Both the position numbers and the translations under genes were made by a program. A stretch of 64,000 nt of DNA from an uncultured delta proteobacterium (GTDB taxonomy: Bacteria > Desulfobacterota > Desulfobacteria > Desulfobacterales > B30-G6): the NCBI GenBank assembly GCA_963823335.1, contig CAWGLD010000007.1:128001-192000 (forward strand). The letters are read 5' to 3'. Positions 1 through 64,000 of the stretch are shown one piece after another. Position 1 is the stretch's first letter. The number at the start of each line of letters is the position of its first letter. The notes beneath the pieces are model-generated. The model saw nothing but the letters and a program-made list of their open reading frames with translations, did not search any database and had not been told where the DNA came from.

Positions 1-20
1 AGCTGAAAAGGAATCCACCC

Positions 21-2687
21 ATGGGACAATACAATCTAAACCGCATTTTCAAGCCCGATCACATCGCCGTTGTAGGAGCAAGTGAAAAGACCGGCTCCAT
101 CGGCAATGCAATCATGACAAATCTCATCGAGGGAAACTTTTCCGGCAAACTGCTGCCGGTCAATCCGAAATACGAGACCCTTCATGGTCTGCAAGCCTTC
201 AGATCTGTTTCCGATTTGGACACGGGTATCGACCTAGCGGTTATTTGCACACCCATACAAACAGTCCCGGATATTGTTAAAACCTGCGTAAATAAAAAAA
301 TTGCCGGCGCCATCATCATTTCCGCCGGAGGCAAGGAGGCCGGGAAAAAAGGCAGATCCATCGAGCGAAAAATATTAAAAACAGCATATGATGGCGGTCT
401 CAGAATCATAGGGCCGAATTGCCTGGGAATCATGCGGCCGGGAAAAAATCTGAATGCCAGTTTTGCATCCGAGATGCCGGCCTCGGGAAATCTTGCCTTT
501 GTTTCACAGAGCGGCGCCATTTGCACGGCTGTCCTCGACTTGGCCTTTCGTGAAAATTTCGGCTTCAGCCATTTCGTCAGTACCGGTTCCATGCTGGATG
601 TGGATTTTGGAGATATGATCGATTATCTCGGCAATGATTATGCAACCAAAAGTATTCTCCTGTATATCGAAAGCCTGTCAAATTTTCGTAAATTCATGAG
701 CGCAGCCCGATCTGTATCACGGGTCAAACCCATTATCGTGCTGAAATCCGGCCGGAGTACCGCCGGGGCCAAAGCCGCAGCTTCCCATACAGGCGCCATG
801 GCCGGCGAAGATGCGGTTTATGACGCTGCTTTCAAACGGGCAGGTATCGTTCGCGTTGACACCATTGAAGAATTATTTGACTGTGCCGAACTAACGGCCA
901 AACAACCGCACCCTGCCGGCCCCAGACTTGCCATTGTAACCAATGGTGGCGGACCAGGTGTCATGGCGACGGACATGCTCGCCAGGTACACAAGGGAACC
1001 TGCCGCTCTGGAAACGGAAACCTTACAAAAGCTGAATGAATTTCTGCCGGAATTCTGGAGCCGCAGCAACCCCATCGACATTCTCGGGGATGCTTCACCC
1101 GACAGATATCGCCGGGTTTTGGAGATTTGTTTTCAAGCCAGGGAAATCGATGCGATTCTGGTGATTATGGCACCCCAGGCAATGGCCGATCCAAAATCGG
1201 TTGCAGAAGTACTTGCCGCCACCATGAAAGCACGCAAATATCCTGTATTTGCCTGCTGGATGGGAGGCAAAAGCATGGCCAGGGCTGTGGAAATTTTGAA
1301 CGAATCCGGCATTCCCACCTATGAAACACCGGAACGAGCGGTCAGGGCGTTTTTGTATATGTACGCCTATTCCAGAAATCTTATAACTTTGCGCGAAATA
1401 CCCCCCAGACTCTCCAACTTTTTGTCTTTCGACCGTGAACGTGCTCGCGATCTGATCTCACGCGCACCGGACAAGGGTTTCATGTTAGAATCCGATTCCA
1501 AGGAATTTCTGGCTGCCTATGGTCTGCCGGTTATTAGAACCGAGACCGCCAACACCGAAGCAGAAGCCGCTGAAATAGGAAAAGAGCTGGGATATCCCCT
1601 GGTCATGAAGCTTCATTCGCCGGACATCACCCACAAGACGGATGCCGGAGGTGTTTACCTCGATCTTCGATCTCAGGAAGATGTCCAGCATGCCTATCGC
1701 AATATCCTCCAGTCAGCCAGAAAGTACCAACCGCGTGCCCGAATAAACGGTGTTACAATCCAGCCGTTCTTTTCCAACCCGGATTACGAAATTCTGATAG
1801 GAGCCAAAAGAGATCCCAATTTCGGACCCGTCATACTTTTCGGAATGGGGGGCATTTTTACAGAAGTGCTCAAGGATAGGGCCCTGGGACTTCCTCCCAT
1901 GAACCGCCTTCTAGCCCATCGATTGATGCAGGAAACCAAGGCGTATTCTCTGCTGAAGGGATACCGGAACCGCCAGCCGGCCGATCTGGAACAACTCGAG
2001 GAAATGATTATTCGGCTGTCCCAGATCCTGATCGATTTACCCGATATATCCGAACTGGATATGAATCCCGTGCTGATAAAGAAGGGCAAAGCCGTTGCAG
2101 TGGATGCCCGGATACTCGTTTCTTCCCTGGACGTGCGTTCACCCAGACATTTGGTCATTAGCCCGTACCCTGAAGATCATGAATCTTATGAGACGACCAG
2201 GGAGAACATCCAAATATTCGTCCGTTCCGTCAAACCGGAAGATGCGCCACTTTTTATTGATCTGTTTAATACACTGTCTCCAACGAGTATTTACTACCGC
2301 TTTTTCGCCCCCGTAAAGGAACTGAAACCCGAGATGCTGGCCCGGTTCACCCAGATCGATTACGATAGAGAAATCGCCCTGGTAGCCATTCAGGAAAATG
2401 CCGGCAGCGACAGGCTGATCGGCGTTGCCCGAATCATAGGAGAACCGGATGGAAAACACGGAGAGTTTGCCGTTGTGGTGGGGGATCCCTGGCATGGAAA
2501 GGGCATCGGTGCGGTTCTGCTTAAGAAATGCCTCGATATCGCCAAATCGCGGGGATTTGAGACCATCATGGGCTGTGTCTTGAGAGAAAACAAGAACATG
2601 TTGGGCCTGGCAAAAAAATTGGGGTTTAAAGTCGAAAAACATTCTGCTGCAGGAGAATGCGAACTGACCTGTCATCTGGTTCCATGA
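21..2687 (+). CDS. Acetate-CoA ligase (ADP-forming)-like / GNAT acetyltransferase fusion (Pat/PatZ family)
   Basis: CoA-binding N-terminus (IAVVGAS, GPNCLG), SHTG motif, ATP-grasp HKTDAGGV, C-terminal GNAT (WHGKGIG); AAAGGA RBS. Confidence 0.9.
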   Translation: MGQYNLNRIFKPDHIAVVGASEKTGSIGNAIMTNLIEGNFSGKLLPVNPKYETLHGLQAFRSVSDLDTGIDLAVICTPIQTVPDIVKTCVNKKIAGAIIISAGGKEAGKKGRSIERKILKTAYDGGLRIIGPNCLGIMRPGKNLNASFASEMPASGNLAFVSQSGAICTAVLDLAFRENFGFSHFVSTGSMLDVDFGDMIDYLGNDYATKSILLYIESLSNFRKFMSAARSVSRVKPIIVLKSGRSTAGAKAAASHTGAMAGEDAVYDAAFKRAGIVRVDTIEELFDCAELTAKQPHPAGPRLAIVTNGGGPGVMATDMLARYTREPAALETETLQKLNEFLPEFWSRSNPIDILGDASPDRYRRVLEICFQAREIDAILVIMAPQAMADPKSVAEVLAATMKARKYPVFACWMGGKSMARAVEILNESGIPTYETPERAVRAFLYMYAYSRNLITLREIPPRLSNFLSFDRERARDLISRAPDKGFMLESDSKEFLAAYGLPVIRTETANTEAEAAEIGKELGYPLVMKLHSPDITHKTDAGGVYLDLRSQEDVQHAYRNILQSARKYQPRARINGVTIQPFFSNPDYEILIGAKRDPNFGPVILFGMGGIFTEVLKDRALGLPPMNRLLAHRLMQETKAYSLLKGYRNRQPADLEQLEEMIIRLSQILIDLPDISELDMNPVLIKKGKAVAVDARILVSSLDVRSPRHLVISPYPEDHESYETTRENIQIFVRSVKPEDAPLFIDLFNTLSPTSIYYRFFAPVKELKPEMLARFTQIDYDREIALVAIQENAGSDRLIGVARIIGEPDGKHGEFAVVVGDPWHGKGIGAVLLKKCLDIAKSRGFETIMGCVLRENKNMLGLAKKLGFKVEKHSAAGECELTCHLVP

Positions 2688-2751
2688 CACTTAAGCCCAA
2701 AGTGAGCGTTTCAAAACCCTTTAAGTAGACGGTTAAAGTTAGCAGACCCGA

Positions 2752-3357
2752 TCAGGTTTGTTGTATATCCTGCTTGAGAAGCCTTTTTGAACCCATACCG
2801 CAACCAATTACCGACTTGATCACTTCCTCAACGGGGACGTTTACAGGATGCACCATTTCCGGTTCCAAATGAAAAATAAACCCTGAGGTGGGGTTGGGGC
2901 CGGTCGGAACGAATACCGTATAACGGCCATCGTCATGGATATCGGTGATAAAGGCAGTCAACAGTGTTTTGTTCTCAAAGGGCCGCACAAGAGCCACTGA
3001 CGAAAATGGCGAATCCTTTTTGCCCAAAAACTGCATGACCACCGATTTAATAATTGAGTACCCGGGGGCCATCTGCAAAATTTTATCTTCCAGATTTTCC
3101 TGAACAAACCGACCGGCTTTGGTCTTCACTACAATACCGACGATAAAACAGATTGCCAAGATAATCGTCACAACGAGGATATCGGCAATTACTTCCTGAA
3201 ATTGACCGTTAGAGATAAAAAAATCCGTCAGTGGTTGAATGATTCCGGTGATCCATCTGAAAAGCCATCTGAACAAGAGGATCAGCAGAACAGATGGAAG
3301 AATGACAGCCAATCCACCCAAAATTGAAGTCTTTATGAATGTTTTTATTTTATCCAT
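2752..3357 (-). CDS. DUF502-family membrane protein
   Basis: Two TM segments and VFVPTGPNPTSGF motif. Confidence 0.85.
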   Translation of the reverse strand: MDKIKTFIKTSILGGLAVILPSVLLILLFRWLFRWITGIIQPLTDFFISNGQFQEVIADILVVTIILAICFIVGIVVKTKAGRFVQENLEDKILQMAPGYSIIKSVVMQFLGKKDSPFSSVALVRPFENKTLLTAFITDIHDDGRYTVFVPTGPNPTSGFIFHLEPEMVHPVNVPVEEVIKSVIGCGMGSKRLLKQDIQQT

Positions 3358-3424
3358 TTGTCACCCCGCCATCAAGTTATACGTTATGATTTCATACTAC
3401 GGATGATTTTTTAAAACGCACATA

Positions 3425-3523
3425 TAGGGGTTGTCAGAAAAACGTTCCGATTGAGGACCTTTTTTCTGCTACAACCCCTTATGCCGCCATCCTATTTTCG
3501 GAACATTATTATGACAAGCGGTA
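3425..3523 (+). mobile_element. 99-bp MITE, family A copy 1
   Basis: Near-identical to 33441-33539 (inverted), 38476-38574 and 19485-19575; imperfect TIRs, flanked by TA. Confidence 0.85.
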
Positions 3524-3530
3524 TAAAATC

Positions 3531-3584
3531 AAAAAAAAAGCCGCCCCATTCCAAAATAAAACCCTTACTGGAATGGGGCGGCTT
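3531..3584 (-). terminator. Intrinsic terminator of rplM-rpsI
   Basis: Stem AAGCCGCCCCATTCCA/TGGAATGGGGCGGCTT followed by a T run on the minus strand. Confidence 0.85.
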
Positions 3585-3610
3585 GAAAACGATATGGAAA
3601 TAAACCGGTT

Positions 3611-4006
3611 CTAACGCTTGGAGAACTGATAGCGGGCTCTGGCACCTTTTTGCCCGTATTTCTTGCGCTCCTTGACCCTGGCGTCACGCGTGATAAATCC
3701 GGCCTTTTTCAGCACCGGTCTCAGGTCCGGATCCACCTGGAGCAGGGCCTTGGTGATTCCATGGCGGATAGCACCCGCCTGACCGGTAATGCCGCCACCC
3801 AGCACACGCACCCTGATATCGTAGGCTTCCTGCGTATTGGTGAGTGACAGGGGCTGCAGCATGATAATTTTAGCCGTACCCACCTTGAAATAGTCATCAA
3901 GGGATCGGTCATTAACCGTAATTTTACCGGTTCCCGGTTCCAGCCATGTCCGTGCGATAGAGGTTTTTCGTTTGCCGGTTGCGTAATATACGTTTTGTTC
4001 TGCCAT
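3611..4006 (-). CDS. rpsI: 30S ribosomal protein S9
   Basis: YATGKRK...[14 protein letters not shown]...ERKKYG...QFSKR; ATG at 4006 after GAGG. Confidence 0.98.
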
Positions 4007-4088
4007 AGGTTTCCTCAAATCTGGTCTTTTTACTATTTATTAATTTGTCTTCGGTTGATTGTCTGCCGCTCCTTGCTAAAGGCGCACA

Positions 4089-4526
4089 TCACTGGAACGC
4101 CAGCGGCTCAGGCTGCTGAGCTTCATGGGGGTGTGCATCGCCGGCATATACTTTCAACTTTTTGATCATGGCCCTGCCCAGTCTGTTTTTAGGCAACATC
4201 CCTTTCACCGCAAAACGGATCAGGTCTTCGGGCCGATCCTCAAGTAATTTCTTTGCGGGAATGGTTGTAAGACCACCGATATACCCGCTATGGCGGTAAT
4301 AATTTTTCTGATCCCACTTTCTGCCGGTGAGCACAATCTTCTCTGCGTTTATGACCACAACCGAATCCCCTGTATCCACATGGGGCGTAAACAACGGATT
4401 GTGTTTTCCTCTCAAGTGGGCCGCGATAGAAGAAGCCAGACGGCCAAGAATTTGCCCCTCTGCATCGACAACCCACCACTTATTGCTGTTGTCTTCTTTT
4501 TTTGCACTGTACGTATACTTTTTCAC
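4089..4526 (-). CDS. rplM: 50S ribosomal protein L13
   Basis: W.VVDA.G..LGRLAS...[16 protein letters not shown] start. Confidence 0.98.
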
Positions 4527-4640
4527 ATCAATTCTCCCTGCAACATCGCCCTTGAGCGATGATTGGCGCTTTCACAAATTCTTAAAAATGAATCAGGATA
4601 TTTAAGTCATATACTTCAGGATGTCAAGCAATAATTTCAA

Positions 4641-4718
4641 TAAATGACGCGCGCAGCGCTAATGTCGTCCGAAGGACAAATGTCGCACGGAGTGCAAATG
4701 ACGTCCGAAAGGGCAAAT
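4641..4718 (+). repeat. Array of four ~18-bp mini-hairpin units (family H)
   Basis: Units AATG(A/T)C + 4-bp stem + GNA loop; related array inverted at 62435-62554. Confidence 0.75.
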
Positions 4719-4759
4719 ATCACCCTCCAACCCTTAAATCCTCCGACCCTCAGATCTAT

Positions 4760-4788
4760 TTGACATGTCCCTATTTATTTCCTAAACT
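4760..4788 (+). promoter_or_regulatory. Putative sigma70 promoter
   Basis: TTGACA-17 bp-TAAACT, 10 nt upstream of ATG 4799. Confidence 0.6.
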
Positions 4789-4798
4789 CCATCCCATC

Positions 4799-5638
4799 AT
4801 GCACCCTGACACTGACCACTTTTCCGTGATGACCTTTAACCTTCGTTTCGGTCTGGCAAAAGACGGGCCCGATGCCTGGAAACATCGCAAAAAACTGATA
4901 CCGGAGTTGTTTCGGTCATATCCGGCGGATTTTATCGCGTGCCAGGAGGTCAATGATTTTCAGGCCGACGATCTGGCATCCATTCTCAGCGATTATCGAC
5001 TGATCGGCCGTAGACAGCCTGCGCCCTCTTTCTGGCAGAACAATATCATTTTTTTCCGAAAAGACTGGCATGTTCAGAACACAGAACATTTCTACTTGAG
5101 CGAGATGCCTGACATACCGAGCCGTTCACTCAATAGCCAGTGGCCCAGGCAGTGCACCATCGGCACATTTCAGAGAAAGTCACGCAGGTTGACCTGTATC
5201 AACACCCATTTCGATTTTTCGTCTTCGGTTCAGATCTTCAGCGCCAGACTCATCATGCAGCGTCTCATGCAGCGCCCCGAACCTGTCCCTGCAGTTCTTA
5301 TGGGCGATTTCAACGCGCCTTTTGATTCGCCCCATTACCGGATCTTTGTGGATGAATCTGTCGCCAGGAAAGGTCCGGGCATCTCCTTTCACAATGCATT
5401 TGACGAAACACCGTGCGGGACCCATCATGGGTTTTCCGGAAAACCCGGCCAGGACTGCATCGACTGGGTTCTCCATACAAATGGGATCACACCTGAAAAT
5501 GTCGTGGTTGTCCGGGATCACGTGCAGGGGGCTTATTATTCCGACCACTTCCCGGTTGTTGCTTCTTTTTCTTCCCCCAGGACAAGCAGGCCTGAGGTAT
5601 CCAATATTCCTCGTTCGATATTGGACCCTTCATTTTAG
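4799..5638 (+). CDS. Endonuclease/exonuclease/phosphatase-family protein
   Basis: MTFNLR, ACQEV, NTHFD, MGDFN, IDWV and SDHFPV motifs; start uncertain. Confidence 0.9.
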   Translation: MHPDTDHFSVMTFNLRFGLAKDGPDAWKHRKKLIPELFRSYPADFIACQEVNDFQADDLASILSDYRLIGRRQPAPSFWQNNIIFFRKDWHVQNTEHFYLSEMPDIPSRSLNSQWPRQCTIGTFQRKSRRLTCINTHFDFSSSVQIFSARLIMQRLMQRPEPVPAVLMGDFNAPFDSPHYRIFVDESVARKGPGISFHNAFDETPCGTHHGFSGKPGQDCIDWVLHTNGITPENVVVVRDHVQGAYYSDHFPVVASFSSPRTSRPEVSNIPRSILDPSF

Positions 5639-5712
5639 TCAACAAAGGAGACGGCACGTCTCCGTAAGTTCAGGTTCGGAACCGCGTGCCAAGCACGCGG
5701 TTTGTAGAACAA

Positions 5713-6048
5713 TCAATTCTTTGGAGACCCGCAACTTATTTCCCCATTCAATCTGCCACCTGGTTCCAGTTCCATATCCTGGCAGGTGACAGTACCGGAA
5801 CATGTACCAGTCGAGAGCAGAACCAATTTCCCGGCCACCGTGAGCCGCCCCCTGAAAATTCCCCCGATGGTGATAAAAGACGTCCTCGTTTCCGCCTCCA
5901 CCACACCTACCTCGGTAATAACGATATGATCACTCTCAAGGGATCCCTTGACCGTACCATTGATGATCAACTGCCCGTTGAACGATACCGTGCCATCAAT
6001 AGTCAGTCCTTTTTCAATGATGGATAGTTTCTTTTGTGGCTGCCGCAA
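5713..6048 (-). CDS. Bactofilin (polymer-forming cytoskeletal protein)
   Basis: Beta-helical SIIEKGLTIDG...GTVKG pattern; TTG start after GGGAG. Confidence 0.85.
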   Translation of the reverse strand: MRQPQKKLSIIEKGLTIDGTVSFNGQLIINGTVKGSLESDHIVITEVGVVEAETRTSFITIGGIFRGRLTVAGKLVLLSTGTCSGTVTCQDMELEPGGRLNGEISCGSPKN

Positions 6049-6061
6049 TAGATTTCTCCCG

Positions 6062-6961
6062 TTATGGACACATATGAATGGGTTCCAGGGCAAAATCTCT
6101 CTCGAATATCAGTTCACCCGAATCTTTAAAGATAAAGATGGTCGCCTGCACAAATACTCCGGGGTTTTGGTGTGCAACCTTGAATTTAATGGTCCTGTAA
6201 TTATAAATTCGAAATTTCTGTCCCGTTGATTGAACAGGTCTTCCATCCATCAGCATGGCGTTGGGTGCCACCAGCCATTGGTCCTGCTCTGCATGCGCAT
6301 CTTTCAGGATTATAAACGCATGCCCGGATACGGGCGCATTTCGGGTTCCCATGTTGATGACTTTGTACTCGATGTTCAGCAATGTATCGTCAGGGCTGGC
6401 GCAGATAAATAGATTGTCCGCGGTAATTTTTACGATGGCAGCATCCACATCGGTGTCGCCAGGAGTTTCTGACCTTACAGACGCATTGACGGTCTGTGTC
6501 GGCGCTTTTGCCTTAGGCGCTTTGGGCGAGTTGCCGGGATTGGTCTCTTTTTCAAGCGCTGCCCGCTCTTCTACTTCCACCGCCGGGAGTTCATTCTGTT
6601 TTTCCAATGCAGAGCCGGAAACAATTGCTTTCAGTTTTGACTCTGAAATGGCCAGACGGACCATGGCACCATCTTTCTCATTACGAATCGATTCCATGGC
6701 GCGGTTCTGCCTGAAGACATCTTCCTGGAGTGCCACCAGTCTTCCCCTGGTGTCCAGCCATTCAACCAGCAGCAACCCAATGACACCTGCCATGACAAAG
6801 ATCAAACCCGCCACGGACATGGCCAGACCTCTGAAATGAGCAAACGGTCTTAGGCTGCCGTTTTTCTCGACTCTCAGCAGGTGCCAGCGGGTCTCCCTGT
6901 ATGAGGGATGATCCTGTTTCAATTGTTTCATATAAACTTGAAACCTTTCAACCATAAGCAC
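6062..6961 (-). CDS. Hypothetical membrane-anchored coiled-coil protein
   Basis: One TM, coiled coil, low-complexity linker, beta-rich C-terminus; start uncertain. Confidence 0.7.
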   Translation of the reverse strand: MLMVERFQVYMKQLKQDHPSYRETRWHLLRVEKNGSLRPFAHFRGLAMSVAGLIFVMAGVIGLLLVEWLDTRGRLVALQEDVFRQNRAMESIRNEKDGAMVRLAISESKLKAIVSGSALEKQNELPAVEVEERAALEKETNPGNSPKAPKAKAPTQTVNASVRSETPGDTDVDAAIVKITADNLFICASPDDTLLNIEYKVINMGTRNAPVSGHAFIILKDAHAEQDQWLVAPNAMLMDGRPVQSTGQKFRIYNYRTIKFKVAHQNPGVFVQATIFIFKDSGELIFERDFALEPIHMCP

Positions 6962-6989
6962 TAAGCCGCTTACAGCTTAATGCTTAACA

Positions 6990-8036
6990 TTAAAATAACG
7001 CCTGCTGCCCATCGATCTTGAGCCCCAGATGCCGGAAGGCGGCCTCGGAAGCCTTGCGACCCGATGAGGTTCTGATGAGCAGCCCTGTTTTAAGAAGAAA
7101 CGGCTCAACCACATCCACCAGGGTATCACTCTCTTCCTGCAGGGTTGCGGCAATAGCCTCGATACCGACAGGCCCTCCGTGGTAAAAATCGATGATCGTC
7201 TTCAGGTATTTCCGGTCCAGTTTTGTCAGTCCTTTGGCATCCACCCCTTCCAGGGACAAGGCCGCCTCCACAGTGTCAAATGTAATGACGCCATCAGCCC
7301 TCACCTGGGCATAGTCCCTGACCCGTTTGAGGAGGCGGTTGACAATTCTGGGTGTCCCCCTGGAGCGTTTGGAGAGCTCCTCTGCCGCCACTTTATCAAT
7401 TTGAATATCCAACAGCTTTGCAGATCGTGTTGAAATCTGAACCAGTTCCCGTTCATCATAAAAATCAAGATTCCGGAAAAGACCGAAACGATCTCTGAGG
7501 GGAGAGGAGAGAAGCCCTGCGCGTGTCGTAGCACCCACTATGGTGAATCGATTCAAACGGTATCGATGGCTCCTGGCATGAATGCCCTTGTCAAATACAA
7601 AATCAATGGCAAAATCCTCCATGGCCGGGTAGAGTAATTCTTCCACTGACTTCGGTGTACGGTGGATTTCATCGATGAACAGGATATCGCCTTCTTCGAG
7701 ATGTGTCAGCATACCGATGAGGTCCCCCCCTTTTTCAAGAGCCGGACCCGATGTGGTGGTCAGCTTACCCCCCATTTCGTTGGCGATAATATGTGCAAGG
7801 GTTGTCTTGCCAAGTCCGGGGGGGCCATGAAACAGTACATGGTCGATGGGCTCCCGGCGCCTGGTCGCCGCCTCGATAGCGATCTTCAATGTTTCTACAA
7901 TCTCACCCTGACCGATGTATTCAGAAAGTCTGGCCGGCCGAAGGGACAGTATTTCATTGTCCGCATCACAGGGAAGGCAATCACCGGAAATGATCTCCAG
8001 TGGTCCGATGGTGCCGCTTTTGAAATTATCTGTCAT
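6990..8036 (-). CDS. ruvB: Holliday junction helicase RuvB
   Basis: [31 protein letters not shown]. Confidence 0.98.
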
Positions 8037-8095
8037 AATTTGAGGTCCTGGCTATTCTTTAGCACATATATTAATATATGGTTCTTCTCCCAACC

Positions 8096-8197
8096 AGCCC
8101 TTTAGCAGTTTAGACTGAAGGCTGTTAGGTGCCTTTCGCTACTGGCTCTCAGCTACCCTCAGACCCTTGTATCACCCTCCAACCCTCAAACCCTCTA
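8096..8197. repeat. Single ~100-bp family R unit (C-rich on +, G-rich on mRNA)
   Basis: Homologous to the 103-bp tandem unit; abuts the ruvA TAG. Confidence 0.85.
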
Positions 8198-8818
8198 TAT
8201 TGGATTGTTCTTTTGAATATGATACACCGCATCAAACAATTCCTCGGCCGTTGTATATGCCTGGCCGTGTTTGATCGCCAGCGTCACCATGGACCTGGCA
8301 TCCGTCATTGTGTGTCCCAACTGCTTTACGAGCACATCGATAACCTGCTTTTCCAGGTCTTCGATTTCGGGCAGATCCGGCTCGTCGTCTTCGCACATCA
8401 AGGCAAATTTTCCCATCTTACCTTCCAGGGAAGCGACAATCTTCTGGGCGGTACGGATACCGATTCCTTTCAGTTCTTTGAGCCGAGCGACATCCTTGGA
8501 CTCGATGGCGCTTGCTATTTCCCGAATTGGCCGGGTAAGAGCCCTGGCCGCCTTGAGAGGGCCGATGTCTTCCACAGAGATGAAGCGCTGAAAAAACTCC
8601 TTTTCCACTTCCAGATTGAAACCGATCAATATCGGTTTCGGCTGACGTTCCGTCTGCTGGTGGTAAATGTACAATGAAACCGTATCTCCCACCTGGGTGC
8701 CCTTCAGCGATCGCATGACCATCGCCGGGAGCAGGATCTCATACCCGATATGATTTGCCAGGAGCAGGATGTGATCTTCATCCCTGCGCATGAGAGTGCC
8801 TTCGATATATCCGATCAT
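8195..8818 (-). CDS. ruvA: Holliday junction binding protein RuvA
   Basis: MIGYIEG, IGYEI, HhH motifs IGP..A and GIG.RTAQKI; lies between ruvC and ruvB. Confidence 0.95.
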   Translation of the reverse strand: MIGYIEGTLMRRDEDHILLLANHIGYEILLPAMVMRSLKGTQVGDTVSLYIYHQQTERQPKPILIGFNLEVEKEFFQRFISVEDIGPLKAARALTRPIREIASAIESKDVARLKELKGIGIRTAQKIVASLEGKMGKFALMCEDDEPDLPEIEDLEKQVIDVLVKQLGHTMTDARSMVTLAIKHGQAYTTAEELFDAVYHIQKNNPI

Positions 8819-8841
8819 AATTCGCCTGTGTCTGTGTTGGT

Positions 8842-8985
8842 CTGGTTCCTTGAGTTCATTGAGTTTGTTGGGTTTGTTGGGTTTGTTGGGTTCAAGACGC
8901 TTGGAAGCTAGAAGGCTGGGATGTTGGGATGCGGCTATCAGCTACTTGCTCACAAATGAACCTAAAACCTGACACCTGAACCCTT
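8842..8985. repeat. Mosaic of 9-, 8- and 7-mer degenerate tandem repeats
   Basis: (TTGGGTTTG)n, (GCTGGGAT)n-like and (ACCTGAA)n-like tracts. Confidence 0.7.
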
Positions 8986-8987
8986 AT

Positions 8988-9417
8988 AGCCTTTTAGCGG
9001 TTTAGACTGTAGGCTGCTAGGTGCCCTTCGCTATCAGCTGTCAGCCACCCTCCAACCCTCGTATCCCCCTCCAACCCTCAAACCCTTACAAGCCTTTTAG
9101 CGGTTCAGACTGTAGGCTGTTAGGTGCCCTTCGCTATCGGCTCTCAGCCACCCTCCAACCCTCGTATCCCCCTCCAACCCTCAAACCCTTACAAGCCTTT
9201 TAGCGGTTCAGACTGTAGGCTGTTAGGTGCCCTTCGCTATCGGCTCTCAGCCACCCTCCAACCCTCGTATCCCCCTCCAACCCTCAAACCCTTACAAGCC
9301 TTTTAGCGGTTCAGACTGTAGGCTGTTAGGTGCCCTTCGCTATCGGCTCTCAGCCACCCTCCAACCCTTGTATCCCCCTCCAACCCTCGAACCCTTGTAT
9401 CCCCCCCTCGAACCCTC
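8988..9417. repeat. Tandem array of four 103-bp family R units plus a partial unit
   Basis: Unit starts at 8988, 9091, 9194 and 9297; copies 2 and 3 look identical; no spacers. Confidence 0.95.
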
Positions 9418-9420
9418 TGT

Positions 9421-9897
9421 TCAGCCATACCTGTATAGCCCGATCAGCGCCAGTCCCAATGCATCCGATGCATGATACGGCTTAATGGGGTCATCCAGAT
9501 TCAATTTCTGACGGACCGCCTTTTCGAGTTGTTGCTTGGTTGCACGCCCGTTACCGGTCAATACTTTTTTTGCCTCCCTGACCGCTACTTCAGATACGGA
9601 AACACCGGCTTTGAATCCTGCCAGTAACAGAATCCCCGTGACCTTGCCCAACAGGATTCCCGATTTGGGGTAACTGTTCAAAGAAAACACATCTTCGACC
9701 ACCATGTGGTCGGGATGTTCTCTCCGCAGGATTTCGGTAAGTTTTGAATAGATTTTATCGAGGCGATGCGGCAAAGAGATATCTCTTGGGGTATGAATGG
9801 TACCATACGAATAGGCCTGAACCGAAAGCCCTTTACCTGTGACAACGCCGATACCGGTTGCAGACAAGCCAGGGTCTATGCCGATAATCTTTATCAT
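9421..9897 (-). CDS. ruvC: Crossover junction endodeoxyribonuclease RuvC
   Basis: IIGIDPG, VEDVF, KK.LTGNG.A.K, HASDAL. Confidence 0.95.
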   Translation of the reverse strand: MIKIIGIDPGLSATGIGVVTGKGLSVQAYSYGTIHTPRDISLPHRLDKIYSKLTEILRREHPDHMVVEDVFSLNSYPKSGILLGKVTGILLLAGFKAGVSVSEVAVREAKKVLTGNGRATKQQLEKAVRQKLNLDDPIKPYHASDALGLALIGLYRYG

Positions 9898-9966
9898 GTT
9901 GCGTGCTTCAAGGTGCCGTAAATAATGCCGGGAAGGAGATGCATGACTGCGAGGTTCTTCAATATC

Positions 9967-10890
9967 CTATTGAAGTTCTTTTAATTTCTGAAGTGCTATT
10001 TTCCCTTCATTTGTTTCAGGGTATTTCTGGCTCAGCTCCTTCAATATCAGTCTGGAATTGGCCTTGTCCCCCAGCGAGATAAAGGCAAAACCTTGTTTCA
10101 GCAAGGACGCGGGGACCTTGTTCCCTTTGGGATAATTCTCGATGACTTTCTGATATTCCAGGATAGCTTTTTCATACCACTTTTCCCGGTAATAGATCTC
10201 ACCTATCCAGAATTGGGCATTGTCCGCATGTTCTGATTTCGGAAAATCCTTGATAATCGTTTCGAAAGCGGTACGGGCCGTCTCAAAATCACTCTGGTCA
10301 AAGGCCTGTTTGGCGGCAATATAGCGTTCCTGATCTGTTTGGTTTTTTTCGGCTGCTTGAGATTGCTTTTTTGGTGTGCTATGCGATCCTGTCGATTCCA
10401 GGTTCAGGTACTGTTCGATGTAGCGAAGACGGATCTCCATCTGGTTAAGATTAATGGACAGCCTGTCGAGCAGTATCTGGGTTCCCTTTTCTGCATTCTC
10501 GCTGGCAGTCAGTCTCTCCTGCATCATGAATTCCGATTCCTCGAGTCGACCGCTCAGCAACTGAACATCATCCTTGAGAACCTCTATACTCGCATTCAGT
10601 TTTGCATACTCGGTTCTGAGTTGGATGTCTTCGTTCCCGAGATCTTTTTCGAATTCGGAAAGCTTGGTGCTGAGATAGACTTTGCTCTGCTCGATTTCCT
10701 TGCCGCTGCTCTCGTTCACTCTTTCAAGGCTGACTGCTTTTGTCTCAAGCTCTGCCGCTTTTTGATCGAGTTTTTTCCCGAGGGCCTCCATTGTCCTTAA
10801 CCGCTGATCAAGGACAATGACATCTTCCTGAAGGGCACAGCCGAGAAACATGGCCAAGACAGCAATTGAGAGAATATATCTGAATCTCAT
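9967..10890 (-). CDS. cpoB: Tol-Pal system protein YbgF/CpoB
   Basis: Lipobox (FLGC), coiled coil, TPR C-terminus (ADNAQFWIGE); follows pal. Confidence 0.9.
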   Translation of the reverse strand: MRFRYILSIAVLAMFLGCALQEDVIVLDQRLRTMEALGKKLDQKAAELETKAVSLERVNESSGKEIEQSKVYLSTKLSEFEKDLGNEDIQLRTEYAKLNASIEVLKDDVQLLSGRLEESEFMMQERLTASENAEKGTQILLDRLSINLNQMEIRLRYIEQYLNLESTGSHSTPKKQSQAAEKNQTDQERYIAAKQAFDQSDFETARTAFETIIKDFPKSEHADNAQFWIGEIYYREKWYEKAILEYQKVIENYPKGNKVPASLLKQGFAFISLGDKANSRLILKELSQKYPETNEGKIALQKLKELQ

Positions 10891-11020
10891 ATGAACAACT
10901 CTTCGTTTTTTTATTTCCGCTGCTCATCCAGGAGCCCGGTTTATCCCGGTTGTAGGATCCTCTTCAATCAAGGTGGAGCTGCAGGGATAAAAACATTAAC
11001 CTGCCATAAAGCAGGCGTGT

Positions 11021-11058
11021 AAAACGAGGCAAGCAGCAGCTCAGCCGCTACTTGCCTC
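11021..11058 (-). terminator. Hairpin downstream of pal
   Basis: GAGGCAAG...CTTGCCTC stem with a short T run on the minus strand. Confidence 0.5.
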
Positions 11059-11095
11059 TTGTCTTTGCAGGCGCTGAAAGAAGCACATGCCGGAA

Positions 11096-11719
11096 TTATT
11101 CGACCACAAAATGAGCGCGTCTGTTTTTGGCCCAGGATTCTTCGGTCTTTCCCATGTCTACGGGACGTTCCTCACCATAACTGATGGTGGACAACTGGTC
11201 GGCGTTAATGCCAAGATCCAAGAGAAAGGCTTTGGCGCTCTCTGCCCGACGGTCACCCAGGGCGATGTTGTAAGCACTGGTGCCACGATCATCACAGTGT
11301 CCTTCGATGATGACCGAAGCATCCGAAGCCATGCGAAGCCACTCAGCTTTTCGGGAAAGCACTTCTTTGGCCATGTCCCCAAGAGCGGAGCTGTCGAAAT
11401 CAAAGTAGACATCTTCGTTCATGAACATCTGAATGGCAGCCATTTTGGCTCTTTCCATTTCCGCCTCTTTTGCAGCCTGCTCAGCCATCTGGGTCTGCCG
11501 GAGTTCCTCTTCGGCCTTCATTTCCCACTGTCTGGCAGCTTCTTCCTGGGCGGCCTGTTCCTGTGCAGCCAGTTCGGCGTCAGCGACTCCCGGCGCTTGA
11601 TCTTCCATTGGCGCCTCGACTGGAACAGATTGAACAACTTTCTTGGCACAAGAAACCGTGAAGAGCAATCCCGGAACAATTACCATCAGGCTCATGAGTA
11701 CCCATAATTTTTTTCGCAT
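11096..11719 (-). CDS. pal: Peptidoglycan-associated lipoprotein Pal
   Basis: Lipobox Cys; VYFDFD, IEGHCDDRG, ISYGEERP, NRRA; ATG after AGGAGG. Confidence 0.96.
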   Translation of the reverse strand: MRKKLWVLMSLMVIVPGLLFTVSCAKKVVQSVPVEAPMEDQAPGVADAELAAQEQAAQEEAARQWEMKAEEELRQTQMAEQAAKEAEMERAKMAAIQMFMNEDVYFDFDSSALGDMAKEVLSRKAEWLRMASDASVIIEGHCDDRGTSAYNIALGDRRAESAKAFLLDLGINADQLSTISYGEERPVDMGKTEESWAKNRRAHFVVE

Positions 11720-11751
11720 ATTTTCCTCCTTTTTTGCTTTCGAACTCGGTT

Positions 11752-13101
11752 TTAATTGGGAATAACATTTGGAGACCATTTCGGATTTGTCTGCTCCCCC
11801 GGCATCGATATCAATCGACGCTGATCCGTTCCAAACGCCGTCATGATATATATTTTCGATCTGCCTTCACGGGTAGAATTGAACACAATCAGGCTTCCAT
11901 CGGGCGACCAGGATGGTGCTTCGTTATCTCCCTGATTTTCTGTCAACTGTACGTTACTTTTGCCATCCACCTCAATGGTATGAATATCAATCCTGCCGGT
12001 ATCCATGGAGGAGTAAACGATTTTATCCCCTTTAGGAGACCAATCCGGCTGTGTGTTGTATCTTCCCTGAAATGTCAACCTCCGGACACGACCCGATGCT
12101 ATGTCCTTTATATATATCTGGGGCGTCCCGGACCGTTTGGAAACAAAAGCCATTTGTTTTCCATCCGGGGACCAGGTCGGTTCAACATCGATTCCACGAC
12201 TGTTCGTCAATCTTTTAATAATTTTCCCTCCTCCGGTCAACAAATATATTTCCTGATCACCTGAAAAAGAGAGTGTCGCTGCCAGTTCAAATTTCCCCGG
12301 CACCCAGGCCGGCGTAATCTGGATACCCTTTATATCAAGGGTAGCAAGCCTGTTTTCTGTTATATTTCTTATATATAGGTCAGGATAACCCTTGGCATAC
12401 GAGGTGTAGGCCATCCATTTGCCATCTGAAGACCAGGCCGGGAAAAGCGTGATATCCTCATGATGACTGAACTGCTTCGAATTGTAGCCGTCAAAATCAC
12501 TGATAAAAATCTCTTTTTTACCGGCCACAGTCGATAAGAACGCAATTTTACTGTCGAAAACACCCCTGTGGCCTGTCAGGTGAACCATCACTTCGCCACA
12601 AAATCGTCGTATCATGCGCGTCGTGTCATCAGGCCCCCCTTTGTAGCGTTTACCGATAATCAGTTCTTCCTTGATCGTATCGAACAGACGAAGCTCCGTT
12701 TCCATGAGACCGTCCTTGACCAGAATCCCTCCTGTTATCAGCAGTTCGGCGCCAATGGCCGCCCAATTTCGAAAATTTATGCCCGAAGCTATAATATCGG
12801 GATTTTTTGGATCCATCAGAAATGCCTGCCGGTCAAGCATTTTAAAATAACCTGTGAATTCCAGCGTGTCAGATAAGAGATCCGGCAATTTAGTGGTCAG
12901 GGCTTCGACATCGGGCTCTCCTGAAATGTTTTTAAACCAGGGTACGGCCAAGGGAATTTTATGCAGAAAGGGGTTGCTGATGTCGATATAGTCATATTCC
13001 GCTGCATTGATGCTTGTCTGAGATACCATCAGGGCTACAACACATCCAATAATAGCACGTAAAACAATTTTCATGGGTTTTAGGGTTTCAACTGGTTCCA
13101 T
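11752..13101 (-). CDS. tolB: Tol-Pal beta-propeller protein TolB
   Basis: TolB N-domain plus repeated P.WSPDG blades. Confidence 0.95.
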   Translation of the reverse strand: MEPVETLKPMKIVLRAIIGCVVALMVSQTSINAAEYDYIDISNPFLHKIPLAVPWFKNISGEPDVEALTTKLPDLLSDTLEFTGYFKMLDRQAFLMDPKNPDIIASGINFRNWAAIGAELLITGGILVKDGLMETELRLFDTIKEELIIGKRYKGGPDDTTRMIRRFCGEVMVHLTGHRGVFDSKIAFLSTVAGKKEIFISDFDGYNSKQFSHHEDITLFPAWSSDGKWMAYTSYAKGYPDLYIRNITENRLATLDIKGIQITPAWVPGKFELAATLSFSGDQEIYLLTGGGKIIKRLTNSRGIDVEPTWSPDGKQMAFVSKRSGTPQIYIKDIASGRVRRLTFQGRYNTQPDWSPKGDKIVYSSMDTGRIDIHTIEVDGKSNVQLTENQGDNEAPSWSPDGSLIVFNSTREGRSKIYIMTAFGTDQRRLISMPGEQTNPKWSPNVIPN

Positions 13102-13104
13102 CTG

Positions 13105-14004
13105 TTATTTTATCCCCTCGGGAGTAAAACGTAATCCCATTTGAACATATGGCTCGGATACCGATTTGGGGTGTGGCTCCACAGGATCCGATTTCATAAC
13201 TGCACGAAAAGCCGATTCATCGAAATGGTTGTTCCCGGAACGATCTGTAAAAAAAAGATCTTTTATCTCCCCATTGGGCATTACCTTGAATACAAGCAGC
13301 GTCTGCAAATCAGATCGGCCATCGGCCAGCTGTTCGGGGAAAGCCCAGTTCTGCTGTATATCAATGGCAACTTCCATGCGATAAATATCAATGATCTCAG
13401 CCAGTTTTCCGCCACTGGCCGCACCGTCTGCCCCAAGCTGTTTCGATTCAGGCTCTTGGACCGCACTTTCCTTGGACGGCGCCCTGTCTTTTTCCTTGTC
13501 AACCTTGGCCTTGATCTCATCGATGGCCTTGGCGATTCTATCCGACGTGCTCGTCTCGATCTTTTTTTCCAGTTTTTGCAGGGTATTCTCTTTGACTTTT
13601 TCTGATTTATAGGTCTTTTTTTTGAGCGATACCTTTTTCTTGACCGTTTTAGGTGCAACTGACGGTTCGGCAGCCGGAGCCTTCTTGATGGGTGCACGTT
13701 TCGTCGTTGCTTTCTTTTCTCCTGAAACCGATGGTTTCGAAACCTGCCTGCTCGGTCCGGTATATTCCGGAAGAGAGACCAGACTGACGTTCATGACGAT
13801 AGGAGCGGGCCGTCGCTTGGGTTTATGGGTCTGTGCGTAAACCAATATCGAAAAAAGGATACAATGGCAGATCAGGGAAGCTGTAAAGGCCATCATGAGC
13901 AGGCGGTTTTGCCTACCCTCTCCGTAAAACGTGACCGGCGATGCCGAATCCTTCGGGTGGGACGCTCTATGGTTGTTTTTTTCGGTCATTTTCAGTGTCA
14001 TCAA
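13105..14004 (-). CDS. tolA: TolA/TonB-family energy transducer
   Basis: TM with S..H motif, Lys-rich linker, C-terminal SGN..FD.SA.RAV; lies between tolR and tolB. Confidence 0.85.
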   Translation of the reverse strand: MMTLKMTEKNNHRASHPKDSASPVTFYGEGRQNRLLMMAFTASLICHCILFSILVYAQTHKPKRRPAPIVMNVSLVSLPEYTGPSRQVSKPSVSGEKKATTKRAPIKKAPAAEPSVAPKTVKKKVSLKKKTYKSEKVKENTLQKLEKKIETSTSDRIAKAIDEIKAKVDKEKDRAPSKESAVQEPESKQLGADGAASGGKLAEIIDIYRMEVAIDIQQNWAFPEQLADGRSDLQTLLVFKVMPNGEIKDLFFTDRSGNNHFDESAFRAVMKSDPVEPHPKSVSEPYVQMGLRFTPEGIK

Positions 14005-14401
14005 CTGGATCAGTTATCATGCCCAGCTTTTCGATCCCGGCGCCTTTTATCTCTGACATGACATAGACAACCGTGCCGTAAGCCACTGTCTTGTCTGCAC
14101 GCAGGTAGATCTCGTCGACTTTTTGATTCTTTGTGACCTGCATCAGTTTTTCCTTGAGATTCTCGATGCCGACACGAAAGTCGTTGATATAAACCTGATT
14201 ATTTTGGTCGATAGTTACGACCAGCTGCTCCTGCTTGGATTCCAGGGGGTTCGAGGTTGCCTCCGGCAACGACACGTCAACCCCTTGAATCATCATGGGG
14301 GCTGTCACCATGAAGATAATCAGCAGAACCAGCATGACGTCCACAAAGGGGGTCACGTTGATTTCCGACATCAACCGGTCATTATTCCCACCGATGGTCA
14401 T
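13967..14401 (-). CDS. tolR: TolR
   Basis: SEINVTPFVDVMLVLLIIFMVTAP. Confidence 0.95.
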   Translation of the reverse strand: MTIGGNNDRLMSEINVTPFVDVMLVLLIIFMVTAPMMIQGVDVSLPEATSNPLESKQEQLVVTIDQNNQVYINDFRVGIENLKEKLMQVTKNQKVDEIYLRADKTVAYGTVVYVMSEIKGAGIEKLGMITDPVDDTENDRKKQP

Positions 14402-15123
14402 CGTCGCCCCCTTTCCATCAGCAGAATATCCCGCTCGATGATATTCAGAAAATCGGCGGAGAAGCTGTTCAACTCAGATTCCAGAATTTTGATCTTCTGC
14501 ATAAAATAGTTAAAAGCGATAACCGCCGGTATGGCAACCGCCAGCCCTGCAGCTGTCGCTACCAGGGCCTCGGATATCCCAGGTGCCACCACTGCCAGGC
14601 TGGCAGATCCCCGCAGACCGATGCCGTGAAAGGAATTCATGATCCCCCAGACCGTGCCGAACAGACCAATAAAGGGGGTGGTGTTGCCGGTTGTGGCCAA
14701 AAAGGGCACCATCTGTGTCATTCTGGTCGTCTCGGTGTTGATGGCTCTTCGCAATGCCCGTTTGATATTGTCCATTCCCGCAAATCGGGCGCCCAATCCC
14801 GAAGATCTTTCCGGACGGTCATCGCCACTTTCTGAAATTCCGCTCTGGCTGATTTTTTTAAGCTCCACATATCCTATCCGGAATATGCGCGCAATGGGAC
14901 TGCCCTCAAGCTCTTTAGCCTGCCGGTAAGCATTTGAAAGGTCCTTGCTTTTCCAGAACAGCTCCGTAAAAGCAGCTGATTCCTGGTAGGCCCTCTTGAT
15001 ATACCGGAATTTTATTAATATGATCGCCCAGGATGTAATTGAAAAAAAGAGCAGCATCAGCAGCACAAACTGCACCATCAATCCAGCGCTGCTGATCATG
15101 TTGATCAAGTTAATCTGTTGCAT
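14398..15123 (-). CDS. tolQ: TolQ
   Basis: PFIGLFGTVWGIM, VAPGISEALVATAAGL. Confidence 0.95.
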   Translation of the reverse strand: MQQINLINMISSAGLMVQFVLLMLLFFSITSWAIILIKFRYIKRAYQESAAFTELFWKSKDLSNAYRQAKELEGSPIARIFRIGYVELKKISQSGISESGDDRPERSSGLGARFAGMDNIKRALRRAINTETTRMTQMVPFLATTGNTTPFIGLFGTVWGIMNSFHGIGLRGSASLAVVAPGISEALVATAAGLAVAIPAVIAFNYFMQKIKILESELNSFSADFLNIIERDILLMERGRR

Positions 15124-15244
15124 TGTCAGTTCGCTCCACGTTTTAGATGTCGATAATTAGCCTTAATTAGAATTAATTATAAATCTGTTCAGTTTTATAC
15201 GAGCATCGCTAATGTGTCAAGAATTTTGCGCAAAGGAGAACTGC

Positions 15245-15799
15245 ATGAAAGATATCGCCAACCTGTTGTTTGAAGCAGCCCACTTGAAAAGGACACCCAG
15301 ATCCGGTTTTAATTTCCTGGGTGCCGGCAGGGAGTCCGTTGCCGAGCATACTTTCTGTACCCTGTTTATCGCCTGGGTCATGACCCGGATGGAACCGGGG
15401 ATCGATGCCTTGCGCCTGATAAGCATGTGCCTGGTGCACGACCTGCCGGAGTCGCGCATGGGCGATATCAACTATGTCCAGAAACAGTACGTGACAACCG
15501 ATGAAAACTCGGCCATGAATCATATGGGCGGTGATACATCGCTGGGGCCCGACATCTCGGACCTGGTGCATGAATTCAACAAGGGAGAGACACGGGAAGC
15601 ATGTTTGGCCAAAGATGCAGACCAGATCTCCCTGGTCATCGAATTGAAGTCACTCGCAGATATCGGGTTTAAACCACCCCTTAAATGGCTGCCATATGTC
15701 CTGAAAAGACTACAGACCGAAACCGGCAAACATATCGCCGAAGCCATCGCTAAAACCGATTGGGATGCATGGTGGCTAAAAAATTATGTTGACAGATAG
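15245..15799 (+). CDS. HD-domain hydrolase (YfbR/HDDC2-like)
   Basis: R.G, ESVAEH, HDLPE...GD, DAD motifs; AAGGAG RBS. Confidence 0.9.
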   Translation: MKDIANLLFEAAHLKRTPRSGFNFLGAGRESVAEHTFCTLFIAWVMTRMEPGIDALRLISMCLVHDLPESRMGDINYVQKQYVTTDENSAMNHMGGDTSLGPDISDLVHEFNKGETREACLAKDADQISLVIELKSLADIGFKPPLKWLPYVLKRLQTETGKHIAEAIAKTDWDAWWLKNYVDR

Positions 15800-15909
15800 G
15801 AGCTAACTCAATAAAAATTTGGATCCTTCTTATGGGAGAAAGTGGCCAAGGGGTCGAGGATTCCAGGATTGAAGAACTTCGTAAAGCGCTAAATTTTTAT
15901 TATGCTTGA

Positions 15910-16042
15910 AAACGAATGAACATCGAACATTGAACGCCCAACATCGAATTTTGAATTTGAAAAATAAAGAAACAGAAATAGTTCCGTATCGGATTTTTGC
16001 TTTCATTCGATATTGGACGTTCGATGCTGGACGTCCATCTTT
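15910..16042. repeat. Family D heptamer-armed inverted repeat, copy 1
   Basis: (AACATCG)n left arm and (CGATGTT/GGACGTT)n right arm; matches 20661-20812. Confidence 0.85.
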
Positions 16043-16070
16043 ATAGCTCTGTATTTTGGGGGAGGCACGC

Positions 16071-16712
16071 ATGCAATGGATCGGTAATTTTTTCGGGTCA
16101 TCAATGGGGAAAAAGCTGTTAATGGCCCTGACGGGCTGTTGCTTCATCGGTTTCTTGTCTGCTCACCTTGCAGGCAACCTGACCTTGTACGGCGGTGGAG
16201 AAATGTTCAATTCTTATGCCGCGCACCTTCATGGACTCGGTCCGCTTCTCACGCTGGCCGAGTGGGGACTCCTGGCTCTGGCCCTTGTTCACATCACCAC
16301 CGGAACCCTCCTGTTTTTCCAGAATCTCATGGCCCGTCCGCAGCGCTACCACATGAACAAATGGGCCGGGGGGCGCACGATCAGCTCCGCAACCATGCCG
16401 TATACCGGTTTTGCCATTCTTGGCTTCGTCATTTTTCACCTGTTGAATTTTCATTTTGTCGACAAATCGACCACCACCATATACGAGATTGTGGTCAGCG
16501 CTTTTCAGAGCACCCCTTATGTCATTCTTTACATTGCGGCCATGATCATCGTTGCGCTGCATATCCGTCATGGTTTCTGGAGCCTGTTCCAGACGCTGGG
16601 CGCCAATCACCCCAAATATATGCCGCTGGTTATGGGGGCCAGTATCGTATTGAGCCTGCTTTTTGGATTCGGATTCGGCTACCTCCCGATATTTATTTCA
16701 TTTTCGGGATAA
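16071..16712 (+). CDS. sdhC: Succinate dehydrogenase/fumarate reductase cytochrome b subunit
   Basis: SS.GKK.LMALTG, five TMs with His ligands, HG.WS.FQTLG. Confidence 0.9.
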
Positions 16713-16723
16713 GGAGGATTTTT

Positions 16724-18637
16724 ATGCAGTTGGATGCACACATACCCGGTGGCCCGCTGGCCGATAAATGGGACAAGCATCGTTTTGACCTGAAACTGGT
16801 AAACCCGGCCAACAAGAGAAAATTCACCATTATCGTCGTCGGCACGGGTCTGGCAGGCGGTGCTGCCGCGGCCTCTCTGGCGGAACTCGGTTACTTTGTG
16901 AAAAACTTCTGTATTCAGGACTCCCCGAGGAGAGCTCACAGCATCGCGGCCCAGGGCGGTATCAACGCCGCCAAGAACTACCAGAATGAAGGCGACAGTA
17001 TCTGGCGTCTTTTTTACGACACCATCAAGGGGGGGGACTTTCGATCCAGGGAGGCAAACGTCTATCGCCTGGCCCAGATCAGTAATGCCATCATCGATCA
17101 GTGCGTCGCTCAGGGGGTCCCTTTTGCACGGGACTATGGCGGATTGCTGGCCAACCGATCCTTTGGCGGGGCGCAGGTTTCACGGACGTTTTACGCCAGA
17201 GGTCAAACAGGTCAGCAGCTGCTGCTGGGCGCATACAGTGCCCTCATGCGCCAGGTCTCTGCCGGGCGGGTGACCATGTTCCCCCGCCAGGAAATGCTGG
17301 ACGTGGTGATTGTCAATGGCCAGGCACGGGGTATCATCTCCAGGAACCTCATCACCGGGGATATCGAACGTCATGTTGCGGATGCCGTGGTGCTTTGTAC
17401 CGGCGGCTACGGAAACGTTTACTTTCTATCGACCAATGCTATGGCCAGCAATGTATCGGCCACCTTCCGTGCATACAAGAAAGGGGCCTGTTTTGCCAAC
17501 CCCTGTTTTACACAGATCCACCCCACCTGCATACCCGTGCATGGCACCTACCAGTCCAAACTGACGCTCATGAGCGAGAGCCTTCGAAACGATGGACGCG
17601 TGTGGGTCCCGAAAAAACCCGGAGATCAGAGACGCCCGAGCGATATTCCGGAATCCGAGCGTGATTATTACCTCGAAAACAAATACCCGAGCTTCGGCAA
17701 CCTGGTTCCACGGGATGTGGCTTCCAGAAATTCCAAGGATCAATGCGACATGGGCAAGGGTGTGGGTGAAACCGGTCTGGCTGTTTTTCTTGATTTCAAA
17801 GATGCCATCGAGCGGGACGGCAAGGATGTCATCGAAAAAAAATACGGCAACCTTTTTCAGATGTATGAAAAGATTACGGCGGACAACCCGTATGAGACAC
17901 CCATGATGATTTATCCGGCCGTCCACTATACCATGGGCGGTCTGTGGGTCGATTACAACCTGATGAGCAACCTCCCGGGACTTTTTGTGATGGGGGAAGC
18001 TAATTTTTCAGATCACGGGGCCAACCGGCTGGGCGCCAGCGCACTTATGCAGGGCCTGGCTGATGGTTACTTCATTATCCCCTATACCATTGGGGGCTAT
18101 CTTGCCGGAACGCACCTCGAACAGGTCAATGAAGACCAGACCGCGTTTGTGTCCGCCCTGAACCTGGCCCGGGAAAACACCGGCAAACTCCTGTCCATCA
18201 ACGGCAAACGGACCGTGGACGACTTCCACAGAGCCCTGGGCCTGATTATGTGGGATCACTGCGGCATGGCACGCAACAACGCCGATCTTGAAAAAGCCCG
18301 TAGTCAGATCCAGGTGCTGCGTGAAGAGTTCTGGGAAAACGTTACTGTCCCGGGCAAGGAAAGAGATTTCAACCAGAGTCTTGAAAGAGCCGGTAGAGTG
18401 GCTGATTTCCTGGAATTCGGAGAACTCATGGTCATGGATGCCCTGGAACGGCAGGAATCCTGCGGCGGTCATTTCAACGAGGCATATCAGACCGAAGAAA
18501 ATGAAGCCCAGCGAAACGATGAAAGCTATTGCCATGTGTCTGCCTGGGAATATAAAGGGCCGGACACAGATCCTGAAATGCACAAAGAACCCCTTGTCTT
18601 CGAGAATGTCAAATTAAGCCAAAGGAGTTACAAGTGA
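16724..18637 (+). CDS. sdhA: Succinate dehydrogenase/fumarate reductase flavoprotein
   Basis: [36 protein letters not shown] after AAGGAGG. Confidence 0.95.
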
Positions 18638-19398
18638 CAAAAGACATCCGCCTGACACTGAAAATATGGCGCCAGGAAAATTCCCATGCCAAAGGCCGTC
18701 TGGAAACATATTCTGCAGACAGTATCTCCACGGACATGTCGTTTCTGGAAATGCTCGATGTGGTCAACGAACAGCTGACACTCGCGGGCAAAGAACCCAT
18801 CGCGTTTGACTATGACTGCCGGGAAGGGATTTGCGGACAGTGCGGCTGCGTCGTCAACGGGCGTCCCCACGGGCCCGAAAAAACCACAACCCTGTGCCAG
18901 CTCCATATGCGCCATTTTTCAGATGGCGATACCCTCTATATCGAGCCCTTTCGCGCCAGAGCCTTCAAGGTGATCAAGGACCTCGTGGTGGACCGAAGCC
19001 CCTTTGACAAGATCATCCAGGCCGGCGGGTACATATCCGCCAATACCGGCGGCGCCCCGGATGCCAACACGATTCTCATCCCCCAGGACGTTGCCGAAAA
19101 AGCCATGGATGCTGCCGCGTGTATCGGCTGCGGCGCCTGTGTCGCAGCCTGCCCCAATGCCTCCGCCATGCTCTTTGTGGGGGCCAAGATCTCACATCTG
19201 GCGCTTCTGCCGCAGGGTCGTCCCGAGGCGGCCCAGCGGGTTCAGGCCATGCTGAAAGCCATGGACCAGCTCTGCTTCGGAAACTGTTCCAACGAACGGG
19301 AATGTGAAGCAGAATGCCCCAAAGAGATATCGATCGTCAACATCGCGCGCCTGAACCGTGAATATATCAAGGCAGGTCTTTTTTCCAGCGTTAAATAA
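18634..19398 (+). CDS. sdhB: Succinate dehydrogenase/fumarate reductase Fe-S subunit
   Basis: [22 protein letters not shown].....C...CP. Confidence 0.95.
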
Positions 19399-19403
19399 AA
19401 ACA

Positions 19404-19483
19404 ATCACGAAAACACGAAACCTGAAAAGCACGAAGTTTTTCATTGTCTTTTTCGTGATTTCGTCCTTTCGTGATTTCGTGAT
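19404..19483. repeat. Family F (CACGAAA/TTTCGTG) inverted repeat, copy 1
   Basis: Periodic complementary arms; related element at 26336-26436. Confidence 0.8.
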
Positions 19484-19484
19484 A

Positions 19485-19575
19485 AAGGGGTTGACAGAAA
19501 AACGTTCCGATTGAGGACCTTTTTTCTGCTACAACCCCTTATGCCGCCATCCTAATTTTCGGAACATTATTATGA
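19485..19575 (+). mobile_element. Family A MITE, right end truncated
   Basis: Matches 3425-3523 as far as TTATGA, which includes the ATG of the mscS ORF. Confidence 0.85.
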
Positions 19576-20681
19576 ACCTCTGGAATCAAATACAACAATA
19601 TGTCAATAAGTTGACGGGAGACCCGTCATCCTATTCGTCAGTTTTCATCAAAGCACTGATAGCCATTTTTCTGGCTTTCATGCTTTGGTTTCTGCTGAAA
19701 CTCCTGCTGGCGTTCCTTCAGAGAAAGGGCCGTCAATTCGAAATCATTCGTGACAATGCCATTATTTTTAAATCCTTTGGCCGGGCTGTCACCATCGTCA
19801 TCCTGTTTTCCACGGGTATTTATATTTTCCGGCTGGTGAATACGCCTATTTTAGAATCCGCCTGTCAGGCTCTGATGATGCTGTTTCTGGCTGCCCCGGC
19901 GGTAAGGGTCACCATCGTCATCCTGAAAACACTTGAAAAAAAAATTGTCAGCCAGACTGAGACCAAGGTGGACAATGTCATATTCGATCTTCTGACGCGC
20001 TTTGTAGGCGTGATTATATACACGATTGCCATCATCCTGGCCCTCGACCTCCTGGGTGTCAATGTAATGCCCTTTATCGCCGGTGCGGGCGTTTTAGGGC
20101 TCGCCATCGGTTTCGCGGCAAAAGACACCTTGTCAAATCTGATAGCCGGAGTGCTTCTGATCATCGACCGGCCCTTCGAGATTGGTGACCGCATCGAAGT
20201 CTGGACGGCTCCTTCCGGGAGCGCCACCTGGGGTGACGTCATCGATATCGGCATCCGGGCTACCAAGATAAAGACCACCGACAATATCGTCATCATCATT
20301 CCCAACAACGAGATCATGAAAAGAGATATCATCAATTACACGATCATATCTTCCAAAATCCGTGTGCGCATCAATATCGGCGTCGCTTACGCTACCGACC
20401 TGTCCAAAGCCAAGAAAGTCATCCTCGATATTGCCGATGGCATCGAATGGATTGCCAAGAATCCCAAACCGAAAGTAGTGGTCAGAGTGTTTGGTGAATC
20501 CTCTGTCGATCTCCAGGTGCGCGTCTGGATCAAGGATGCCAGAAAACGGATGGACACCATTTCCGAGATGACGGACAGGGTCAAAGAGGCCTTTGACCGA
20601 CAGGGTATCGAGATACCCTACCCCAAAAGGGATATCGTCATTACGCATCGGCAATCTGAGCCGGTGCAAAAAAACGAATGA
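19572..20681 (+). CDS. mscS: Small-conductance mechanosensitive channel family protein
   Basis: GLAIGFAAKDTLSNLIAG, PF.IGD.I, IIPN, IEIPYP. Confidence 0.92.
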   Translation: MNLWNQIQQYVNKLTGDPSSYSSVFIKALIAIFLAFMLWFLLKLLLAFLQRKGRQFEIIRDNAIIFKSFGRAVTIVILFSTGIYIFRLVNTPILESACQALMMLFLAAPAVRVTIVILKTLEKKIVSQTETKVDNVIFDLLTRFVGVIIYTIAIILALDLLGVNVMPFIAGAGVLGLAIGFAAKDTLSNLIAGVLLIIDRPFEIGDRIEVWTAPSGSATWGDVIDIGIRATKIKTTDNIVIIIPNNEIMKRDIINYTIISSKIRVRINIGVAYATDLSKAKKVILDIADGIEWIAKNPKPKVVVRVFGESSVDLQVRVWIKDARKRMDTISEMTDRVKEAFDRQGIEIPYPKRDIVITHRQSEPVQKNE

Positions 20682-20812
20682 ACATCGAACATCGAACGTC
20701 CAACATCGAATTTTGAATTTAAAAAAATGAAGAAACAGAAATAATTCGGTATTGGTTTTTTGTTTTCATTCGACATTGGACGTTCGATGTTGGCTGTTGG
20801 ACGTTCATCTTT
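20661..20812. repeat. Family D inverted repeat, copy 2
   Basis: Same arms and core as 15910-16042; overlaps the mscS stop. Confidence 0.85.
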
Positions 20813-20887
20813 TGATAAAAAAAAGGGCCCCGAAAGTCCGGGGGGTCGCAATCGGTATGCAACCCCTTGGACCCTTGGACCCATATT

Positions 20888-20986
20888 AGCCTTTTAGCGT
20901 TTTAGACTGTAGACTATCAGGTGCTCTTTGCTAACAGCCGTCAGCTACCCTCGAACCCTTGTATCACCCTCGGCCCCTCGAACCCT
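20888..20986. repeat. Diverged single family R unit
   Basis: AGCCTTTTAGCG...ACCCTCGAACCCTTGTATCACCCT; 7 nt after the stop at 20994. Confidence 0.8.
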
Positions 20987-20993
20987 TTATTTC

Positions 20994-21950
20994 TCATTTG
21001 TACTTCACCAGATCGTTGGGGTTGAAGCCGGCACCCGATTTTATGGTGGCCACAGATCCATCGTTGCCGAAATATCCTGTAACCATAAGCTCGCCTTTGA
21101 CCTGTCCCGGGGCCCTGCCCAGGGATACGTTTGTCTGAGGATCGATAATCTCCTCTCCCAGTTCCTGCACCATCAGAAGGTCGCCCACTTTCAAACCGGT
21201 TTTCTGCCCGGCGTTCAAGTAGACCGTCCGGCCTTTGACGCTGGCGATTCGACCACTCCACTCCTGACGTTCAAACTGTGGCAGCATGTTCACCATGGCT
21301 TTGGTCAATGCATCCCGCAAGGCACCGTCCCGCAGGTCGGCGTCGTAGCTCGCCTTTGAGCCTAACCCAAGTGCGCCACCGGTTTGCTTTTCATAAACAC
21401 CCTGCCCGGAATCGGCGACCATCTGGATCCCTGTTGTCGTGTCGACGATCCGGTAATCCACGGTGACCCGGGCAATCTGTTTCTTCTTTTTGTAAACCAG
21501 ATAGTCGGCTCCCTCTTCAGCCTCGGAATAGGCCGTAATTGCACCGGTGACCATGGCATTCAATCCCAGTATCTTACCCATTTTTGCAGCAGTGGCCGGA
21601 TTTACGGCGCCTGAAGCGCCCATCGCCTGCTGATCCAGTATTGAGGAGACATCCTGCTGTGGGATAATGATGAACCGGCCGGTCTTTTGAAGAATGGTTC
21701 CCAGAATATCCGCCGCTGCTTCACCAATACCGATATGTTTCGAGGGTGTCTTGTTCAGGAAATTAACGACCCCCACCCGAAGTTTCGGGCCGGTATAATC
21801 TCCCGCGGGAGCCAGCTGATCTGAAACACCTGTAAGCGAAGAATCGTCACGCACCGCCCCGGATGTCTTTACAGCACATCCATTGAAAACCAATACGGCT
21901 GCCATGAGAAGTAACGCCCCCAGCAGATAAATGTTTTTAGTCTTGATCAT
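20994..21950 (-). CDS. CsgG/HfaB-like lipoprotein with FlgT-like C-terminal domain
   Basis: Lipobox (FNGC), CsgG-like core (TGRF...GAIT), VYLNAG...GLKVGD tail. Confidence 0.75.
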   Translation of the reverse strand: MIKTKNIYLLGALLLMAAVLVFNGCAVKTSGAVRDDSSLTGVSDQLAPAGDYTGPKLRVGVVNFLNKTPSKHIGIGEAAADILGTILQKTGRFIIIPQQDVSSILDQQAMGASGAVNPATAAKMGKILGLNAMVTGAITAYSEAEEGADYLVYKKKKQIARVTVDYRIVDTTTGIQMVADSGQGVYEKQTGGALGLGSKASYDADLRDGALRDALTKAMVNMLPQFERQEWSGRIASVKGRTVYLNAGQKTGLKVGDLLMVQELGEEIIDPQTNVSLGRAPGQVKGELMVTGYFGNDGSVATIKSGAGFNPNDLVKYK

Positions 21951-21978
21951 GTTTTGCCTCCTAAATTAGGTTTCAATG

Positions 21979-23337
21979 TTATTCCATGACTATTTCCAAA
22001 AAGTTGCTGGTTTCCGTGAAATCTCCCGGCACTTCAAAGAGGTCTGCCGGCGGCGTCCCCATGACGATACCCGTTAAGGTGGATGTCATCTTGACGGTCG
22101 CGTTGTCGATTTCACTTCGGATCGTCATGCCACCCAGGTCCGTTGCATTCCAGATGAGACCCTGCTGTGTTTCCTGTCCCTGGTAGGTTACCGTTATCCG
22201 ATATTTCTCGGTGGGATGGCCATCGATGGTCTCGTTGGCCACAAAGGTTTTTTTAATATCCGGTTCCGCGTAGTAGCCTTCGTCCGTTTCATCACTGACC
22301 ATATACTTCTTCTTATTTGTGTAAAGAGAGTAGGTGCGTTTTTCCTCCCCCCGGTGGATCATCACCACACTGCTCATGGCCGGCGGCATGCCCTGGGCCC
22401 CTGACATCTTGGTGTAGTCCATTTCCATGCGGAATTTTTCACCGGCCTTGGCGATGGGCATCTCAAAAGAAAATTCCCGCCCCTGCGACTTGTCCAGGGT
22501 TGTCGACACCATGACAGCCTTGAAATCCTTATCGCCATAATTCATGTGACCCATAGCGGGCGGTGGCGGCATCTGAATATTGGGCATGGCAATGGCCGGT
22601 ACCGCCATCAGAATGGGAGCCACGGTATCCCCTGCGCCCCAGGGCAGGTTTTGCACGAGTCGCCATATCATTTCGTCGGTTTCCTCGGCCAGATGGATAC
22701 CCACGGCTTTTGAAATCAGCTTCCCGGCCAGTCCCGATGCAAGTCCCTCCAGGACGCTCTGGTTACTCGATGTATTCTCGACGACGACCCATGGAACCTC
22801 TTCATCACGGCTGCCGGTACTCGCGATTGCACCTGTAAGACTCCCTACAATACCGCCTGATGTGTCCTGACTTTTGATCCCGATACCATTTTCCCAGAAA
22901 ACCGACAAAGTACTTGTTTCTATTATCTGGAACTTGCCCCGGACTTTGCGCACGTTGACGAGACCGGTGGTGGTCTCCTCAAAATTCATGAGGGTCCCAT
23001 AGAGAAGCCCTTCCACCTGGAGTGCTTCACGGAGCTGGGCCGTCGTCGCCAGACCCAACTGACCCCCGAGGGTGATTCCCAGTTGATCTCTCAGAATGCG
23101 ATCCGTCTCCTCCAAAGGCTGTACATTATAAAATCGTTTCTGCATTGCCGCAGCCAGTTTTTCACGCACAAAGTCTGGTGCCTCGACATCCATCGTGTCG
23201 TTTTTAAGGGGCAGCATTGCCAGGCGTTTGATGGGATTGGTGGAATCGGGTGTCGGCCCCATGACGGGCATGCCGGTACAGCCCCCCAGAAGCACCAGCA
23301 GCAGAAAGAGCATCATCAACAGGTGGAATCTTCTCAT
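21979..23337 (-). CDS. Lipoprotein, GNA1162/DUF799-like N-domain fused to DUF4412-like C-domain
   Basis: Lipobox (LGGC); AMLPLKN.T; ETIDGH.T.KY and P..LFEVP motifs. Confidence 0.6.
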   Translation of the reverse strand: MRRFHLLMMLFLLLVLLGGCTGMPVMGPTPDSTNPIKRLAMLPLKNDTMDVEAPDFVREKLAAAMQKRFYNVQPLEETDRILRDQLGITLGGQLGLATTAQLREALQVEGLLYGTLMNFEETTTGLVNVRKVRGKFQIIETSTLSVFWENGIGIKSQDTSGGIVGSLTGAIASTGSRDEEVPWVVVENTSSNQSVLEGLASGLAGKLISKAVGIHLAEETDEMIWRLVQNLPWGAGDTVAPILMAVPAIAMPNIQMPPPPAMGHMNYGDKDFKAVMVSTTLDKSQGREFSFEMPIAKAGEKFRMEMDYTKMSGAQGMPPAMSSVVMIHRGEEKRTYSLYTNKKKYMVSDETDEGYYAEPDIKKTFVANETIDGHPTEKYRITVTYQGQETQQGLIWNATDLGGMTIRSEIDNATVKMTSTLTGIVMGTPPADLFEVPGDFTETSNFLEIVME

Positions 23338-23410
23338 GGTTACCTCCGGACAAATTAATGAAGAAAAACGGCCATGCCGCGTTCGATAAATTTGTGTAAC
23401 GAATTTATTT

Positions 23411-24613
23411 CTACTTCATTTTCAAGTTGACACTGTTCTGCGTGACGTTGGTGATGTCAATCGCAAATCCGCCGTAATCGATCACCACCAGCTCGTCGGC
23501 CAGCTTTTGGGATGTCATCGGAACATTCAGGTCCAGTGTTGCTGTCCCGGCATTGAAATCGCGCTGGTACAATCCACCGACCCCCCTGATCCGTTTCTGA
23601 ATCATCTCCTTGAGTTTCACCAGGTGGTTGTACGATGGAATATCGGACACCACCAACCGTATCAGGCCACCACTGCCGACATCCTGTGACCATTGGTTTA
23701 CGATCTGGGTGAGAAGCTGGTCGGCAATGCCATCTGCCGCGAGCTTGAGCGCATCCGCCCCGGCCGTAATCTCGTTGGGATGCACAGCTGCCGCATGATG
23801 CGTGGACGATGCAATGACCCGGCCGGTATCGGTATTGACAACACGTAGAGAAATGTCCGCCTGGGCGGATTTCATGGATGATCCCAAGACCGAACCTGCC
23901 AGCTTGGAAAGTGCTTTACCATAAATCACGACTTCGGCATCATAGAGGTTGCCGATGCTTCTAAGAGCGTCATTGCTGAGGGACTCGATCTTGTAGGGGG
24001 CTTCGATTTCCAGTGTTTTTGACGTCATTGCGTGATCTACGACATGAAACCCCTTGCCGTTCAGTTTTTCCATCAGAACATTTTCGGTAATGCTGAGATC
24101 TGCGGTGCCGGCTTTGACCCCCCACCAATAACTGTAGTAATGCATCCCGACATTCTGCTCAGCCACCATGATCATGACCCGGGGCATATTCTTCCTGGCC
24201 ATGAGCAACCCCAGAGCCTGGATGTCATTTTTCAAGTTCCCTGCCGCCACGGAAGCCTGAATCGTCACCTTGTACAGATTGCCCTGGATTGACTCGTTTG
24301 TCACCTCATAGCGCTGGATATAGCCCTGGCTCTTTGAATAGACCTGATCCCGCAGTACTTCGTAATTTTGAACCAGGGTTTCTGACGACACCATGGTACC
24401 GGCAGCTTGCTCCACGACCAGTCGGAGTGCATCCTGGATCGCCTGATCTCTTGCCAGGGCCTTATTGTCGTCGACAATCACGCCAACGCCTTCTGCCGAG
24501 GCGTTGATTGCTTCAGCCGATTGACTGGCAGATGCCGCTGTTGCAGAAAAAAGGTGGAGTAAAACAGACGATACACAAAGAATTGACAGAAAAAAATAGA
24601 CAAATGGCTTCAT
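23411..24613 (-). CDS. Exported protein with FlgT-N/LPP20-like domain
   Basis: Signal peptide; AR..AI.DALR..VEQ..G..V.SET motif; ATG after GGAGG. Confidence 0.65.
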   Translation of the reverse strand: MKPFVYFFLSILCVSSVLLHLFSATAASASQSAEAINASAEGVGVIVDDNKALARDQAIQDALRLVVEQAAGTMVSSETLVQNYEVLRDQVYSKSQGYIQRYEVTNESIQGNLYKVTIQASVAAGNLKNDIQALGLLMARKNMPRVMIMVAEQNVGMHYYSYWWGVKAGTADLSITENVLMEKLNGKGFHVVDHAMTSKTLEIEAPYKIESLSNDALRSIGNLYDAEVVIYGKALSKLAGSVLGSSMKSAQADISLRVVNTDTGRVIASSTHHAAAVHPNEITAGADALKLAADGIADQLLTQIVNQWSQDVGSGGLIRLVVSDIPSYNHLVKLKEMIQKRIRGVGGLYQRDFNAGTATLDLNVPMTSQKLADELVVIDYGGFAIDITNVTQNSVNLKMK

Positions 24614-24733
24614 GATCCGCCCTCCGATTAATATCTGTGTATCTGCTGAGGTGTGTTGAAAAACCCGTAAACGATGGCATAATTCATGGGGTGTGTCAAG
24701 CACGGAACGCGCGTAAGCAAGCGTTGCCGCTGT

Positions 24734-25153
24734 TCAAGGGTCTCTGCTGGAGAGTGTCTTTTTTACCATGGCTTTGATCCCATGGGGTGGGGCCTTTCTA
24801 TTCATTCCGGGGCACATGGATGCCATGATGTTCCAGTTGTCGAAGTCGATCAGAAGGCTCTCGATATAGGGCCACTTGCGACACAGTTTGGGTTTTACAG
24901 GATGAATCGTACATACCTTATCCCAGAACACGCAATGACCATCAACCTGCTGAGCCAGAACCGGTCTGCCTCCAGACAGGCAGCAGAATTTTTCCACAAA
25001 CCGGTGTGGGTCGACACCGATATGGATTGAGATTTTCTCGATATCCTGGTCGGTGACAAAGGTACCGCCATAACCGATACAACACTCTCCACATTGTGTG
25101 CAGGAAAAAGCCGAGGCGTCGGAATCCTTTTCCAGATCTTCATCAGAGGGCAT
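24734..25153 (-). CDS. YkgJ-family cysteine cluster protein
   Basis: C..CGECC...CVF....CTIH..KP..CR.WP. Confidence 0.9.
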   Translation of the reverse strand: MPSDEDLEKDSDASAFSCTQCGECCIGYGGTFVTDQDIEKISIHIGVDPHRFVEKFCCLSGGRPVLAQQVDGHCVFWDKVCTIHPVKPKLCRKWPYIESLLIDFDNWNIMASMCPGMNRKAPPHGIKAMVKKTLSSRDP

Positions 25154-25742
25154 GCCGTGTCTCCATGGCCCGCCGCAGGGTTACCTGATCCACGTACTTG
25201 AGATCCCCACCGATGGGAACACCGGATGCAATGCGGGTGACTTTGACGGGCGACAATCGCAACTTTTCCGCGATAAAACCGGCCGTGGACTCCCCTTCAA
25301 CGCTGGTGCTGGTTGCCAGAACCACCTCCGTAACCGTGCCCGAGGCAAGGCGTGCCAGCAATTCTTTGATGTTGATATCATCCGGGCCGATATTGTTCAT
25401 GGGCGAGAGAACTCCCTGCAAAATGTGGTAAAGCCCGCGGTATGCGCCGGATTTTTCGATGGATGCCATATCGCCCGGCTGCTCCACTACGCACACCAGA
25501 GCAGCATCTCTTGACGGGTCGCTGCATACTTTGCATGTCTCTGTATCGCTCAAGGCAAAACACATGGAGCAAATCTGGATGGTATCCTTCAATGCCAGGA
25601 TGCTTTGTGACAAGTGTTCAGCATCTCTGCGAGACATTTTCAGGATGTGCATGGCCAATCGCTCGGCCGTTTTTTCCCCAATGCCCGGAAGCCTGGAAAG
25701 GTGTTTAATCAGATTCAGAACCGAAGGGGGATAGTGATACAT
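25143..25742 (-). CDS. recR: Recombination mediator RecR
   Basis: LPGIG.KTAERLA, C4 zinc finger, Toprim, RIASGVP.GGDL.YVD. Confidence 0.97.
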   Translation of the reverse strand: MYHYPPSVLNLIKHLSRLPGIGEKTAERLAMHILKMSRRDAEHLSQSILALKDTIQICSMCFALSDTETCKVCSDPSRDAALVCVVEQPGDMASIEKSGAYRGLYHILQGVLSPMNNIGPDDINIKELLARLASGTVTEVVLATSTSVEGESTAGFIAEKLRLSPVKVTRIASGVPIGGDLKYVDQVTLRRAMETRHAL

Positions 25743-25805
25743 GATTTCATATCCTCATCGTGTTGGTTTGTAGGTATCCGGAGCTATAAGTATCTACACA
25801 ATAAC

Positions 25806-25940
25806 CCGGTGCAAAGAAACGAATGAACATCGAACATCGAACGCCCAACATCGAATGTTGAACCGAAAAAGCGGACGCATTCCCCGTAGCTTGCTGCGAG
25901 GTTCTTCAATTTAAAATATGAAGAAACAGCTATCGGTATT
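25806..25940. repeat. Family D left arm interrupted by a family C mini-element (25863-25909)
   Basis: Removing the insert restores TTGAATTTAAAA..TGAAGAAACAG as in copy 2. Confidence 0.75.
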
Positions 25941-25979
25941 GAACGGCAATAACGTGCACATTCCTCGTAGCGATCGGAT

Positions 25980-26291
25980 TTAAACGAGCCCCGGAATATT
26001 CATCCCACCGGTCAGCTTGTTCATCTCGCTCGACATCATTTCCTGTGATCGTGTCAAGGCATCATTGACTGCTGTGAGAACGAGGTCCTGGAGCATCTCC
26101 ACATCATCCGGATCCACGACTTCCTGCTTGATTTCAATGGTCACGATCTGTTGCCTGCCGTTGGCCACAACTCGGATCACACCGCCACCGGCGCTGGCTT
26201 CCACGGTTTTGTCCGCAAGTTCTTCCTGCACTCTCAGCATCTTTGTCTGAAGCTGCTGAGCCTGTTTCATCATTTTACCCATACCCTTCAT
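25980..26291 (-). CDS. ybaB: YbaB/EbfC nucleoid-associated protein
   Basis: [25 protein letters not shown]; lies between dnaX and recR. Confidence 0.95.
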
Positions 26292-26335
26292 CCTATGCCT
26301 CCCAGCCCGGATAAACCGGAGAAAAAGATCTTTTA

Positions 26336-26436
26336 CCACGCAATCACGAAAGGTCGAAATCACGAAGAAACCCATGACATTTTTCGTGTTCTTCGAATTT
26401 ATCCTTTACGGATACTTCGTGCGTGTTTTCGTGATT
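26336..26436. repeat. Family F inverted repeat, copy 2
   Basis: ATCACGAA repeats paired with TTCGTG repeats. Confidence 0.7.
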
Positions 26437-26481
26437 GCTTTTTTTTCTTACGAAACACACAACCTTTTACACTTAAAGAAC

Positions 26482-26627
26482 TAGAAGCCATCTCAAAAAA
26501 AGGGTTTTGGCTCAAGTTCAAGGCGGGCCCGAACTTCAACCCGCAGACATACTGAAGTATTCCGAGGAGTTGAAGCAAGGGACCAACACAGAAATTGGGT
26601 CAAAAAACTTTTTTGAGATAGCTTCTA
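26482..26627. mobile_element. Family B long hairpin element at the dnaX stop
   Basis: TAGAAGCCATCTCAAAA...TTTTGAGATAGCTTCTA; CAAGGCG at 26519, AACACAG at 26585. Confidence 0.8.
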
Positions 26628-28292
26628 TCCTGATTTTATATCCACCAGCTTGCCGTTGAAGATCTCGATGGCATCAGCCACCAGTGGATGGTGCAGAAGA
26701 TCCTTTTTCAACCGGTTTGCTGCCTTGATCTGTTCTCTTTTGGGTTGGCCGTTCATGTTTACCCCGGCATGGATCACGACGCTCATCTTCCGGTCGTAAA
26801 AAGAGTTGGAAATCTGTTCTAAAATTTTGATATTTTCTTTGCGCTTCATCCGTTTGTAATTAAAGTCACTCCCGTTGACCTCTATTTCAAGCGTGTTCCC
26901 GGACAGCTTTAGCAGCCTGGAATGGGCCAAGTTGGGAGCCAGAGACGGATACCGTTCCGAAATAACATCCAGGATCGCCTGCCATGGGTCTGATTTGTCA
27001 GTGGAGGCTGATAAAGCCGGATCCGACGAAGATAGTTCTGCCGGGGATGCATGCTCCTGCCGGTCTGTCTGCGGCTCCAGGACAGCTGAATCACCATTAG
27101 CGTCAAACCCTTTTTGCGTTTCAGACAGGCAGAGATCCTGCCCCGATGAAAATTGTTTCTGAATGTCATCGAGCTTTTCAATCAGATCATTGATGGGCAG
27201 CGCCGGTCTGATATTGAGCAGTTTGATCATCACCACCTCAAACGCCATATGAGGTCGCGATGACCACTTAATGGTACGTTCTTCTCTGAAAAGCACGTCC
27301 AGAACTTGACTCAGATGCAACGGGGAAACCCCCTGCACCTGCTTCTTCAGGATATCGATCTCGTGAGAGGGCAGATCCATGAGATTATGAGAATCCGAGC
27401 TCAGTTTGATCACCAACAGGTTTCTGAAATGTTCCATCAAACGGGTGTACAGGTCAACGATGCTATGGCCGTGCCGGTAGACCGTATCGATAATTTTCAA
27501 AATCCGTGGGGCATCACCTTTGAAGGTCGCATGGGCCAGTTCGTGGACAACCGCTCGATCGACGACCCCCAGGACATCGATAACCTCACTGTGTGTCACA
27601 GTACCGCTGGTGCCGGTCGTCACCTGGTCGAGAAGACTCAGGGCATCCCGCATGCTGCCGTCGGCTTCCCTGGCGATGAGATCAAAACTCTCGTCGGGGA
27701 TGTCAATACCTTCTTTGCGGCAGATGGATATCAAATGCCCGGTGATGTCGGAAGTCTCGATACGTTTCATGTCATACCGCTGGCACCGGGACAGAATGGT
27801 AATCGGAATTTTTCTCGGCTCTGTTGTTGCAAACAAAAAAATGACATGGGCGGGCGGTTCTTCCAGGGTTTTCAACAAGGCGTTGAAAGCGGCAGCGCTC
27901 AACATGTGGACTTCATCGATAATATATATTTTATAAGAACTGTGCGCCGGCAGGTACTTGATATTTTCCCGGATTTCCCTGACCTGTTCCACGCCATTGT
28001 TCGATGCACCATCGATCTCGAAAACATCTGTGGCGTTGCCGGAAGTAATTTCGGAACATGAACTGCAGGTATTACAGGGTACCGGTACCGGGCCTGCCTC
28101 GCAGTTCATCGCCTTGGCAAGTATTCGTGCAATGGTTGTTTTTCCGGTACCCCTGGGTCCGGTAAACAGGATCGCATGCGCCAGTCGGTTCGATGAAATT
28201 GCATTTTTCAGTGTCTGGGTGACATGGGTTTGTGCCACAACCTCATCGAATGTTTGCGGGCGGTATTTTCTTGCAAGAACCAAGTAAGACAT
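26625..28292 (-). CDS. dnaX: DNA polymerase III subunit gamma/tau
   Basis: LARKYRPQ.F, GPRGTGKTT, IIDEVHMLS, TILSRC. Confidence 0.97.
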   Translation of the reverse strand: MSYLVLARKYRPQTFDEVVAQTHVTQTLKNAISSNRLAHAILFTGPRGTGKTTIARILAKAMNCEAGPVPVPCNTCSSCSEITSGNATDVFEIDGASNNGVEQVREIRENIKYLPAHSSYKIYIIDEVHMLSAAAFNALLKTLEEPPAHVIFLFATTEPRKIPITILSRCQRYDMKRIETSDITGHLISICRKEGIDIPDESFDLIAREADGSMRDALSLLDQVTTGTSGTVTHSEVIDVLGVVDRAVVHELAHATFKGDAPRILKIIDTVYRHGHSIVDLYTRLMEHFRNLLVIKLSSDSHNLMDLPSHEIDILKKQVQGVSPLHLSQVLDVLFREERTIKWSSRPHMAFEVVMIKLLNIRPALPINDLIEKLDDIQKQFSSGQDLCLSETQKGFDANGDSAVLEPQTDRQEHASPAELSSSDPALSASTDKSDPWQAILDVISERYPSLAPNLAHSRLLKLSGNTLEIEVNGSDFNYKRMKRKENIKILEQISNSFYDRKMSVVIHAGVNMNGQPKREQIKAANRLKKDLLHHPLVADAIEIFNGKLVDIKSG

Positions 28293-28342
28293 GGATGGGA
28301 AACCCTCGGGAACAACGCTGATATATTTGAAATTATTACTAA

Positions 28343-28425
28343 TTGAAACACCTCGCAGCAAGCTACAAGGAATGTCCTGCCTTACGGCAGAACCTACGGG
28401 AAATGCGCTCGCTGTTGCGGTTCAA
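28343..28425 (-). mobile_element. Family C IS200/IS605-like mini-element
   Basis: Minus strand TTGAA|CCG...CGCATTTCCCGTAG...GCTTGCTGCGAGG.GTTTCAA. Confidence 0.65.
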
Positions 28426-28481
28426 ACATTCTTAAAGTATGAAAAACTCACTTCAGGCCCTGTTGGTTCACAGATGATTTA

Positions 28482-28575
28482 TGGCGGAGAGAGAGGGATT
28501 CGAACCCTCGGTGCCGCTATTAACAGCACACACGATTTCCAGTCGTGCTCCTTCAGCCAGCTCGGACATCTCTCC
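28482..28575 (-). tRNA. tRNA-Ser(GGA)
   Basis: Cloverleaf with anticodon loop CTGGAAA, long variable arm, GTTCGAATCC, encoded CCA. Confidence 0.97.
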
Positions 28576-28873
28576 GTATTTTTCGTGGGTCATCGATTTG
28601 TACAAGGGTGGTTTTATAATGCTTTTATATTGATTGATCAATGAATATGTTTCGTTTTTTTTCACAACCACAAATCCACAGCTGTCGCAAATAATTTAAT
28701 TAATAATTACGAGATATTATCCCATTGCCCATAAACGACTTCCCTTGATATTCCCACCGTATTGCCCGTCAAAATGCCACAACCTGAAAAATATGTCAAG
28801 ATTGGCTCCACCGGTCTTGACAATCCGCTGAGATGTTCTAAGCTTGCCAAATTATTTCTTTTGGAAAACTTCC

Positions 28874-29755
28874 ATGAATGCGGATGCAAAAAAACATACC
28901 CGAAAACTTGGTACTGTTGGCGATATCATTCGAAATCTCTGTTTGATCGGTCTTGGCAACACACTGATCGCCATAGCCGTCAACGGCATCGTCATCCCCC
29001 ACGCGTTTCTGAGCGGCGGCGTCACCGGCACGGCCCTCCTGATTCATTACCTGTTTCCCTTTCTACCGGTGGCAGCGCTCTATCTACTGCTGAACATACC
29101 CCTGTTTGCAATTGGCTGGGCTTTTGTGGGTCGCCGTTTCTTTATTTACAGTATTGTCGGCATGCTTTCCCTGACCGGTACCCTGGAATGGGTGCATGTG
29201 AGTGTTCCTTTGCAGGACAAATTTCTTGCCGCTCTTTTTGCCGGTATCCTAACTGGAATTGGCGGGGGGCTGACTCTCCGGTCCCACGGTTCTGCCGGTG
29301 GGTTGGATATTCTCTCGGTAATTCTTTTAAAGCGATTTTCCATATCGATTGGAAAAACGTTTCTTTCCATCAACGCCGTCGTCCTCGTGGTAACAACCTT
29401 TTTGTTTTCCCTTGAAACAGCCCTTTTTTCATTTGTTTATATCTATATAACCACACGCATGATGGAGCTTGTCATCACGGGCATCAGCAAACGCAAGGCT
29501 GTGCTCATCATCTCGGATCAGTGGGTTAAAATTTCAGAAGAAATCCTGTTCAGGCTGGAGCGTGGGGTCACGCAACTTCACGGGCAGGGTGGGTATAGCG
29601 GTAAGGCCCAAAGAATCCTGTATGCCGTTGTGAGCATACGTGAACTGCACCGCATCAAGCGCATTGTTCAGGATATTGACCCCGCGGCCTTCTTGGTGGT
29701 TCAGGATACCCTCGAGGTGATGGGATACGGAATTGGAAACCAACCGCACTGGTAA
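28874..29755 (+). CDS. YitT-family membrane protein
   Basis: GGVTG, LN.PLF..G, GS.GGLDI, RGVT...G.GGYSG, DP.AF. Confidence 0.92.
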   Translation: MNADAKKHTRKLGTVGDIIRNLCLIGLGNTLIAIAVNGIVIPHAFLSGGVTGTALLIHYLFPFLPVAALYLLLNIPLFAIGWAFVGRRFFIYSIVGMLSLTGTLEWVHVSVPLQDKFLAALFAGILTGIGGGLTLRSHGSAGGLDILSVILLKRFSISIGKTFLSINAVVLVVTTFLFSLETALFSFVYIYITTRMMELVITGISKRKAVLIISDQWVKISEEILFRLERGVTQLHGQGGYSGKAQRILYAVVSIRELHRIKRIVQDIDPAAFLVVQDTLEVMGYGIGNQPHW

Positions 29756-29796
29756 TAAAATCGTTGCACGATTTTATCGAACGCGACGTTGTCGCT
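29754..29796. repeat. Family E double-palindrome repeat, copy 1
   Basis: AAATCG-N5-CGATTT then GCGAC-N4-GTCGC; also at 30016, 33421 (partial) and 54875. Confidence 0.8.
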
Positions 29797-29874
29797 CTTA
29801 TTTAGGGCCGATTTTGGGGACGTACCTTGATTTATAAGTTACCAATTGGAAAGGTACCTGGTTGACAAGCGGAG

Positions 29875-29964
29875 TGGCCGAAGGGGTGGGATTTGAACCC
29901 ACGGAACGCTTGCGCGTTCACCGGTTTTCGAGACCGGCTCCTTAAGCCGCTCGGACACCCTTCG
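29875..29964 (-). tRNA. tRNA-Ser(CGA)
   Basis: Anticodon loop CTCGAAA, long variable arm, GTTCAAATCC, encoded CCA. Confidence 0.95.
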
Positions 29965-30015
29965 GAACGTGATTTTTTTTACCCCTACAATTGATGAAGC
30001 GAAGATGTCAATACC

Positions 30016-30058
30016 AATAAAATCGTTTCACGATTTTATCAAACGCGACCTTGTCGCT
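30016..30058. repeat. Family E repeat, copy 2
   Basis: Direct repeat of 29754-29796 with few mismatches. Confidence 0.8.
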
Positions 30059-30137
30059 TTTTTTATGCATGCGTTTGCGCGTTAAAGTCGCTGATTACCC
30101 CCTCCCAATCCAAAACGATTGAAAACTCCCCGACCCT

Positions 30138-30884
30138 TTAAAAAGTTGGAACGATCAACTTAGGAAGGAACATGGCTTCCACTTCTTCCGTATATGTACC
30201 ATCTTCAGTGTAAATAATGATCGGCGGACCCACTTTCAGCCCCGGCCTCCCCTGCTTGACACCCTCTATCATCATGAGCTTTGAATCAGCCCCCCTTCTT
30301 GAATGGATAAAACGCACATTTTTAGGCTCGAGCCCGCAGGATTTCATATGATGGACCAACTCCGGTAGGCGCTCGGAAGTATAAACAAGCACAAACAGCC
30401 CGGCCCTTTTCAAAATGTCACTGGCGGTCTTTACAACATCAAGAAGGGTTACCTTGATTTCATGCCTTGCCACGGCCCGCTGCCGGTTCGGATTGATTCT
30501 TCCGGATGCAGCCTTGCGAAAAGGAGGATTGCTGACCACAATATCGACGGGTCCCTGAAACATGGCGGGTTGGATGGTGCGCATATCCCGACAGAAAATC
30601 CGGATACTTCCTTCCATCCTATTCTCCCTGACATTGACATCCGCTATGTCCGCCAGTTCTTTCTGGATCTCTATACCGAACATCTGGATCTCAGGGTGTC
30701 GAAAACCGGCGATCAGCGGCACAATACCGCAACCCGTTCCCAGGTCCACAACCCGCTCACCCAGTTTGGGTCTGACACGGTGTGCCAGAATAACAGCATC
30801 GATGGAGAACCGATATCCCACCCGCTCCTGCCTGACCGTCAGCTTGCCGTTAAAAAATGTATCCTGGGAAAATCTGGCTGGCAT
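30138..30884 (-). CDS. tRNA1(Val) adenine-37 N6-methyltransferase-like protein
   Basis: GYRFSIDA, DLGTGCG, SNPPF, ARHE. Confidence 0.88.
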   Translation of the reverse strand: MPARFSQDTFFNGKLTVRQERVGYRFSIDAVILAHRVRPKLGERVVDLGTGCGIVPLIAGFRHPEIQMFGIEIQKELADIADVNVRENRMEGSIRIFCRDMRTIQPAMFQGPVDIVVSNPPFRKAASGRINPNRQRAVARHEIKVTLLDVVKTASDILKRAGLFVLVYTSERLPELVHHMKSCGLEPKNVRFIHSRRGADSKLMMIEGVKQGRPGLKVGPPIIIYTEDGTYTEEVEAMFLPKLIVPTF

Positions 30885-31204
30885 CAGTCCACCGGACCGA
30901 TTTTAAATTTGATATCCTGCACCGAAACCTCTTTCAGTGCATGGTTGATCTTCCGGATAATCTCCGGCTTCAGAAATCTGAGTTGCTGCAGCCAGCTGGA
31001 ACTGGTGGCATTCACGATCAACAGATCACCCTTGAATGCTGCCGGACGCGTATTTGCCGCAATCACTTCTCCCACGGACGCTTCCCAGATATCCCAGACC
31101 TGGATCAGAGATGTGTCCGTTGCCAGACGATGATTCTTAAGCATCTCCCGGATCACACTGCCTAGATGAACAAACGCTCGTTTTTCTTTAACTGGTCTGG
31201 TCAT
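30884..31204 (-). CDS. DUF721/DciA-family protein
   Basis: W...VG..IA.NTRP......L.V...SS.W.Q.L. Confidence 0.85.
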   Translation of the reverse strand: MTRPVKEKRAFVHLGSVIREMLKNHRLATDTSLIQVWDIWEASVGEVIAANTRPAAFKGDLLIVNATSSSWLQQLRFLKPEIIRKINHALKEVSVQDIKFKIGPVD

Positions 31205-31215
31205 GCGCCTAACGT

Positions 31216-31269
31216 TTTTGTGTTTGGTGTTTTGTATTTTGTGTTTGGTGTTTGGTGTTTGGTGTTTTT
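31216..31269. repeat. Heptamer tract (TGTTTGG/TGTTTTG)n, family G
   Basis: About seven degenerate units; related arms at 58424-58555. Confidence 0.8.
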
Positions 31270-31341
31270 ACATATTTAAGACCAGGTTCGTCAATAAAAA
31301 CCCCTGCCGTTCCTGTCAAGATCTCATTTGTCCGTTTTTCC

Positions 31342-31370
31342 TTGACTTGGAGACCCTGGGATATTAGATT
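31342..31370 (+). promoter_or_regulatory. Putative sigma70 promoter of hflKC
   Basis: TTGACT-17 bp-TAGATT. Confidence 0.55.
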
Positions 31371-31453
31371 AATAACTTACATTTCATGTCGAATTCACCT
31401 ATAGCCGTATACATATTTAAAATCATCTATCACCCTATGACAAGGTAATTATT

Positions 31454-32485
31454 ATGAATTGGGATTGGGAAAAATTAAAAGAACAGCAACAGGATGGCAG
31501 AGGCATTCCACCGCAAGTGGACGAACTGTTCAAACAGTTCAAGAAACTCAAGCTCCCCGGGGGGGCTTTGATGATTCTGATCCTCGCGGCATTGTTTTTT
31601 GGGTCCTCGGTGGTCTTCACGATAAAGCAGGATGAGGTCGGGGTGATACAACGTTTCGGGAAATACGTACGTACCGAAGAGCCCGGCCTGAATTTCAAGC
31701 TGCCGGCAGGTATTGAAAAGGTCACCAAGGTCAATGTCAAACGTGTCAACACAGAAGAGTTCGGGGTTGCCACCACCAGCGGGGCTCAAAACTCCCGCTA
31801 CGTGACCACCAACGAAAACATGAACGTCGCCCTGATGCTGACCGGTGATCTGAATGTCGGCCTGGTCCCGTGGATCGTCCAGTACCGGATTAAAAACCCG
31901 TTCGATTATCTCTTCAAGGTCAAGGAACCCCGGAACCTGCTGATCGACATGTCAGAGGCAGCCATGAGACTGGTTGTGGGGGATCGAAGCATCAACGAGG
32001 TCATCAGCAAACGCGATGAAATCGCCGTCGAAGCCAAAAGAGTGTTGCAGTTGGAAATGGACCAGGCCGAATCAGGTGTCGACATCGTGACCATAGAAAT
32101 GAAGAAAACCAATGTTCCCGGACCGGTTCAGCCTTCCTTTAACGAGGTCAACCAGGCTACCCAGGAAAAAGAACAGACCATCTACCAGGCCAAGGAAGAT
32201 TACAACAAGGCCATACCTGCCGCCAGGGGTGAAGCGGACCGCACCATCAAGGCCGCCGAAGGTTATGCCCTGGAAAGAATCAACCTGGCCCAGGGTGACT
32301 CCACCAGATTTATTGCCTTCTACAACGAGTATGCCAAGGCCAAAGATGTGACCAAGCGAAGACTATACCTCGAGACCCTGAAAGACCTGTTCCCCAAACT
32401 CGGCAAAAAATACATTATCGATTCAGACCAGAAGAATCTTCTACCCCTACTCAATCTCGGCACAAAAGAAGGTGTGACCAAATGA
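31454..32485 (+). CDS. hflK: FtsH modulator HflK
   Basis: SPFH domain, MLTGD.N, F.EV..A.QE, P.ARGEA. Confidence 0.93.
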   Translation: MNWDWEKLKEQQQDGRGIPPQVDELFKQFKKLKLPGGALMILILAALFFGSSVVFTIKQDEVGVIQRFGKYVRTEEPGLNFKLPAGIEKVTKVNVKRVNTEEFGVATTSGAQNSRYVTTNENMNVALMLTGDLNVGLVPWIVQYRIKNPFDYLFKVKEPRNLLIDMSEAAMRLVVGDRSINEVISKRDEIAVEAKRVLQLEMDQAESGVDIVTIEMKKTNVPGPVQPSFNEVNQATQEKEQTIYQAKEDYNKAIPAARGEADRTIKAAEGYALERINLAQGDSTRFIAFYNEYAKAKDVTKRRLYLETLKDLFPKLGKKYIIDSDQKNLLPLLNLGTKEGVTK

Positions 32486-33423
32486 AATCAAAAGGTTTAC
32501 TCATAATTGTCGCGGCAGTCATCGTGATGCTTGTATACAATGGCGCCTATATTGTGGATGAAACCGAACAGGTCATCATTACCCAGTTCGGAAGGATTGT
32601 CGGTAGCCCAAAAATGAACCCCGGGCTAAAATTCAAACTGCCGTTTTTCCAAAAGGCAAATTTCTTTCCCAAGAATCTTCTCGGTTGGGATGGTGATCCC
32701 GGTCAGATTCCCACCCGTGATAAGACCTTTATCTGGGTTGATGCCTTTGCCAGGTGGAAAATTGTTGAGCCGGTCGCCTTTTTTCAGACAGTCAACAACC
32801 GCTTCAACGCCCTTGGAAAGCTGAACGACATCATCGATCCGGCTGTGCGCAACTTTATCACCTCTCACAGCCTCATCGAAGCGGTTCGAAACACCAACCG
32901 CGAAATGGATACCATTGAAATCGGTCTGGACGAGAGAGCCCAGCAAACCACCTACGCCGTTGAGGTCGGCAGGGCGAACATCACCAAAGGTATCCTGGCC
33001 CAGGCCCAGACCAAGCTGACACCCTTCGGTATCGAACTGGTGGATGTCAAAATCAAACGGATCAACTACGTGGAGCAGGTCAGGGACTCGGTCTATGGAA
33101 GGATGATTGCCGAACGAAGACAGATTGCCGAAAAATTCCGGTCAGAAGGTAAAGGAGAGGCCAGAAAAATACTGGGTGAAAAGGAAAGAGACCTGAAAAA
33201 GATCACTTCCGAAGCATACAAGACAGCCCAGGAAATCAAAGGCGCGGCCGATGCGGAGTCCACCAGGATATTTGCAGAAGCGTTTGGACGTGATCCGGAA
33301 TTTTACTCTTTTAGCAAAACCCTCGAACTTTATAGCGAGGCCCTGGATAAAGACAGCGAGTTGATTCTTTCGACGGATTCAGAGTTCTTCAAATATCTAA
33401 AAGGATATTCAGACACGCCTTAA
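32482..33423 (+). CDS. hflC: FtsH modulator HflC
   Basis: VDETEQ..ITQFG, RMIAER..IA..FRSEG, DPEFY.F. Confidence 0.93.
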   Translation: MKSKGLLIIVAAVIVMLVYNGAYIVDETEQVIITQFGRIVGSPKMNPGLKFKLPFFQKANFFPKNLLGWDGDPGQIPTRDKTFIWVDAFARWKIVEPVAFFQTVNNRFNALGKLNDIIDPAVRNFITSHSLIEAVRNTNREMDTIEIGLDERAQQTTYAVEVGRANITKGILAQAQTKLTPFGIELVDVKIKRINYVEQVRDSVYGRMIAERRQIAEKFRSEGKGEARKILGEKERDLKKITSEAYKTAQEIKGAADAESTRIFAEAFGRDPEFYSFSKTLELYSEALDKDSELILSTDSEFFKYLKGYSDTP

Positions 33424-33440
33424 AATCGTTGCACGATTTA

Positions 33441-33539
33441 TACCGCTTGTCATAATAATGTTCCGAAAATAGGGTGGCGGCATAAGGGGTTGTAGCAGAA
33501 AAAAAGTCCTCAATCGGAACGTTTTTCTGACAACCCCTA
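33441..33539 (-). mobile_element. Family A MITE, copy 3 (inverted)
   Basis: Reverse complement of 3425-3523; TA on both sides; adjoins a partial family E repeat. Confidence 0.85.
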
Positions 33540-33568
33540 TATATCCTGACAAACGAATATCAAAATAG

Positions 33569-33605
33569 AAAAGCACCGGAACTACCATTGGTACCGGTGC
33601 TTTTT
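33569..33605. terminator. Bidirectional intrinsic terminator
   Basis: AAAAGCACCGG...CCGGTGCTTTT between convergent genes. Confidence 0.75.
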
Positions 33606-33630
33606 ATTTAGAAGCTTAAAGCTTAAATCC

Positions 33631-33729
33631 TTATTTACCCTTTCTTCGCTGATGACGCGTTTTTGCCAACAGCTTTCGGTGCTTGTGCTTCCGCATTTTT
33701 TTACGACGTTTTTTAATAACACTACCCAA
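33631..33729 (-). CDS. 32-aa basic protein, bS22/AURKAIP1-COX24-like ribosomal protein (not in ORF track)
   Basis: TTG start after GGAGGTGA; MGSVIKKRRKKMRKHKHRKLLAKTRHQRRKGK. Confidence 0.9.
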   Translation of the reverse strand: MGSVIKKRRKKMRKHKHRKLLAKTRHQRRKGK

Positions 33730-33916
33730 TTGATCACCTCCAATCTAAACTGATTCTATGAATATAACTTTATTCTATAACAGTTCTATACTGTACATGT
33801 CCATACTTTTTAACACTCTTTTGATTTTTTTTGTCTGTCGCTTCACAGGATCATGTTGATCCAATTAAACAGTCATGTTACTATAACCCATCTAAAAAAA
33901 GATTAAAGGCCTCCTA

Positions 33917-34456
33917 TTGAGAAAAAGACAGCTTTTTTTAAAAGGCCACATCCACGTGGTCAACGAGTCAGTTGCCATGGCGGAAGAGCTTGTCAGTGAA
34001 TACTACAAGATGTCTGCTTCCGAATGGCTCAGACCAAAATTCGATGTCAAGACCCGCATCGACCTTTCAACGGATGAGATTGTTCCAGGCCCATTCGCGC
34101 AGGTTGTCCGCTATGAGGGCCGTCACAAAAACGCTTCGTTGGGATCGTCGTCCTATGACTATTACAAAATCTGTCTGCAGGATCATGAAATTCTTGCGGC
34201 AATAGATAAATATCAGCAACTGGAGCTTCTCCCGTTTACACTCTACATCCTCACCCATGAACTCATTCACATCGTCCGATTCAGTAAATTTCTGCAGAGT
34301 TTCAGTGCCGAACGCGAAGAAAGAATGGCTGAAGAATCAAGGGTTCATGAGCTGACCCATAAAATTCTCCGTCCGGTCCGCATTGACGGCCTCCCAGAGG
34401 TTCTCGATTTTTATATCCAATGGCGCGAGCCCATCGACGAGCTTGAAATTTCTTAA
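33917..34456 (+). CDS. Hypothetical protein with HExxH motif
   Basis: THELIH followed by EE; start uncertain. Confidence 0.7.
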   Translation: MRKRQLFLKGHIHVVNESVAMAEELVSEYYKMSASEWLRPKFDVKTRIDLSTDEIVPGPFAQVVRYEGRHKNASLGSSSYDYYKICLQDHEILAAIDKYQQLELLPFTLYILTHELIHIVRFSKFLQSFSAEREERMAEESRVHELTHKILRPVRIDGLPEVLDFYIQWREPIDELEIS

Positions 34457-34608
34457 ATCCAAATATCAAATGCTCAGATGATTGAAGAGCCTCGCGCCAA
34501 GCTACGAAGAATCTCTGACCTGGCCCAAAGGACCAGGTTTTTAATGACGGAATAAAATCCCGTATTTATGACATCTGTTATAAAATGATCATATTGTGTT
34601 TCACTCTC

Positions 34609-34636
34609 TTGACAACGCAAAAACACTCACTATATT
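34609..34636 (+). promoter_or_regulatory. Putative sigma70 promoter
   Basis: TTGACA-16 bp-TATATT. Confidence 0.5.
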
Positions 34637-34691
34637 AGTTCTAAATTTGGTCTAAGTACTTGTTTACAACACATTTTTCAGGAGAAAGCAC

Positions 34692-35024
34692 ATGCCCATT
34701 TATGAGTATCAATGTAAAAAATGCGGCACGATCGAAGAAGCCCTTCAAAAATTTTCCGACAAGCCCCTATCCAAGTGTAAACACTGTTCCGGGAAACTTC
34801 ACAAACTTGTTTCCCAAAGCAGCTTCCATTTGAAAGGATCGGGATGGTACGTAACCGATTATGCCAACAAGTCCAAGGATACAGCAGCCACTCCCGAAAA
34901 AAAGAATGCGGACCTTGATTCTGCCAAGCCAGAAAAAGAAGCCTCACCCGGGAAAATGACCTCGGCCTCATCTGATAAAAAAACCATTCAAAACAAAGGG
35001 ACCGACAACACCAAGAAACCTTAA
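34692..35024 (+). CDS. FmdB-family zinc ribbon protein
   Basis: MPIYEY.C..CG...C..C...F.LKGSGWY.TDY. Confidence 0.92.
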   Translation: MPIYEYQCKKCGTIEEALQKFSDKPLSKCKHCSGKLHKLVSQSSFHLKGSGWYVTDYANKSKDTAATPEKKNADLDSAKPEKEASPGKMTSASSDKKTIQNKGTDNTKKP

Positions 35025-35153
35025 AAACAGCTCTTTACAAACATGAATGTGTGCTTATTTTTGATTAACAATTTTTTGCCAACCATTTAAGAAGCTATTT
35101 CAAACAGCAAGTTTCACTTACCAAAGAACGTTAAGAAAAGGAGAGAAGGAAGA

Positions 35154-35441
35154 ATGAAACTGAGACCATTACAGGACCGAATTCTGGTACAACGTGTTGC
35201 AGAGGAAACAACCACCAAGGGCGGCATCATCATTCCGGATACCGCTAAAGAAAAACCGGCAGAAGGCAAAGTCACTGCCATTGGAAACGGAAAAGTCGGT
35301 GATGATGGGAAACGGATTCCCCTTGAGATTAAAAAGGGCGACCGGATCCTTTTCGGCAAATATTCAGGCACCGAGGTTAAGATCGAAGGCGACGAATATC
35401 TGATCATGCGTGAAGACGATGTTCTTGGCATAATTGAATAA
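35154..35441 (+). CDS. groES: Co-chaperonin GroES
   Basis: [22 protein letters not shown]. Confidence 0.98.
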
Positions 35442-37130
<1,689 letters not shown>

Positions 37131-37162
37131 GCTTATCTACCCATCTGTTACAAACATTATAC

Positions 37163-37197
37163 AAAGCCCTTATGCATGACTGCATAAGGGCTTTTTT
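37163..37197 (+). terminator. Intrinsic terminator of groESL
   Basis: AAAGCCCTTATGCA-TGAC-TGCATAAGGGCTTT-TTT. Confidence 0.9.
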
Positions 37198-37285
37198 ATT
37201 GAAATGCTTGACAAAACACCTAAAATTGAGGTATTTAAGTGGACTGTCGACTGCAAATGCCAACCGATAACATAAATGGAGATGT

Positions 37286-38365
37286 GTGATGAACGGCAAA
37301 CACCTTATGCAGGTATTCAAGTACTTGACCGTATCCGCTGCTATAACTCTCGCCTTCTCACCCGGCGTTACAGCAGATACCGTCGAAGAAACCATAGATC
37401 ACGAAGCCGGATTCTACTACACGATCCAGCGAGGGGATACGCTCTGGGACTTGTCGGACAAATTTTTTGACTCACCGTGGTACTGGCCCGAATTGTGGCA
37501 GGAAAACGAACAGATCCCCAATCCTCACTGGATCTATCCTGGTGAGCGGATTCGGCTTTTTCAAAAACAGGGTAAAGATACTTTCACTTTCAATATCCCG
37601 GAACCTGAAATCGTTGCTCAGGAAAGTGCCGTCGAAATCGTCCAGGAGCCACCCAAACCGGAAGAAAAGACCGTTTATTATTCGTACCCGCCCATGGACG
37701 CCGTCGGCTTCATCCGCAAGGAAGCCGTCACCCCCCTTGGGTTTATCTTCAAAGTCAAAGACGATAATGTTCTGATCCATGAGGGCAACACGGTCTATAT
37801 CAGTTATGCAGACAAAGACGCCCGTCCCATTATGCAGGGCGGCAAGTACACGATCTATCGAAAACTGGATCCCACGACAGACCTCAAGCGGAACCGGCAG
37901 TTGGGAGGCCAGTATTACATTCTCGGTATCGTTGAAGTCACCCGGCTGGAAGCGGATTTTGTCATTGCAAAAGTCCTCAAATCCTTCCGCGCACTTGCCA
38001 TCAACGATTTTATTCTGCCTTACGAACAACGGCCGTCCAAGATTCCCATTTCAAAAGGTGTTCCCGATTTAGTCGGAAAAATCATCGTCTCGGAAGAGCA
38101 TGCTGAACTCATCGGTGACATGACACTGGCATTCATCGACAAAGGCAAGACCGACAAGGTCAAGGAAGGGCAGATTTACAACATTTATTACCAGGAAAAA
38201 GAAAAGGTGAAGATGCAGGGAAAAGAATCGGTGATTCTCACCCCGGTTGAATATGGCCAGCTCATCGTCCTGCACACCGAACAGGAAACCGCCACCGTGC
38301 TGGTTACCCAGACCGACAAGTCCGCATATCCGGACGCACTGATCCACACACCGCCGACCGAGTAA
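37286..38365 (+). CDS. LysM peptidoglycan-binding protein (TsaP-like)
   Basis: Signal peptide; YTI..GDTLWD...WPELW..N..I.NPHWIYPG. Confidence 0.85.
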   Translation: MMNGKHLMQVFKYLTVSAAITLAFSPGVTADTVEETIDHEAGFYYTIQRGDTLWDLSDKFFDSPWYWPELWQENEQIPNPHWIYPGERIRLFQKQGKDTFTFNIPEPEIVAQESAVEIVQEPPKPEEKTVYYSYPPMDAVGFIRKEAVTPLGFIFKVKDDNVLIHEGNTVYISYADKDARPIMQGGKYTIYRKLDPTTDLKRNRQLGGQYYILGIVEVTRLEADFVIAKVLKSFRALAINDFILPYEQRPSKIPISKGVPDLVGKIIVSEEHAELIGDMTLAFIDKGKTDKVKEGQIYNIYYQEKEKVKMQGKESVILTPVEYGQLIVLHTEQETATVLVTQTDKSAYPDALIHTPPTE

Positions 38366-38368
38366 ATC

Positions 38369-38412
38369 AAAATATTTTCGCTCAGACCAATGGGCCTGAG
38401 CGAAAATATTTT
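38369..38412. terminator. Hairpin after the LysM gene
   Basis: AAAATATTTTCGCTCAG...CTGAGCGAAAATATTTT. Confidence 0.6.
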
Positions 38413-38461
38413 ACCCCAAAGTAATTTAGTTTTTTTCAGAATACTGTTCAAAAAACAGCTA

Positions 38462-38709
38462 TAGAAGCCGTCTTATAGGGGTTGTCAGAAAAATGTTCCG
38501 ATTGAGGACCTTTTTTCTGCTACAACCCCTTATGCCGCCATCCTATTTTCGGAACAATATTATGACAAGCGGTATAAAAATAGGATTTTGGTTCAAGATC
38601 AAGGCAAGGTTGAGTTTCAATCCGGAGGAATACTTCTGTATTTCGAGGAATTGGAACTCAAACTCAACGCAGAGATTGGGCCAAAAGACTTTTTTGAGGC
38701 AGCTTCTTA
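38462..38709. mobile_element. Family B hairpin at the ATPase stop, interrupted by family A MITE copy 4 (38476-38574)
   Basis: Removing the MITE and one TA restores colinearity with 26482-26627. Confidence 0.85.
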
Positions 38710-40527
38710 TTGTTCCCAGGTAACCCGCATAACCTCCTGATAGGTGGTAACCCCGGCCAGAAACTTGCCGATGGCGTTTTCGCGCAGGCTCACCATGCCC
38801 TCTTCCACGGCTTTCTCCCTTATGGCGGCAAGATCTGTTGTCTCGGTGGTCAGCTTCCGAATGGACTCGGTGAAGGGTAAAACCTCATGAATACCTATAC
38901 GACCTTTATAGCCGGTTCCCCGGCAGTGCTGACACCCTTTACCGCGGTATACCGTGACCGTTTCAGCTTTTTCGAGATGAAGCCCCATCTGTTTCAACCC
39001 GGCCGTATCGATCTGAACAGCCTCTTTGCAGCGTTCACAAATCTTGCGCACCAGGCGCTGGGAAACGATTCCCCGCAGGGTCGCCTGGATCAGAAAGGGC
39101 GGCACCCCGAGATCGATCAAGCGGGTGATGGAAGCGGGCGCATCATTGGTGTGCAGTGTCGAAAGGACCAGATGCCCGGTCAACGCCGCCTGAATGGCAT
39201 TCTCGGCCGTCTCCAGGTCGCGCATCTCCCCTATCATGATGACATCCGGGTCCTGCCGTAGAATATTCCTCAAAATTGAGCCAAAGGTGACACCCACCAC
39301 CGGATTTACCGCTATCTGGTTGAAATCCTCATGAACCATTTCGATGGGATCCTCAATGGTCGTAATGTTAATTTCAGGGGTATAGACACTTCGCAGCGTG
39401 GAGTACAGTGTCGTAGACTTGCCGCTCCCGGTGGGCCCACACACCAGCACGATACCGTTGGGCATATGAATAAACTGGTTGTAACGGATCAGGTCCGTGG
39501 GGGTAAACCCCAGCTCGTCCAGATCCTGGAACAGAATATCCGGATCCATGATCCGCATGACCACCTTTTCTCCAAAAGCCGTGGGGATCATGGATACACG
39601 GATTTCAACCTCGACACCCTCTTTTTCGGTTTTGATGCGCCCGTCCTGGGGCCGCCGCTTTTCGGCCATGTCGATCCGGGAGAGGTTCTTGATGCGGCTG
39701 ACAATGGCCGGGTGCACTTTTTTAGGAATCCTGTGGACCGTGTGCAGGACACCATCGATACGCATCCTGACCATACTGGTATCCCGCTTAGGTTCGATAT
39801 GAATGTCGCTGGCCCGCTGATCAAATGCATAGGTAAAGAGATGGCTCACGGCATTGACGATATGTGAGTCATTGGATGGGAGTTCATCCACAGACTTTAG
39901 CCGCACATACTGTTCCAGGTTCCCAAGGTCCACAATAGGTGCATTGAACTGGTTTTCAGCAGCGGCAATAGAACGCTTGAAGCCGAAAAATTCATGGATG
40001 AGTTTCAGAATGTCTGTTCGTGTGCTTACCACCACGGAGACGTCAAATTTACTGGCTCTGGCAATGTCTTCCAGGACTTCCGTATTGAAGGGATTGGCAG
40101 TAGCCACGGTCAGCCGTCCTTCACTGATGGCTATGGGAAGCACCAGATGCTTAATGGCAAAATTCCGGGGAATCGTGGTCGTGACCACATTGAGGTCCAG
40201 CTTTACAGGATCGACTTTTTTAAATGGAATTTTCCATTCCTCAGCCAGCGCAAGGTAGATTGCCTCTTCGTCAAGGACACGCTCCGGGCGCGATTGCTGC
40301 TTCAAATTCAGCACAGCGATTACATCGATCATGGTAACAGGCGTTTCAATGCGTGACGATGGCAGATCTGAATCGAGGTTTTTTTTGCGTTGCTTGGAAA
40401 GTTTTGTTTTTAAGGAATTCTTTCTCTTGAGAATTTCATCTGCTTTGGATGCCGAAATCAGTTGATGCTTGACAAGAGCCTGACAGATATTTTCATCCGA
40501 GAGGGGATGGTTGGCATCAAAGGGCAT
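38707..40527 (-). CDS. GspE/PilB-family secretion or pilus assembly ATPase
   Basis: ASDIHIEP, GPTGSGKSTT, LRQDPD.IMIGE.RD, TGHLV.STLH, tetracysteine motif. Confidence 0.95.
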   Translation of the reverse strand: MPFDANHPLSDENICQALVKHQLISASKADEILKRKNSLKTKLSKQRKKNLDSDLPSSRIETPVTMIDVIAVLNLKQQSRPERVLDEEAIYLALAEEWKIPFKKVDPVKLDLNVVTTTIPRNFAIKHLVLPIAISEGRLTVATANPFNTEVLEDIARASKFDVSVVVSTRTDILKLIHEFFGFKRSIAAAENQFNAPIVDLGNLEQYVRLKSVDELPSNDSHIVNAVSHLFTYAFDQRASDIHIEPKRDTSMVRMRIDGVLHTVHRIPKKVHPAIVSRIKNLSRIDMAEKRRPQDGRIKTEKEGVEVEIRVSMIPTAFGEKVVMRIMDPDILFQDLDELGFTPTDLIRYNQFIHMPNGIVLVCGPTGSGKSTTLYSTLRSVYTPEINITTIEDPIEMVHEDFNQIAVNPVVGVTFGSILRNILRQDPDVIMIGEMRDLETAENAIQAALTGHLVLSTLHTNDAPASITRLIDLGVPPFLIQATLRGIVSQRLVRKICERCKEAVQIDTAGLKQMGLHLEKAETVTVYRGKGCQHCRGTGYKGRIGIHEVLPFTESIRKLTTETTDLAAIREKAVEEGMVSLRENAIGKFLAGVTTYQEVMRVTWEQ

Positions 40528-40658
40528 GGGATCGGGTTATCCTTATTTTGAGTGCATAAATACTGCGTGCAGGTATAAAAATTTCTCAAGTTCCCAATAC
40601 TGAGGGTCGGCGCTATAAGCTTTAAGCTATAAGCGGAAAGCTGCTTACTGCATATAGC

Positions 40659-41132
40659 TTATGGCTTACTGCTTTCCGTGGCAGCTTCCTGATAAGCCTG
40701 CACTTTTTCCCGAAACGCTTTCTGCTTGACTTCGTAAATTTTCAACCGGGCATGGTAATCCTGGATCTTTTTTTCATGAGCGGCGATCTCTTCCGGCGTG
40801 CCGGGTGGTGGAGCCGATTCAAGACGTTGGCGCATCTCCACCAACTGACTGTATTCATTGTCGAGAACCCCCTTTTCATCCGTGAGTTCCTTTTCAACGG
40901 TCTGGGCTGTCGTCTGCTCAGAAATAGTATCAGGTGCTTGCTCAGCCACGGCCGGCTTTGTCTTGATCTCCTGATATTGATCAATATTTTCCCGTTGTGC
41001 AACAGGCACTTCTGTGAGATTGTCCGTAAAACGAAGTATGCCGTTTTGGTCCCGGTATTTGTAAATCTCTGCCGAAGAAAACATCGGCAGCACCAGCAAG
41101 GCCAGGAGCATGGTTACGATTTGCTTCATCAC
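40659..41132 (-). CDS. DUF4124-domain exported protein
   Basis: Signal peptide; IYKY.D.NG...FTD; coiled-coil tail. Confidence 0.8.
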   Translation of the reverse strand: MMKQIVTMLLALLVLPMFSSAEIYKYRDQNGILRFTDNLTEVPVAQRENIDQYQEIKTKPAVAEQAPDTISEQTTAQTVEKELTDEKGVLDNEYSQLVEMRQRLESAPPPGTPEEIAAHEKKIQDYHARLKIYEVKQKAFREKVQAYQEAATESSKP

Positions 41133-41171
41133 GATGTATCCTCCATTGTAAGCGCTATTTTTCTGCGGTTT

Positions 41172-41579
41172 CTATTTTTTGATGGGTGCAGACCATGCCG
41201 TCCTGGCGCCGCTCAACGGCCCTTTGTAGATAATCCGCCATACAAAAGGATTGTTGAGTCTACCCGGTTCATATTGGAGCTCTGCCGTGCAGGGCACCAG
41301 CATTTTTGCCAGCTCCATAACGTTGCCTTTTTTGTCCACCACTTCGGTTGACTCCGTCACCAGAAAATTCATGTATCGGGTCTGTATCATCTCCGGCGTC
41401 TTGCCGATGATCCTGAGATTGATACTCTTGGTGCGCACATCATCAGGACTTGCAACTAGGCGCCGACGCTGCTGGGCGCTCTCCTGAGCGACGACGGTTC
41501 CCAGGAGAACCATCTGGCATGCCAGGGCAAAAATCAGAATTGCCGTCAGTCTATTTGGCCATCTTTTCAATATTTTCAT
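41172..41579 (-). CDS. Hypothetical exported protein
   Basis: Signal-peptide-like N-terminus; AGGTGG RBS; same strand as the pil cluster. Confidence 0.65.
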   Translation of the reverse strand: MKILKRWPNRLTAILIFALACQMVLLGTVVAQESAQQRRRLVASPDDVRTKSINLRIIGKTPEMIQTRYMNFLVTESTEVVDKKGNVMELAKMLVPCTAELQYEPGRLNNPFVWRIIYKGPLSGARTAWSAPIKK

Positions 41580-41656
41580 GATGCCACCTTTTCTGTCATG
41601 TTTATGGCTGATTATTCATATAATATTTTCATTATGTATCGAAAATCTATCCGTGC

Positions 41657-41834
41657 TTACGCGGATCTTTCACGCCTCTGATGGGTTCATTTACAAGGCA
41701 TTCAGGAATGCAGCTGTAGTATATTCTACTGCAAATTCCTGATAACGCGGTAAATGGGCCCATCAGAGAGCGCCCGAAGGGTGAAAGTTGACGAGCAAAA
41801 ATGCTCGCCAACTTTCATGAAATATCCGCGTTTA
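41657..41834. mobile_element. Family B hairpin (with side hairpins) at the pilY1 stop
   Basis: ACGCGGAT...ATCCGCGT ends; CAAGGCA at 41694, AACGCGG at 41744. Confidence 0.7.
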
Positions 41835-44800
41835 GTTGGTTCGCCATGTGGTCAATCCGCTCTTGATGTTGAACGGGGTTTCGATATCCACTTCCACCAC
41901 CTCGCCGGTACTCATCTGCAGGAAGGCCTTGGCGCCCTTTTCCCTGCCGGCATGGATACCCACGGCCGGTGGCGGCATGCCCTCTCCCAGCGGAATCTTG
42001 AACTTGACGGCCTTATAGTCCTCACCGGCCACATCTGTCGTTCCGTTGGGAAGCAGCGGTTTAAAATAAGCCGTACCGGTCTCATAGTAGACCGCATAAA
42101 AATTGCTGACCCCGCCGAACCCGCACACGTCCGCGTTGGGCGTAAAGGCCGGCAGATAGATACCGCCCCCCAGTATGGCTGGTTTGGTGATCACCCGTTC
42201 TGAGGGATCCGTAGCTTCGAGACTCCGGTACCATCCGTCATAGTAGTCCGGATAAGTAGTCTGGTCTTCGGTGTTGCGAACCACGTTCAGCAGCGTATAC
42301 CAGTCATAGATACGCGCCAGGCCACCGTCAACCATCTGATTCGTATAGACAGTATAAGGGTCTGCGTTGAACAGATCGCCAAAACCCAAGGGCAGCACAC
42401 TGGGGCTCTGCTTGAACAAGGGGTCCCGGATACCGATCATGTATTGCTGATCATCGTTGACCTTGTCTGCCTCGGTGAGATAACTGCCGGTACCGAAATA
42501 GACCCACACATCGTCCATGGCATCCACACTCAGGGATGCCGCCGCCGTGATGGGCCGGTTGCCACTGAATATCTTGGTCATGTTCCATTGAGATTTATCC
42601 AGGCTCGGGGATCTTTCCAGAGGGTTTCCTCCAGCATCATAGGTCTGGGCCTCGAGTGTACTGATATGGTAAAGATTGCCGGCCGTATCTCCGAAGTAGA
42701 TGGCATCGACGCTGTTGGTCAGATCCTTGTCCAGTGAGGCCGGTGAATTCATATAGGTATTGGCCGTTCCAGTGTCAAACTGCCAGTCACTGGCGCCTGA
42801 CGGGTAGATGGGCTCACCGGTCTTTAAATCCACCACAAACACATACCCGTTTTGGGTACTGCTCCCGTCGTAGTCCGTGGGGCCGGAACCAAACACCGCA
42901 TGCCAGTCCCCCAAGGAAAATGCGCTGCTGTCTTTATTCCCATTTTCAATGCGGATCACCGCGGGCGTAGCCCGGGTCATGCCTAACTCCGTGTAGGTTC
43001 TTTCCCACAAGAGCCTGGGATTGGCAGGATCCGTTATATCCAAGCACACATAGGCCGGGTAGAAATGGCGTGTGGTCACACCGTTCCCATCATTGAAATC
43101 GCCTTCGGCCCAGATGTGTTTCCCACCCATATTGAAACCACAGATAAGAATGGTGCGCCAGGTGGGGTCGCCGGCTGCATCGGCAACACCGATGCGGGCG
43201 TCGAACACCTTGGGTTTGAAGTCCACATAATAAACATGCGTATAGGCCGGGTCTGCCAGCCATTTGAGGTGGGGCAGCAGAGACTGGGGAATATAGGCCC
43301 ACATCTCTTCACCGATATCTGTACGGCCTATGGGTTTCTCATAGGAACCGCTGGTGGGGTCGTATTGCCAGGATGTAAAAGCATGCAGCATGCCGTCATT
43401 GGCACCCACGTAAATGGCGGTTTCCCGATCCCGATTGGCATCCAGAAAATTCTGATAGGATCGGTCGCTGTAAATGACATGATAATTGTCCACGGGCGCA
43501 GCAACCGTGACCGGGGTGGAATTGACGATGTCCCCCAGCTTCCAGGTCTGTCCGTTGGTGGTGCGCGACCGCATACCAGCCTGGTCTGTACCGCGGATGT
43601 AGGCGATGAGACTGTTCACCCGCTCATCGTGTGTAGCACCCAGATAGTCCCAGACGCCCGTTCCGCCGGAGTCCATGACACCCAGATAGGGTTTGATATC
43701 TGCTGCATTGCCTGCAGCAAAACTGATCACCTCACCATCGGAATCAAAAGATGCATAGGGCCCCTCGTCAAGCGCCTGATCATTATCGCGGTCGACAAAG
43801 GTAAAGATCTTGCGGGTGGTGGGATCCCGCTTGGCCAGGACCTTGCCCACTTCCCAGATGGGGCTGATCTCTTCCAATGCCAGGGTTTCGTAAGCATAAT
43901 CGCCGGGGTCCCCCTCACCATCGCAATCCAGGGGGTGGTGATAGAGATAATGATCCGTATAGCGGTAGATCAGGGTATCGGAGGTGGTGGCATCTGAATA
44001 GTAGGTAACGATCTTGTCCTCGGACATTGCCGTATCGAGAACACCGTTGCCGTTGACGTCTTCGCCGCCATCCAGAAGACCGTTGCCATTGAGGTCTTCA
44101 TTCAAATTCAGACGCTGGTCACCATTGGAGTCTTCCCTCAGGTTACCGCAGGGGTCGACCCACAGGGCCTGGAGATACCCCAGCCACTTGACCTCATCCG
44201 TACCTTCGATTTTGCTGGGTCGAAAATAAGCCTGGACCAGGTTGCCCTCACCCTCGGCATTGGTGGCCAGCACCGATGCTGCCGTACCCGAAGCCGCCCT
44301 GGACAGTATATCGTTGATGGCAGCCATGAGCTGGGCTTCCAGGCCATAGCCGTCCGATGCCTCGAAATAGGTGTCGGGATCTCCGTCCCCATCCTTGTCC
44401 CACTCTTTGCGGTCATCCGGATCATTCTCTTTGGTGCCGTCCGGCCTCCCATTGCCGTTACGGTCGTCAAAACCGCCCTGCCGTGCGGCTTCTTTCAGCA
44501 GGTTGTGGGCATTGGGGTCGACCGATCCAAGTGCGGCATAGACCGTGTAGAGATAGATGTTCTGTTCACCCTCGATATCATCCCGCAGATCCTTGGTGCG
44601 GGCATAAAGAGCAACGTCCTTGAGATAGTCTGTACCACCGTCCGGAAATTCACATCCAATACCGGTGCTCTCATCACAATCGATACCGTCGTCTACGGTG
44701 CTCAGAAAGGTTTCCTTGCTCATCAGCATAGTCCTTCAGGTTTGACGGAATCATCCCGTCCATGGTGGAAGCGCCGTCGGTAAGAAGAAGCACAAAACTC

Positions 44801-46350
44801 TTGGCACACCAGACTTCTTTATCCACGTGGTAGTAGGGATCGTTGACCTCGTTGAACGGGCCGGTGACACCGTTTTGGTAGTCGAGCCCATCATCGACGG
44901 CCTCCTGCTTGAAGTACTGGCTGGCCACGTAAAAGGACTCTGCCAGGGGCGTCCACGTGTCCGCAGCCGTGTTCTGCAAGTCGGTGACAAGAGATGTCAT
45001 ATTGGTGCCGATGGGTGCGGCAATGAAACCGCCGCTGCCATCCTTGCCCGTGCCGGTATCGAACCAGGTATTACCCCAGTACGCCTTGTCCCCCACCCGT
45101 TGCAGCACACCCGCCAGGTTGCCGTCCATAAAGTCCTGGGGCTCGTAATTGACATCTTTTTTGACACTGATGGTGTACCTTGCAAGATAGCCATCATAGG
45201 GAAAGCTATCGGTGTCGGCATAAATGTAACCATCCGCTATGCCAAAATAATAGTGGCCGTCGTATGGAGAGACACCGCTCCCGTCGTATTCTTTGAGAAA
45301 TGAATTGCCGGACGGGCTCTCGCCGTAAAGGGTCTGGTTGCCGCCGCCGGTCCTGGCCGTGGCCAGACCGCCCATGAGAACCTTGCGGGTCACGTCTATC
45401 TTGCGCATGCAGACCCAGTTGAGCCAGTTGCCAGACCAGGCGCCGCTGGGGTCCCGCACAAACCCGCTGCTGTAGCTGTAACGCGCATCCGGATCAAAAT
45501 ACCCGTAGTAGCGGGTGCTGGCACCAGCCGCGGCACATTCTTCATCAGTTTCGATCACCAGGACCGGCCCCGAACTGCCAGCGCCGTAGTCATAGGACAT
45601 GGCCGATCGCGACCCTGACCCGGTAAGCATGAAGGCCATGTTCTGTTCGGAAGCGTCCCAGTCAGGACGGTCCACGATCTCCTGGACAATGGATGTCAGG
45701 TCCGGTGTGCTGTAGGAAGCACCCGAAGCCCAGTCATTCGTAATGCTCCAGGCTACCGATGCGCTGGTGTCATTTCTGTCGGAGATATTGCTATCGTCTA
45801 TTGAGTAAGCACCTGCACTGCCCACATCCTCTCCCCGGATGGTGAGAGACGCGTTGCCGCTCCCGTTGGTATAGGCCTTGAAGGTAATATAGGCATTGGT
45901 GATCGTACTACCCGCCGGCACCTCGACCTTCTGGAATAGAAGTCCCACCATAGTACCAAAAGACTCCGTGCCCCAGGTCTTACATGTTCCGTTGGGTTTA
46001 TATACGATACAGACCTCCTGTGTTCCTCCACCCAGAAACAGGTTGGTGGTATTGATCATGACACTGTCGTCATCCAGATTTTCTTCGGCATCGTCTGAGG
46101 ATGCCGCGAGGCGGGCCGTTGCCGTTCCACAGTCTGCTACGCCGCCGCCATATTCATCGGTGTAGGCCTGATCGTTCATGCTGCCCGAGTTGTCGAGCAT
46201 GATCAGAATGTTGGGTTCCACGGCGGTGGCCATAAACACCGGATAGGAGGTGTAGTCAGCCAGATTCGGTTCCGCAGCATGCGCTGTTTCAAACCCCGAT
46301 AAAGAGGCAAGAACCATCCATAACCCTGTTATAATAATGATTTTTTTCAT
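41832..46350 (-). pseudogene. pilY1: PilY1/PilC pilus tip adhesin split by a +1 frameshift near 44720
   Basis: 5' ORF: signal peptide and vWA (DNSGSM, TPLAES, LLTDG). 3' ORF: propeller motifs LGDIVNSTP, YVGANDGMLHAF, WAYIP. Span 4519 nt = 3n+1. Confidence 0.8.
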
Positions 46351-46351
46351 T

Positions 46352-46942
46352 TTATAATCCTCCTGGCACGCCCACCACCTTGCGGTAATCGGCAATCACG
46401 TTGGAGACAGCCCCTCGGGTGCTCTGTCCCCAGGAGTCGAGTTCATAATAAACAGCCACACCACCGGTGGTTCCGACGCCAATGCCTTCTACGCCACTGG
46501 CGAATTCTGCGCCACCGCCGGCCAGAACCCGGCTTCTGGTGCGTTCGACATCGACCTGGGTACTAAAACCGCCCTGCCCCAGAACAACGTCCAATGCTGG
46601 ATCATACGTATCATACCCCATCACCTGATCGAAAAAGATATCCTGGTCGGTGGCGGCATCCCAGGCAGCGCCGGCTGCGATGGAGCCGGCCTCAACGCCA
46701 AGACCCACTGGACCGCTGATATCGACGATCCGCGATATGATCTTTGGGACACCATAGACACCACTATCTGCATTGAAGAATGCGATGCGGCTGCGCTGAT
46801 CATTGCCGGCAATCTGCAGCTCCACCGTGGTGGTATCCATGGCCGACAGCCCCACCAGTGTGACAATCACCAGAATCAGAATAGCTGCAATGATGGTAAC
46901 GGAACCCGATTCATCTTGTATATGAGATCTCATCGTTTTCAT
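46352..46942 (-). CDS. pilX: Minor pilin PilX-like
   Basis: ESG-SVTII leader without Glu5; IAGN.....AFF.ADSG. Confidence 0.8.
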   Translation of the reverse strand: MKTMRSHIQDESGSVTIIAAILILVIVTLVGLSAMDTTTVELQIAGNDQRSRIAFFNADSGVYGVPKIISRIVDISGPVGLGVEAGSIAAGAAWDAATDQDIFFDQVMGYDTYDPALDVVLGQGGFSTQVDVERTRSRVLAGGGAEFASGVEGIGVGTTGGVAVYYELDSWGQSTRGAVSNVIADYRKVVGVPGGL

Positions 46943-46958
46943 GGTGTATCCTCAAGGG

Positions 46959-47426
46959 TTATATGATCAATGGAATGATCTGCTGCATGGTGACTTCTTT
47001 TCTCACGGACGCTCCGACATGGGTGACCGTCACCACTACGGTTTTGGTTCTTTCGATGGGCCAGTCGGTGGTCACCGTATATTGAATCGTGAGTGGTCCG
47101 GTTTCGTCTGCAGGGACGGTCTCATCGATTTCACCGTTGTAATTGTTGTCGACCCTGTCTGCTGCCTGGTTCAGGACATAAACCCCGGCGGCAAGGGCCG
47201 GGTCGTCATAGGGAAGGCTTCGCAGCATTTCCAGCCTGTCCGTCGCTATCACAGCGATGTCGGTGACACCCCTGGCACTGGTGTTACCCCTGATGGACCC
47301 GGACTGCAGGGCGGCCACCCCCAGAATACCGACGGCAAATATGACCATGGCGATAAGCACTTCTATGAGTGTAAAGCCGGTATTCTCCTTGACGAACTGG
47401 ACATTTTTTCTGATGGTTGACAACAT
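46959..47426 (-). CDS. pilV: Minor pilin PilV-like
   Basis: G-FTLIEVLIAM.IFAVGILG. Confidence 0.82.
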   Translation of the reverse strand: MLSTIRKNVQFVKENTGFTLIEVLIAMVIFAVGILGVAALQSGSIRGNTSARGVTDIAVIATDRLEMLRSLPYDDPALAAGVYVLNQAADRVDNNYNGEIDETVPADETGPLTIQYTVTTDWPIERTKTVVVTVTHVGASVRKEVTMQQIIPLII

Positions 47427-47437
47427 GAATCTTCTCC

Positions 47438-48229
47438 TTACATGAGACCGATGTTTCGGCACTTCACTTCTGAAACGTGACGGACCCGGCGGAACCCGTC
47501 ATTCTGCACCGGCAGAATGATGTTACCGGCAATGGGTTGATTGGAATAGGTGTTGGCATCCGTAAAAGGTACGGACAGGCCGGGAATCGTTTCTCCGGCC
47601 CGGGCAATAAGCGTAATCTGAACGGCGCGAATATTTCTACGCTCCTCCTCTGTGGTGGGATTCACCAGCAGACAGTTTTCTAGGCAGCCGGCAACGGTAT
47701 CATCGATCCCCAGGTAAACGAGATTCAAGGCATCGATGTTGGATGCCAGCCGCTGCCCGTTCCGTAGCAGGTGACAGGGGTTGTTGTTGACGCCCTGCAG
47801 GGCGTCGTTAACACCATCCTGGTTGGCATCGTTGCTGAGTGCATAGGTCAGCTGCTCTGGTATGCGGTCGTACCATTCCCCGGCTTCGTCGACAGTACCG
47901 TCCCGATCGTTGTCTATCCCATCCGCTTCACCGCCGGTTATGTCCAGTGAGATGGTGATTGCATCGGCAGAGGCGACATCGATACCGGAATCCGCCAGAC
48001 CCGACGGATCGAGTCCGGCAAGCCGGATATCCCTTTCCATGAAATACATGGCAACCCGGACGTTCTGCTGCATGTCCACAACCTGGTTCTGGGTGTTGTT
48101 GACGCGCATCTGCTGTACGTATGCCTGGTAAATACCCGTCATGACCATTCCGGAGATAGTCATGGCTATCAGGATTTCTATGAGTGTAAATCCGGCACTG
48201 TTTTTGAGATGTGGATCGTTCATTTTCAT
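47438..48229 (-). CDS. pilW: Minor pilin PilW-like
   Basis: G-FTLIEILIAM, QQN.R.AM....DIR.AG, C-terminal RN. Confidence 0.82.
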   Translation of the reverse strand: MKMNDPHLKNSAGFTLIEILIAMTISGMVMTGIYQAYVQQMRVNNTQNQVVDMQQNVRVAMYFMERDIRLAGLDPSGLADSGIDVASADAITISLDITGGEADGIDNDRDGTVDEAGEWYDRIPEQLTYALSNDANQDGVNDALQGVNNNPCHLLRNGQRLASNIDALNLVYLGIDDTVAGCLENCLLVNPTTEEERRNIRAVQITLIARAGETIPGLSVPFTDANTYSNQPIAGNIILPVQNDGFRRVRHVSEVKCRNIGLM

Positions 48230-48261
48230 TCCTGCTCCCGAATGGTTTAAATAACACTATC

Positions 48262-48744
48262 TCATTCTTGAATTCTTGAACTGCCTGCCAACTCGAGGAC
48301 TATCTGTCGGGCATTCCCCCTGGTGTCTGCCAGGGTTATGGTTCCCGCACTTGACGCTACTCCCTGAGTGTCGAAAACCACCCAATCCCCTGGAAGGGTG
48401 GTGGCCGATATATCAATATCGTTCGCCAGTGCCTTTTGCACAAGAATCCTCTCTCCCGCGTCTAAAACACCGTTACCGCTATTGGCCGGGTCTCCGGCGC
48501 CGTCATCCAGAAATGCCGTATAGCTTGCATTCCCGGTATCGAACATCAGCACATAATTGATATTGTCCTTTACCGCCTGAACACGTGTTTTCTGGAGGAT
48601 GGCCAAGACATCCCTGGATGCACCCCCCAGCTTGAATTTGGGTACCCAGGCGATAAAATTGGGTATGACAACGGCTGAAAGTATCGCCACGATGGCAATG
48701 GTGACCATCAACTCCATTAATGTAAAACCAGACGTTTTTTGCAT
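48262..48744 (-). CDS. FimT/FimU (GspH-like) minor pilin
   Basis: G-FTLMELMVTIAIVAIL..V.P.F. Confidence 0.85.
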   Translation of the reverse strand: MQKTSGFTLMELMVTIAIVAILSAVVIPNFIAWVPKFKLGGASRDVLAILQKTRVQAVKDNINYVLMFDTGNASYTAFLDDGAGDPANSGNGVLDAGERILVQKALANDIDISATTLPGDWVVFDTQGVASSAGTITLADTRGNARQIVLELAGSSRIQE

Positions 48745-48772
48745 GATGTTTTCTCCCTGCCCCAAAATCGAT

Positions 48773-48787
48773 ACAATTTGTGTGCCA
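48773..48787 (-). promoter_or_regulatory. Putative sigma54 promoter of the minor-pilin operon
   Basis: TGGCAC-N5-TTGT (one mismatch to TTGC); IHF-like TATCAGTATGTTA at 48850-48862. Confidence 0.5.
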
Positions 48788-49305
48788 TCTTTCATATCTA
48801 TGGCGAACCAGTCGCCCGTTCAGGGCTATATTTCCCGCATTTATCATTTTAACATACTGATATTTATACTATAATTTATTTCAGCTTCCATCATGCTCCT
48901 GGAAAGTCAGAGGGCTGAATATGACCCCATCTGAAAGACAAAACTGGACAACTATTAATTTTTTTTACACTGCCATTAAGGCACTTTATAGATCGTATGG
49001 GTGATGCACGCACGGCAAGACAAATATATACCTAAGTATAGTAAGTATTCATTGCGTACATTTGCAGGATTGATTGGCTTGTAACGATGGGGCTATCTTA
49101 CGACACAATAACTAAAAAGTCAAATACTATCTGCTGCTTAGACCTGCAGCGGCACGCATGTATACGCCATCCGTGTGACGGGGGGACGCAATACCCACGC
49201 CCTCCAAGGGGGCTGTAATATCCAATATCGAATATCGGTTACATGAATTTCGAAGTGCAGGATTTAGATCAGAATTTAATGTTCAGCAAAATGGAGGCGC
49301 ACATC

Positions 49306-49833
49306 ATGCGGGCAAAGGGTGGTTTTACATTGATCGAGCTACTCACGGTCATTTCGATTCTCGGCATTTTAATGGCCCTGTCCATACCCAACTTCAGAGG
49401 CTGGCAAACCAATCGCAAATTGCGCATCGCTACTACGGAGTTATACCATGTCCTGCAGCACGCCAGGCTCTTCGCCGTCAAGGAAAACAGAAAAGTCATC
49501 GTCTCTTTTGACCCGGATGGCAACCGGCAACTGGAGGGCGACTATATCGCCTTTGTAGACAATGGCTTCGACCGCAGCACGTTCTGGACCCGGGAACCTG
49601 ATGAAAAAATTGTTAAAAAAGGCCGCATATCAGAGGATATCGAACTCTATGATGTCTCCTTTGCCGGGGGCATACCGCGGATCCGTTACGACCCCCTGGG
49701 TCTGCCCAATGGGTTCGGCGGCCATATCTATCTGACCAACACCCAAAAACGATATCTGGGAATTCACGTCAACATCACCGGAAGTCCACGAATTGTGAAA
49801 AGCGAGGATGGAACGCGGGGGAGTTGGGACTAG
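49306..49833 (+). CDS. Second, divergent FimT/FimU-like prepilin
   Basis: G-FTLIELLTVISILGIL...IP.F; GGAGG RBS. Confidence 0.85.
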   Translation: MRAKGGFTLIELLTVISILGILMALSIPNFRGWQTNRKLRIATTELYHVLQHARLFAVKENRKVIVSFDPDGNRQLEGDYIAFVDNGFDRSTFWTREPDEKIVKKGRISEDIELYDVSFAGGIPRIRYDPLGLPNGFGGHIYLTNTQKRYLGIHVNITGSPRIVKSEDGTRGSWD

Positions 49834-49837
49834 AGCA

Positions 49838-50007
49838 GGGTTGGAGGGGCTGAGGGGGATACAAGGGTTGGAGGGTAGCTGACAGCTGTGGGTGGACAGC
49901 TGCATCACAGCTTCCAGGCATCCTGGCGGCACAGCATACCGGGGTCGGAGGGGTGGAGATTTGCGAGGGTCGGAGGGTTTGGGTGAGGGGTAAGGGTCAG
50001 GAGCGGG
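49838..50007 (+). repeat. G-rich family R arm upstream of the four-helix-bundle gene
   Basis: 49838-49889 is the reverse complement of part of the 103-bp unit; further GGG tracts at 49941-49996. Confidence 0.8.
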
Positions 50008-50033
50008 TGAAAGAATCAATTGGAGATGAAAAC

Positions 50034-50390
50034 ATGTTGAAAAGTTTCAGAGAGCTAAAGGTTTGGCAGAAATCTTATGATCTTTGTTTGGCGGTTTTTA
50101 AAATAACAAAGGACTTTCCAAAGGAAGAAATGTATGTCCTTTCATCTCAGATGAGAAAATCAGCCTTGTCTATTCCTTCCAATATCGCCGAAGGGTATGG
50201 CCGTAAAACCAGAGCGGATTATATTCGAATATTGTACATAGCCTATGGTTCGGCATGTGAACTAGACACCCAAATATCACTATCAGGAGATCTAAACTAT
50301 ATCCAGGGTAGCCAACTTGAAAAACTTCAGGAGGAAATTTCCGAAGTAGGAATGATGTTAAGGGCCCTCATACGAGCCTTAGATAAATAA
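50034..50390 (+). CDS. Four-helix-bundle protein (23S IVS protein / Avd-like family)
   Basis: F.EL.VWQKS...T..FP.EE.Y.L.SQMR.SA.SIPSNIAEG.GR...IA.GS..EL.TQ; GGAG RBS. Confidence 0.92.
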   Translation: MLKSFRELKVWQKSYDLCLAVFKITKDFPKEEMYVLSSQMRKSALSIPSNIAEGYGRKTRADYIRILYIAYGSACELDTQISLSGDLNYIQGSQLEKLQEEISEVGMMLRALIRALDK

Positions 50391-50464
50391 TCTAACTCTA
50401 AAAGCACTCACCATACAGCTTTTCGTTGTGTCCACAAAAAGGGCTTTGCAGATAGCGGAAAGCT

Positions 50465-50500
50465 TTCGGCTACCCTCCAACCCTCCACACCTCCAACCCT
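50465..50500. repeat. C-rich family R arm downstream of the four-helix-bundle gene
   Basis: GCTACCCTCCAACCCTCCACACCTCCAACCCT, complementary to the upstream arm; abuts the purQ stop. Confidence 0.75.
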
Positions 50501-51330
50501 CAACCCCTAAAATAGGCTACCCCATTCCTAAGCATCTCCAAGCCCGGGGTCAGTCCTGAAGGCATAGGCTCGCCCTTGCGCTTCAGCTTCTCCTTCATGA
50601 GCGGCCAGTCCGGGTGGTTGGTCCAGTGATTGTAGGCTTCCGGATGAGGCATGAGTCCAAATATCCGGCCGGTGGGGTCACAGATACCGGCAATGTCAAG
50701 AATCGATCCATTGGGGTTGTGGGGAAAGGCCTGGTCTGCGGGGCGGCCATCCGGCAGTGCATACTGAAGGGCCACCTGCTGATTGTCCGCCAGGCGCTTC
50801 AAATTTTCGGGATCGGTATAGAATTTGCCTTCACCGTGCCTGACAGGCAGTTCCAAATCTGTCAGACCCCTTGTATAAACACAGGGGGATTCGGTATTGA
50901 CGCGCATGTTCACCCATTGATCCCTGAAATTGCCGCAGTCATTGAATGTCACGGCCACGCTGCGCGCGGCATTTTCAGGATGCTGACCGGACAAGTCGAA
51001 TCCCGGCAAAAGCCCCAGATTGACCAAGGTCTGAAATCCATTGCAGATTCCCAGAACCAGATTACCTTTTTCGACAAATTCGAAAAGATCCTTACCGATG
51101 CTTGTCTTCATCCGTACGGCTTGAATCACACCCGCGCCATGGTCGTCTCCCCAGCTGAACCCACCCCCGAAAACAAGAATTTGAAAATCGGACAGACTCA
51201 CGGCACCGGCGATCAAGGCATTGATGTGAACCCGCCGTGCTGAAGCACCTGCCAGCTCAAAGGCATAAGCTGTTTCGTTATCGCAGTTCAATCCATATCC
51301 GGTCAGAACCAGTACATTCACCGCTTTCAT
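50500..51330 (-). CDS. purQ: FGAM synthase glutaminase subunit
   Basis: G.NCD.ET, GGFS.GD, LGICNGFQ, HGEG, GLMPHPE. Confidence 0.95.
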   Translation of the reverse strand: MKAVNVLVLTGYGLNCDNETAYAFELAGASARRVHINALIAGAVSLSDFQILVFGGGFSWGDDHGAGVIQAVRMKTSIGKDLFEFVEKGNLVLGICNGFQTLVNLGLLPGFDLSGQHPENAARSVAVTFNDCGNFRDQWVNMRVNTESPCVYTRGLTDLELPVRHGEGKFYTDPENLKRLADNQQVALQYALPDGRPADQAFPHNPNGSILDIAGICDPTGRIFGLMPHPEAYNHWTNHPDWPLMKEKLKRKGEPMPSGLTPGLEMLRNGVAYFRG

Positions 51331-54323
51331 ATGAGGGCTCCAAATGATGCTTTCCAGGCTTTTTTAAGATCGGAAACAAGCAGGGCAACCATGGGTCTGC
51401 GATCCATATCCGCTATCTTCAGTTCAGGCGTCTCGGTAACACTGCCGATGCAGGCGCAGGGCAGATCCTTGAAAATCGTCTCAAAGGCGGTCTTGTTGTC
51501 CGGATCCACAGTTATGATAAATCGCCCTGCCGATTCCGAAAAGAGCAATGCATCGTTGCGACGACATCCTTGTTCAGGGACCGATTCCAGATTCAGATCC
51601 ATTCCCAGATTACCACCCATGGCCACCATGGCCAGATGCACCCCCAGGCCACCCCGATAGACACCATGGACAGAGGCCACCAGTTCCAGGTTTATGGCAT
51701 GTGCCACGGCATGGTAAAGTTTGAGAAACTGCCGGGGAGTCACCACCGGGATATTACAGCCGATATATCCCAGATGCGCATAATATTCTGAAGCCCCCAT
51801 TTCGTTGCGGGTGACACCAGCCACATAGACGAGATCACCAGGAACCTTGCTCTCCATGGTAACACACTTGTGTACGTCCTGGACAATGCCGGTGGCTGAA
51901 AACTGCAGTGTCTCCAGTGCCGAGACCTTGTGGGATTCACCGTAGCGGCCCGTCAGGTGACCATCCACGTACATGCTGTCTTTGCCGGACAGAAGCGGGA
52001 TTTCATATGCAAGGCACATGTCACGCAGGGCTCTGCAAGATCGAACCAGTTGTGCCGCCTTGAATTTGCCGTCCGGATTTTTCCGGGGATCGTACTGGAT
52101 ACTGGGCCAGCAAAAATTGTCAACCCCGCCGATATGATCCAATCCGGCACCCACGGCCACCAGACGGCGGACAGCCTCATCCATGGTGCAGGTGGTCATG
52201 TGGAAGGCATCGATGGCCGAATAGAACGGCAGGAGTGCCTGTGAAAAGGCCAGCCCCTTCCCGGATGTAAGCACCGGCCTGATAACACTCGCATCGCTGA
52301 CCATATCCCTTGCAGCACCCACCAGGGGCTTGATCACACTCGTTCCCTGAACCTCGTGGTCATATTGCCGGACAATCCATTCCTTCGAGGCAATGTTGGC
52401 ACGGGACAGCAGGTCCAGCAGGAGCCGGTTGAAATCCACGGGTGCGTCGAGGACCGGTTCATAGAGACCCCGCTGCTCCGGTGATGTCCATTCAGCGTCG
52501 AACTCCCACTGGGGAAAACCTGATTTCAACAAGTCCATATCCACGTAAGCACATGTTTTTCCATCATAAGTGATGTGGAGCCGGCCTGAATCGGTGTAGG
52601 TGCCGATAATGGTGCTTTCAACCGCATGCAGGGCCGACAGTTCGAGAAAACGATCGATATGTTCCGGCGCTACCGCCACCGTCATCCGCTCCTGTGATTC
52701 CGATATCCAGATCTCCCACTGGTCCAGCCCTTCATATTTCAAAGGAACTTTTTCAAGCTGGATGTGGCATCCATTGGAAAAGCGGGCGGTCTCACCCACC
52801 GACGAAGAGAGCCCGCCACCACCGTTGTCGGTAATAAACCGCATAAGTCCTTCATCCCGGGCTTCCAGGAGAAAATCGTGCATTTTTTTCTGGGTATAGG
52901 GATCACCGATCTGTACATGCCCGGCAGGCGTATTTTCAGAAAATGTTTCAGATGCCGCTGTAACACCATGAATGCCGTCCTTACCAACTCTCCCGCCGCT
53001 CATGACCACCAGGTCACCCGGTTCGATATCCTTTTCATGGGAAGGCTTGCCCTGCACCAATACCGGCATGATCCCCAATGCCGTTACAAAAACCAGGCAT
53101 TTCCCGATATATCCGGGGTGAAACGTGACCTGACCATAGGTCGTGGGAATACCGCTTTTATTACCCCCGTCCCGAACACCCTCGATCACACCGTCCAGGA
53201 GTCGCCTCGGGTGCAACCGTGGTTTGAGATCACCGTCATAATTGCGGGGCCCCACACAAAACCCGTAGCTGCCCATAATCAGCTTCGATCCTTTACCCGT
53301 CCCCATGGGGTCCCTGTAGATACCGACAATACCTGTAATGGCCCCGCCGTAGGCCTCCATGTTGGAGGGTGAATTATGCGTTTCTCCTGTAATGACATAG
53401 TGGTGCTCGTCGTCGAACTTCCCGGCACCGGCATTGTCCCAGAGCACCGACACCACCCATGGTTTCTGTGCCTTCAGTTGAAGTGTCGGTGCTTCGATGC
53501 ATGTTTTGAAAAGGCTGTCGATCAGATCTGTCTCACCGGTGGAAAGGTCGCTATACCGAAACAAACCCTGGAACGTATTGTGATTGCAATGGTCGCTGCG
53601 GGCCTGGGAAATGTATTCCAGTTCCAGGTCCGTAGGGTTGTGAAGTCCCTTTGCAGCGCGCTCTTTCTGATTTGCCTGCGTGAGAAAATAAGCTCGTATG
53701 GTGGGAATATCATTGGGGTTGAGGGCCAGATTTCTTTCATCACTCAAGCGCATAAGCGTTGCATCGCTGTCGATGGGGATGTCTGACACCGTGGGTCTGT
53801 GATCCAGGATGACTCTGGGTGTTATCATGCCGATGCCCAGGGCGGGATTCCAGGAATCTTTTGAATATATTATTCGTTGCTGGATAAGATCGTTCGCCAG
53901 GAGTTCTCCAGCGATTTTATCGGCCTCCTCGGGGAGCAGTCCTTGGCATCGAATGCAATAACGTCTGGAGGTATAGACCGCCTCGTTTTGGTCAAGGGAA
54001 ACACCCAGAACATCCCTGATGGCCTCAATGGCCGTGCTCCCGGGATTGTCTCTGACACCCGGCCGGTATCCCACCCAGATCATCCAGTCGAAAGTCATCG
54101 GCAATGGATCATAGGACGATATCTGCGTAACCGGGTTGGTGAAGATCTCTGTCTGAATGGTTTTGAGCTGTTCCGCCGACAATTCCGCGTCGATGGTAAG
54201 AATGTGGACAACCCGCACCTGCTGAAGCTGGATACCGAAATAATCTTCGGCCTTTTTGCGAATCCCCTCACCTTCAGCGTCGGGCATCTCGGGTTTAAGC
54301 GCAATCTCGAGTCTGTGGGGCAT
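51327..54323 (-). CDS. purL: FGAM synthase synthetase subunit with PurS-like N-terminus
   Basis: SDHC.H, ETHNSPS, GRVG.DGIHG, SESQERM, QYDHEV, SGKDS, FSES. Confidence 0.95.
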   Translation of the reverse strand: MPHRLEIALKPEMPDAEGEGIRKKAEDYFGIQLQQVRVVHILTIDAELSAEQLKTIQTEIFTNPVTQISSYDPLPMTFDWMIWVGYRPGVRDNPGSTAIEAIRDVLGVSLDQNEAVYTSRRYCIRCQGLLPEEADKIAGELLANDLIQQRIIYSKDSWNPALGIGMITPRVILDHRPTVSDIPIDSDATLMRLSDERNLALNPNDIPTIRAYFLTQANQKERAAKGLHNPTDLELEYISQARSDHCNHNTFQGLFRYSDLSTGETDLIDSLFKTCIEAPTLQLKAQKPWVVSVLWDNAGAGKFDDEHHYVITGETHNSPSNMEAYGGAITGIVGIYRDPMGTGKGSKLIMGSYGFCVGPRNYDGDLKPRLHPRRLLDGVIEGVRDGGNKSGIPTTYGQVTFHPGYIGKCLVFVTALGIMPVLVQGKPSHEKDIEPGDLVVMSGGRVGKDGIHGVTAASETFSENTPAGHVQIGDPYTQKKMHDFLLEARDEGLMRFITDNGGGGLSSSVGETARFSNGCHIQLEKVPLKYEGLDQWEIWISESQERMTVAVAPEHIDRFLELSALHAVESTIIGTYTDSGRLHITYDGKTCAYVDMDLLKSGFPQWEFDAEWTSPEQRGLYEPVLDAPVDFNRLLLDLLSRANIASKEWIVRQYDHEVQGTSVIKPLVGAARDMVSDASVIRPVLTSGKGLAFSQALLPFYSAIDAFHMTTCTMDEAVRRLVAVGAGLDHIGGVDNFCWPSIQYDPRKNPDGKFKAAQLVRSCRALRDMCLAYEIPLLSGKDSMYVDGHLTGRYGESHKVSALETLQFSATGIVQDVHKCVTMESKVPGDLVYVAGVTRNEMGASEYYAHLGYIGCNIPVVTPRQFLKLYHAVAHAINLELVASVHGVYRGGLGVHLAMVAMGGNLGMDLNLESVPEQGCRRNDALLFSESAGRFIITVDPDNKTAFETIFKDLPCACIGSVTETPELKIADMDRRPMVALLVSDLKKAWKASFGALI

Positions 54324-54335
54324 TACTTACCATCC

Positions 54336-54659
54336 TTATTTGAAGACTGAAAAAACGGAGCCTTTAACCTTGCGGAAAACACTCTTTTCGCCTTCAAGCA
54401 ACTTCTCCATTTCCCCCGGGTCAAGATGAACTGCGCCGCATCCTTTATTAACGCATAAGTCGATCTTGACATTTTTTAGGTCCACTTCCACCAGGCTGTG
54501 GGTGCCGCATCTAAAGCAGTGGTTCTTGTGAGCGCTGCTATAGGCGTTATTGGCCTCTTTTAAGGCCGCTGCCCGGCATTTCTCAATTAGCTTCCGGTCT
54601 TGATCCTGAAAGTAAAAATCTTCTCCCTTGGGTTTAATAACATTGCGTTCATCTTTCAT
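54336..54659 (-). CDS. Small zinc-ribbon (zf-TFIIB-like) protein
   Basis: C..C...IDLC...GC.AVHLD.GE; AGGAGG RBS. Confidence 0.75.
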   Translation of the reverse strand: MKDERNVIKPKGEDFYFQDQDRKLIEKCRAAALKEANNAYSSAHKNHCFRCGTHSLVEVDLKNVKIDLCVNKGCGAVHLDPGEMEKLLEGEKSVFRKVKGSVFSVFK

Positions 54660-54742
54660 GGCCCACCTCCTTTGGTCAGTTTTGTTTTATTCCTTTGGGT
54701 CTATCGATATTGCCAAATGTGACGTATTGGAAATTTGCTATC

Positions 54743-54843
54743 CTGAACCGAAAAATCGAGCGCATTCCCCGTGGCTTGCCGCGGGGAATACGAGCGAATC
54801 TAAATTAGACAGAATTCCTTACGGTCGCTGCGAGGTTCTTCAA
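54743..54843 (+). mobile_element. Family C IS200/IS605-like mini-element
   Basis: TGAA|CCG...ATTCCCCGTGGCTTGCCGCGGGGAAT hairpin...GCTGCGAGGTTCTTCAA. Confidence 0.7.
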
Positions 54844-54874
54844 TATCAAAAACAAATGCAAAATGAAATATCCA

Positions 54875-54917
54875 AATAAAATCGCTGCGCGATTTCATAT
54901 GACGCGGCGTTGTCGCT
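54875..54917. repeat. Family E repeat, diverged copy
   Basis: AAATCG-N5-CGATTT...GCGGCGTTGTCGCT. Confidence 0.65.
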
Positions 54918-55019
54918 TTTATGGCGACACTTGTCTTTCGAGCAGCATTTGCGCTTCGCGCATAATTTTAATTTGTTGTTGTTAAACATCAATGTCATTA
55001 ACTTAACGGCAATAGATAC

Positions 55020-55146
55020 TAATTCGGATATTTTGACGTGCGCTTGCTGTAGCCGCAAGGCGCCGGACCATGAAGCTGTAGTTTGCTACCGCGAATGGTC
55101 CGTAACACAGCGGATACAGTGAGCTCGCTTCAAAATAACCGGGTTA
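55020..55146. mobile_element. Family B hairpin at the rseP stop
   Basis: TAATTCGGATATTTTGA...TCAAAATAACCGGGTTA; CAAGGCG at 55056, AACACAG at 55104. Confidence 0.75.
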
Positions 55147-56211
55147 GCTGGTGAATATACGCGTAATGTCATTGTAAAATACAAAGATCATCAACATGAT
55201 CAAGATAAAAATGCCGGCCTGCTGGGCAACCTCGCGTGTGCGGATGTTCACCGGCCTGCCGATGATGAGTTCTATGAGGAAAAAGAGGATGTGCCCGCCA
55301 TCCAGTACCGGAATGGGCAGGAAGTTGATGATAGCCAGATTGATACTGAGCAGAGCAATCAGAAAAACGAAATTCACGGCGCCTTCCCTGGCCTGCTGAC
55401 CCGCGAGTTCCGCAATCATGATGGGGCCGCCGATGGTCTTGGTGGAGATTTTTCCCTTGATAAGCTTGGCAATGCTGACAACGGTCAGTTCTGCAATGCT
55501 GTAGGTTTGCCGGACACTTTCGATCACTGCCTCGCCAATGCCGAGCTTGCGGTTCTCCACATCTCCTGCCGATGCCACACCAATGAAATATCGCTGGATG
55601 TCTTCACCGAACAGGTTTTTTGTTTCTTTGGCAATCGGTTTGATTTCAAGGGTGATCACTTCATCCAGCCGTTGAATCGAAAATATAAGGGGTCGGCCAT
55701 TGCTGGCAGTAATGCCGTCCGCCATCTCTTCCCAGGTGGAAATCGCCTGCCCATCGATGGCCTTGATGATGTCTCCCTTTTGCAGACCGCTTTCATGCGC
55801 CGGCATATTTTCCTGAACATCTCCAATGGTGGGCCGAAGGATATAGGTTCCTGATAAAAGGAAAATACCGAGAAAGATCAGTATCGCCAGCAGAATATTG
55901 AAAAGAGGTCCAGCAGCAACGATGAGCAGTTTTTTCAAAACATGTTTATGGGTAAATGAAAGGGGAATTTCTTCGGGATCCATTTCCACGGCAGGGTCCT
56001 CACCGACCATCTTCACGTAGCCCCCCAGGGGAATAGCGGATACACGGTAATCCGTAATACCGGCTTTCCAGCCGAATATTCGAGGACCGAATCCAAGAGA
56101 AAACTTTTCAACCCCCACACCGAACATTCGTGCAAACAGAAAATGTCCCAATTCATGAAAAAAAATCAAGACACCCAGCACGACAATAAATGCAAGTATA
56201 CTGGTTCCCAT
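55144..56211 (-). CDS. rseP: RIP metalloprotease RseP
   Basis: HELGH, IPLGGYVKM, PDZ domain, N.LPIP.LDGG. Confidence 0.96.
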   Translation of the reverse strand: MGTSILAFIVVLGVLIFFHELGHFLFARMFGVGVEKFSLGFGPRIFGWKAGITDYRVSAIPLGGYVKMVGEDPAVEMDPEEIPLSFTHKHVLKKLLIVAAGPLFNILLAILIFLGIFLLSGTYILRPTIGDVQENMPAHESGLQKGDIIKAIDGQAISTWEEMADGITASNGRPLIFSIQRLDEVITLEIKPIAKETKNLFGEDIQRYFIGVASAGDVENRKLGIGEAVIESVRQTYSIAELTVVSIAKLIKGKISTKTIGGPIMIAELAGQQAREGAVNFVFLIALLSINLAIINFLPIPVLDGGHILFFLIELIIGRPVNIRTREVAQQAGIFILIMLMIFVFYNDITRIFTS

Positions 56212-56381
56212 AATTTGGCTCTTTAAAAATAATTTGTTCCCGGGTTCATAAGGTCCCGGCGCTGATTAAACCCTGTCAACTACGCTGTCGAATATATTCA
56301 GTCGTAGTAAATCCCAAATTAGAATCTAAATAATAAGAATGATGTTGGGGTCCGTCAACCTCGGCAGATGGATTGAAGAAA

Positions 56382-57557
56382 TCAATCGCTTTCTGATCCG
56401 GTTTCGATCAATCGGGAGGCTTCTATTCTAGCCCCCTGGTCCGCAATCAAAATATCATCCAAGGATGGCGCCGGCTGATTGGTATGATTCGCCAGGGTCT
56501 GTTCGATGACAAGCGGGATCCGGTCAAACGACAGTCGGCGCTTCAAAAAAGCATGTACAGCCACCTCGTTGGCTGCATTCAAAACAGCCGGCAGGGTCCC
56601 GCCTGTCTTGCCGGCTTTCATGGCCAGCCCCAAACATGAAAATTTTCCCATATCCGGCTCCTCGAAGGTAAAGGAACCGATTTCGGCGAAATCAGGCAAT
56701 GGCTGCGCCAGGGGCAGTCGTTCTGGAAATGACAAGGCAAAAGCGATGGCAACTTTCATATCGGGTATGCCGAGTTGGGCGAGAATAGAGCCGTCCTGAA
56801 ATGAAACCATGGAGTGAATAATGCTTTGAGGGTGTACGACAACCCGAATCCTGTCCATCTCCACATTAAAAAGATGTCTGGCCTCGATGACCTCCAGCCC
56901 CTTGTTCATGAGTGTGGCTGAATCGACAGTGATTTTGGGTCCCATCTGCCAGTTGGGGTGGTTCAGAGCGGCATCGGGGCTGACATCCGAAAACGATTGG
57001 GCCGGCATGTTCAGGAAAGGGCCGCCTGAGGCCGTTATCAGCAGCACATCCAGATCGGATGCCCGCTGTCCCATCAGGCACTGAAATATGGCGCTATGCT
57101 CGCTGTCCACCGGAATGATGTCCACCCCTTTTTTTTGGGCAAGCTGCATGACCAGTTCACCTGCCATGACCAGTGTTTCCTTGTTGGCCAGGGCGATGTC
57201 CTTACCTGCCTCTATGGCTGCGATGGTCGGCATCAAGCCGGCTGCACCCACAATCGCCGTCAGGACCATGTCGGATGTTTCATAAGCTGCTGCGGTTTGA
57301 TATCCGGACTCACCATACACGATGTTGACACCCATCCCCTTGGACAGCACACGTTCCAGGTCCGCTGCCCCTGTCTCGTCGAATACGGCTACCAATTCAG
57401 GTCGAAATTGTTCGATCTGTTCGGCCAGTTTGGAAATATTTTGTCCGGCGGTTAGAACCTTTGCGCTAAAACGTTCAGGAAATTGTGCCACAATCTTGAG
57501 AGCGTTGGTGCCAATGGATCCGGTTGAACCGAGAATAGTGAGGTTTTTCATATACAT
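56382..57557 (-). CDS. dxr: 1-deoxy-D-xylulose-5-phosphate reductoisomerase
   Basis: LGSTGSIG, LANKE, PVDSEH, MNKGLE. Confidence 0.98.
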   Translation of the reverse strand: MYMKNLTILGSTGSIGTNALKIVAQFPERFSAKVLTAGQNISKLAEQIEQFRPELVAVFDETGAADLERVLSKGMGVNIVYGESGYQTAAAYETSDMVLTAIVGAAGLMPTIAAIEAGKDIALANKETLVMAGELVMQLAQKKGVDIIPVDSEHSAIFQCLMGQRASDLDVLLITASGGPFLNMPAQSFSDVSPDAALNHPNWQMGPKITVDSATLMNKGLEVIEARHLFNVEMDRIRVVVHPQSIIHSMVSFQDGSILAQLGIPDMKVAIAFALSFPERLPLAQPLPDFAEIGSFTFEEPDMGKFSCLGLAMKAGKTGGTLPAVLNAANEVAVHAFLKRRLSFDRIPLVIEQTLANHTNQPAPSLDDILIADQGARIEASRLIETGSESD

Positions 57558-57560
57558 CTC

Positions 57561-58373
57561 TTAAAACAGATACATCTTGAACAGATAAGCCACGGGCGCT
57601 GCAAACATCGTTGCATCGGCTCGATCCAATATTCCGCCATGACCTGGTAAAATCCCGCCTGAATCCTTGATATGGGCCACACGCTTGAGTCCGGATTCAA
57701 ACAGATCGCCCATCTGACCCATGATGCCCAGTGAAATAAAAAAAAGAAAACTGATTCCCCAGGGCAATTCGGGCAGAAGCAAGAATTTGAAACAGACACC
57801 GATAAGGATGTTGACGACGATACCGCCAAGAGATCCTTCAATGGTTTTTTTCGGGCTCACCGCCGGATTCAGTTTGTGCTTTCCAAAAAATGTACCGGCG
57901 TAAAGCGCACCGACATCTCCTGCAAACACAATTGCCAGTATCAAAATAATCCATTTTGCGCCTTCCATTTGCTCACCATCCCGAATCAGGATCAGGTAAG
58001 AAAGCAGCACCGGGACATAAATGATACCAAACACCGTCTTTTTGGCTGTCTCATAGACGTGACGATTTTTTTTATACAGGAAGACCGACAGCAGCGCGGT
58101 AACGATAAAATACAGGGAGAATATATGAAACATGAGTTCGGCAGCATGATAATGAGCTGCCCATGCGATCATTGGGATGAACAGGTAACCGGTCAGAACG
58201 ATAAGATTCCTGGCACTCTCACGACTGTCACTGAAAACCACACGGGTATATTCCCAGAAGCCCATCATTGCCAGGAGTCCGATAAATGCCGAGAAAATAA
58301 CACCGCCCTTGATGATGATGTAAATCAGAAAGGGTAATGCAACAAGACCTGTAATCCAGCGTTTTAGATGCAT
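57561..58373 (-). CDS. cdsA: Phosphatidate cytidylyltransferase
   Basis: SPKKT.EG, GDL.ES..KR...IKDSG..LPGHGG.LDR. Confidence 0.95.
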   Translation of the reverse strand: MHLKRWITGLVALPFLIYIIIKGGVIFSAFIGLLAMMGFWEYTRVVFSDSRESARNLIVLTGYLFIPMIAWAAHYHAAELMFHIFSLYFIVTALLSVFLYKKNRHVYETAKKTVFGIIYVPVLLSYLILIRDGEQMEGAKWIILILAIVFAGDVGALYAGTFFGKHKLNPAVSPKKTIEGSLGGIVVNILIGVCFKFLLLPELPWGISFLFFISLGIMGQMGDLFESGLKRVAHIKDSGGILPGHGGILDRADATMFAAPVAYLFKMYLF

Positions 58374-58423
58374 GGCATTGGTGATGGTGTCGCAAAAAGC
58401 CATAAAATCTGTCTTTTTACGAG

Positions 58424-58555
58424 AGTGTTTTGTGTTTGGTGTTTTGTGCTTGACAGTATAATAACTTTGAACCAAAAAAGCGAGCGCATTCCCCGTAGGT
58501 TTTTCAATATCAGACCATATTTCATAACAGACTAAATACTAAACACAAAATACAA
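58424..58555. repeat. Family G heptamer inverted arms enclosing a short family C element (58467-58507)
   Basis: GTGTTTTGTGTTTGGTGTTTTGTG ... TAAATACTAAACACAAAATACAA. Confidence 0.65.
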
Positions 58556-58570
58556 TTTCCCACAAGTGAT

Positions 58571-59323
58571 TTACGTCTGATTAATTCGGCCGAATCTGCG
58601 TTCGCGGCTCTGGAAATCACCCAGTATGGCCATGAACTCTTCTCGTGAAAATTCCGGCCAGAGGGTATCCGTAACAAAAATCTCTGCGTAAGCGATCTGC
58701 CACAACAGAAAATTACTGATCCGCATGTCACCGCCGGTCCTGATGAGCAGATCCGGGTCACACATCCCCCGGGTGTATAAATTATCGGATACGATATCGG
58801 GGGTGATGGCGGAGGGATCCAATTGACCGTTTTTTACACGGACTGCAACCTGTTTCACCATCTCAACGATCTCGGCTCTGCCGCCATAACTGAGTGCCAG
58901 ATTCAGTGTCAGTCCCGTGTTCGATGCCGTCATTTCCATATTCCGCTGCAGCACGCTGCGGACGCCTTTCGGAATTCGGTGTATCTGTCCGATGGCATTT
59001 AAGCGAACGTTGTTTTGATGCATCTCCATTGCTTCGGACTTCAAAAAGCGCTTTAGGAGATCCATCAGGGCAGCAACTTCTGTTTTGGGCCGTTGCCAGT
59101 TCTCTGTCGAGAAAGCGTAAAGCGTCAGAATATTGATGCCGATTTCACAGCAGGTACGAACAATCCTTCTGACAGCATCAGCTCCTTTTTCATGTCCGTT
59201 GATGCGGTTCATCAAACGCTGTTTGGCCCAGCGTCCGTTTCCATCCATGATGATGGCGATATGAGAAGGAAGCGTTGAAAGGTCAGGATCACCAGGGCCG
59301 GGGTGAGCAATATTAGAATTCAA
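58571..59323 (-). CDS. uppS: Undecaprenyl diphosphate synthase
   Basis: HIAIIMDGNGRWA, FSTENW.RP, R.SNFLLWQ; probable TTG start overlapping the frr stop. Confidence 0.95.
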   Translation of the reverse strand: MNSNIAHPGPGDPDLSTLPSHIAIIMDGNGRWAKQRLMNRINGHEKGADAVRRIVRTCCEIGINILTLYAFSTENWQRPKTEVAALMDLLKRFLKSEAMEMHQNNVRLNAIGQIHRIPKGVRSVLQRNMEMTASNTGLTLNLALSYGGRAEIVEMVKQVAVRVKNGQLDPSAITPDIVSDNLYTRGMCDPDLLIRTGGDMRISNFLLWQIAYAEIFVTDTLWPEFSREEFMAILGDFQSRERRFGRINQT

Positions 59324-59870
59324 GAATTTCTTTCTCTTTTTCTTTGTAAATAACATCTACCTGCTTGATGTGGTCATCCGTTATTTCTTGAATTTGATCC
59401 TGACCCTTGAAGAATTCGTCTTCTGATATATCGCCTTCCTTCTTGAAACCTTTGATAAGCTCGTTGGAATCCCGTCGAATGTTGCGCATGGCGATCTTGT
59501 GCTCTTCACACACTTTGTGAATTACCTTGACCAGTTCCTTGCGTCTCTCCTCGGTGAGGGGCGGAATGGATATCCGGATGATCTTACCATCGCTCGAAGG
59601 CGTGAGGCCCAGATCTGACTTCAATAATGCCTTTTCAATTTCCTTGATAACCGATACATCCCAGGGTTGAATGGTAATCAGACGACTCTCAGGAACAGAC
59701 ATTGTGGCCATCTGGTTGAGAGGCGTCAGTGTCCCGTAATAGTCTACCCGGATACCATCCAGCAGGGACAATGAAGCTCGACCTGTCCGAACGCGTTTCA
59801 ACTCATTTTTCAATGCAGCAATGGTTTTCCCCATCCGCTCCGTTGTTTCCTGATAAATGTCATCCAGCAT
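59313..59870 (-). CDS. frr: Ribosome recycling factor
   Basis: RTGRAS, VDYYG, PPLTEERRKEL. Confidence 0.98.
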   Translation of the reverse strand: MLDDIYQETTERMGKTIAALKNELKRVRTGRASLSLLDGIRVDYYGTLTPLNQMATMSVPESRLITIQPWDVSVIKEIEKALLKSDLGLTPSSDGKIIRISIPPLTEERRKELVKVIHKVCEEHKIAMRNIRRDSNELIKGFKKEGDISEDEFFKGQDQIQEITDDHIKQVDVIYKEKEKEILEF

Positions 59871-59890
59871 CGGGTTTTTCCTTTTTGGGT

Positions 59891-60036
59891 TAGTGCCCAC
59901 CCACAGATGTGGGGCTTTGCGTGAGTTCAAGGCGGGCGTCAGATTTGAACCACAGGAATAGCGAGCTATTTTGAGAGATCAAATCATGGCGCCCAACGCA
60001 TAAATCGTGCAAAAGAGCCATTTGCGGGTGGCACTA
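59891..60036. mobile_element. Family B hairpin at the pyrH stop
   Basis: TAGTGCC...GGCACTA; CAAGGCG at 59928, AACGCAT at 59995. Confidence 0.78.
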
Positions 60037-60750
60037 ATTATGAATATAAGTGCCTATGGCCTCACCGCAACCAACACGTTTGATATTACCTTTTTTCTTC
60101 AGGTTGAACACCACCAGAGGCAGATGGTTGTCCATGGCCAGTGAGATGGCCGTCATATCCATAACTTTCAATTGCTTTTCAATGACTTCCATGTAGGTAA
60201 TATCGTCGAAACGTTTAGCATCCGGGTTGTTAACCGGATCGGCATCATAGAGCCCGTCCACCTTGGTTGCCTTGAAAAGGATCTCGGCATGAATCTCCTG
60301 GGCCCTCAGAACTGCGGCTGTATCGGTGGTAAAATACGGGTTGCCGGTCCCGGCTGCAAAAATAACAACACGGCCTTTTTCCAGATGTCGGGCAGCCCTT
60401 CTGCGAATATATGGCTCGGCGACTTCGTGCATGGAGATAGCTGTCTGAACGCGGGTTTGTATGCCCCTCTTTTCCAGTGCGTCCTGTATGGCAAGACTGT
60501 TCATGATTGTCGCCAGCATCCCCATGTGATCCGCCGAGGTTCGCTCCATGCCGTGAGAGCTTGCTGCAACACCCCTGAAAATGTTGCCACCACCAACAAC
60601 GACAGCCAGTTCGACACCCAGTTCATATATAGACTGAATCTCTCCAGCGACATAGCCCAGCATTTCCTGACTGATACCGAATGCCTGATCTCCCATGAGG
60701 GCCTCACCACTCAGTTTTAGCAACACTCTCTGGTACTTGGCGCCGGGCAT
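60034..60750 (-). CDS. pyrH: UMP kinase
   Basis: [26 protein letters not shown]. Confidence 0.98.
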
Positions 60751-60753
60751 TGG

Positions 60754-61350
60754 TTAATCCCCTATCTGGAATCGTGCAAACCGCCGGATATTGATCTTTT
60801 CACCGGTTTTGGCGATCACGTCGTTCAGGTAGTCCTGGATGGTCATGTTGGGGTCCCGAACATAGACCTGATTCATGAGACAGCTTTCCTTGAAAAATTT
60901 AATGAGCTTGCCTTCTGCGATTTTATCGACCATCTTTTCAGGCTTTCCCATCTCCAGCGCCTGGGCACGATAGATTTCTTTTTCTTTTTCGATAAGCTCA
61001 GGAGACACGTCCTCCGGAAGAATACCCACGGGGTTGGTGGCGGCGATATGCATGGCGATGTTCTTTACAAACTCCATAAAGTCATCAGTCTTGGCTACAA
61101 AATCGGTTTCACAGTTGACCTCCACCAGAACACCAATTTTGCCTCCCATATGGATATAGGCCTGCACGGCACCTTCCTTGGTAGCTCTTCCAGCTCTTTT
61201 CTGCGCGGTTGCCAGGCCTTTTTTGCGTAAATATTCAATCGACTTTTCAATATCACCGCTACACTCCGCCAATGCGTGTTTACAGTCCATGATGCCTGCC
61301 CCGGATTTTTCACGGAGCTGTTTAACCATTGCTGCACTAATCTCTGACAT
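60754..61350 (-). CDS. tsf: Elongation factor Ts (short form)
   Basis: VK.LRE.SGAG.MDCK, EVNCETDFVA. Confidence 0.98.
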   Translation of the reverse strand: MSEISAAMVKQLREKSGAGIMDCKHALAECSGDIEKSIEYLRKKGLATAQKRAGRATKEGAVQAYIHMGGKIGVLVEVNCETDFVAKTDDFMEFVKNIAMHIAATNPVGILPEDVSPELIEKEKEIYRAQALEMGKPEKMVDKIAEGKLIKFFKESCLMNQVYVRDPNMTIQDYLNDVIAKTGEKINIRRFARFQIGD

Positions 61351-61352
61351 AT

Positions 61353-62258
61353 CTATTCTCCTGTATCTTCAGCTTTCGCCTCTTCTACTGTGGATGCTTC
61401 GGCCTCTGGTTCCGACGGCGTTTCCTCTTTGGTGGATCGGCGGATAATTTCTACGACAGGCCCCTTGGTACCATCTGAAATAACTTTTCTCTCTCCCGGT
61501 TTCAGATCATCAGCTGTATCGACCGTAAGATCTTTTTCGATTTTCTTGTCTGAGGCTGCCTGTTTCTTTTCCTCATAAAGCTCCCTGCCCTCGATACAGG
61601 CATCGGAAATTCTGGAGGAGACCAATCGGATGGCCCTGATGGCATCATCGTTTCCAGGAATAATGAAATCGATATCATCCGGATCACAATTGGTATCCAC
61701 TATCGCCACAATGGGAATGCCCAAACGCCGGCCTTCACGGACCGCAATTGCCTCGTTTTTCGGATCGATAATAAACATAGCCCCGGGAAGTTTTGTCATG
61801 TTGCGGATCCCTCCCAGGGTGTTATCGAGTTTGACACGCTCCTTACCGAGTTTCAGTCTCTCCTTTTTTGGAAACAGTTCGATGGACCCGTCATTTTCTA
61901 TGGTGTTCAGATGGTTGAGCCGATCGATACTCTGCTTGATGGTCTTGAAGTTGGTCAGCATGCCGCCAAGCCATCGGTTGTGCACATAAAACATTTCACA
62001 TCGATTGGATTCTTCGTAAACAGATTCCCGGGCCTGTTTTTTTGTTCCGACAAATAACACCGACTCTCCTCTTGCAACGGTATCCACTATGAAGTCGTAG
62101 ACCGTCCTGAACATCCGGACAGTCTTCTGCAGATCGATAATATAAATGCCGTTTCTTGCCCCGAAGATATAGGGTTTCATCTTTGGATTCCATCGTTTGG
62201 TCTGATGACCGAAATGAACGCCGGCCTCCAGGAGTTCCTTCATCGTAATGTACGCCAT
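61353..62258 (-). CDS. rpsB: 30S ribosomal protein S2
   Basis: [32 protein letters not shown]. Confidence 0.98.
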
Positions 62259-62434
62259 GTCTTTCTCCTTTTCTCTTGGTTTTTCCTTGCGCTTTTATCC
62301 TCCCGGCTTCCGACTTCAATGGAAAAATTTCCATCTGAAGCACCAGGAAACAGGTCCAAAAGCGTGTGGTATTTGTGCGTTATTCTTAAACAGTGATTTG
62401 TAACAAATTCAATATTGGGATGCAACCTTTTTTT

Positions 62435-62554
62435 GCACTCTTGGGTGTCATTTATCCTTATGGACGTCATTAGCGCTTCGTGCGACACTTCGCCTTCGGC
62501 GGTAATTTATGGTCATTAGTCCTTCGGGCGTTATTAGCGTTTTGCGCGTAATTT
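62435..62554 (-). repeat. Family H mini-hairpin array
   Basis: Minus-strand units such as TAATAAC-GCCC-GAA-GGAC and AAGTGTC-GCAC-GAA-GCGC. Confidence 0.7.
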
Positions 62555-62603
62555 ATTGCTGCCAAGAGCCGATAGCTTTCGGCCCCCCTCCAACCCTTGT
62601 TTT

Positions 62604-63512
62604 TTACTCAAACCCTCCAACCCTCCTTCTCATACACACCACCCGGTCATTTCCGGCGTAATCCTTTCGAACGGATACGGCCTCGTAATGCCCATCAGCG
62701 CCGGCTATTGCCGTCACAGTGTCTTTCTGGTTGTATCCGATCTCCATTATCAGGTGGCCGCCCGGTTTCAGGCATGGCCACACATTTTGAACAAGATATC
62801 GCAGACACACCAGACCATCGGCACCCGCATCGAGGGCCGACAAGGGTTCGTAACGATAAATTTCGGCCTGCAGATTCGGAATATCGCCACTTGGGACATA
62901 GGGCGGATTCGACACGATCAGATCAAATGGTTTGGCCGATGTCCGCAACGGGCCCAGCCAGTCCCCCGTAAAAAAATGAACATCGGTCAATCCATTTTCT
63001 GCGGCATTGGCTTTGGCAAGAACGGTTGCCTTTTCCGAAATATCGGAAGCAAAATATAGGGGGCCTTGACACTGGGAAGCGATGGAAAGAACAATAGCAC
63101 CGGAGCCGGTTCCCAGGTCGAGAACACGATAAGGCGGATCAGGGCTTTCTTGATCCAGGATAGCCAGAGCTGTTTCCACCAGACACTCGGTATCGGGTCT
63201 GGGAATCAGGACATCCTGCGTTACCGCCAAAGACAGTGACCAGAACTCCTTGTTGCCCACAATGTAAGCTACGGGTTCCCTCTTTCGCCGGCGTTGAGCC
63301 AGTTGTTTGAATGCTGAGAGTTCATCCTTGTTCAGGGGGCGATCATATTGCAAATAGAGATCAATCCGTTGCAGCTGAAGTGCATGAGACAACAATATTT
63401 CAGCGGTTGCTCTGGGGCTGTCGATATGGTGTGATTTAAAATAGGATGCCGCCCAATTGATTAGCTTAAGAATGGTCCAAGGGTTGTTCCTGTCTGTCGC
63501 CTGAGTGTTCAT
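62604..63512 (-). CDS. prmC: Release factor glutamine methyltransferase
   Basis: [26 protein letters not shown]; the stop lies inside a family R arm (62578-62625). Confidence 0.96.
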
Positions 63513-64000
63513 TCTTCAATGCCTGGGCCTGGTAATAGGTTGTCAGTTCATCCACGATTTCGTCGATATCGCCCTGCAGGATGCTTTCCAGTCTGTAGAG
63601 GGTAAGACCAATGCGATGATCCGTTACCCTTCCCTGGGGAAAGTTGTAGGTTCGGATCCGTTCGCTTCGGTCACCACTGCCCACCTGGCTCTTGCGCTCT
63701 TGGGACCGTTTTTCGTCCTGTTCCCGTATCTTGGCATCGAGCAGGCGAGCACTCAGAACCTTCATGGCTTTGGCTTTGTTTTTGTGCTGCGACTTCTCGT
63801 CCTGGCAGGTTACAACGACACCGGTGGGAAGATGGGTGAGGCGCACGGCCGAGTCCGTTGTGTTGACGGACTGCCCTCCTGGACCGGTTGATCGGAAAAC
63901 ATCGACCTTGATATCGTTCGGATCGATGTCGATATCCACCTCTTCCGCCTCAGGCAAAACAGCCACGGTAACGGCGGATGTATGGATGCGGCCCTGGGTC
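63466..64000 (-). CDS. prfA: Peptide chain release factor 1 (3' part; runs off the window)
   Basis: [29 protein letters not shown]; precedes prmC. Confidence 0.95.

Follow-up and report, generated by a model that had tools for sequence, protein, structure and literature searches.

Five long hairpins in the window, by which we mean the whole 64,000-nucleotide stretch of DNA analysed here, belong on the evidence of their sequences to one superfamily. We consider this superfamily to be probably an ERIC/Correia-like family of TA-duplicating hairpin MITEs of Desulfobacterota, whose purine-starting ends rebuild the stop codon on which a copy lands. It is likely to be old and non-autonomous, each element consisting of one long hairpin. 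Its members insert into the TA of a palindromic W-Y-TA-R-W site and duplicate the TA. The genome carrying the window (G000) is a 4.37-Mb assembly in 11 contigs, and the nearest named relatives of its dnaX, at about 50% identity, are found in Desulfobacterales-type genomes.

Hairpin elements of the window and their relatives

The elements and the features attached to them lie at the following window positions.

26482..26627, plus strand: element 1, lineage A (TAGAAGCC-type ends), a 142-bp body with TA on each side
26519-26525 and 26585-26589: motifs CAAGGCG and AACAC of element 1
26625-26627: stop codon of dnaX (gene on the minus strand), which includes the right TA of element 1
38462..38709, plus strand: element 2, lineage A, left arm split by a nested MITE (lineage A parts 38462-38475 and 38575-38709)
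38474..38576, plus strand: MITE nested in element 2, about 100 bp, with its own TA duplication and unrelated to the hairpin family
38707-38709: stop codon of the T2SSE ATPase gene, within which the right TA of element 2 lies
41657..41834, plus strand: element 3, lineage B, with a core (41668-41786), an extra side hairpin in the right arm (about 41787-41822) and an outer stem
41832-41834: stop codon of pilY1, the right end of element 3
55020..55146, plus strand: element 4, lineage B, its right end being the stop codon of the M50 protease gene (55144-55146)
59891..60036, plus strand: element 5, lineage A (TAGTGCC-type ends), its right end being the stop codon of the pyrH-type kinase gene (60034-60036)

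A preliminary description of this DNA had placed the ends of the five hairpins on the TA of named stop codons, and coordinates, ORFs and Pfam domains agree with it. Every element ends, on the right, with the TA of a minus-strand ORF's stop codon, and the five ORFs encode DnaX, a T2SSE/MshEN ATPase, PilY1, an M50/PDZ protease (RseP type) and an amino-acid kinase (PyrH type). The single orientation reported for the five is likewise correct, the AACRC arm adjoining the gene each time, and so is the MITE nested in the second copy. In element 1, CAAGGC begins 37 nt from the left end and AACAC ends 38 nt from the right end, TA included. RNA folding gave −53 to −95 kcal/mol for four of the five elements, with z scores of −4.4 to −13.1 against shuffles, and a z score of −2.1 for the core of element 2 alone. 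The Rfam comparison suggested earlier matched the elements to no family: two tRNAs of the window pass the gathering threshold and none of the elements does, and with E values up to 10 nothing overlapped elements 1, 3, 4 or 5, the nested MITE drawing only a chance microRNA match (E 5.9).

Some observations concern the neighbourhood of these features. The right arm of element 3 contains an extra perfect hairpin (GTTGACGAGCA...TGCTCGCCAAC, 41787-41822), and a small GCCCGAAGGGT hairpin in the same element is common to several lineage B copies. The two tRNA genes recognised by Rfam, of 87–91 nt (28485-28575 and 29878-29964, minus strand), are by their length of the type with a long variable arm; the strand opposite them gives a spurious match to a plastid 3'UTR. 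The longest ORF downstream of pyrH (59313-59930) starts with TTG inside element 5 (59891-60036), so the true start of this gene probably lies further in. Gene callers may mis-set starts beside hairpin elements.

BLAST and iterative nhmmer searches found about 120 loci in G000, of which 99 are linked to elements 1, 2 and 5 (lineage A, 146 nt) and 21 to elements 3 and 4 (lineage B, about 127 nt); a third lineage is designated C. Gene-less, 125–172 bp long and present in many copies, the elements have the size and make-up of small MITEs. Under a relaxed pattern both motifs are present in 107 of the 120 loci, and arms in G000 most often measure 37 or 38 nt, with 29 copies each. A search for CAAGGCR and AACRC that required paired flanks gave 46 matches in G000, against 0–1 for each of five permuted decoy motifs, and the same search added four copies of lineage C.

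The preliminary description held that the stems share little sequence apart from those of the first two copies. The stems are in fact related: a covariance model derived solely from 20 lineage A copies aligns lineage B over its full length and brings the motifs into register (18 of 20 at E 1e-13 to 2e-3, on the right strand), and it scores one lineage C copy at 64 bits. Because the lineage A model extends to lineage B in this way, the shared motif pair and its spacing are at least partly inherited, besides any constraint on them.

A BLAST search with element 1 detected relatives in 23 of 41 related genomes, among them every one of the nine in the genus. By the model, full-length copies occur in 110 of the 151 sampled genomes of the class (61 of 78 genera), often with at least 20 copies each, and in 29 of the 151 sampled genomes of the phylum. 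Several single-contig genomes are among the carriers. Few repeat families of sulfate-reducing Desulfobacterota appear to be as widespread as this superfamily.

We also considered, and rejected, the hypothesis that the elements are coding. A 48-codon frame runs open through the whole element in the young TAGAAGCC subfamily (window 26483-26626), to which the open frame is limited. Since it is open in only 28 of 56 G000 copies and 8 of 36 copies from other genomes, coding is not the conserved feature.

Insertion at TA and residence on stop codons

That the hairpins are a mobile family with TA ends, as the preliminary description proposed, is borne out by sister species that are empty at the dnaX stop. 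The element is absent there from G001, G002, G003, G004 and G007, and the filled site in G000 differs from the empty one by 142 bp and a second TA, which makes a net insertion of 144 nt (48 codons). G003, empty, has the sequence GGT TAG TCC; in G000 the stop is rebuilt as TA+G. Terminal inverted repeats, here arms paired over their full length, together with a TA duplication read directly from filled and empty sites, are characteristic of MITEs. In G006 a lineage C copy adjoins the same dnaX stop (L092 about 2007-2135), and this stop is a repeated landing site, with three separate events. The stop of the M50 protease gene is occupied by an intact lineage B copy in G006 and by remnants in G001 and G005, while six other genomes of the genus have none. 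At the dnaX stop of G005 (L093) we observed a 20-nt mini-hairpin resembling two joined lineage A ends, perhaps a remnant of excision or deletion.

The target was derived from 56 copies with clean TA..TA ends among the 71 copies in which both arms reach at least 30 nt. It is the palindrome W-Y-TA-R-W: position −1 is C or T in 74% of copies, position +1 is A or G in 81%, and positions −2 and +2 are A/T-rich. Duplication of TA at a short palindromic target is a hallmark of IS630 and Tc1-mariner elements.

To relate insertions to genes we used crude, unannotated gene calls, namely the longest non-overlapping open frames of at least 90 codons (3,706 frames, 85% coverage). On these calls, element and stop codon have their TA in common in 24 of the 56 clean copies of G000. 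The expectation was 5.6% unweighted, taking random TA outside genes and in stop codons, and 7.1% (p 1e-13) when weighted by a target derived from the 32 copies not on stops. Stop codons are strongly over-represented among the insertion sites. The excess is also local: 24 copies are on stops and 14 lie within 60 nt downstream, that is 24 of 38 against an expected share of 26% (p 1e-6). Six other genomes hold 63 high-scoring copies, 49 of them with TA ends, and 20 of these 49 are on stops of frames of at least 70 codons.

The ends of the elements account for this tolerance. In most subfamilies the body begins and ends with a purine, and TA plus the first base reads TAG or TAA in either orientation; an element that lands on the TA of a TAA or TAG stop therefore does not alter the encoded protein. 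Removing the element gives back TAA or TAG in 18 of the 24 stop-sharing copies. In the remaining six, removal leaves TAT or TAC, so the stop was created by the element itself. A control MITE of the nested type in G000, which inserts at TA and has an end that gives TAT, is on a stop in 0 of 45 copies (18 lie within 60 nt), and the subfamily with TAC ends is on stops in 0 of 7 copies in the six other genomes. From the stop-sharing counts, the control MITE and the TAC-end subfamily, we conclude that the element can reside on stop codons by virtue of the purine that follows TA. Active targeting of stops, as first suggested, is not called for by the TAC-end result, which fits the survival of stop-rebuilding copies. 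The spike on stops is nevertheless sharper than survival would lead one to expect, and survival alone may not explain it. Single elements between convergent frames, with both terminal TAs serving as stops, were observed in another genome (L169 1501-1646) and also at L218, L250, L259 and L266.

The strand bias at stops proposed in the preliminary description holds in G000, where the AACRC arm lies beside the gene in 20 copies and away from it in 4 (p 0.0015). It does not hold for the six other genomes pooled (15 vs 9, p 0.31), among which the split was 6 vs 2 in G172, 5 vs 1 in G106, 2 vs 4 in G052 and G124 together, and 2 vs 2 in G112. Taking the best element per genome in 36 genomes, the stop orientation was 6 vs 4. 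The orientation bias holds for subfamilies with TAGAAG-type ends; it is not general, and is weak or absent elsewhere.

Away from stops the setting is mixed. Between co-directional genes the two orientations split 35 vs 22, and 30 loci are flanked by convergent gene ends and 20 by divergent gene starts. GC skew revealed no link with the replication strand (50 vs 57). Parts of the region occur in 17 metatranscriptome runs, as assembled contigs that carry no strand, ends or expression level. Contigs from four of these runs were compared with the window. One of them leaves the window sequence exactly at 55144, the edge of element 4, but its other flank differs too, and we attach no meaning to this break.

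Fold of the CAAGGC strand and possible modes of mobilisation

The fold was analysed in an alignment of 36 copies from about 33 genomes. Outer arms vary between subfamilies (TAGAAGCC, TAGTGCCC, TTGAGACC, AAGGCCAC and others), and the length is 144–146 nt in 35 of the 36 copies; the fixed distance from loop to end reported for the five hairpins is kept across these divergent arms. Compensatory changes occur in 36 of the 46 predicted pairs, and in 27 of 30 pairs of lineage B, counts that overstate the number of independent events because the sequences are kin. Paired cells amount to 95.7%, compared with 78.5% after shuffling (0 of 500 shuffles reach the observed value) and at most 52.7% when the partners are slid. 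The fixed features are UCAAGG opposite ACRCAG, a second purine-rich loop (CCNCAGG opposite YGAGGA in lineage A, UGAAG opposite CGAA in lineage B), two tandem G·U steps, and the length. One pair within the first loop covaries, being G-C in 18 copies and A-U in 15, so that CAAGGCG/CAAC alternates with CAAGGAA/TGAC. The motif pair of the preliminary description is thus real, as the decoy comparison indicates, without being invariant.

The fold is also asymmetric between strands. Wobble pairs favour the CAAGGC strand, with G·T outnumbering A·C by 159 to 18 in lineage A (59 to 18 once its four conserved wobble pairs, G·U on this strand, are set aside) and by 61 to 12 in lineage B. Folded as RNA, the CAAGGC strand is the better of the two in 63 of 71 copies, by a mean of 9.4 kcal/mol. 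Extra small hairpins occur on one arm only and at fixed places, in 14 + 14 copies. We conclude that selection acts on the central domain (the loop CAAGGN/ACRCAG, the second loop, the tandem G·U and the fixed length) as a fold formed by the CAAGGC strand alone. A strand-specific fold is odd for a cut-and-paste element, and it is odd as well that on stop codons the mRNA mostly carries the strand other than CAAGGC.

The two side hairpins were seen in lineage A only, one being a 26-nt insert after CCGCAGG near the tip (14 copies) and the other an insert of about 25 nt, CCCGCAAAAAGAGCGGG, in the left arm (14 copies). The copies concerned are G000 C1:118812, C7:41597 and 12 more, and C1:279623, C5:301757 and 12 more. 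The presence of both in some copies suggests modular gain or recombination between copies. Two readings of the loops were tried and rejected. In a K-turn, the strand meant to be unbulged would have four unpaired bases. A bridge-RNA (IS110) guide fails since the loops are invariant and the targets share YTAR alone, so the loops cannot be guides.

A long version containing a transposase, for which the preliminary description had recommended a search, is lacking in G000: profiles of half-elements detected no autonomous version, left-right distances being below 160 nt except for chance pairs. The contig ends of G000, taken as possible collapsed insertion sequences, have no element in common, and a plasmid collection gave no match to the hairpin family. 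IS630 (PF13358) is represented in G000 by two broken copies only, and none of the IS630-type copies in the 41 related genomes has the ends of the hairpin superfamily. When the five elements were compared by blastn-short with 30 DDE_3 loci, the matches were to the nested MITE, plus one flanking copy of a hairpin element. The nested MITE itself, with 45 near-full copies in G000, has ends matching an intact 1206-bp IS630-family (DDE_3) element with a 352-aa frame, found twice in G004 (L107 814-2019); intact IS630-type copies in further relatives likewise share their ends with this MITE. Y1 (HUH) transposase domains (PF01797) are present in 40 of the 41 relatives whether or not the element is, and are therefore uninformative; by coordinate comparison, the four listed Y1 loci of G000 have no flanking hairpin elements. 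A weak Y1 domain was also observed at the start of 330–460-aa frames at seven G000 loci (C7:406630-406968, C2:74509-74832, C1:783095-783418 and others), and similar frames occur in 40 of the 41 related genomes.

The reading we favour, an ERIC/Correia-like family of MITEs, would involve a double-strand cut-and-paste transposase that acts in trans and is of the IS630/Tc1-mariner type or close to it. Stop-rebuilding copies would survive and might even be favoured, and the family would in this way pile up on stop codons. A transcribed element would act as a 3' hairpin, and since the two orientations would differ in stability and loops, this could explain the orientation bias at stops, as has been proposed for ERIC. 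Several observations sit badly with this reading. Classical MITE families keep their terminal repeats and vary inside, whereas here the arms vary and the inside is kept. A double-strand enzyme leaves the one-strand wobble bias and the one-arm extra hairpins unexplained, and no transposase is tied to the hairpin family in G000, the 41 relatives or the plasmids. Another possibility is an element read through its structure, in which the CAAGGC single strand, as DNA or RNA, would be moved or copied by an enzyme that recognises the folded hairpin by its loops and works on the TA ends, a set distance away. In the manner of REP/RAYT, IS200/IS605 ends and integron attC, the arms would be free to change as long as they pair. 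This possibility, which we regard as unlikely, draws support from arms that differ between subfamilies with pairing, the 144–146 nt length (35/36) and loops all kept, from the covarying loop pair (G-C 18, A-U 15), from the wobble bias (159 vs 18 and 61 vs 12) with its four conserved G·U, from side hairpins confined to one arm (14 + 14 copies), from a lineage A model that aligns lineage B end to end though the arms share little sequence, and from the failure to find a matching DDE transposase. It conflicts with the 2-bp duplication and palindromic target, which are marks of double-strand DDE transposition, and with the even distribution over replication strands (50 vs 57), unlike IS200/IS605; Y1 (HUH) domains occur in 40 of 41 relatives regardless and no candidate enzyme was found, and the covariation counts, coming from kin sequences, overstate independent events. 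A more specific version, close to the original proposal, has an undescribed enzyme or host factor read the loops and tandem G·U of the folded CAAGGC strand, act about 37 nt away at merely paired TA ends, and prefer stop codons; we find this distinctly doubtful. A protein that measures from the loop to the TA ends, as originally put forward, might account for the constant spacing, but common descent with few indels fits it equally.

The copies could instead be kept mainly as RNA at the 3' ends of genes, as a domesticated module for which mobility was only the route of arrival, whether for exonuclease protection, as an RNase III/E processing site, or as a site for a regulator that binds the GGA-bearing, purine-rich loops. 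The concentration of copies on stop codons, their skewed orientation there in three genomes and the phylum-wide conservation of the fold with its conserved G·U pairs, typical of RNA, would suit such a role, and effects of ERIC and Correia on mRNA stability via RNase E or RNase III are described in passages of PMC2229807, PMC3184786 and PMC10969869. We judge it improbable all the same, for on stops the mRNA is mostly the weaker strand (the CAAGGC strand being better in 63/71, with a mean gain of 9.4 kcal/mol), 20 loci have divergent gene starts on either side, co-directional pairs split 35 vs 22, and sister species differ in their insertions, which are young, the dnaX copy occurring in G000 alone; the RNA contigs of the region carry no strand or end information that would speak for it. 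As for ordinary gene-end terminators that look alike by chance, the hairpins do sit directly behind genes, but copy number and empty sites refute this explanation, to which we give next to no credence: 120 loci have common sequence, sister species show empty sites with TA duplication, decoy motifs gave 0–1 matches vs 46, 20 loci between divergent gene starts occupy no terminator position, and no U-tract was noticed 3' of the stem in the five elements.

Comparison with known systems

The family and its strictly kept fold appear to be undescribed, whereas TA-duplicating hairpin MITEs on stop codons are of an already known kind. Searches of open-access full text for such a family in Desulfobacter-type bacteria, of Rfam, and of a prokaryotic MITE review for these bacteria brought up no description of it. 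The stop-rebuilding ends, set against the TAC subfamily and a control MITE that stays off stops, offer a natural data set on the tolerance of compact genomes for mobile DNA. The puzzle is a strand-specific, phylum-wide fold in an otherwise cut-and-paste-like MITE, whose solution would reveal either a novel mode of transposon DNA recognition or an RNA module reusable at gene ends. If a structure-reading enzyme proved true, it would represent a new class of structure-guided transposition across a phylum. At a practical level, masking the family would rid the annotation of these genomes of many spurious small ORFs and RNA-motif candidates.

Systems in which structure is kept, sequence drifts and one strand matters (REP/REPIN-RAYT, IS200/IS605 ends and attC) resemble the superfamily in these respects, the wobble bias being the sign of strand here. 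These systems are not known to make a TA duplication. REP/REPIN-RAYT repeats are short palindromes tagged GTAG or CGTC, inserted without duplication and flanking a Y1 gene; in the hairpin superfamily TA is duplicated and the Y1 loci are unflanked. PATEs derived from IS200/IS605 are oriented by replication strand and also lack a duplication, in contrast to the 50 vs 57 split and duplicated TA found here. Integron attC sites come in cassette arrays with an integrase and R''/R' boxes, whereas the present copies are single, dispersed over all large contigs and situated behind housekeeping genes. Rickettsia palindromic elements (RPE) are palindromic and able to sit in frame inside genes, which the net insertion of 48 codons recalls; the superfamily differs in that its frame is open in only the 28/56 and 8/36 copies given above.

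Among TA-targeting elements, passages in PMC2229807, PMC3184786 and PMC10969869 report TA flanks, a 3' location and an RNase E effect for ERIC, cleavage by RNase III of transcripts carrying Correia elements, and a link to IS630 for RUP. RUP of Streptococcus pneumoniae and other IS630-derived MITEs resemble the superfamily in the TA target that a review gives for them. The nested MITE (38474-38576) is clearly of the IS630-derived type, with ends matching the G004 element; the hairpin superfamily differs from such MITEs, no IS630 copy with matching ends being present in the 41 related genomes. Correia/NEMIS elements of Neisseria share with it a TA target, long inverted repeats and a hairpin RNA. 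We know of no transposase for Correia elements, and the same holds for the superfamily here. According to a review, Correia elements have an IHF site and promoter-like ends, neither of which was noticed in the hairpin superfamily.

The closest likeness is to ERIC/IRU of Enterobacteriaceae, which are gene-less hairpins of about 127–146 bp with TA flanks, present in many copies and often at the 3' ends of genes, with which they are co-transcribed. According to De Gregorio et al. 2005, ERIC in Yersinia reportedly duplicates TA and forms an RNA hairpin, its copies that overlap or abut stops prefer one orientation, and it is tied to RNase E and mRNA stability. The superfamily behaves in the same manner, with TA flanks, a hairpin, and overlap with stops in a preferred orientation, so the principle is not new, given the behaviour ascribed to ERIC in Yersinia. 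The likeness is one of behaviour and not of membership; no resemblance to ERIC in sequence was noticed, and the superfamily belongs to another phylum. Beside ERIC, the superfamily may be set apart by the compensatory divergence of its arms, its fixed central loops and the wobble bias towards one strand.
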